The notes under the pieces are model-generated. The model was not told the origin of the DNA and made no database searches. It saw only the letters and a list, made by a program, of their open reading frames with translations. This document shows, one piece after another, positions 1 to 32,000 of a stretch of DNA of 32,000 nt (position 1 is its first letter; each line of letters begins with the position of its first letter). Origin of the DNA: Halococcus sp. AFM35 (lineage in GTDB: Archaea; Halobacteriota; Halobacteria; Halobacteriales; Halococcaceae); the NCBI RefSeq assembly GCF_051195015.1, contig NZ_JBNTJU010000006.1, positions 98,720 through 130,719 of the forward strand. The letters run 5' to 3'. Made by a program: the position numbers and the translations under genes.

Positions 1-75
1 TTCCTGCCGAGCGTGAACGACGGAAAATTCGATGGCCGGTCGAATCGCTTGCCGGTCGGCGTCGGCGGAACAGTT

Positions 76-1167
76 ATGACTGTGGCAGACAGTGACACAG
101 AGGCTATGCGAGCAGCAGTCCTCGAAGAACACGGCGAACCGCTCGACATCCGGGACGTGGACGCACCCGACCCCGACCCCACGGGTGCGGTGGTCGAAAT
201 GGAGGCCTGTGGCATCTGTCGGAGCGACTGGCACGGCTGGCAGGGCGACTGGGACTGGCTCGGCATCCAGCCTCAACAGGGCCAAATCCTCGGCCACGAG
301 CCGGCGGGCACGGTCGTCGCGGTCGGCGACGAGGTCGAGCATCTATCGGAGGGCCAGCAGGTCACGGTCCCGTTCAACCTCGGCGACGGGACCTGCAAGC
401 AGTGTCGCACCGGCCACGGCAACACCTGCGAGAACATCCGCCCGCTCGGCTTCGTCGAATCGGTGCCCGGTGCGTTCGCCGAACAACTCCACGTCCCGGC
501 CGCCGAACACAACGCCGTCCCGCTGCCCGACGGCGTCTCGTCGGTCGACATGGCCGGACTTGGCTGTCGGTTCATGACTTCCTTCCACGCGCTTGCCCAT
601 CGGGCCGACATCGGCGGTGGCGACTGGGTGGCGGTGCATGGCTGCGGTGGCGTTGGCCTTTCCGCTGTGCACATCGCCAGCGCGCTCGGCGGGAACGTCA
701 TCGCGGTCGATTTACAGGACGAAAAGCTCGAAAAGGCCGAAGCACTCGGTGCGAGCGCGACGGTCAACGCGAGCGACGTCGAGGACACACCCAACGAGGT
801 CAAATCCATTGCCGACGGCGGCGCGGCGGTCTCGGTCGATGCGCTCGGCATCGAGACCACCTGTCGGAACTCGGTGCTGAGTCTCGGGACCCGCGGCCAG
901 CACATCCAGGTCGGCCTCTCGACGCAGGACGAACAGGGGATGGTCTCGCTGCCGACCGACATGATGGTGATGGGTGAAATCGAGTTCATCGGCTCGCTCG
1001 GGATGGCCCCGACCAACTACGACGAGATATTTCGAATGGTCGGCGACGGCAAACTCGACCCGAGCGCGGTGGTCTCGGAAACCGTGACACTCGACGACGT
1101 CTCGGCGAAACTGGCGGCGATGGACGACTTCGAGACGATGGGCATCCCCGTCATCGACAGTTTCTAA
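76..1167 (+). CDS. Zn-dependent alcohol dehydrogenase (medium-chain dehydrogenase/reductase family)
   Basis: This is track ORF 13..1167. It has a catalytic-zinc context (CGICRSDWH, GHE), a structural-zinc Cys cluster (CKQCRTGHGNTC) and a Rossmann motif (GCGGVG). The start is ambiguous between ATG 76 (MTVADS) and ATG 103 (MRAAVLEEHG); GTG 13 is unlikely. Confidence 0.85.
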   Translation: MTVADSDTEAMRAAVLEEHGEPLDIRDVDAPDPDPTGAVVEMEACGICRSDWHGWQGDWDWLGIQPQQGQILGHEPAGTVVAVGDEVEHLSEGQQVTVPFNLGDGTCKQCRTGHGNTCENIRPLGFVESVPGAFAEQLHVPAAEHNAVPLPDGVSSVDMAGLGCRFMTSFHALAHRADIGGGDWVAVHGCGGVGLSAVHIASALGGNVIAVDLQDEKLEKAEALGASATVNASDVEDTPNEVKSIADGGAAVSVDALGIETTCRNSVLSLGTRGQHIQVGLSTQDEQGMVSLPTDMMVMGEIEFIGSLGMAPTNYDEIFRMVGDGKLDPSAVVSETVTLDDVSAKLAAMDDFETMGIPVIDSF

Positions 1168-1655
1168 CACCCACCTTTTTACTTCGGGGTTCGCGCTCGC
1201 GTTGCTCGCGCTCAACTCTCTGCTCACGGGCGCTTCGCGCCCGTTCACACGGTCCGAGGGAGCTTCACTCCCTCGCTCCTCGCAAAAATCTGGACCAAAA
1301 ACTCCCGCTCGCAAACCGCGCTCGCTACGCTCACACGGACAGTACTGCACCACCAACCACTACCCAGCACCGCAGAAGCCCTCACTCGCTATCTTCTCGC
1401 GGGCCGGGAGACGGCTTCGCCGTCTCCTTCGAGGCGGTTTCACCGCCTCGCTGCCCGCTCGAACGGTCAGCGGCGCGGAGCGCTGCTCGACGCTCGCTCG
1501 TCCTTCGTCCGCCGAGGGACCGCCACACCGCAAACCGCAGCCGCTACGGTGGCCACACCGCGACCGCCACCGCAGCCGCGCCGCCACCGCACCGCGACCA
1601 CCACACCTACCGCCTGTTTTCGGGCCAACACCTATGGTCTCCGCGCGATATCGAC
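1168..1655 (+). repeat. Long copy A of a modular GC-rich intergenic repeat, C-rich on the + strand
   Basis: It shares a perfect 15-mer (1169-1183) and a perfect 20-mer AAAAATCTGGACCAAAAACT (1284-1303) with the reverse complement of 19740-20102. It has four GC hairpins with TTC-type loops (1226-1244, 1256-1274, 1407-1427, 1431-1449). An ACCGC-rich tract contains CCGCAGCCGC twice (1535-1544, 1570-1579). Confidence 0.8.
1169..1183 (+). terminator. Oligo-T block ACCCACCTTTTTACT starting one nt after the ADH stop codon
   Basis: The TAA stop is at 1165-1167 and is followed by a T5 run; archaeal terminators are oligo-T tracts. The identical 15-mer follows the stop of the GT2 gene on the other strand (20086-20100). 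Confidence 0.5.
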
Positions 1656-1659
1656 AGCC

Positions 1660-3621
1660 ATGACCGACGGGGATTGGCGCGCGGCCGAGCGCGAACACAC
1701 CGACGAAGTCATCGGCACCGACACCATCCCACGACTGTTCGAGCGGAGCGCGACACGCAACGCCGACCAGCCCGCTCAGCGGTACAAGGGTGGCGTCCAC
1801 GAGCGTTCACTCGCCGGCAGCGTCGTCAAACGGGCCGACCCCGGCGAGTACGTGACGCTCACCTACGAGGAGTTCCAATCAATCGTCCGCTCGCTCGCGG
1901 CCGGCTTCCGCGACCTCGGCGTCGAAGCCGACGACCGGGTTGGCATCTTCTCGCCGTCGCGCATGGAGTGGGCACAGGCCGACTTCGCCCTGCTGGCGGC
2001 GGGCGCGGTCGTCACCACTGTGTATAAAGAATCCTCGCCACGACAGGTCGAGTACCTGCTCGCCGACCCCGGAGCCACGGGGGTAATCGTCGACGACCGC
2101 GACCGATTGGAGCGCGTGATGGCAGTCGAGGACGCGCTCGACCTCGAATTCGTCGTCGTGCTTGACGACGTTTCGACCACTCGTGAAGACGTGTTCACGC
2201 TCGCCGACATCTACGAGCGCGGCGAGCAAGCCTTCGACCGCGCGGCCTACGAGGGCTGGCTGAGCGAGCGCACCCCCAAGGATTTGGCGAGTCTCATCTA
2301 CACCTCCGGAACGACGGGCAAACCGAAGGGCGTCCGCATGACCCATCGCAACTTCCGGGCGAACATCAACCAGCTCAGAAAGCGCTTCGGCGACCGGCCC
2401 GACAGATCCACCGGCCTCCCTTCGGTGGGCCGCGAGACGGTCGCCCTGTCCTTTCTCCCGCTCGCGCACGTCTTCGAGCGCCTCGCGGGCCACTTCTTCC
2501 TGTTTGCGAGCGGCGCGACCGTCGCCTACGCCGAGAGCGCCGACACGGTGGCCGAAGACATCGAAACCGTCCGGCCGACGACCGCCATCAGCGTTCCACG
2601 AATTTACGAGCGCATCTTCGACTCGATGCGTGAGGACGCCGATTCGGCCGTGAAACGTCGCATCTTCGAGCGCGCGGTCGCGGCGGCAAAGCGCACCAGT
2701 CGAGAGGAGAAACCGGGGCGGACACTCCGGGTCGAGCGCGCGCTCGCCAACCGCCTCGTCTACAGCACTGTGAAGGAAGCGATGGGCGGCAATATCGACT
2801 TTTTCATCAGCGGCGGCGGCAGCCTCTCACCGGAACTGGCTCGCCTATTCGACGGGATGGACCTCCCCATCTACGAGGGCTACGGACTCACCGAGGCCGC
2901 ACCCGTCGTCTCGGTCAACCCACCAGAAGCGCCGAAGCCCGGAACGCTGGGGCCGCCGCTCACTGGCGTCGAGACGAAACTCGATTCGGACGTTCTGCCA
3001 CCCGAACAGCGCGACCGCGAGGGCGACCGTGGCGAACTCTTGGTACGGGGGCCGAACGTCACCGATGGCTACTGGGAGAACCCGGAGGAAACCGACGCCA
3101 CCTTCGAAGAAGGGGGTTGGCTGCGGACCGGCGACATCGTCGAACGCGATGCCGATGGGTATCTCGTCTATCACGAGCGGCTGAAACAGCTGTTGGTGCT
3201 CACCACGGGCAAGAACGTCGCGCCCGGACCCATCGAGGACGCCTTCGCCACCTCCGAGCGGGTCGAACAGGCGATGGTGCTCGGCGACGACGAGAAGTTC
3301 GTGAGCGCCCTGTTGGTCCCGAACTTCGAGAAACTGCGTGCGTGGGCCGCCCGAAAGGGAATCGAACTCCCGAGCGACCGCGCGGCGCTCTGCCGCGACG
3401 AGAACGCCCGCGCGTGGGTCGAAGCACACGTCGAGAACGTCAACGACGAGCTGGAACCCCACGAGCGCATCAAGCGCTTCGAACTCGTTCCCCTCGAATG
3501 GACGCCCGAAAACGACCTGCTCACGCCGTCACTGAAGAAAAAGCGCCGCAACATCGAGGCGCGATTCGACGACCAGATAGACCGCATCTACGCCGCCGGG
3601 CGGCCGGCGGCCGACGACTGA
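1660..3621 (+). CDS. Long-chain acyl-CoA synthetase (AMP-dependent synthetase/ligase, FadD-like)
   Basis: This is track ORF 1549..3621. It has the AMP-binding motif YTSGTTGKPKG, plus GYGLTE and the later TGD..DGYL motifs. The start is taken at ATG 1660 (MTDGDWRAAE) because the upstream 37 codons are Pro/Arg/Thr-rich and lie in the repeat. Confidence 0.88.
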   Translation: MTDGDWRAAEREHTDEVIGTDTIPRLFERSATRNADQPAQRYKGGVHERSLAGSVVKRADPGEYVTLTYEEFQSIVRSLAAGFRDLGVEADDRVGIFSPSRMEWAQADFALLAAGAVVTTVYKESSPRQVEYLLADPGATGVIVDDRDRLERVMAVEDALDLEFVVVLDDVSTTREDVFTLADIYERGEQAFDRAAYEGWLSERTPKDLASLIYTSGTTGKPKGVRMTHRNFRANINQLRKRFGDRPDRSTGLPSVGRETVALSFLPLAHVFERLAGHFFLFASGATVAYAESADTVAEDIETVRPTTAISVPRIYERIFDSMREDADSAVKRRIFERAVAAAKRTSREEKPGRTLRVERALANRLVYSTVKEAMGGNIDFFISGGGSLSPELARLFDGMDLPIYEGYGLTEAAPVVSVNPPEAPKPGTLGPPLTGVETKLDSDVLPPEQRDREGDRGELLVRGPNVTDGYWENPEETDATFEEGGWLRTGDIVERDADGYLVYHERLKQLLVLTTGKNVAPGPIEDAFATSERVEQAMVLGDDEKFVSALLVPNFEKLRAWAARKGIELPSDRAALCRDENARAWVEAHVENVNDELEPHERIKRFELVPLEWTPENDLLTPSLKKKRRNIEARFDDQIDRIYAAGRPAADD

Positions 3622-3629
3622 CGCCCGTA

Positions 3630-4697
3630 TTACTTCCCGCCGATGACGCCCGTCGTCGTGGCGACTTCGCGGGCGGCGCTCTCGTTCATCCCGTTACCGA
3701 GGATGGTGTAGCGGTCGCGGATGGCGTGGGCAGTCGTGAGCGCCTCGACGATGGCGGTCTCGTCGATACCGAGTTCGGCAGCGGCCGTCGGAGCACCGAG
3801 ACCGGCGAGTGCATCCCGGATGTTCTTCCATCTGCCTGCCTCGCCGCTGTGGAGGTATTCGGTCAGAATCGAGCCGACACCCACCTGATGGCCGTGCAGC
3901 GCCGCGCCGGGGGCGATGCGGTCGAGTTGGTGGGAAAAGAGGTGTTCGGCCCCGCTCGCCGGCCGTGAGGAGCCGGCGATGGACATCGCCACGCCCGAGG
4001 AGACGAGCGCCTTGACGACGACCCACGCCGACTCCTCCAACCCTCGTTTGATGGAGTCGGCGTTGTCGACGAGCATCTCGGCGGTCATCTGACTGAGTGC
4101 GCCCGCGTACTCCGAATACTCGACGTTCTGGAGGCGGTTGGCGAGCTGCCAGTCGCGGACGGCAGTGTAGTTCGAGATGATGTCCGCACACCCGGCGGTG
4201 GTGAGTTCCCACGGCGCGTCGGCGATGATTTCGGTATCAGCGACGACAGCTAAGGGAGGTTCGGCGGCGACGCTGTGACGGCTGTCGCCTTCGGGGACGC
4301 TCCCGCGTCCGGAGACGATGCCGTCGTGGCTCGCCGCCGTCGGTACCGAGACGAAGCCCATGTCGAGCGAGTCGCTCGCCATCTTGGCGATGTCGATTGG
4401 TTTGCCGCCACCGACGCCCACCAGAAAGCCCGCCTCGGTCTCGCGGGCGGTCTCGATGACGCGCTCGACGGCTCCGAAACTCGCCCGCTCGACGACGACC
4501 GTCGCCGGTTCCGTTCCCCCATCGGCGAAATCCGCGACGACGCGCTCGCCGGCGACCTCGCGGGCCGTGGGACTGGTCACGACGAGCGGGCGGCCACCGA
4601 GATGGAGCTCGGCGATGGCGTCGGTGGTCTCGGAGAGCACGCCGTGGCCGACCACGACGTTGCGTGGCAGACGAATCCACGTGGTCTTGTCGAACAT
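3630..4697 (-). CDS. egsA: sn-glycerol-1-phosphate dehydrogenase
   Basis: This is track ORF 3630..4832. It is an iron-type ADH/G1PDH-like sequence (GGGKPIDIAK, SHDG, GAEHLFSH, HG.QVG). The start is trimmed to ATG 4697 (MFDKTTWIRLPR) because the upstream 45 codons are Arg-rich and non-acidic. This enzyme makes the G1P backbone of archaeal lipids. Confidence 0.85.
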   Translation of the reverse strand: MFDKTTWIRLPRNVVVGHGVLSETTDAIAELHLGGRPLVVTSPTAREVAGERVVADFADGGTEPATVVVERASFGAVERVIETARETEAGFLVGVGGGKPIDIAKMASDSLDMGFVSVPTAASHDGIVSGRGSVPEGDSRHSVAAEPPLAVVADTEIIADAPWELTTAGCADIISNYTAVRDWQLANRLQNVEYSEYAGALSQMTAEMLVDNADSIKRGLEESAWVVVKALVSSGVAMSIAGSSRPASGAEHLFSHQLDRIAPGAALHGHQVGVGSILTEYLHSGEAGRWKNIRDALAGLGAPTAAAELGIDETAIVEALTTAHAIRDRYTILGNGMNESAAREVATTTGVIGGK

Positions 4698-4942
4698 GAC
4701 CCCTCTCGCTTCCGGGTCGGCAAACCGTTTGCCCTCCGTCCTCAGCGCGTATCGAGCACCGAGAGCACGCGCTCTTCGCGCTCGCAGCCGGGACCGTTCT
4801 CGGGGCTGGCGCTCGGCTCCGTTCGCCCACACTCGTATTCACCATCGCCCACGGACCTTCCCAACTGACTCCTTCGTGCGCCGCCGCGCCACCACCCACG
4901 GCGACCGGCGGGGTTTAGGCTTCCCGGTCCCTCCATCGACCC

Positions 4943-5692
4943 ATGTGCACCCTCGTGCTCGCGTGGCAGGTCTTCGCCGACCGGCCGGTGGTGGTGGCGG
5001 CCAACCGCGACGAAGCCGTCGACCGCGAGTCGAACGCGCCCGGACTGCTCTCGGAAGACCCGAAAGTCCTCGCCCCGAGCGACGCCGAGGCGGGCGGGAC
5101 GTGGATCGGCTACAACGCACATGGATTGTTCGTTGCGGTCACGAACCGCTGGACGGACAGGGAGTTGGCGGGCGAGCGCTCGCGCGGGCTGCTCGTCCGT
5201 GACGCGCTCGAAGCCGATTCGGCGGAAACGGCGGCCCGTCACGTCGAGCGTGCGGTCGAGACTGACGAGTACGAGGGGTTCAACCTCGTGGTGGCCGACG
5301 AGCGGGCGGCGGTCCTGCTCGAATGGGATGAACAGTTACGAGTTCGCAACCTCGATCCCGGCGTCCACGTCGTCATGAACACCGGCGAAATCGGCGACGT
5401 CGACATCTCCGAGTCGTGGCCCGAACGCGGCGAGCGACAGGCCGCAAATGGCAGAAAGGTGCGTGAAGCGCTCCAGCCCGACCCCGGCGAGGGGAGCGAG
5501 GAGTGGCTCGACCGCGCGGCCGACGTCCTCGGCGACCACGACTACGGCGTCTGCGTCCACCACGAGGAGTTCGGCTTCGGCACGCGCTCGTCGTCGCTCA
5601 TCGCCATCGACGAGGAGGGCAACGGCGAGTACGAGTTCGCCGACGGACCGCCCTGTCGAACCGCTTTCGAGCGGGTCGAACGCCGGATTTAA
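4943..5692 (+). CDS. NRDE family protein (TANGO2/DUF833-like)
   Basis: The N-terminal MCTLVLAW...VVAANRDE signature is typical of the NRDE family. The protein is 249 aa. Confidence 0.8.
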   Translation: MCTLVLAWQVFADRPVVVAANRDEAVDRESNAPGLLSEDPKVLAPSDAEAGGTWIGYNAHGLFVAVTNRWTDRELAGERSRGLLVRDALEADSAETAARHVERAVETDEYEGFNLVVADERAAVLLEWDEQLRVRNLDPGVHVVMNTGEIGDVDISESWPERGERQAANGRKVREALQPDPGEGSEEWLDRAADVLGDHDYGVCVHHEEFGFGTRSSSLIAIDEEGNGEYEFADGPPCRTAFERVERRI

Positions 5693-5716
5693 CCCCTCCG
5701 GCGGTGTGGATAGCGT

Positions 5717-6061
5717 ATGAGCACGACGGCCGAAGACGACCTCTCGGAGGACGAGCGCGCCGCCCTCGAACTCGTCCGCTCCACAGGAGGAATCCACCAG
5801 AGCGACTTCTGGAAGGAACTCGACGTTGACTCGCGCACCGGTAGCCGTATGGCCGAGCGCCTCGAAGAGCGCGGTCTCGTCGAGCGCGAGGACACCGTCT
5901 ATGAAGGTCACAACACCTACTACATCGCGCCGGCGGCGCGCGACCTCGATTTCTCACTGCTGATGGCCGGCAACGAACTCTCGCCGCTGGTCGGCGAGGA
6001 GGACGTCGAACCGGAAAGCGACGCCTTCTCCCAGTGGATCATGCAGTTGGCCTACCAGTAG
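5717..6061 (+). CDS. Small winged-helix DNA-binding protein (MarR/TrmB-like wHTH)
   Basis: The protein is 114 aa and acidic. A wHTH-like core (SDFWKELDVDSRTGSRMAERLEERGLVERE) is followed by an acidic tail. The family assignment is by eye only. Confidence 0.6.
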   Translation: MSTTAEDDLSEDERAALELVRSTGGIHQSDFWKELDVDSRTGSRMAERLEERGLVEREDTVYEGHNTYYIAPAARDLDFSLLMAGNELSPLVGEEDVEPESDAFSQWIMQLAYQ

Positions 6062-6556
6062 TCGTCCGAGGGTTCAAAGCCGAAGCCGCGACCAGTCGGC
6101 GGCGTGCAGCGGACGAGCCGGACGGTCGGGGCGGGTACACGCTGTGAGTGCGAGCCACATGTCGAAAACCGACGGCTTCACATCAACGCGACCGACTGTG
6201 CCGGACGCGGCCGGCTCTCGAATCGGGCCTGTCGGACGACGGCCATCGCGGCGCTCGACGGCTCCATCGTCGGAATCGAAACCCATAGCGAGGGCAGCGA
6301 GCGCCATCACGACGAGGGAACGGTCGGCGTTCTCGTGGCTGCGGCCCGGTTCGCCGCTATCGTCGGCGAACACGACGCGGCACTGGCCCAACGAGCATAT
6401 CGAGAGCCGTTCGGGGCCGCCCGCGCGGCGCTCGCCCGTGGCGGACGAGTGGGCGAACTCGCCGCCGTCACAGGAATGGCCGAGGCGCTCGCTCGGGATG
6501 GCTACGGTGTCGGGCACGAACTCAATTCACTTACGTCGGCGGCGGCTATCGGGGCC

Positions 6557-6973
6557 ATGCTTCACGACATCGACGATGCTGGCGACCTCACGCCCGAGGA
6601 ACTGCGTGCGCGCTACGACGAGCGACTGCGAGCGGTCATCGAGAGCCACGGCGTCGAGACGGTACGCGAGGAGACGGGTGTCGAGAGCGAGGCGCTCGCA
6701 AACAGTGAATCGCCAGCCATGACGCTCGAAGATGCCGCGGCCGTGCTCGCGCTCGACCCGGACGAACCCGACGCCGACGCCATCGCCACGGAGACCCGTG
6801 ACCACCTCCTGATGGGGATGACGACCGCCGTGCTCGACGTCGAGGCGGTCGAGTCGGGCATCAACGGGTCGTTCGACGCACGGGAAATCCAGCAGAAGAT
6901 CGAGGGACGACTCCCGATGGACCTCGACGAACTCGCCATGATTCACGGCTACATCGAGCAGCGAAAGCCATGA
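6557..6973 (+). CDS. Conserved haloarchaeal hypothetical protein (I recall this family as DUF5791; unverified)
   Basis: This is the 3' part of track ORF 6104..6973. Third-position GC and acidity become gene-like only from about MLHDIDDAGDLTPEEL (ATG 6557); ATG 6476 is an alternative start. The conserved-looking core is LLMGMTTAVLDVEA...REIQQKIEGRLPM. The stop overlaps the next gene's start as ATGA. Confidence 0.6.
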   Translation: MLHDIDDAGDLTPEELRARYDERLRAVIESHGVETVREETGVESEALANSESPAMTLEDAAAVLALDPDEPDADAIATETRDHLLMGMTTAVLDVEAVESGINGSFDAREIQQKIEGRLPMDLDELAMIHGYIEQRKP

Positions 6974-7857
6974 GGGTCGCGGTCCTCGGCTGTGGCTACG
7001 TGGGTCTCGAACTCGGGCGCAGGCTCGTCCCCGACCACGACGTCGTCGGCGTGCGCCGTTCCGCCGACGGCCACGAGGCAATCGAACGCGCCGGCTTCGA
7101 CGCCATCGAAGCTGACCTCACCAACCCCGAGGACCTCACGGCCGTCCCGGACGTCGATACCCTAATTTTCGCGGCGAGTTCCGGCGGTCGCGGAGCGGCG
7201 GCCGCACGCGAAATCTACGTCGATGGACTTCGAACCGTCATCGAAACCTTCGGCGCGCGCGAGGACTCGCCCGACCGCCTCGTCTACACCTCCTCGACGG
7301 GTGTCTACGGCGACCACGGTGGCGACTGGGTGGACGAGAGCACTCCTCTGGAGCCGACGACCGAGAAGACCGTAGTGCTTGCCGAGGCCGAGCGAGTCGC
7401 GCTCGAAGACGCGAGCGAGCACGGTATCGACGGCACGGTCGTGCGATTCGCTGGTTTGTACGGCCCGGAGCGCTACCGACTTGAGCGCTATCTCGACGGT
7501 CCCGTGACGGAGGGCTATCTCAACATGCTCCATCGGGCGGATGCCGCCGGCGCGATTCGATTCCTGCTCGACAGTGATGCCGGGCGTGGGGAGGCAGTGC
7601 TCGCCGTCGATGACGAACCAGTGGAGAAATGCGACTTTGCTGACTGGCTGGCCGACGAGTGTGACGTGCCCCGCCCGGACAAGCGGACGACCGCCGAGCG
7701 CCTTAGAGAGGGCGACCTCTCGGAGCCGGCACGGCGGCGCATCGAGACCTCCAAACGCTGCTCGAACGCCAAACTCAGGGAGTTGGGCTACGAGTTCGCG
7801 TATCCGACCCACCGCGAGGGCTATCGGGCGGCCATCGAGGAGTATCGCCACGGCTGA
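6970..7857 (+). CDS. NAD(P)-dependent epimerase/dehydratase-type SDR oxidoreductase
   Basis: The N-terminal Rossmann motif is MRVAVLGCGYVGLELG. The extended-SDR architecture includes a YG..K-like region. There is a 4-nt ATGA overlap with the upstream gene. Confidence 0.8.
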   Translation: MRVAVLGCGYVGLELGRRLVPDHDVVGVRRSADGHEAIERAGFDAIEADLTNPEDLTAVPDVDTLIFAASSGGRGAAAAREIYVDGLRTVIETFGAREDSPDRLVYTSSTGVYGDHGGDWVDESTPLEPTTEKTVVLAEAERVALEDASEHGIDGTVVRFAGLYGPERYRLERYLDGPVTEGYLNMLHRADAAGAIRFLLDSDAGRGEAVLAVDDEPVEKCDFADWLADECDVPRPDKRTTAERLREGDLSEPARRRIETSKRCSNAKLRELGYEFAYPTHREGYRAAIEEYRHG

Positions 7858-7877
7858 GCCAGCACGGCGGAAGACTC

Positions 7878-7883
7878 TTTTTT
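7878..7883 (+). terminator. T6 run 21 nt downstream of the SDR stop codon
   Basis: The sequence is gactcTTTTTTctgg. Oligo-T tracts act as archaeal termination signals. Confidence 0.45.
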
Positions 7884-7905
7884 CTGGAGGATAAGCCGCA
7901 ATCGA

Positions 7906-8697
7906 ATGGGGACTTGGGAACACGTCGCGTTTCTCGCCGGCTCGGAAAACCGCGTTCGGGTTCTCGAAGCCCTCCGCGAACGGCCGCGCCGCCAGTGCGA
8001 ACTCGTCGATGCGTGTGGGCTGTCGCGCTCGACGGTCCACCGGACGCTCGACGGACTCGGAGAGCGTGAGTGGGTTCACAGCGAGGGTGGCGAGTACCGA
8101 CTCACGGTCGGCGGCCGGCTCGTACTCGACCAGTTCGACGCCCTCGAAACGGCCATCGAGCGCGTCGACGAGTGGGGACCGTTCCTCCAGCGCCTCGGCT
8201 CGGTCGGCGCGACGCTGCCGACGGCAGCGCTCGACGACGCACGGCTGGTGACGAACGCCCCCGAGAACCCCCACGCCACGATGAGCCACGTCACCGACGT
8301 GCTCGCCGCAGCCGATGGCGAGACGTTTCGGGGCATTTCCCCGGTCGTCAGCCCCGTGACCAACGAGGCCGCCCGCGAGCCGCTCGCAGCCGGTGTGGCG
8401 ATGGAACTCGTCATCGACGAGTCGGTGCTTGAGACCTCGCAGGCGGCCTACCCCGATGCGTTCGCGGCCGCCCACGACTTCGAGAACTTCAAACTGTTCC
8501 TCTCACCTGACGAAATCACGTTCGGGCTCACGGTTTTGGACGACCGCGCGCTGGTCTGTGCCCACGACGAACAGGGCACGCTATATGGGTGTCTCGACGG
8601 CACGAACGAGGCGCTCGTGCGGTGGGCGAACGACGTCTACGAAGACCATCGGGCGGCTGCCCGGCGTATCGATACTGTCCCTAGCCCTCGACAGTGA
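7906..8697 (+). CDS. HTH transcriptional regulator (ArsR-like wHTH with a C-terminal DUF1724/FilR1-like domain)
   Basis: The N-terminus AFLAGSENRVRVLEALRERPRRQCELVDACGLSRSTVHRTLDGL is a classic ArsR-type wHTH. The ~170 aa C-terminal domain fits the archaeal regulator family. The 3' end overlaps the convergent gene by 17 nt. Confidence 0.75.
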   Translation: MGTWEHVAFLAGSENRVRVLEALRERPRRQCELVDACGLSRSTVHRTLDGLGEREWVHSEGGEYRLTVGGRLVLDQFDALETAIERVDEWGPFLQRLGSVGATLPTAALDDARLVTNAPENPHATMSHVTDVLAAADGETFRGISPVVSPVTNEAAREPLAAGVAMELVIDESVLETSQAAYPDAFAAAHDFENFKLFLSPDEITFGLTVLDDRALVCAHDEQGTLYGCLDGTNEALVRWANDVYEDHRAAARRIDTVPSPRQ

Positions 8698-8980
8698 ATC
8701 GCGGCTCTTCGATGGCCTCGCTCTTGCAGTCGGGGCAGCGCGAGGGCCGGTTGATTCGGTCGTCGAAGCCCGCGAAGCCACAGTCACGACACTCCGGCGG
8801 GGCGACCAGCAGTTCTTCGTCGGTCGAATCGAGCGACTGAGCGACGTGTTCGACGTGGTCGAGGGCCGTCTCGGTCGTGATGGCGAACTCGCTGGCGAGG
8901 GTGCTCGCGGCGGCCGGCTGTTCGCGGAGGTGGTCGGCGATGCGCTGGCGCGTCGTCGCGTCGGCATCCGCTCGGCGCAT
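8681..8980 (-). CDS. Transcriptional regulator with an HTH fused to a C-terminal zinc ribbon (COG3357-like)
   Basis: This is track ORF 8681..9064, trimmed to ATG 8980 ([18 protein letters not shown]). The HTH is followed by CRDCGF...CPDC, a 2x CxxC zinc ribbon. Confidence 0.7.
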
Positions 8981-9072
8981 GCATCCAATCGGACCCGGTG
9001 GCGCAAAACCGTTTGCCCGGCGCGCCCGGCGCGGGTCGGAAGCCACAAGGCGCTGGCTGTCCACCCGCAGAT

Positions 9073-9462
9073 ATGTTCGGAGGAGGCGGCGGTCTGAACC
9101 CGCAGAAGATGCAGCAGATGATGAAACAGATGGGCATCGACATCGAGGAGATCGATGCCGAGGAGATAATCATCCGCACCGGTGACGAGGAACTCGTCTT
9201 CGACGATGCCGAGGTCCAGCGGATGGACGCCCAAGGACAGGCGACCTACACCATCACGGGCGAGCCGGAGACGCGCGCGGCGGACGAGGAGGCGATACCG
9301 CTCGGCGAGGGCGACGAAGAGGATGCGGGCAGTGGGGATGCGGTTCCCGACTCGGACGTCGAAATCGTCTCTCAGCGCACGGGTGCGAGCGAGGACGCCG
9401 CACGCGAGGCGCTCGAAGCCGCAGACGGGGACCTCGCGGCGGCGGTCTCGCGGCTGGAGTGA
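9073..9462 (+). CDS. nac: Nascent polypeptide-associated complex protein (archaeal NAC alpha)
   Basis: This is track ORF 8998..9462, trimmed to ATG 9073 ([35 protein letters not shown]). It has a NAC domain and a C-terminal UBA-like [25 protein letters not shown]. Confidence 0.9.
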
Positions 9463-10193
9463 CGGCCGTTTTGCTCGTCGGCGAGGGCCGCGAGTATCTC
9501 CGCGAGCCGGGCGCGAGGTTGGAGACGGACCTCGGCGTGCTCGACGTGCCAGAAGACGTAGCCTCCGGGGCGGTGCTCGAAACCCATCTCGGGACCGAGT
9601 TCGTGGTGCGGGACCTCCGTGGTCCGGACCTCTTCCATCACTTCGAGCGGACCGGCGCGCCGATGCTACCCCGGGATGTGGGTCTCGTGATGGGTCACAC
9701 CGGCGTTGCAGCGGGCGACAGGGTGCTCGATGCTGGGACCGGAACTGGCGTGCTCGCCGCCGCGCTCGGGCGTGTGGGTGCGTCGGTGGTGAGCTATGAG
9801 CGCGACCCGGAGTTCGCCGATGTCGCCCGCGAGAACATGACGCTGGCCGGTGTCGGTGAGGGGTCGGCTGGCGGTGGTGTCGAAGTGCGGACCGGCGACG
9901 TGCTCGACGACGCCGCCGCGCTCGGGGAGTTCGACCTGCTCACGCTCGACACCGAGGACGCGCCGGCGGTCGTCGAACACGCTCCTGAACTCTTGGTTCC
10001 CGGCGGGTTCGTCGCGGTCTATTCGCCGTTCGTCGAGAGCGCGCGCGAAGTCGTTGAAACACTCGACTCAGTGGGTCTCGACGCCGAAACCTACGAGACC
10101 ATCCAGCGCGAGATGGACTTCGACGAGCGCGGGACGCGCCCCTCGACGGCCGGTGTCGGCCACACGGGCTATCTGATTTTCGCGCGTAACTAG
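9459..10193 (+). CDS. trmI: tRNA (adenine-N1)-methyltransferase, TrmI/GCD14 family
   Basis: The SAM-binding motif is [15 protein letters not shown]. The N-terminal beta-domain and the C-terminal HTGYL fit the m1A57/58 methyltransferase family. The GTG start overlaps the nac stop (GTGA). Confidence 0.8.
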
Positions 10194-10440
10194 CGGTCGC
10201 GGCGGTTGCTGCCGCGGTGCGGTCGCCACGGCGGCTGCGGTGCTGTGCGGAACGGTGGCTGTGGCGGAGCGTCGATGACTGTGTCGCGGGGTGCGAGCGG
10301 GCTGCGGAATCCCCAAGCCAGCGGGGTAGTGACGCCGGCTTTTGCCAGCGATGGGTCGCCGAAGAGGAGTCGGAGTCGTCCGAGACGGGGCCGTCTCGTG
10401 ATGCCGAAAACGCCCTGCATCTTCGAGCACGCAGCAAAAG
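10194..10440 (-). repeat. Partial copy B of the intergenic repeat family, G-rich on the + strand
   Basis: GCGGCTGCGG (10231-10240) and its flanks align by eye at roughly 75 percent to the reverse complement of the ACCGC tract of copy A. The hairpin CGAGACGG-GG-CCGTCTCG is at 10381-10398. The 13-mer CCGTCTCGTGATG (10391-10403) is identical to 11225-11237. Confidence 0.65.
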
Positions 10441-10484
10441 TCGGGAATCAATAGGTAGTTAAACCATCCTTCCATACCCCGGGC

Positions 10485-11069
10485 ATGGTCGAGGTATTCG
10501 GGCTGTCGATAGGCGTCCTCTTGGTGGTGGTGATGGTGGCGTTGCACTTCTCGTCTGGCACCGAGCGGACCATCCCGGACGATATCTCCCAGTCGGTCCT
10601 CGAACGGCGTGCCGAGAGCGTGCCGGAGACGAACTTCCCCGAGCCGATGAACCGCTCCATCGGGGGCGGAGCAGCCCCGGCCGGGGCGGTCGGCGGCGAG
10701 GGCGAGGCCGAAGGCGAACTCGGCGAGGGCGGCGAAAGCGAAGAATCGTCGAGTCCGGCGGACATCCCCGACGACGAGGCCGAGGTCTTCGAAATCAACT
10801 ACGAGAAGGAAGGCGAGACCCTCGAAGTACCCGAAAACCAGACACTGCTCGAAGCTGGCGAAGAGCAGGGCTGGGACCTGCCCTACGCCTGTCGGGCCGG
10901 CCAGTGTCTCTCCTGTGGCGGCCACGTCGCCGACGGTCCCTCCGAGGACTATCTCACCCACGACGGCCAGGAGATGCTCGACGAGGACGAACTCGGCGAC
11001 GGCTACACGCTGACCTGTGTTGCCTACCCGACCGCCGACATGACGCTCGAAACGAACGAGACGCCCTGA
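10485..11069 (+). CDS. Plant-type 2Fe-2S ferredoxin with an N-terminal transmembrane anchor and an acidic linker
   Basis: The C-terminal domain is ...PYACRAGQCLSCGGHV...LTCVAYP (C-x4-C-x2-C...C). The N-terminal hydrophobic helix is FGLSIGVLLVVVMVALHF. About 70 aa of Gly/Glu-rich linker lie between them. Confidence 0.85.
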   Translation: MVEVFGLSIGVLLVVVMVALHFSSGTERTIPDDISQSVLERRAESVPETNFPEPMNRSIGGGAAPAGAVGGEGEAEGELGEGGESEESSSPADIPDDEAEVFEINYEKEGETLEVPENQTLLEAGEEQGWDLPYACRAGQCLSCGGHVADGPSEDYLTHDGQEMLDEDELGDGYTLTCVAYPTADMTLETNETP

Positions 11070-11117
11070 GCGGACTTTCACAACGCCTAAACCACCGACC
11101 TCCCTGTCCGTTTCCGT

Positions 11118-11190
11118 GGGCGCGTAGCTCAGTGGATAGAGTTCTTGGTTCCGGACCAAGACGTCGCGGGTTCAAATCCCGTCGCGCCCG
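11118..11190 (+). tRNA. tRNA-Arg (anticodon CCG)
   Basis: A hand-folded cloverleaf works. The acceptor is GGGCGCG/CGCGCCC and the D arm is GCTC-AGTGGATA-GAGT. The anticodon arm is CTTGG-TTCCGGA-CCAAG, the variable loop is ACGTC and the T arm is GCGGG-TTCAAAT-CCCGT. The discriminator is G. It is 73 nt, with no encoded CCA and no intron. Confidence 0.9.
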
Positions 11191-11289
11191 TGAGCGAGGA
11201 ACGGAATCGTTCGAGACGGCGAAGCCGTCTCGTGATGACGAGCGAACCGGCACGCGGATTTGAATCAGGGAGTGGCGCGAAGCGACCGT

Positions 11290-11311
11290 GGTTCAAATCC
11301 CGTCGCGCCCG
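11290..11311 (+). repeat. Direct duplicate of the tRNA-Arg 3' end (22 nt), att-like
   Basis: GGTTCAAATCCCGTCGCGCCCG at 11290-11311 is identical to 11169-11190 (T loop plus 3' acceptor strand). No matching 5' tRNA half lies upstream, so it is not a second tRNA. Confidence 0.85.
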
Positions 11312-11342
11312 CTCGTCCGGTGAAGCGACGCCCTTTTGCACT

Positions 11343-11358
11343 CTGACTGAATAGTCAG
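11343..11358. promoter_or_regulatory. Inverted repeat CTGACT-GAAT-AGTCAG directly upstream of the TetR start; candidate autoregulatory operator
   Basis: It is a perfect 6-4-6 palindrome ending 2 nt before ATG 11361. The T-rich element CTTTTGCA sits at about -27 to -30. TetR-family repressors typically bind palindromes overlapping their own promoter. Confidence 0.4.
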
Positions 11359-11360
11359 TT

Positions 11361-11966
11361 ATGATGAGTGCGGACACCGACCGCAGCGAGACGGAGGCCG
11401 AAATCATGGAGGCGACGTACCGGGCGCTGTGTGAACACGGGTATGCCGACCTCACGATTCAGACGATTGCCGACGAGTTCGACAAGAGCAAATCACTCTT
11501 GTACTATCATTACGACACGAAAGACGAAATCCTCATCGCCTTCCTCGACTATCTGCTCGACCAGTTCACCGTCGAGGACGCGGTCGAGGGGGGCGATAGC
11601 CCGGACGAGCAGTTGCGCGCGCTCGTCGAACAGTTCCTACCCCTGTCACCGTCCGACGAACAGCGGGAGTTCCAGCTCGCGCTGTTCGAGCTGCGCTCGC
11701 GGGCGCTCTCGAAGCCAGCCTACCGCGAGCAGTTCACTCGCGTCGACCGTCTCATCCACGACGCCTTCGTCGACGTGCTCGCGGCCGGTATCGAGGATGG
11801 GACCTTCCATGCGGTCGATGTCGACGAGACGGCTGCGCTGCTGGTCTCGACGGTCACTGGTGCGATGTTGCGCCGCGTGACCGCCGACAGGGACGTCACC
11901 ACCCCCACCCGTGCGGCCGTCGCTACGTTCCTCGATTCGTTGGTGGTCGATACCGAGGAAGACTGA
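11361..11966 (+). CDS. TetR/AcrR family transcriptional regulator
   Basis: The N-terminal TetR HTH is IMEATYRALCEHGYADLTIQTIADEFDKSKSLLYYHYDTKDEIL. The C-terminal domain is helical and ligand-type. The protein is 201 aa. Confidence 0.88.
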   Translation: MMSADTDRSETEAEIMEATYRALCEHGYADLTIQTIADEFDKSKSLLYYHYDTKDEILIAFLDYLLDQFTVEDAVEGGDSPDEQLRALVEQFLPLSPSDEQREFQLALFELRSRALSKPAYREQFTRVDRLIHDAFVDVLAAGIEDGTFHAVDVDETAALLVSTVTGAMLRRVTADRDVTTPTRAAVATFLDSLVVDTEED

Positions 11967-12047
11967 CGGGATCTGTCGCTCACTCGGGTGACCGTTCGCA
12001 GTGCGGTCGTCCGATACCCTCAAACCACAGCCCCACCGGTGTCCGGT

Positions 12048-14492
12048 ATGGAGTTCCACGAGGCGGCAAACTTCCTCTTCGGGCTGCGTCGGTATCCGCC
12101 ACGACCGGGACTGGACGCGACGGCGGATCTCCTTTCGTATCTCGACGACCCACACGACGGGGTGACGTTCGTTCAGATCGCCGGCTCGAACGGCAAGGGA
12201 AGCACCGCGAGACTGCTCGAATCGGTGCTTCGGGAGGCGGGTCTCGACGTCGGTCTCTACACCTCGCCACATCTCGACTCCGTCCGCGAACGCGTCCGCG
12301 TCAACGACCGCATGTTGTCCGAGAGCGCACTCACCGAGTACGTCGAGACCGTCAGACCATACGTCCTCGACCGGGCGGCCGCCGGCGAGTCGCCCACCTT
12401 CTTCGAGGTTGTCACCGGGATGGCACTGTGGGAGTTCCAGCGGCAGTCGGTCGACGTCGCCGTGCTCGAAGTCGGTCTCGGCGGGCGCTACGACGCGACC
12501 AGCGTCGTCGAGCCGGTGGCGAGTGCCGTCACCAGCGTCGCGCTCGAACACACCGACACCCTCGGCGACACAGTAGCGGAGATCGGGCGCGATATGGCCA
12601 CCGTCGCACCCCGGCGGAACGAACTCGTGACCGCCGCGACCGGCGACGCGCGCGCGGCAATCACAGAAAGTGTCGACGACGCACTGACAGTCGGCCCGGA
12701 CGGTGACATAGCAGTGCACTACGACGGACGGGTGGATATCGAGAGCGCCATCGGGCTTTCGGGCAATGACTGGCGTCTCGAAACACGGCTCTCGTTGCTG
12801 GGTGCGCATCAGGCGAACAACGCCGGCGTCGCGACGGCACTTGCCCGACAGGTCGCCGACGAGTTCGCCATCGACCTCGATGAGGAGACCCTCGCCGCCG
12901 GGCTGCGTGGGGCGTACTGGCCCGGCCGTTTCGAGGTGCTCGAACGCGATCCATTGGTGGTGCTCGACGGTGCACACAACCCCGGCGCGTGCGAGCGCCT
13001 CGCCGACACCTTGGGCGAGTTCGACTTCGAGGACCTCCATCTGGTCTTCGGCGCGCTCGCCGACAAGGACCATCGGAGAATGGCCGACGCGCTCCCCACG
13101 CCCGAGCACGTCGTCGCCTGCCGGCCGGACGTCCCGCGCGCCGAGGACAACGCGGTTCTCGCGGACGTCTTCGAGGAGAGTCACGTCGAGACCCGCAGCG
13201 ACGTCACGGATGCGCTCCGAGCCGCGATGAAGGAAGCCAGTTCCGACGACTGCGTGCTCGTCTGTGGCTCGCTCTATACGGTGCGCGAGGCGCGAACGCG
13301 CTGGAGCCGCCTCGACGTGCCCAAAGCAATCGACGGACTCGACGATGCGCGCCGCGCGCTCGAAAACACCCACGTCACCGACGCGGGGACCTACCGGATG
13401 CGCGGCAAAGCCGTCCATCGGGCGCTGAAGACCCGCGTGCGCCCGCGACAGGCCCAATATCTCAAGGAGGAACTCCTCTCGCTCGGCGGCGAGTGCGCTC
13501 TTTCAGGACTCAACGACCAAGACGAGGAGTATCTCGACGTGCTCATGCTGGGGACGCTCGCGCAGTTCAAACGCCTCTCCGAGAAACTCGCCGCCCAGCC
13601 CTATGGACTGGAGCCGCTCGCCGACGGGGTTCGGGAGGCGCTCTCGATAGGCGTCGAGTCCGACTCCCGTGGCTACCCGTGGGAGGAGGGGACGGCGGTG
13701 ATGGGTATCCTCAACGTGACGCCCGACAGCTTCCACGACGGCGGCGAGTTCAACAGTATCGAGACTGCGGTCCGGCGGGCCGAGGCGATGGTCGAGGAAG
13801 GGGTGGACATCATCGACGTGGGCGGTGAGAGCACCCGTCCCGGCGCGGAACCGGTCTCGGCCGACGAAGAGCGCGAGCGCGTGGTGCCCGTCATCGAGCG
13901 CATCAGCGAGTTCGATGCCCTGATTGCGGTCGACACCCGGAAGGCGGCGGTCGCGCGCGCAGCACTCGACGCCGGTGCAGACATCGTGAACGACGTTTCC
14001 GGATTGGCGGACCCCGAGATGCGCTTCGTCGCCGCCGAGTACGACTGCCCGCTGGTCGTGATGCACAGCATCGATACGCCCGTGGACCCCGATTCGACCC
14101 CCGAATACGACGACGTGGTCGAGGATACCATCCGCGAGCTACGCGAGCGCGTGCTGCTCGCCGAGAAGGCGGGTCTCGATAGGAGAAAAATCATCGTCGA
14201 CCCCGGTATCGGCTTCGGAAAGGACAGGAAAGAGAACTTCGCAATCCTCGGTCGGCTGGGCGAGTTCGACGCGCTCGACTGCCCGATTCTGTTCGGCCAC
14301 TCGCACAAGTCGATGTTCGACCTCGTCGGCAGCGAGGACGAGCGCCTACCAGCGACGGTGGCCGCGAGCGCGCTGGCCGCCGAGCGCGGTGCGGACATCG
14401 TGCGCGTTCACGACGTGGCCGAAAACGTCGCCGCCGTGGGCGTCAGCGAGGCGGCAACGGCCCCGAACGAGTTCGACAGCTCGGACGATTAG
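12048..14492 (+). CDS. folCP: Bifunctional folylpolyglutamate/dihydrofolate synthase - dihydropteroate synthase (FolC-FolP fusion)
   Basis: This is track ORF 11988..14492, with the start taken at ATG 12048 ([11 protein letters not shown]). The N-terminal Mur-ligase/FolC P-loop is GSNGKGST. The C-terminal pterin-binding DHPS domain has [27 protein letters not shown] and VMH. This fusion is described for Haloferax volcanii. Confidence 0.88.
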
Positions 14493-15472
14493 GTCGCTGT
14501 GGTGGTTGTTGACTCCGCCGTCGCAGTCGTCGTCACGGTTTCGGTTGCAGTGTCCGTTGCCGTGGTCGTTGCGGCTGCGATGACGGTCGAGGTATCGGTT
14601 GCGGTGGGCGATTGCGTCGCGGTTGCTGTCGGCTCCGGCGTAACCGTTGTCATCGGCTGACGCTCCGTCGATAGCCCCGTTGACGGTTCCGTTTCAGCGG
14701 TCGTCGGCGACTCGGTTGGCGTGTCCGTCGCGGTCTCGATGGCTGTTGGCGTCGGCGTCTCCGTGGCCGTCACTGGTGTCGTCGTGGTCGTCGAAGAACT
14801 CGTCGCGGTTGTCGTCTCGGATTCCGTCGTCGATTCATCGCTCGGCGGTGCGGTGGTCGTCTCCGTCGTACTCTGTGTGTCCGTCTCCGAGGGTGGCGGC
14901 GTATCGGTCGGCGTTGGCGTGGCGGTCGGTGTCGGCGTTTCGGTCTCGGTAGGCGTTCGCGTGGGTGTCTCGGTCGGCGTTTCGGTTTCTTCCGGCGTAG
15001 CAGTCGGCGTTGGCGTTGCGGTGTCCGCCGGTTCTGCAGTGTCGGTTTCGGTTGCCGTCGGCGTCGCGGTCGCCGTTTCGGTTGGCGTTTGCGTGTCGGT
15101 CTCGGTCGACGTATCGGTTGACGTTTCGGTCGCCGTAGCCGTCGGCATTGCTGTGGCGGTCGGTGTTGCTGTCGCAGTCGGCGTCGGCGTTTCGGTCGCC
15201 GTCGAAGTCGACTGGGCGGTCGTCGCGGTGGCGTTTGCGGTGGTCGGGATGGCCGTCGTGTTGTTCGCCGGGGCGGCCCCCACGCCGGAGCGGTCGGCGT
15301 CGGCCGGACCGTTCGGGCTGCCCCCGAGATAGTCAGTGACGAGAAACCCCACACCGGCGAGCAAGACGAGCACGACCACGACGCCGACGGCCGGTGCTAG
15401 CCACTTCTCGACGTTCGAGAGGCCCTCGCGGTCGAGCAGCCCCGAATCCGATTCCGGCCCCGGTTCGATCAC
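14489..15472 (-). CDS. Membrane-anchored Thr/Pro/Glu/Ala-rich low-complexity (mucin-like) surface protein
   Basis: A short N-terminus (GTG start; the start is uncertain) is followed by one TM helix, [22 protein letters not shown]. About 260 aa of [12 protein letters not shown]-type degenerate repeats follow, with no globular domain and no PGF-CTERM. The opposite-strand ORF (VGVGVSVAV...) is a shadow. Its stop overlaps the folCP stop. Confidence 0.65.
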
Positions 15473-15852
15473 GGTCGCCGTCGATAGGAGCCGTTGCCTT
15501 ATCTGTCTTGTCCGTTCGTTTACTGGTAATGTGGTGACGCTTTCGCGGTGAGAATAGATCTGGTTATCTCATCCGAAGGGATCTGTCCCCGACAGCGGTG
15601 GCGAGGTCGAACAGGTCGTCGCGCGTCGGCGAACAGGTCGTCCCCGTCGAGACCTGAGTTTCGACGGCGAGGGCCACGGCATCGTCAAGCGCGACGACCC
15701 CATTGCAGCTACACCGCAATCACCGAATCCCCGACGAACACGTCCGAGTGGGCCGCCAAATCGGGATGAAATCGGGCAAAACGGCGTGAAACGAGTTCAC
15801 ACGAGGCTGAACGAACCTCCGGCTTTATTGTGAGTCGATACCGTGTGGAGAT

Positions 15853-16362
15853 ATGGACGACGCCGAACGGTCAGAACAGTGGGTGACGAACCAGCTCGAC
15901 CGGCTGGAGGACACCTATGGCTCAGCACCGGTCCACCAGCTCGGTTGGACCGTGCCTGCGGGGCGCTACGAGCGGGCGGCCGACGCCGAGGAGACCGAGC
16001 GAGCGGCAGCGGGCGTACACGTGACGAACGATGCCGAGGAGGTGTTGCTGGTTCGCGACCGCGGTGGCGAGTGGGCCTGTCCGCGCGGGCCGGTCGAGAC
16101 CGGCGAATCGCTCGAAGCGGGAGCCAAACGCAACGTGCGCGAGGCGACCGGCATCGCCTGTACCATCGAATCCGTCGAGCGGGTCACCATCGTCGGCATC
16201 GGCGACGAGACCGACCGCGAGCGCCCACAGATATACTGTCTCGTCGTGCGCTTCGTCGGCTCGTGCGGTCCCGACGAGCGCGTCGAGTGTACCGAAAGTC
16301 CCGTACGGTGGCGCAGTAGCCGCCCGACCGACCGCCTCGATGCGGGCGTGCTGGCCATCTGA
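15853..16362 (+). CDS. NUDIX hydrolase
   Basis: The Nudix box is GPVETGESLEAGAKRNVREATGI (G-x5-E-x7-REUxEExGU). The protein is 169 aa. Confidence 0.82.
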   Translation: MDDAERSEQWVTNQLDRLEDTYGSAPVHQLGWTVPAGRYERAADAEETERAAAGVHVTNDAEEVLLVRDRGGEWACPRGPVETGESLEAGAKRNVREATGIACTIESVERVTIVGIGDETDRERPQIYCLVVRFVGSCGPDERVECTESPVRWRSSRPTDRLDAGVLAI

Positions 16363-16406
16363 ATCGAGAGACAGATACATGGCCACCGGGAGCCTATCGG
16401 CGGCGA

Positions 16407-17174
16407 ATGGTTCGTTCGCTGCTGCGGGGGGTCGGATGGCTGCTTTCGGTCCTCGTTCGCGTCGCGTTCGTGCTCGCGGTCGTCGCTTTCGCCGCCAGCT
16501 TCGCCCTCGGCGGTCTGCCAGCCGATACGGGAGTGGACGAGGTGCTCGGCGACCTCGGTGTCTCCTCCGATGTCGGTGATATCGACGCGCTCGGCGATGC
16601 CGGCGGTGGAGGCATTGGTGGTATCTCCGATGTGGGCATACAGAACGATACCGACGCGAGCGACGCGCCGACCGTTCCGGCGTCGAGCACGGCCGAACTC
16701 AACGGAACGGAACTCGAATATCTCGTCCATCGGTATGTCAACGCCGAGCGCGCCGAGCGCGGAAAATCCAATTTGACCTTCGACACCGACCTCCGGGCGG
16801 TCGCACGCTATCACAGCGCCGACATGGCGAATCGGAGCTACTTCTCGCATGTGGGTCCCGACGGCGAGACGCTCGCTGACCGCTACCGCCGGTTCGACTA
16901 CCAGTGTCGCGTCAAAACCGGAACCTTCCAGTACGCGACCGGCGGCGAGAACATCCTCTACACCTACTACGACGCGCCGGTTGCGATGGGCAATCGGACA
17001 GTCGAGTACGATTCACCCGAGGAACTCGCTCGCGGCATCGTCAACGGCTGGATGAATTCGACGAGCCACCGGAAGAACCTGCTCAAACCCTACTGGGAGC
17101 GCGAGGCCATCGGCATCCACATCGAACGGGTCGACGGCCGGACCCGGGTGTACGCAACCCAGAACTTCTGTTGA
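16407..17174 (+). CDS. CAP/SCP/PR1-like domain protein with an N-terminal membrane anchor
   Basis: The N-terminal TM is WLLSVLVRVAFVLAVVAFAASFAL, followed by a Gly/Asp linker. The CAP-domain motifs are YHSADMANRSYFSH, GENI and GWMNSTSHRKNLL. Confidence 0.78.
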   Translation: MVRSLLRGVGWLLSVLVRVAFVLAVVAFAASFALGGLPADTGVDEVLGDLGVSSDVGDIDALGDAGGGGIGGISDVGIQNDTDASDAPTVPASSTAELNGTELEYLVHRYVNAERAERGKSNLTFDTDLRAVARYHSADMANRSYFSHVGPDGETLADRYRRFDYQCRVKTGTFQYATGGENILYTYYDAPVAMGNRTVEYDSPEELARGIVNGWMNSTSHRKNLLKPYWEREAIGIHIERVDGRTRVYATQNFC

Positions 17175-17216
17175 ACCGACCACAAACGGTATGTGGTCCG
17201 TCCTCGCAGTCCGCGC

Positions 17217-17357
17217 ATGGTCAGTCGTTCGACGTGGTTGATACTCGTCGGTGTCGTCCTGCTCTTCCTACCCGTCCCACCCATTCTGAGCGCCGTTGCC
17301 GGTGTGGGTGTCATCATCGCGGGCGTGGCGCTCCGGTTCGTCGGCGACGACAACTGA
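17217..17357 (+). CDS. Small hydrophobic protein (46 aa, two predicted TM helices)
   Basis: It is not in the ORF track because it is under 60 aa. ATG 17217 to TGA 17355-17357 translates to MVSRSTWLILVGVVLLFLPVPPILSAVAGVGVIIAGVALRFVGDDN. Third-position GC is high and typical of the genuine genes here. It fills the gap before the convergent helicase. Confidence 0.5.
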   Translation: MVSRSTWLILVGVVLLFLPVPPILSAVAGVGVIIAGVALRFVGDDN

Positions 17358-17361
17358 GGGT

Positions 17362-19725
17362 TCAGTCGGGCCGCGCGTGACCGTCCCAGAACCCACTCAA
17401 CTGGGAATCGAGAAACATCGGCGTCATCGTGCGCCACTCGTCGCGTTCGGCGGGCGGAAGGTACTCGTACACCGACCGGGGTGCGTCGGGCGTGTAGCGC
17501 TCGTCGATGAGGGCGCGCACTCCGACCTCTTCGGGACCCCTGATGACCCGTCCGATGGCCTGTCGCGCGCGGCGCACGGCGGGCACCGTGAGCGCGTACT
17601 CGAAGGCGCGCTCCTCGCCGAAGGCCGCACCGTAGGCCCGCCGCACCGCTCGAATCCGCGGTGAGGCGACGTTCACGAGTGGGACGCCGACGACCGCACA
17701 CGCGCTGAGTTTTTCGCCGTCGTAATCGACGCCCTCGGTGAGCGTCCCGCGTGTGGAGGTGACGAGGACCTTCCCGTTGCCGGCGAAAAACTCCCGTTTG
17801 AGTTTCTCCGTCTGTTCGTCGCTCGATGGCTCGTCGCGGAGGACGGGTTTCGCCACCGCATCGGCGAGCCGGTCGTGCGCCCACGCGGCCTCGCGGTAGC
17901 TCGGCATACAGACCAGTACGTTGCCCGGGCTGCGGACGAGTTCCCGGAGCGCGTAGGCGTAGGTCTCGCGGACCTCGCTCTCGCCGTCGGGCGGTCCGCG
18001 ATTGCGTGCGGTGAAGGCTGGTGCGTCGACGATCCAACTCGCACGGTTGTCTTCGGGATAGGTGAGGTCATAGGTCCGTGTGGCGATGGGTCGCTCCTCT
18101 TCGCCTTCGTCGCCGTTCTCGACGAGGCGGTCGAGACCCACACACTCTCGGAGAACGTCCATCGGTTCGAGCGTGGCGCTCATCAACACGCCCCCGCCGA
18201 GGTCGCCGAATCGCTCGCGGAGGTCTTCGGCCGGAAGACAGTCGTAGCAGACCAGTCCTGCGGTGTATTCGCTCTCCCAGCCATCGACGTGCTCGCGGTC
18301 GGTCCGCGAGAGGGTGATTTCCCGGAAGTAGCTCGCGTGGTCGCGCGTCCACCATCGGGTCACGAGTCGGCCGACGTCGCCACAGACTGTCGAGCGTTCG
18401 GGGCTGAGCGTGTCGAGGGCGTCCGCGACGGCCGCACCCACAGTATGGAGGGATTTACAGAACGCGGGCGAATACTGCTCGTTCGCCCATTCTGAGAATT
18501 CGTCACTTTCGTCGGTTTCGGGGTCTCGAAGCGGGATTTCGATGTCGTCGGGCAGTCGCCCCTGTTCGGCTGCACGGTCGAGGTCGCCGTATTCATCCCC
18601 GAGATACCGCTCGACGCGGCGGTCGAGCCAGTCGATGGTGTCGTCGAAGAACGCGCTCGCTCGTTGGAGGTCCTCAGTCGAAACCTCGTAGGTGGCGAGC
18701 TGTGTGGCGACCTCCTCGCGGTGGTCGCGCGATTGGCCCGCGAGCGTGCGGAGATGGGAAATATCGTTTCGCGCGCGCCGGAGCGACTGGATGCCCATGC
18801 GGTCGCTCAGGAGGTCCCGGACGCGCCCTTCGAGTCTGTGGGCCTCGTCGACGATGACGAACGTGCGCTCGTCCACCACGCCGTCGGTGAGCGCGCGCGT
18901 TCGGGGGTCGAACAGATGGTTGTAGTTGCCCACCACCACGTCGGCATCGTCGAGCAGCGTCCCCATCGCGCGGTGTGGGCAGGTTCCCGCCGGAACGGCA
19001 CCGGCGAGCAGTTCGTCGGTGGTGACGACGTGGTGTTCGTCGTCGGCGAAGTCAACAGGTGAAGATTTCTCGCGGGCGTACCAGTCGGCCTCGAACGGAC
19101 AGTAGGGCTGGTCACCCTCGTTGAGCGAGTCCGGGGCAGTCGGCCGTGCAGTGGGGTAGGGTGCCGTCTGGTCGGCCGTTGCGAGGTTGTCGTCGAGCGT
19201 GCGCCACGAGTCGGCATCGGTGCGAGCCTCGGCGACGAGTTCGCCCGCACGGGCGCTGTCCCACCAGACGTCACCACCGCCGTCGTGGGCGACCAGTCCG
19301 GCGGTGTTCTCCCGGAGGTCCTCGCAGGCGTCCTGTGTGCCCCGGTCGAACGCGCCGGCGCGCTCGTAGGGACAGAGGTCGGGTTTACCGACGAGAGCGA
19401 GTCCGGCAAACGGGTCCTCACGGTCGGCGTTGATGGTCCGCAGGTCCTCGATGAACTGCCGGCGCTGCTGTTTGACCGGCGTCACGACGAGGACGTTGTC
19501 GTAGCGGTCGCTCTCCCGCAGCAGCGTCCCGGCGGCGGTGAGCGCGGCCATCGTCTTGCCCGTGCCACAGGCTCCCTCCATGACGAGATAGCCGCCCTCG
19601 GCCCCCGTCTCGATGGCCGTCTCGATGGCGTCGGCTTGGCTGTCGTAAGGCTGCTCGTAGCCGAACAGCGTGCGCCAACTCGACTCCCCCCCGTGGGTGG
19701 CTGCGGCGGATTCCTTACCGCTCAT
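17362..19725 (-). CDS. XPD/Rad3-type (DinG family) ATP-dependent DNA helicase with a 4Fe-4S domain
   Basis: Walker A is GACGTGKT and the DEAH box is VIVDEAHRLE. Four Cys lie between them (DLCPYE, DACEDL, PYCPFE, GTCPHR), as in the XPD FeS domain. C-terminal helicase motifs are present (VLMSATL, GRVIR). The protein is 787 aa. Confidence 0.88.
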   Translation of the reverse strand: MSGKESAAATHGGESSWRTLFGYEQPYDSQADAIETAIETGAEGGYLVMEGACGTGKTMAALTAAGTLLRESDRYDNVLVVTPVKQQRRQFIEDLRTINADREDPFAGLALVGKPDLCPYERAGAFDRGTQDACEDLRENTAGLVAHDGGGDVWWDSARAGELVAEARTDADSWRTLDDNLATADQTAPYPTARPTAPDSLNEGDQPYCPFEADWYAREKSSPVDFADDEHHVVTTDELLAGAVPAGTCPHRAMGTLLDDADVVVGNYNHLFDPRTRALTDGVVDERTFVIVDEAHRLEGRVRDLLSDRMGIQSLRRARNDISHLRTLAGQSRDHREEVATQLATYEVSTEDLQRASAFFDDTIDWLDRRVERYLGDEYGDLDRAAEQGRLPDDIEIPLRDPETDESDEFSEWANEQYSPAFCKSLHTVGAAVADALDTLSPERSTVCGDVGRLVTRWWTRDHASYFREITLSRTDREHVDGWESEYTAGLVCYDCLPAEDLRERFGDLGGGVLMSATLEPMDVLRECVGLDRLVENGDEGEEERPIATRTYDLTYPEDNRASWIVDAPAFTARNRGPPDGESEVRETYAYALRELVRSPGNVLVCMPSYREAAWAHDRLADAVAKPVLRDEPSSDEQTEKLKREFFAGNGKVLVTSTRGTLTEGVDYDGEKLSACAVVGVPLVNVASPRIRAVRRAYGAAFGEERAFEYALTVPAVRRARQAIGRVIRGPEEVGVRALIDERYTPDAPRSVYEYLPPAERDEWRTMTPMFLDSQLSGFWDGHARPD

Positions 19726-19739
19726 CGGTCATGGTCGGA

Positions 19740-20102
19740 GTTGTGCGCCATTCGTTATAGGACTTCGCTCGCGGTAGCGTGGCGGCAGCGGTGCGGCTGC
19801 GGCGGCGATGCGGCCGCCGTGCGGGTGCGGTTCCTCGGTGGATGAAGGGCGAGACTGCTTCGCGCGGCTCGCGGGTCGTACCTCCCCGCTCGCCCGTTTC
19901 GAGGCGCTTTGCGCCTCGCTGCCGAGGGCTTCGGTGGTGCTGTGCGGTAGTTCGGAAGGTGTCCGCGCGAACGGAGTGAGCGCGGTTCGCCGCGAGTGAG
20001 CCGCAGGCGAGTGAGCGGAAGTTTTTGGTCCAGATTTTTCAAGGAGTGGTGGGCGAGCGAGTGAAACGAGCGAGCGCACCCGACGAGTAAAAAGGTGGGT
20101 TC
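19740..20102 (-). repeat. Long copy C of the intergenic repeat, inverted relative to copy A
   Basis: Its reverse complement carries the same 15-mer (20086-20100) directly after the GT2 stop and the same 20-mer (20020-20039). It also has the GAGGCGC-TTT-GCGCCTC hairpin (19901-19917) and a tract containing GCGGCTGCGG (19793-19802). It ends about 15 nt before the helicase start codon. Confidence 0.8.
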
Positions 20103-21905
20103 CTAGTCGTCGGTCGGCGTCGCCTCCACATCCCTCCCTTCCTCGACGGCGGTGGTGAGCGAGACGTTGAGCACGACCATCGAGGCGAGACCGCCGACGA
20201 CGGTGACGATGTTCTTCACCGCGTGGTCGACGATGGCCGCGCCGAGGGCGACGGGCGTGGCGACCGACGTCAGGCCGACGACGAGCAGGCTGAACGCGCC
20301 TTCGTAGAGACCGAGACCGCCCGGCGAGAGCGGGAGCACCTTGGCGAGGTTGCCGACGCTCACGGCGAAAAAGCCGACGGCGACGAGCGTCGTGAGCGGG
20401 AGCGCCACGTCGAAAGCGGCGAAGACGAGGAGTGCGGTGATGACGTCGAGCGTCCAGATGGCGACGCTGCTCGCGCCGATGCGGGCGAACGCGCCGCGGT
20501 CGCCCGCAACGGTTTGGACGTCGCCGACGAAGCGCTCGATGACGCCCGCGACGCGGTCGGCGTAGGCGTCGGAACTCACTTTTCGGACCCCGTGACGGAC
20601 GAGATTGCGTTCGGAGCGCGCGCTGGCGACGATGGCTCCGACGAGCACGATGGCAGCCAATCCGACCGTGCTGGCGACCAGCAGGGCGACGCGACCGCTC
20701 CGATTGCCCTCGGTGACGGCTGCACCCAGTCCCGCGAGGCTCGTGATGCCGGTCGCCGCAAGTCCGACGAGGACGACGCCAGCGAGCAGCGTGATGGTGA
20801 GCAGGTCGAAGACCCGCTCGACGGCCAGCGAGGCGAATCCAGTGGGATAGGGCACACGCCGGCGCGTCTTGACGACGTAGGCTCGGACGGCGTCGCCCGC
20901 CCGCGCTGGGAAGACCAGATTCCCCGTCTGGGAGATGAACACCGCGCCCGTGAGGAAGCCCAGTCCTTCGGTGTATCCCAACTCGTCGAGGATGTCCCGA
21001 TAGCGCGCGCCGCGAATCGGCCACGAGAGCACGTAGACGAGCGCCGCCGCGAGGACGAGCGCGGGATTGGCGGTTTGGATCTCGGCGAGCATCCGCGAGA
21101 CATCGATGTACTGTGGCATCAGCGCGATGGCGAACAGCGTGAGTAGCGTGCCGGCCGCGAGCGTGACACGCCGGGTGATTCGCGGCGCGACGGCGAGTTG
21201 CCACCACGTGCGCAACACGCCGCTGCCCATGCCGAGCACGTCACGGACGAAATCCACGGTCGTGTCGCCCTTCGGCGTCCACTCGACGGGAAATTCGTGA
21301 ACGCGATAGCCCGCGCGCTGGGCGCGCACGAGGAGTTCGGTGTCCCAGAACCAGTGGTCGTCCTCGACATCGGCGAGCAGCGATTCCAGCACTGTGCGGT
21401 CGAAGGCCTTGAATCCACATTGGTGGTCGCGGACCGACGAGCGCAGGAACAGTCGGACGAGCCCGTTATAGGTGCGACTCGGCACGTCGCGGTTGGCTGG
21501 TCGGTCGGCATCGCTCGCCGCGAGCAGGCGCGAGCCGGTGGCGATGTCGCACTCGCCCGAATGCACACTCGTGACGAGTTCTTCGAGGTGGCGCATGTCC
21601 GTCGCGAGGTCGGTGTCGAAATACGCGAACGTCTCGCCGCGGGCCGCTCGAAAGGCACGTTCGAGCGCGCCGCCGCGGCCCAGTCGCTCGTCGCTGTGGA
21701 CATGTCGCACGCGCTCGTCTTCGCGGGCGAGGCGGGCGGCGATATCGGGCGTGTCGTCGGTGCAGCCGTCCTCGGCGACCAGGACCTCAAAGGTTCCCTC
21801 AGGAAGGAACGATTCGAGGGTGTCGAGCGTGGTTTCGACGGTCGCGGCCAGCGTCGCCTCCTCATCGTAGGCAGGCAGGACGACACTCACCTCGACCGTA
21901 CTCAT
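20103..21905 (-). CDS. Family 2 glycosyltransferase fused to a flippase-like (LPG-synthase TM / UPF0104) membrane domain
   Basis: The N-terminal GT-A fold has VVLPAYDEE, AEDGCTDDT and DTDL (a DxD motif). About 8 TM helices follow. The start is taken at ATG 21905 (MSTVEVSVV) rather than the TTG at 21932. Confidence 0.8.
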   Translation of the reverse strand: MSTVEVSVVLPAYDEEATLAATVETTLDTLESFLPEGTFEVLVAEDGCTDDTPDIAARLAREDERVRHVHSDERLGRGGALERAFRAARGETFAYFDTDLATDMRHLEELVTSVHSGECDIATGSRLLAASDADRPANRDVPSRTYNGLVRLFLRSSVRDHQCGFKAFDRTVLESLLADVEDDHWFWDTELLVRAQRAGYRVHEFPVEWTPKGDTTVDFVRDVLGMGSGVLRTWWQLAVAPRITRRVTLAAGTLLTLFAIALMPQYIDVSRMLAEIQTANPALVLAAALVYVLSWPIRGARYRDILDELGYTEGLGFLTGAVFISQTGNLVFPARAGDAVRAYVVKTRRRVPYPTGFASLAVERVFDLLTITLLAGVVLVGLAATGITSLAGLGAAVTEGNRSGRVALLVASTVGLAAIVLVGAIVASARSERNLVRHGVRKVSSDAYADRVAGVIERFVGDVQTVAGDRGAFARIGASSVAIWTLDVITALLVFAAFDVALPLTTLVAVGFFAVSVGNLAKVLPLSPGGLGLYEGAFSLLVVGLTSVATPVALGAAIVDHAVKNIVTVVGGLASMVVLNVSLTTAVEEGRDVEATPTDD

Positions 21906-21956
21906 TGGTTCGAGTGAATCAGCCACCGACAAAGCCCTTCTGGCTTCAGCACGGAA

Positions 21957-23645
21957 TCAGTCCGCGCTCTCGGGTGCTCGGGCCGTCGCAAAGCCCGGTA
22001 GCTCGACGCCGAGTGCGTCGCTGGCCTCGGCAGTCGAGTCGTAGGGCCGATTCACCACGAGTGTGCCAGCGCGCTGGCTGCCGAGACCGGGCAGCGCCGC
22101 GAGTTCGTCCATCGAGGCACGATTGAGGTCGAGCGGCGCGGGCACGCCCGAAACCGACCGATAGCCGTGGTCGGTCACGGCCACGTCGACCGTTCTCCCG
22201 AGGTCATGTTCGCCCGGAATCGCCACCAGCAGGGGATAGGTCCCGAGCTGTCGGCCGAAGGTCTTGCCGTCCTGGTGGTATTCGAGATGCACGTCCGGCA
22301 GCAGGGTGCCGGCGGGGGCGACCCGTTGCAGCATCGGGTTGTCGATCTCCTCGCGGACTTCCGTTTTGTACTGCTTGAACTGCTTCTTGTGGTCGTCGGC
22401 GATTTGGGTGCCGGTCTCGCTCATCTCGGTCCCATCGAAGGCCATCACCTGCCGGATGTTGACGCGGCGGAGCGACAGACCGGCGTCGTAGACCCGGTGG
22501 AGGAACTGCTTGTTCAACTCGAAGGTCTTCTCGCGCTCGCCCTGCAATCCGTGCAGGAGGTTGATGCCGGGCAGCAGTTTCGGCAAGCGATTGTCGTCCG
22601 GTCGCCAGCCCGCCTCCTCGTTGACGATTTCGATGGCGCGAAAGCACTCGTCGGCGGTCACATTGAGTTCGTTCTGTTCCTGCACGACCGGGTCGGCGCT
22701 TTCGAGACCGAAGGCGGCCGTGTCGCCGGGCGTGTTGTGTTCGGCGATGATACTAAGCCCCTCTCTGGACTGTTCGGGCCAGCGCACGATGGTGACGGGG
22801 TTGATGTTGTCGAGATGCAGCGTTTCGAGGCCCGGCACAACGTCGCGGATTCCCGCATAGAGTTCCCGCAGCGCGTCGGGGTTCGGGGCCTCGCCATCAC
22901 CGCCGTAGGCGAGCAGGTCGGCCTGCCGTCCGAGCCGGAAGTGTTTCACGCCCCGGTCGGCAAGCGCATCGACCTCTCCGACAACGGAGTCGGGCGGACG
23001 GAAGGCCGGGTTGCCATACAGGGGTTCGGTACAGAACGAACACCGGTAGGCACAGCCCCGCGAGGTTTCGAGTTCGCAGATGAGGTACTCGGGATGGTTC
23101 GGGTGCTGTTCGACGACGAACGCGCCCTCTCGTGCCCACCGCGTGACCTCATCGACGTCACGCATCCGGTTGCCGAACTCCTCCAAGCCATTCGTGACGA
23201 GGTCGTGGGCGGCAGCCTCGACGTCGCCTTTGGCGACGAACTCGAAATCCAAGTCTTTCCGCTCGGTTTCCTGTCCGCCAGCGTTCTCCTCGCCGACGCC
23301 GAATCGGACTGGGCCGCCCATCAGGCTCGTTCCTTCGGCGACCCATGCGAGTTCGCGGACCTCGTCGGGTTCGGCGGGCGTCCCACCCACATACTTGCCC
23401 GGAACGGTCATTCCTCCCAGATATATCATCAGGTCGGCGTCGGCCACGTCGCGCCAGTTTTCCCGCTCGTCGCGCAGTTCGTCGATGGTGTGGTAGGTGA
23501 TGCGCTCTTCGGAAACGCCCGCATCGACGAGCGCGCCGGCGGTGAATCTGGGATACGTCGAGATGTACGGCGGCACACCGAAGTGGGCGGGTTCGTCGAC
23601 GTATCCATCGATGAGGGTGACGTCGAGCGTGGCTGGGTCGGTCAT
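21957..23645 (-). CDS. Radical SAM protein with a C-terminal helix-hairpin-helix motif
   Basis: The CxxxCxxC motif is SRGCAYRCSFCTEP. The C-terminus is MDELAALPGLGSQRAGTLV (HhH). This is track ORF 21957..23792, trimmed to ATG 23645 (MTDPATLDVTLIDGYVDEP). The function is unknown. Confidence 0.8.
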   Translation of the reverse strand: MTDPATLDVTLIDGYVDEPAHFGVPPYISTYPRFTAGALVDAGVSEERITYHTIDELRDERENWRDVADADLMIYLGGMTVPGKYVGGTPAEPDEVRELAWVAEGTSLMGGPVRFGVGEENAGGQETERKDLDFEFVAKGDVEAAAHDLVTNGLEEFGNRMRDVDEVTRWAREGAFVVEQHPNHPEYLICELETSRGCAYRCSFCTEPLYGNPAFRPPDSVVGEVDALADRGVKHFRLGRQADLLAYGGDGEAPNPDALRELYAGIRDVVPGLETLHLDNINPVTIVRWPEQSREGLSIIAEHNTPGDTAAFGLESADPVVQEQNELNVTADECFRAIEIVNEEAGWRPDDNRLPKLLPGINLLHGLQGEREKTFELNKQFLHRVYDAGLSLRRVNIRQVMAFDGTEMSETGTQIADDHKKQFKQYKTEVREEIDNPMLQRVAPAGTLLPDVHLEYHQDGKTFGRQLGTYPLLVAIPGEHDLGRTVDVAVTDHGYRSVSGVPAPLDLNRASMDELAALPGLGSQRAGTLVVNRPYDSTAEASDALGVELPGFATARAPESAD

Positions 23646-23726
23646 GGAGGGACAAGAGCGTCGCGACCTAAAACTCCCACTCTCACGACCCGTGGGGTTG
23701 ATAGGCCGCGCGGGACTACGGGAGGT

Positions 23727-23885
23727 ATGCCCGCAACGCTCGAAGTGGTCTGTGAAAACGACGACTGCGAACTCGACATGTTCGAAATGCACTACACCTA
23801 CGACATGCCCGACGACGTGGGTGTTAGCGACTTCCAGTGTCCGTACTGCACCGCAACCGACACACTCCGGGAGGTCGAACTGTGA
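23727..23885 (+). CDS. Small zinc-finger protein (52 aa, CxxxxC ... CPxC)
   Basis: These are the last 52 codons of the otherwise antisense track ORF 22167..23885. The translation is MPATLEVVCENDDCELDMFEMHYTYDMPDDVGVSDFQCPYCTATDTLREVEL. It is acidic, has high GC3, and has two Cys pairs like the haloarchaeal small CPxCG-type zinc fingers. Confidence 0.6.
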   Translation: MPATLEVVCENDDCELDMFEMHYTYDMPDDVGVSDFQCPYCTATDTLREVEL

Positions 23886-24349
23886 CCAGCGTCGGTGAGT
23901 CGCTGCGCAACACTGTGCTCGACGGCGTCGGTCGCTTCGCGGGCCGCGCCCAGGAGCGCCGCCCGCTGCCGACGGACCTCCTCGAAAGCGACGACGCCTA
24001 TCTCGTCGTCTTCGACGCGCCCGACGCGAGTGCCGCCGACGTACAGGTCCGGTTCTCCGACGGTTCGGTCCACGTCCGCATCGACCGCAGCCGCGAACAC
24101 CGCGAGGGCTTCGAGATGCGCTTTCCTGGGCGCGGCCTCTCGCTCGATGGAAGCGTGCGACTTCCCGCCGAGGCGACAGTGGACCCCGACGCAGCCACCG
24201 CGACGCTCACCGCCGAGGGGACGCTCGAAGTCGAACTGCCGAAAGTCGAGGGAACTGAGGACGGACCGATACGGATTTCGGCCGACGAAGGGAGCGAAAC
24301 AGACGTCATCGACGAGCGGAGCGACGAGGACGCCAGCGGTTCGAAGTGA
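23882..24349 (+). CDS. Hsp20/alpha-crystallin family small heat-shock protein
   Basis: This is track ORF 23837..24349. The alpha-crystallin core is DLLESDDAYLVVFDAPDASAADVQVRF...ATLTAEGTLEVELPK. The start is taken at GTG 23882, which overlaps the zinc-finger stop (GTGA); the start is uncertain. Confidence 0.78.
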   Translation: MTSVGESLRNTVLDGVGRFAGRAQERRPLPTDLLESDDAYLVVFDAPDASAADVQVRFSDGSVHVRIDRSREHREGFEMRFPGRGLSLDGSVRLPAEATVDPDAATATLTAEGTLEVELPKVEGTEDGPIRISADEGSETDVIDERSDEDASGSK

Positions 24350-24579
24350 GACACTCGCGCGACCAGTCTTCGATCACGAACATCCGAAGTCGAGTCGACC
24401 CGGTATACCACGGTCGCCGTGTATCCGACCGCAGTCGAACCGTTCGAGCTTCTATACTGTCGGACAGATCCGTCTCGGAAACGCAGCTCGAATATCCAGT
24501 TGCTGTCCGGCGTCTTCGGCCGGTCGATATTCACCCACTTCTGTACAATAGTATATATAATCTATGCCAAAGGAAACCG

Positions 24580-25902
24580 CTATTGCCCTTCGGTCTCGTA
24601 CGAAAGCGCGACAACGCGACCGTCGCCGTAGATCGTATATAGCTCCGCTGCCCGGTCGTCGTCCGTGTTCGCAATCGTCGGATGGACGTATACCGGCACG
24701 TTTCGCTCGTAGGTGGCGCGCACGTTCCCTGTGCCAGGGTCAACCACCGAGACGATGCCGTTGTTCGTTACCGCCACCACCTCGGGGTCGCCATCACCGT
24801 CGATATCGCCCATGCTCGGTGGTGGCGTCATCGGCACGTCCTCGGTGGTGAGTTGAGTCGTCCACTCGACGGTACCATCGCTCGCGTTGATACTCCTGAG
24901 TTTGCCGTCCTTGGCGGTCGCATAGACCTCGGCAGCTCCGTCTTCATCACCGTCACCAAATGCATGTACCGCCGCCAATTCACCGAGGTCCTTTCGCCAC
25001 TGCACCGCCCCGCGTTCGCCGTCGAGCGCGACCACCCGTCCGCCGAACGTCGCAGCGACGATCTCGACCGCTTCGTCGCCATCGGCCTGCCCGGTCGTCA
25101 TCCACGTGATCGACGTCTCGAACGGTGTCGTTCGGTTCCATCTGACCGTTCCGTTCTCGTCCAACAGGACGACTTTCTGGCCGGTCCCGACGGCTATCTC
25201 ATTGTCGTTGTCGCCAGTGAAATCGGCGACCGCGGGTTGGGCTTCGGTCTGCGAGTCGAGTTTCCGGGTCCAGACCGCGGTTCCATTGGGTCGAAGCACG
25301 AAGGCCGTCCCGCGGAAGTCGACGACGACGATTTCGTCGGTAGCGTTGCCGGTCACGTCCGCGACGAGGGGTTGGGTGTAGCCGTAGTCGGTGAGGTTGT
25401 ACGTGAACTCCTGTCTCCCGGTTTTGGGGTCAAGAGCGGTGACGATGTCTTCGGTCGTAGTGGCGACGACCTCTTTCGTCCCGTCATTGTCGAAATCGGC
25501 GAGCGTCGGGTCGGCGACCGAGTGAATCGTACAGTTCGCCGGCGGGACCGTATACCGCCACTGTGGCGTGGCGCTGTCGGCGGTCATCGCCACGAGCCGG
25601 CAGCTACTGGTGTCTCCACCCCCGCTGACCGGCGCGAACACCATCCCTTTGCCGTCGACCTTTCCGGCTGCGGGCGCATGATGGTTCCCGAGGATATCAG
25701 TGGACGTGTTGCTCACCCATCGTTCGTCAAGCGTGCCGCTGGAACTGCTGAGGCTGCTGTACCCGACGACCGCGGTTCCAGCGAGCACTGAAATGAGGAG
25801 CACCACCGCCACGACGGTCCGCGCCTGCATGCGCTCGCGTATCGCCCGGTTGCGAATAAGGTCTCGTGTTGAACCGACCGATTCGAGAACCGTACTACTC
25901 AC
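24580..25902 (-). CDS. Membrane-anchored FG-GAP/VCBS-type beta-propeller protein (paralog 1)
   Basis: The N-terminal TM is TVVAVVLLISVLAGTAVVG. There are repeated Ca-binding-like blade motifs: ADFDNDGTKEVV, ADVTGNATDEIVV, ADFTGDNDNEIAV, GDGDEDGAAEVYA, GDIDGDGDPEVVA and NTDDDRAAELY. It has many N-x-S/T sequons. The start is either GTG 25902 or ATG 25830. Confidence 0.75.
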   Translation of the reverse strand: MSSTVLESVGSTRDLIRNRAIRERMQARTVVAVVLLISVLAGTAVVGYSSLSSSSGTLDERWVSNTSTDILGNHHAPAAGKVDGKGMVFAPVSGGGDTSSCRLVAMTADSATPQWRYTVPPANCTIHSVADPTLADFDNDGTKEVVATTTEDIVTALDPKTGRQEFTYNLTDYGYTQPLVADVTGNATDEIVVVDFRGTAFVLRPNGTAVWTRKLDSQTEAQPAVADFTGDNDNEIAVGTGQKVVLLDENGTVRWNRTTPFETSITWMTTGQADGDEAVEIVAATFGGRVVALDGERGAVQWRKDLGELAAVHAFGDGDEDGAAEVYATAKDGKLRSINASDGTVEWTTQLTTEDVPMTPPPSMGDIDGDGDPEVVAVTNNGIVSVVDPGTGNVRATYERNVPVYVHPTIANTDDDRAAELYTIYGDGRVVALSYETEGQ

Positions 25903-25996
25903 TGGCTGGTTCGGTCGTTGCTATGATTGGTCGATATTGTGAGCTGTGGACGGTGGGCTGGTCGGGGTATTTCGGTTCTACAAGTGCTGTATTCGG

Positions 25997-27259
25997 CTAC
26001 GCGGCGTACGAAAGCGCAACGACACGAGCATCGCCGTAGATGACGAAGATTTCCTCCCGACCGTCGTTGTCGAAATCAGCGACTCGGGGGAACGTATTGA
26101 TCGGGACATCGCGTTTGTACGAATCGACTATCTCGCCGGTTTCCGGGTCGACGACTGCAATGAGACCCGTGCCAGTCACGGCGACGAGTTCGGGGTCACC
26201 GTTTCCATCAAGGTCGCCCATGCTCGGCGGTGCCATAACGTACACACCCTCTTCGGTCGTGAGTGTCGTTTTCCATTCGACGCTTCCATTTGATGCGGTG
26301 AAGCTTCTGAGCGTCCCGTCTCTTGCGGCAGCATAGACCTCCGGGTCACCATCGCTATCGCCATCACCGAATGCCTTGACGGTCGCCCCTCTGGCGCTGA
26401 CGTTCCGTTGCCATTCAACTGAGCTATTTTCGCCATCGAGCATCGTCACTTCACCGAAAAAGCTTGCAAACACCAACTCAGTCGCTGCGTCGCTGTCGGC
26501 CTGTCCAGTCGTCATCCATTTCGTCGTCGTTGCGTTCGGGAGGTTCCGCTGCCACGCGACGCTGCCGTTACGTTCGAGCACGGTTGCTTTCCCGCTCAAC
26601 TGGCCAATCGCTATCTCTGGGTCGTTGTCGGCGTCAAAATCAGCAACTGCTGGCTGACGAACCTGTGCGTCGGCAAACTTTTCTCGCCACGCGAGGGTCC
26701 CGTTCTGCCGGAAGGCAAACACTCCGCCGAGGAGATCGGCGACGATGGTTTCGTTACCATCTGCCGGGAGGATGTCGGCGATGAGCGGCTTCGAGTAGCC
26801 ATACGAGGTGAGTCGGTGTCGGAACTCTTCGCGTCCAGTCTGGAGATCGTAGGCAACGAGGTCTTTCGTGCTGGTTGCGGCGATCACCTCGTGGTCGCCG
26901 TCGCCGTCGAAGTCGGCGATTGTCGGGTCCGATACCGAATGGATCGTACAGGCTTCCGAGGCGATGGATTGCTGCCAGCGTTGTTCGCCGCTTCCGTTAA
27001 GCACCGTGAGCAGACACGTCTCACCTTGTCGGCTGTTGATGGGCACGGCAACGAACGATTCCCCATCGATGGCGGCGACGGCCGGCGTATGGTGATTGGA
27101 TTCGAGCATCGCCGGCGGGTCACTCACCCATAGTTCGGTAAGCGTTCCATTGTCGACGCTGTTACCCCCAGTGTCACTCGGACCAACCACTCCGAACGCT
27201 GCGGCACCGGCTAGTCCTGCGAAAACAACGAGTGCCGCCATCACGGTCCGCAAGCGCAT
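25997..27259 (-). CDS. Membrane-anchored/secreted FG-GAP/VCBS-type beta-propeller protein (paralog 2)
   Basis: It is collinear with paralog 1. Shared features include the NHH(A/T)PA motif, CTIHSV.DPT(L/I)ADFD, YGY..PL(V/I)AD, QPAVADF, WMTTGQAD, PPSMGD(I/L)DG and the C-terminal GD.RVVALSY. The start is ATG 27259, with GTG 27265 also possible. It is visibly lower in GC than paralog 1. Confidence 0.75.
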   Translation of the reverse strand: MRLRTVMAALVVFAGLAGAAAFGVVGPSDTGGNSVDNGTLTELWVSDPPAMLESNHHTPAVAAIDGESFVAVPINSRQGETCLLTVLNGSGEQRWQQSIASEACTIHSVSDPTIADFDGDGDHEVIAATSTKDLVAYDLQTGREEFRHRLTSYGYSKPLIADILPADGNETIVADLLGGVFAFRQNGTLAWREKFADAQVRQPAVADFDADNDPEIAIGQLSGKATVLERNGSVAWQRNLPNATTTKWMTTGQADSDAATELVFASFFGEVTMLDGENSSVEWQRNVSARGATVKAFGDGDSDGDPEVYAAARDGTLRSFTASNGSVEWKTTLTTEEGVYVMAPPSMGDLDGNGDPELVAVTGTGLIAVVDPETGEIVDSYKRDVPINTFPRVADFDNDGREEIFVIYGDARVVALSYAA

Positions 27260-27374
27260 TGGCACTCACGTATGACCCGGGTGGGATAAGACTATCCGTG
27301 AGATGAGCGAATTCGAGAATCGAACCAATGGGGCGTATCAACGGTCTCTTTGCTGTTCCAACGCGAGCAAGGGC

Positions 27375-28751
27375 ATGGACAAGCGCCGGACCGTATTCAT
27401 CGTGCTGGTCGCACTCACGGCGTTTGTCGGCGTCACGAGTGCCCATCAGATTCAGAGTTCACGCTTCACCGCACCGATCCCGCTTTCTTTGCTGTTCGGC
27501 GGTGCAGGAGTCACGGTCGCCGCCACGGCGGCATGGCTTGCGATAACGGGTGAGCGCTCGACGGTGGTGCGGACGCAGCCCGTGTTCGTAATTCCGACGA
27601 ACCTCGCAACGCTCGTACGATACGGGGCACGAGCGGTCTTCTTCGGCGGATTTCTCGTCGTTATCGTTCGCGGCTTCTTCGGTCCGCAGATCGCTGCCGA
27701 GAACTTCGCAACGGTGTTCGTCTGGGCAGTGTGGTTCAAAGGCGTCGGCCTGCTTGCGATTCTCGTCGGGAGCCCGTGGCGCGTACTCTCGCCGTGGCGG
27801 ACGCTCTACGACGGGCTGGTGCGAATCGAGGGAAGCGACATCGCGCTGTTCGATGCGTATCCGTCGTGGCTCGGCTATTGGCCCGCATTCGGGGGATTCG
27901 TCGTCGGCATCGGTATCTTCGAGAACCTCACGGTCGTTCCACGTTCACCGGCGGCGACGGCGGTCGTCATCGCCGGGTATGCCGCGGCGATGGTTCTCGG
28001 TGCGGTCGCCTTCGGTCGGGAGTGGTTTCGCCATGCCGATGCGCTATCGGTGCTCTATCGACTGTTCGGGCGGGTTGCTCCAGTGGAGTTCGTCGCGGCG
28101 GATGACGGCTACCGGGTCGTGTTTCGGCCGCCGTGGACCGGCTGTACGCGTCCCATCGAGCGGTTCGGCCTCGTCGCGTTCGTCGTCGCCACGGTCTACA
28201 CGGTGAGCTTCGATGGCTTTACGAACACGCCGGAGTTCCAGAGTCTCCTGTTCGGTCTCCGGGACCTGCTCGCGACCGGTCCCGGAACGAGCGTGCTCGT
28301 GTACGTCCTCGGATTGGCTGGATTCATCGCGGCGTTCGTCGGCGTCAGCATGGCGATGGAGACCGTCAGTGGGAGTGGTGGATGGCGGGGGACGGCCGTC
28401 GCGTTCGCACCGACGATACTACCGATTGCCGCGGCCTACGAGGTCGCCCACAACTATCCGTTCGTCGTCGAGCGGCTCGGGCGGCTCGCGGCCGTCGCGT
28501 GGTCGCTCGCCGTCTCTCCGATGGAACCGATCAGTCTGCTCTGGTGGCTGTCTGTCCCGGTGTTCTGGGGGTCACAGGTGCTGCTCATCGTCGCCGGACA
28601 TATCATCGCCGTCGTGGCCGCTCACTCTGTGGCGGTCGAGCGCTACGAGACGCTCTCCCGAGCCAGACGGGCACACCTCCCGCTCGTGGCACTGATGGTG
28701 GGCTATACGGTGCTCTCGCTGTGGATCATCTCGCGGCCGGTCGTCTCGTGA
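27375..28751 (+). CDS. Polytopic membrane protein of unknown family (~11-12 TM helices)
   Basis: This is track ORF 27303..28751, trimmed to ATG 27375 (MDKRRTVFIVLVALTAFVGVTSAHQ). It has hydrophobic segments throughout. Recurrent motifs are SPWRVLSPWRTLYDG and GHIIAVVAAHSVAVERY. I recognise no family by eye. Confidence 0.7.
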   Translation: MDKRRTVFIVLVALTAFVGVTSAHQIQSSRFTAPIPLSLLFGGAGVTVAATAAWLAITGERSTVVRTQPVFVIPTNLATLVRYGARAVFFGGFLVVIVRGFFGPQIAAENFATVFVWAVWFKGVGLLAILVGSPWRVLSPWRTLYDGLVRIEGSDIALFDAYPSWLGYWPAFGGFVVGIGIFENLTVVPRSPAATAVVIAGYAAAMVLGAVAFGREWFRHADALSVLYRLFGRVAPVEFVAADDGYRVVFRPPWTGCTRPIERFGLVAFVVATVYTVSFDGFTNTPEFQSLLFGLRDLLATGPGTSVLVYVLGLAGFIAAFVGVSMAMETVSGSGGWRGTAVAFAPTILPIAAAYEVAHNYPFVVERLGRLAAVAWSLAVSPMEPISLLWWLSVPVFWGSQVLLIVAGHIIAVVAAHSVAVERYETLSRARRAHLPLVALMVGYTVLSLWIISRPVVS

Positions 28752-28888
28752 CAGCTCGTGATTCGACTCGCACACCAGAATGGTTATTCGCGCGACCACC
28801 CAATCGTGGGCAATGGAACGGCGGAGTCGTCACCTTCAGGACGCCCTTGTTGCTGGGTCCGGTACGGGTGCGCTCGCTTGCGTGAAGT

Positions 28889-28897
28889 GGGAGGTGA
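28889..28897 (+). promoter_or_regulatory. Shine-Dalgarno-like GGGAGGTGA, 9 nt upstream of ATG 28907
   Basis: It has an 8-nt complementarity to the conserved archaeal 16S rRNA 3' end (..GAUCACCUCC..). This is unusual in a genome where most genes look leaderless or closely packed. Confidence 0.45.
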
Positions 28898-28906
28898 CGT
28901 TCTGAG

Positions 28907-29272
28907 ATGAAACTACTAAACATCGTTCTGCATTTGGGAGTGAACCGAGGCTCCGCACTACTCGGCGAGGTTGCACTGCCGACCGTCCTCGTCATCACGG
29001 GAATCGTCTCGTTGGCCGTTCTCGGACTCGGTGTCGTTGCGTTGGCACAGCGACGCTCGCGGTCGTATCTGTTGATCACGATGGCGCTCGGAACGTTGGT
29101 GGGACGCACGCTGGTCGGCGGGCTGGCCGTGGATGGAACGGTTGCGATGGAGTTCCACCACCTCATCGAACACGCGCTCGACGGCGTGATGGCCGCCTTG
29201 TTGCTCGCCGCAGTGTATTACGCCCGCATGACCGAGCGTCCGAAACTGACTACCAATGAACAAGACTCGTAA
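28907..29272 (+). CDS. Small membrane protein (3 predicted TM helices), translationally coupled to the downstream regulator
   Basis: The protein is 121 aa. The TM segments are LPTVLVITGIVSLAVLGLGVVAL, YLLITMALGTLVGRTLVGGL and GVMAALLLAAVYYA. A His-rich loop is EFHHLIEH. It overlaps the next gene by 17 nt. Confidence 0.6.
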   Translation: MKLLNIVLHLGVNRGSALLGEVALPTVLVITGIVSLAVLGLGVVALAQRRSRSYLLITMALGTLVGRTLVGGLAVDGTVAMEFHHLIEHALDGVMAALLLAAVYYARMTERPKLTTNEQDS

Positions 29273-29780
29273 GCGAATCGCTCGGCGCATCCACACGGCT
29301 CCCGGCATTCACTTCAACGAACTCGTACGGGTGCTCGACCTCGCACCCGGACAGGTCCAATACCATCTGAAGCAGCTGTGTTCGTCGGGAGCGGTAACCG
29401 ACGAGCAGCGATACGGTCGGACCCACTACTACCCGCCCGAGTGCAACGAGTGGCGACGCGGCGCGCTCTCGCTGTTGCGCCGCGAGACCGCTGGCGATAT
29501 CGTCGCACTGCTCTGTGACCGCGGACCAACACGGCCACAGACGATAGCCGATGACCTCGATATCGCTCGCAGCACGCTCGAATGGCATGCTGACCATCTC
29601 ACCGAACAGGACGTCGTCCGCAAAGAGCGCGACGAGCGCAATCACGTCACGCTCGCGCTCGTTCGGCCCGCCGAGACGGCGCGGTTGCTGCGAGAGGTCA
29701 CCCCGTCGTCGCCGGCGCTGATGGTTGATCGCTTCATCCGCTTGACCGACCGATTGTTAGAGGATGCGACTGACGGGTAG
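29256..29780 (+). CDS. ArsR-like transcriptional regulator with two winged-helix domains
   Basis: The first wHTH is IHTAPGIHFNELVRVLDLAPGQVQYHLKQLCSSGAV. The second is LCDRGPTRPQTIADDLDIARSTLEWHADHLTEQDVV. The protein is 174 aa. Confidence 0.72.
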   Translation: MNKTRKRIARRIHTAPGIHFNELVRVLDLAPGQVQYHLKQLCSSGAVTDEQRYGRTHYYPPECNEWRRGALSLLRRETAGDIVALLCDRGPTRPQTIADDLDIARSTLEWHADHLTEQDVVRKERDERNHVTLALVRPAETARLLREVTPSSPALMVDRFIRLTDRLLEDATDG

Positions 29781-29839
29781 CCGGTCATCTACTATCGGGC
29801 CTTCGAAGAACGAGAAATGGCCGAAGAACGTTGTCTGAG

Positions 29840-30907
29840 TTAGTGATCCGCTATAAACTGTTGAGCAATTGGGAGAAATTGGTCCATCGAGCGAGCAGAA
29901 TTGAATGCATCGGGTGCGGGTCGCTGAAGATGTAGCAGCTGGAAATAGGTCTGGTGATTGGCTTCCACGCTGTGGATGCTGAGTGCGGCCTCCAAGACCT
30001 CCGTATCGTCGATCATGGGCGCAACGCCGGCGTAGGCTGACACACCCACAGCCTCGATGCGGTCGCTGAGCGCAACAAATTCCTCGATGCCATCATACGG
30101 GAATTCATACTTGGCCGGTTCGACGGGGTTGCCGCCGAGTTTCTCGATGGTATTGGTGAGTTTCTCGACGTGGGCTTCCTCGTGGTCGCGTACATCCTGA
30201 ATCTGCTGGTAGGTCGAATACTGGAGCGTCGGCCGCGCGAAGTAGTTCGCGACCTCCGAACGCTCGACTTCGCTTTCGGAGTAGCTGTCGAGGAAATCGT
30301 TGTAATACGCCGCTTCTAAGTGTTCGAGCGTGAGTGCGTAGTTCAGGATATCGATATCGCTGACCTCCATATCGTCCGGGAGATGAATGGTATCCGTCCC
30401 ATGGAACCCGTGATGGTGCGTTTCCGGTCGCTCCCAGTAGAGCGTTCCTCTGGATTCGTCGCCGGTGAACCCTGTTCCATCGAGCGGGAATTGAAGAACG
30501 AGGTCGTCCTTGCCGTCGCCGTTAACATCTCTGACCTCGCCGTCATCAATCGGACGGGCACCGCCGCCCTGTCCAAGGAGTTCCTGCGTCCCGAAGCGGT
30601 ATCGCACCGGACGTTCGGTTGGGTCGAACGTTATCTCCGTTCCGGGTTTTTTGAGAATTCCCTCCTCATCCACGAAGGTGCTCTGGAGTATGGCTACCGA
30701 AACCCGGTCGTCCGTCTCGGGATCAATCTCGTTCTCGTTGCTTCCCGGTGCAATATTGATACGGAGTGCGTCAGGAAAGTGTGCGGACGCAATCGTGCTC
30801 ACTGCTGGAATCGCGGCAGCAGTCGCCGCCGCACCAATGGCAGTCTTGAGGAACGTTCGCCGTTCAGTACTCCCGACCAGTGCGCGTGAGATCTCTGTTG
30901 GTTTCAT
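29840..30907 (-). CDS. Tat-exported ferritin-like domain protein with an N-terminal beta-sandwich/Ca-binding-type module
   Basis: This is track ORF 29840..30946, trimmed to ATG 30907 (MKPTEISRALVGSTERRTFLKTAIGAAA), which carries a twin-arginine signal. The middle module contains DVNGDGKDDLVLQF. The C-terminal Ferritin_2-like domain has ILNYALTLEHLEAAYYNDF ... DHEEAHV ... EAVGVSAY ... HSVEANH. Confidence 0.75.
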   Translation of the reverse strand: MKPTEISRALVGSTERRTFLKTAIGAAATAAAIPAVSTIASAHFPDALRINIAPGSNENEIDPETDDRVSVAILQSTFVDEEGILKKPGTEITFDPTERPVRYRFGTQELLGQGGGARPIDDGEVRDVNGDGKDDLVLQFPLDGTGFTGDESRGTLYWERPETHHHGFHGTDTIHLPDDMEVSDIDILNYALTLEHLEAAYYNDFLDSYSESEVERSEVANYFARPTLQYSTYQQIQDVRDHEEAHVEKLTNTIEKLGGNPVEPAKYEFPYDGIEEFVALSDRIEAVGVSAYAGVAPMIDDTEVLEAALSIHSVEANHQTYFQLLHLQRPAPDAFNSARSMDQFLPIAQQFIADH

Positions 30908-31006
30908 CGTCTTTGTTTGATACCCCTTCCGGGTCAGGGCACCCAAATCAAGAGTTCATCCGGCACTGGATAGTAGCTTCTGGTGCATATCTCGAAATCA
31001 ATTTTC

Positions 31007-31012
31007 AAAAAA
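31007..31012 (-). terminator. T6 run (minus strand) 17 nt downstream of the distal HiPIP stop codon
   Basis: The minus strand reads TAG cgttggtacaatactaTTTTTTgaaaattg. The oligo-T follows the second stop (31029-31031), not the internal TAG at 31254-31256. Confidence 0.45.
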
Positions 31013-31028
31013 TAGTATTGTACCAACG

Positions 31029-31559
31029 CTACTTGTCAGTTTGATATGGACTGTAGCTAGCACACCACGCTGTCGGCTGGATATAGCCTTCGACGACACT
31101 ACATGCGCCAAGTCCGTCACCATTCTTATCGGGGATATAAAACATACAGCCCGAACACTGTCGGCCGTTCTTCGGTTGCGTTTGGTACTGGACAGCGCTT
31201 TTCGATTGGAGAGCATCCGAACTCCGTTTCGACCCACCTTGACTCGTCGCTGTCTAATAGACATCTGGAACGGAACCGCTCAACGCGGGCGTGCCGCTGT
31301 TGGTAGCTTTCGTATCGGTACCTTCAGTTGCCGTATCGTCACGATCAGTTCCAGCGGCCGCTCCGGGTGTGGTTTCAGGCTCACCTGTCGTGGCGCGGCC
31401 GCCACTATCGGAATCTGTTCCGCTCTCGATAGCTTTAGTAGTTGCTGCACCTTGCTCCTCTGCCCCGTTGTTGCTGGCACACCCGGCGAGACCAACAATC
31501 GCCGCACTACCGGCCAGTTGGAGGACAGTGCGTCGTGATTTCCGAGTGCTCCGATTCAT
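31029..31559 (-). pseudogene. Tat-lipoprotein HiPIP (high-potential iron-sulfur protein) interrupted by one in-frame TAG at 31254-31256
   Basis: ATG 31559 opens MNRSTRKSRRTVLQLAGSAAIVGLAGCASNNG, a twin-Arg signal with a lipobox Cys. A Thr/Gly/Asp-rich linker ends ...SGSVPDVY, then TAG. The same frame continues TATSQGGSKRSSDALQSKSAVQYQTQPKNGRQCSGCMFYIPDKNGDGLGACSVVEGYIQPTAWCASYSPYQTDK to TAG 31029-31031. The spacing C-x2-C-x14-C-x12-C with W before the last Cys matches the HiPIP cluster ligands. There is no in-frame ATG/GTG/TTG between the internal TAG and the CxxC. Confidence 0.7.
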
Positions 31560-31635
31560 CCGTTGGCTCCTTACTCTCGTTCGAAAGATGGTCGTTGTGG
31601 TCCAATAGTCGAAACCCGTCTGTCGGTCACTAGTT

Positions 31636-32000
31636 CTAACCCATGCTACCGGATCCACCAAGCGGTTGATAGTAGGGGATATCGGGCAGTGGAAGCATGA
31701 TACCGAAACGCATGAAACCCATCGCCAGCAGTACGTAGCCGAGACCGATGAACAGTACGCCGAGACCGTAGTGGACGACCTGTCGCTGGCGCGCGCTCAC
31801 CGACTGGATGACCGTACCATATAGGAAGACGCTCGGAATGGTACCGAGACCGAGCGCGCCGAGCGCGAGAAATCCATGAAGGGGCGATCCCTGTGCGAAC
31901 GCGTAGAGGAAGGCAGGATAGAGCAGCATGCAGGGGAGGAGACCGTGCAGCGCCCCCAGACCCATGATACCGACGCCGTTGACCCAGCGGTCGATGCGCG
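31636..32000 (-). CDS. DsbD_2/UreH-like (often annotated TauE/SafE) transmembrane protein, N-terminus beyond the window edge
   Basis: The track ORF 31636..31965 stays open upstream to position 32000 (..IDRWVNGVGIMGLGALHGLLPCMLLYPAFLYAF..). The HGLLPC..LYPA motif and 3-4 TM helices are visible. It is partial. Confidence 0.55.
   Translation of the reverse strand, partial: RIDRWVNGVGIMGLGALHGLLPCMLLYPAFLYAFAQGSPLHGFLALGALGLGTIPSVFLYGTVIQSVSARQRQVVHYGLGVLFIGLGYVLLAMGFMRFGIMLPLPDIPYYQPLGGSGSMG

Follow-up and report, generated by a model that had tools for sequence, protein, structure and literature searches.

The locus considered here raises the question of how an in-frame amber codon should be interpreted when it separates an apparently well preserved high-potential iron-sulfur protein (HiPIP) domain from its own export signal. 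The gene lies on the minus strand close to the end of a stretch of DNA of 32,000 nucleotides (the window, meaning throughout the whole stretch that was analysed). It had been singled out from the letters alone, the source being withheld, and the accompanying surmise that the DNA came from a haloarchaeon was correct, since it belongs to Halococcus sp. AFM35. Three explanations for the stop were put forward at that time: a very recent nonsense pseudogene, a sequencing or assembly error, and programmed or leaky amber read-through. The features on which the following analysis draws are these, in the order in which the minus strand is read.

31636 to 32000, minus strand: C-terminal 120 codons of a DsbD_2-family membrane protein (Pfam DsbD_2, 1.8e-18), the upstream neighbour, which runs off the window
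31567 to 31572, minus strand: AAGGAG, a putative Shine-Dalgarno-like sequence 7 nt upstream of the ATG at 31559, read from the sequence
31029 to 31559, minus strand: the whole disrupted HiPIP gene, 176 codons plus a terminal TAG, from translation
31479 to 31559, minus strand: signal region, codons 1 to 27, recognised at motif level
31257 to 31478, minus strand: linker, codons 28 to 92, rich in Thr, Asp, Gly and Glu and variable among relatives, followed by LSGSVPDVY, the start of a conserved block, codons 93 to 101, from alignment
31254 to 31256, minus strand: internal in-frame TAG, codon 102, from the codon and protein alignments and the sequence of P0038
31032 to 31253, minus strand: HiPIP domain, codons 103 to 176, from Pfam PF01355 and PDB alignments
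31157..31155, 31148..31146, 31103..31101 and 31064..31062, minus strand: codons of the Cys ligands C135, C138, C153 and C166, respectively
31029 to 31031, minus strand: terminal stop, TAG; H. thailandensis has TAG at the same place, and L001 has TGA
31007 to 31012, minus strand: run of six T (T6), 17-22 nt past the terminal stop, a plausible archaeal oligo-T termination signal, read from the sequence
29840 to 30907, minus strand: Ferritin_2 Tat-signal ferritin-like protein, 355 amino acids, intact (WP_435077240.1; Pfam 8.9e-38), the downstream neighbour

Translation of the minus-strand frame from the ATG at 31559 gives MNRSTRKSRRTVLQLAGSAAIVGLAGC...VPDVY-stop-TATSQGG...QCSGCMFYIPDKNGDGLGACSVVEGYIQPTAWCASYSPYQTDK-stop. 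Between MNRSTRKSRRTVLQLAGSAAIVGLAGC and the first TAG lies a Thr/Asp/Gly/Glu-rich stretch that leads into ...ALSGSVPDVY, and after the internal TAG the frame runs on as TATSQGGSKRSSDALQSKSAVQYQTQPKNGRQCSGCMFYIPDKNGDGLGACSVVEGYIQPTAWCASYSPYQTDK to the second TAG at 31031..31029. The original prediction, according to which the signal-plus-linker ORF ends at the TAG at 31254-31256 while the same frame continues for 74 more codons, is thereby confirmed, and the stop, which falls at codon 102, does separate the Tat-lipoprotein signal from the HiPIP domain. One refinement is called for, in that TAG 102 does not fall strictly between linker and domain; it interrupts a conserved block, L93..G109 (LSGPVPDVY-R/Q-TATSQGG), with which the folded domain begins at its extreme N-terminal side, and so lies outside the variable linker. 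The 88-residue ORF present downstream (30998..31264, minus strand) was rightly dismissed as unrelated; it occupies another frame, encodes Arg-rich nonsense and is not a gene.

The signal consists of a twin-arginine motif, S8-R9-R10-T-V-L (RR codons at 31535..31530), a hydrophobic stretch and a lipobox, L-A-G-C27, with the Cys codon at 31481..31479. In an alignment of 21 sequences R9 and R10 are at least 90% conserved, G26 and C27 are invariant, and the conserved form of the motif is SRRT[VF]L. The Pfam TAT_signal model was not reported at E<=1, so that the Tat-lipoprotein signal, as originally proposed, is upheld at the level of the motif and the invariant G26-C27 pair but not by the profile. 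At the other end of the gene the T6 run, at 31012..31007 on the coding strand, follows the second stop and not the internal one, as had been noted from the outset, and inspection of the sequence after the internal TAG revealed no run of five or more T. A scan for hairpin-type terminators found none; archaeal termination needs no hairpin.

HiPIPs carry a [4Fe-4S] cluster with a high potential (+50 to +450 mV). The 74 residues encoded after the TAG score 33.0 bits against Pfam HIPIP (PF01355), and the complete read-through protein 30.4 bits, where the cut-off is 22. The spacing of the ligands, read directly from the sequence, is C135-x2-C138-x14-C153-x12-C166, and the domain aligns to the solved HiPIPs 3H31 (E=1e-7) and 1ISU (5e-7) with all four Cys in register. 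The C-x2-C-x14-C-x12-C core recognised by eye is thus borne out both by a profile score above cut-off and by the Cys register. When residues are numbered from the start of the 74-residue domain, C33, C36 and C64 do not vary across 36 sequences, and C51 is at least 90% conserved. An AlphaFold2 model of the 74 residues, built from a 36-row alignment, was too poor to use (mean pLDDT 42, pTM 0.23). Assignment to the Iro 'iron oxidase' equivalog was rejected, the NCBIfam Iro model scoring only 34-36 bits where the cut-off is 100. Its profile score, ligand pattern and export signal place the gene in the HiPIP family; since a working HiPIP requires an open frame and this one is closed by the TAG at codon 102, the most fitting classification is as a disrupted member of the family, a pseudogene.

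Next, the state of the gene in relatives was examined. With the read-through protein as query, 35 other proteins were recovered at E<=1e-3, all of which have a HiPIP domain and all of which continue through the site of the stop; the sole truncated entry among the recovered proteins is P0011, the 101-residue product of the window itself. Nine of the relatives are full-length proteins of 174-176 amino acids with 79-90% identity, the H. thailandensis protein among them, and a tblastn search with the L009 orthologue matched residues 1-173, meeting a single stop in the subject. On the strength of these alignments the disrupted gene is taken to be the orthologue of the 174-176-residue Halococcus Tat-lipoprotein HiPIPs. 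A scan of species-representative genomes returned H. thailandensis and more distant HiPIPs, and two exact-pattern scans of metagenome contigs, one degenerate across the TAG site and the other for the conserved ACAGCGTGGTGTGCTAGCTACAG, gave no match.

The residue at position 102 is Arg in 18 of 19 aligned full-length relatives and Gln in the other (P0001), and Gln is found also in P0038, a further cluster member. Eight orthologous DNAs were compared, seven of them distinct (L013 and L014 are identical). In the codon alignment the site reads CGG in L002 (H. thailandensis), L009, L010, L011 and L012, and CAG in L001 and L013. The comparison of orthologues that had been suggested as a check therefore yields a sense codon in seven of seven distinct DNAs, and TAG recurs in no relative, as judged from the protein collection and the eight orthologous DNAs. 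Where L001 and L013 have TAC-CAG, the window has TAT-TAG; across the relatives the preceding codon is TAC or TAT. Because Ser96 (TCC) and the MNRSTRK N-terminus are common to the window and to its closest relative at the site, the CAG-bearing L001, the simplest history would be CGG > CAG > TAG, with a single C>T transition as the last step.

Two features of the mutated site may be recorded alongside. The change from TAC-CAG to TAT-TAG could represent one CC>TT tandem change of the UV type, yet TAT is also present in L010 and L011. Additionally, the nonsense change converts GTCT-ACC-AGAC, as found in relatives, to GTCTA-T-TAGAC, an 11-nt near-perfect palindrome (31251-31261, minus strand). Templated mutation via this palindrome was considered and set aside; the resemblance is probably due to chance, the arms being too short.

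The nature and age of the stop were approached through the pattern of substitution on either side of it. Relative to the orthologues, dN/dS is 0.25-0.58 before the TAG and 0.05-0.12 after it. Besides the stop itself, the AFM35 copy has three private non-synonymous changes before the TAG (A22V, E42K and T44I) and none after it, together with two private synonymous changes before and two after. Relaxed constraint downstream of the TAG was thus sought, in dN/dS and in private changes, and was not found. Had the whole terminal branch been neutral, approximately seven non-synonymous changes would have been expected downstream where none is seen (Poisson P(0) ~6e-4), a rough figure that depends on two synonymous events. 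Divergence from the nearest relative is 6% at the nucleotide level and the terminal branch is short. With two synonymous and no non-synonymous private changes after the TAG, the stop appears to be recent and, on this rough estimate, young even relative to that short branch. In a pseudogene the downstream part would remain intact only for a very short time after the stop arose, a point that limits the age of the stop and leaves the assignment to the class of pseudogenes as it was.

The private changes also have a directional character. The non-synonymous ones, four when the stop is counted, are all G:C>A:T transitions, comprising A22V (GCT>GTT), E42K (GAA>AAA), T44I (ACC>ATC) and Q102 to stop (CAG>TAG), whereas the four synonymous ones, at codons 53, 89, 109 and 125, are all A:T>G:C.

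Damage at the locus is confined to the one gene. The DsbD_2 gene upstream is 96.7% identical to its orthologue, has no stops and itself ends in TAG, with the same C-terminus in the window and in L012 (...GSGSMG followed by the stop). The Ferritin_2 protein downstream, an exact match to WP_435077240.1 of Halococcus sp. AFM35, shows 93.5% identity to that of L009 over 355 of 355 residues, again with no stops. Alignment with L009 runs from end to end, at 89-97% identity and with no stop or frameshift, for DsbD_2, Ferritin_2, an HTH_HVO_0163 regulator, DUF7471, a 458-residue protein and a PQQ propeller. The HiPIP gene is the only one hit, and its neighbours are intact and collinear with those of relatives.

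These neighbours form part of a conserved Halococcus cluster with the order DUF7405, COX15/CtaA-like, DUF7350 (with a faint Iron_transport match), DsbD_2, Tat-lipoprotein HiPIP and Tat-signal ferritin-like protein; beyond the ferritin-like gene lie the divergently oriented HTH_HVO_0163 regulator and then DUF7471. The cluster spans 28907-32000 in the window, 1939-8649 in L009, 1999-7719 in L012 and 1607-5167 in L011. The cluster may constitute a module for redox or iron handling outside the cytoplasm, and the uncharacterised set of DUF7350, DsbD_2, HiPIP and ferritin-like genes is arguably the better lead that this locus offers on such processes in haloarchaea. Across 24000-32000 the G+C content of the window declines, from approximately 0.66 in the first 23 kb to a value of 0.565 at 30-32 kb, placing the HiPIP cluster in DNA of lower G+C than its surroundings, and the cluster may be an acquired island. 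Homologues of DsbD_2 occur on plasmids of other haloarchaea, and on H. jeotgali plasmid 2 (L016), the single such locus inspected, the homologue adjoins a P-type ATPase; the search of plasmids revealed no syntenic HiPIP cluster.

Further observations concern annotation in and around the window. In L009 a 72-residue gene has been called at 8613-8831 (minus strand), overlapping both of its neighbours; the matching stretch of the window has 54% identity and two stops, and the call is probably spurious as opposed to marking a second broken gene in the window. At 11988-14492 (plus strand) the window encodes an intact 834-residue fusion of a Mur-ligase (FolC-like) and a pterin-binding (FolP-like) domain, which ends in TAG. 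The gene-free stretch of 1.3 kb between this folC/folP fusion and the next gene contains a single long ORF (14489-15472, minus strand), the 327 codons of which specify one hydrophobic segment and then approximately 280 residues of Thr/Ala/Pro/Glu low-complexity repeats.

The reading that best accommodates these data, and one that is considered probable, is that the TAG is a real and recent nonsense allele that inactivates the AFM35 copy of the HiPIP gene. A single C>T transition would have converted codon 102 from CAG (Gln) to TAG, and translation would stop there. The product would be a 101-residue precursor, which cleavage at Cys27 would reduce to a lipid-anchored, acidic linker peptide of approximately 75 residues. 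Such a peptide has none of the four cluster ligands, and the AFM35 copy would consequently be non-functional. The 74 codons downstream should not be expressed on their own account, because no start precedes the ligands and no export signal is present. The event would be very recent, given that neither the remainder of the gene nor the operon-like cluster around it has been touched. The first of the explanations offered at the outset, a very recent nonsense pseudogene, accordingly fits the sense codon in relatives, the one-step mutational path, the lack of downstream decay and the intact neighbours. The original prediction had linked a plain pseudogene to the presence of an intact gene in relatives together with the absence both of a peptide spanning the stop and of read-through in reporters; the first of these, the intact gene, is what was found.

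Loss of this copy is probably tolerated thanks to a paralogue. The AFM35 genome also encodes, on another contig (16,998 bp), P0016, an intact 'high-potential iron-sulfur protein' of 161 amino acids with 58% identity. P0016 has been called from MGSAAVASLAGC and is without the RR motif, whereas its near-identical relative P0010 has one (MDFTTRKPRRTVLHL...); the start of P0016 has probably been mis-called, as opposed to the protein being truncated in reality. Collapse of the two paralogues during assembly was rejected as the origin of the stop, the two being only 58% identical. Overall, the base would be real in the organism, there would be no useful read-through, and the paralogue would compensate.

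Complete absence of decay downstream is, of course, a double-edged observation, in that it fits an error or functional read-through equally well. If the T at 31256 is an artefact of base calling or assembly, then codon 102 in the organism is CAG or some other sense codon, and a normal 176-residue HiPIP is made. The second of the original explanations agrees with everything found, the TAG being one transition away from the CAG present in relatives and followed by a domain that has not decayed. The genome is a draft in multiple contigs (183 kb, 113 kb and 17 kb), and P0011 has 'ncbi' as its only source and no Logan entry, so that the collection holds no independent assembly of the same strain. 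Conversely, the local consensus looks clean, in that none of the six neighbouring genes set against relatives is shortened or has a stop or frameshift, and the site lies in neither a homopolymer nor a repeat. In short-read assemblies a substitution error in the consensus is a rare event, whereas prokaryotic genomes routinely contain internal-stop pseudogenes. Because of the clean local consensus and the greater rarity of such errors, an artefact is rated below a real nonsense allele and is regarded as unlikely, albeit as the main rival and a possibility to be taken seriously.

A much smaller probability attaches to functional amber read-through, in which a near-cognate tRNA (Gln-CUG or Tyr, for example) or a dedicated suppressor decodes UAG102 and the gene gives rise to both a short linker lipoprotein and a full-length HiPIP. 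The perfect preservation of the downstream domain could be cited in its favour, although recency of the stop explains this just as well. A near-cognate tRNA-Gln would presumably insert the ancestral Gln at the UAG, the oligo-T signal follows the second stop as opposed to the internal one, and basal read-through takes place at every stop codon. However, TAG is absent from every relative, and selection for a stop at the site is thus not visible; TAG is, moreover, a standard terminator both in the window and in the HiPIP gene itself, ending nine of the 27 probable genes in the window, seven of them with Pfam support, with the HiPIP gene and the upstream DsbD_2 gene included in the count. The 113 nt from the TAG onwards are not unusually structured (MFE -31.1 kcal/mol, against a mean of -30.2 for shuffled sequences; z = -0.25), and Rfam gave no match at E<=1 in 30000-32000. 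No tRNA(CUA) was found in the 32-kb window, where the only tRNA is Arg-CCG. Searches of the literature turned up no account of natural read-through or amber suppression among Halobacteria, and nothing relevant on strain AFM35 or on a haloarchaeal HiPIP.

The third of the original explanations, programmed or leaky read-through, accordingly receives no support, given a TAG that does not recur and is an ordinary terminator, with no RNA element and no tRNA(CUA) in the window. These comparisons do not amount to proof of zero read-through, but they remove every positive reason to propose it. That UAG102 is read through at a physiologically useful level, for instance by a tRNA-Gln that restores the ancestral residue, so that a full-length exported HiPIP is made next to the short lipoprotein, is considered more doubtful again. 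Were it true, it would constitute natural, tolerated amber leakiness in a haloarchaeon and the first natural example in Halobacteria.

The two remaining proposals are scarcely credible. A change of genetic code, or insertion of pyrrolysine at the UAG, has only the in-frame TAG itself to recommend it; pyrrolysine machinery is not known in Halobacteria, and in one published study the pyrrolysine-using halophile named, HMET1, is not a haloarchaeon, Haloferax serving there only as a heterologous test host. This proposal was rejected on the grounds that TAG is a common terminator in the window, ending nine of 27 genes at C-termini matched by orthologues, and the Arg or Gln of the orthologues shows that position 102 is not a conserved recoded one. 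Expression of the downstream part alone as a signal-less HiPIP, whether through re-initiation past the TAG or via an internal transcript, can draw on the existence of termination-reinitiation coupling in haloarchaea (PMC6728339) but is effectively refuted by the sequence, in which the TAG has no start codon overlapping it or directly beside it (TATTAGACA) and the first in-frame ATG, GTG or TTG is ATG139, past Cys135 and Cys138, so that the product would be without an export signal and two cluster ligands. The original contention that the domain cannot stand alone, there being no in-frame start between the TAG and the first Cys ligand and no signal, was therefore sound.

With the stop again read as a real and recent nonsense allele, the locus may be set beside known systems. 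In common with the HiPIP family (PF01355), of which 3H31 and 1ISU are the closest solved members by sequence, the gene specifies the same Cys register, a Pfam score that exceeds the gathering threshold, a small C-terminal domain of ~60-70 residues and an N-terminal twin-arginine export signal. The solved bacterial HiPIPs that it matches are short chains of 54-85 residues, whereas those of Halococcus are predicted to be lipoproteins and include a variable, acidic and Thr-rich linker of ~65 residues. The closest named orthologue, the 'high-potential iron-sulfur protein' of H. thailandensis JCM 13552 (P0009 / L002), is of equal length and is flanked by the same genes, which holds for metagenomic orthologues too. 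What distinguishes the AFM35 copy from the rest of the family is the internal TAG at codon 102, as a result of which the domain cannot be made.

With programmed UAG recoding, as represented by pyrrolysine in methanogens and leaky UAG codons in viruses and eukaryotes, the locus shares only an in-frame UAG and conserved coding sequence after it. Unlike in those systems, the stop is not conserved, no RNA element lies downstream, TAG is an ordinary terminator and the window contains no suppressor tRNA; every defining feature of programmed recoding that could be tested was missing. The appropriate comparison is with ordinary single-nonsense unitary pseudogenes of the kind annotated as 'internal stop', which likewise have one in-frame stop, intact orthologues, a one-step mutational path and nothing else changed, and here too a paralogue is present. 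The finding is in this respect an ordinary one, in a gene family already annotated in Halococcus, and a single strain-specific null allele, or an assembly error, matters little in itself. Its practical consequence lies in annotation, where the 101-residue 'protein' should be treated as a truncated fragment of a gene that deserves the label of internal-stop pseudogene. To judge from its sequence, nothing appears to set the AFM35 HiPIP locus apart from other pseudogenes of that kind.
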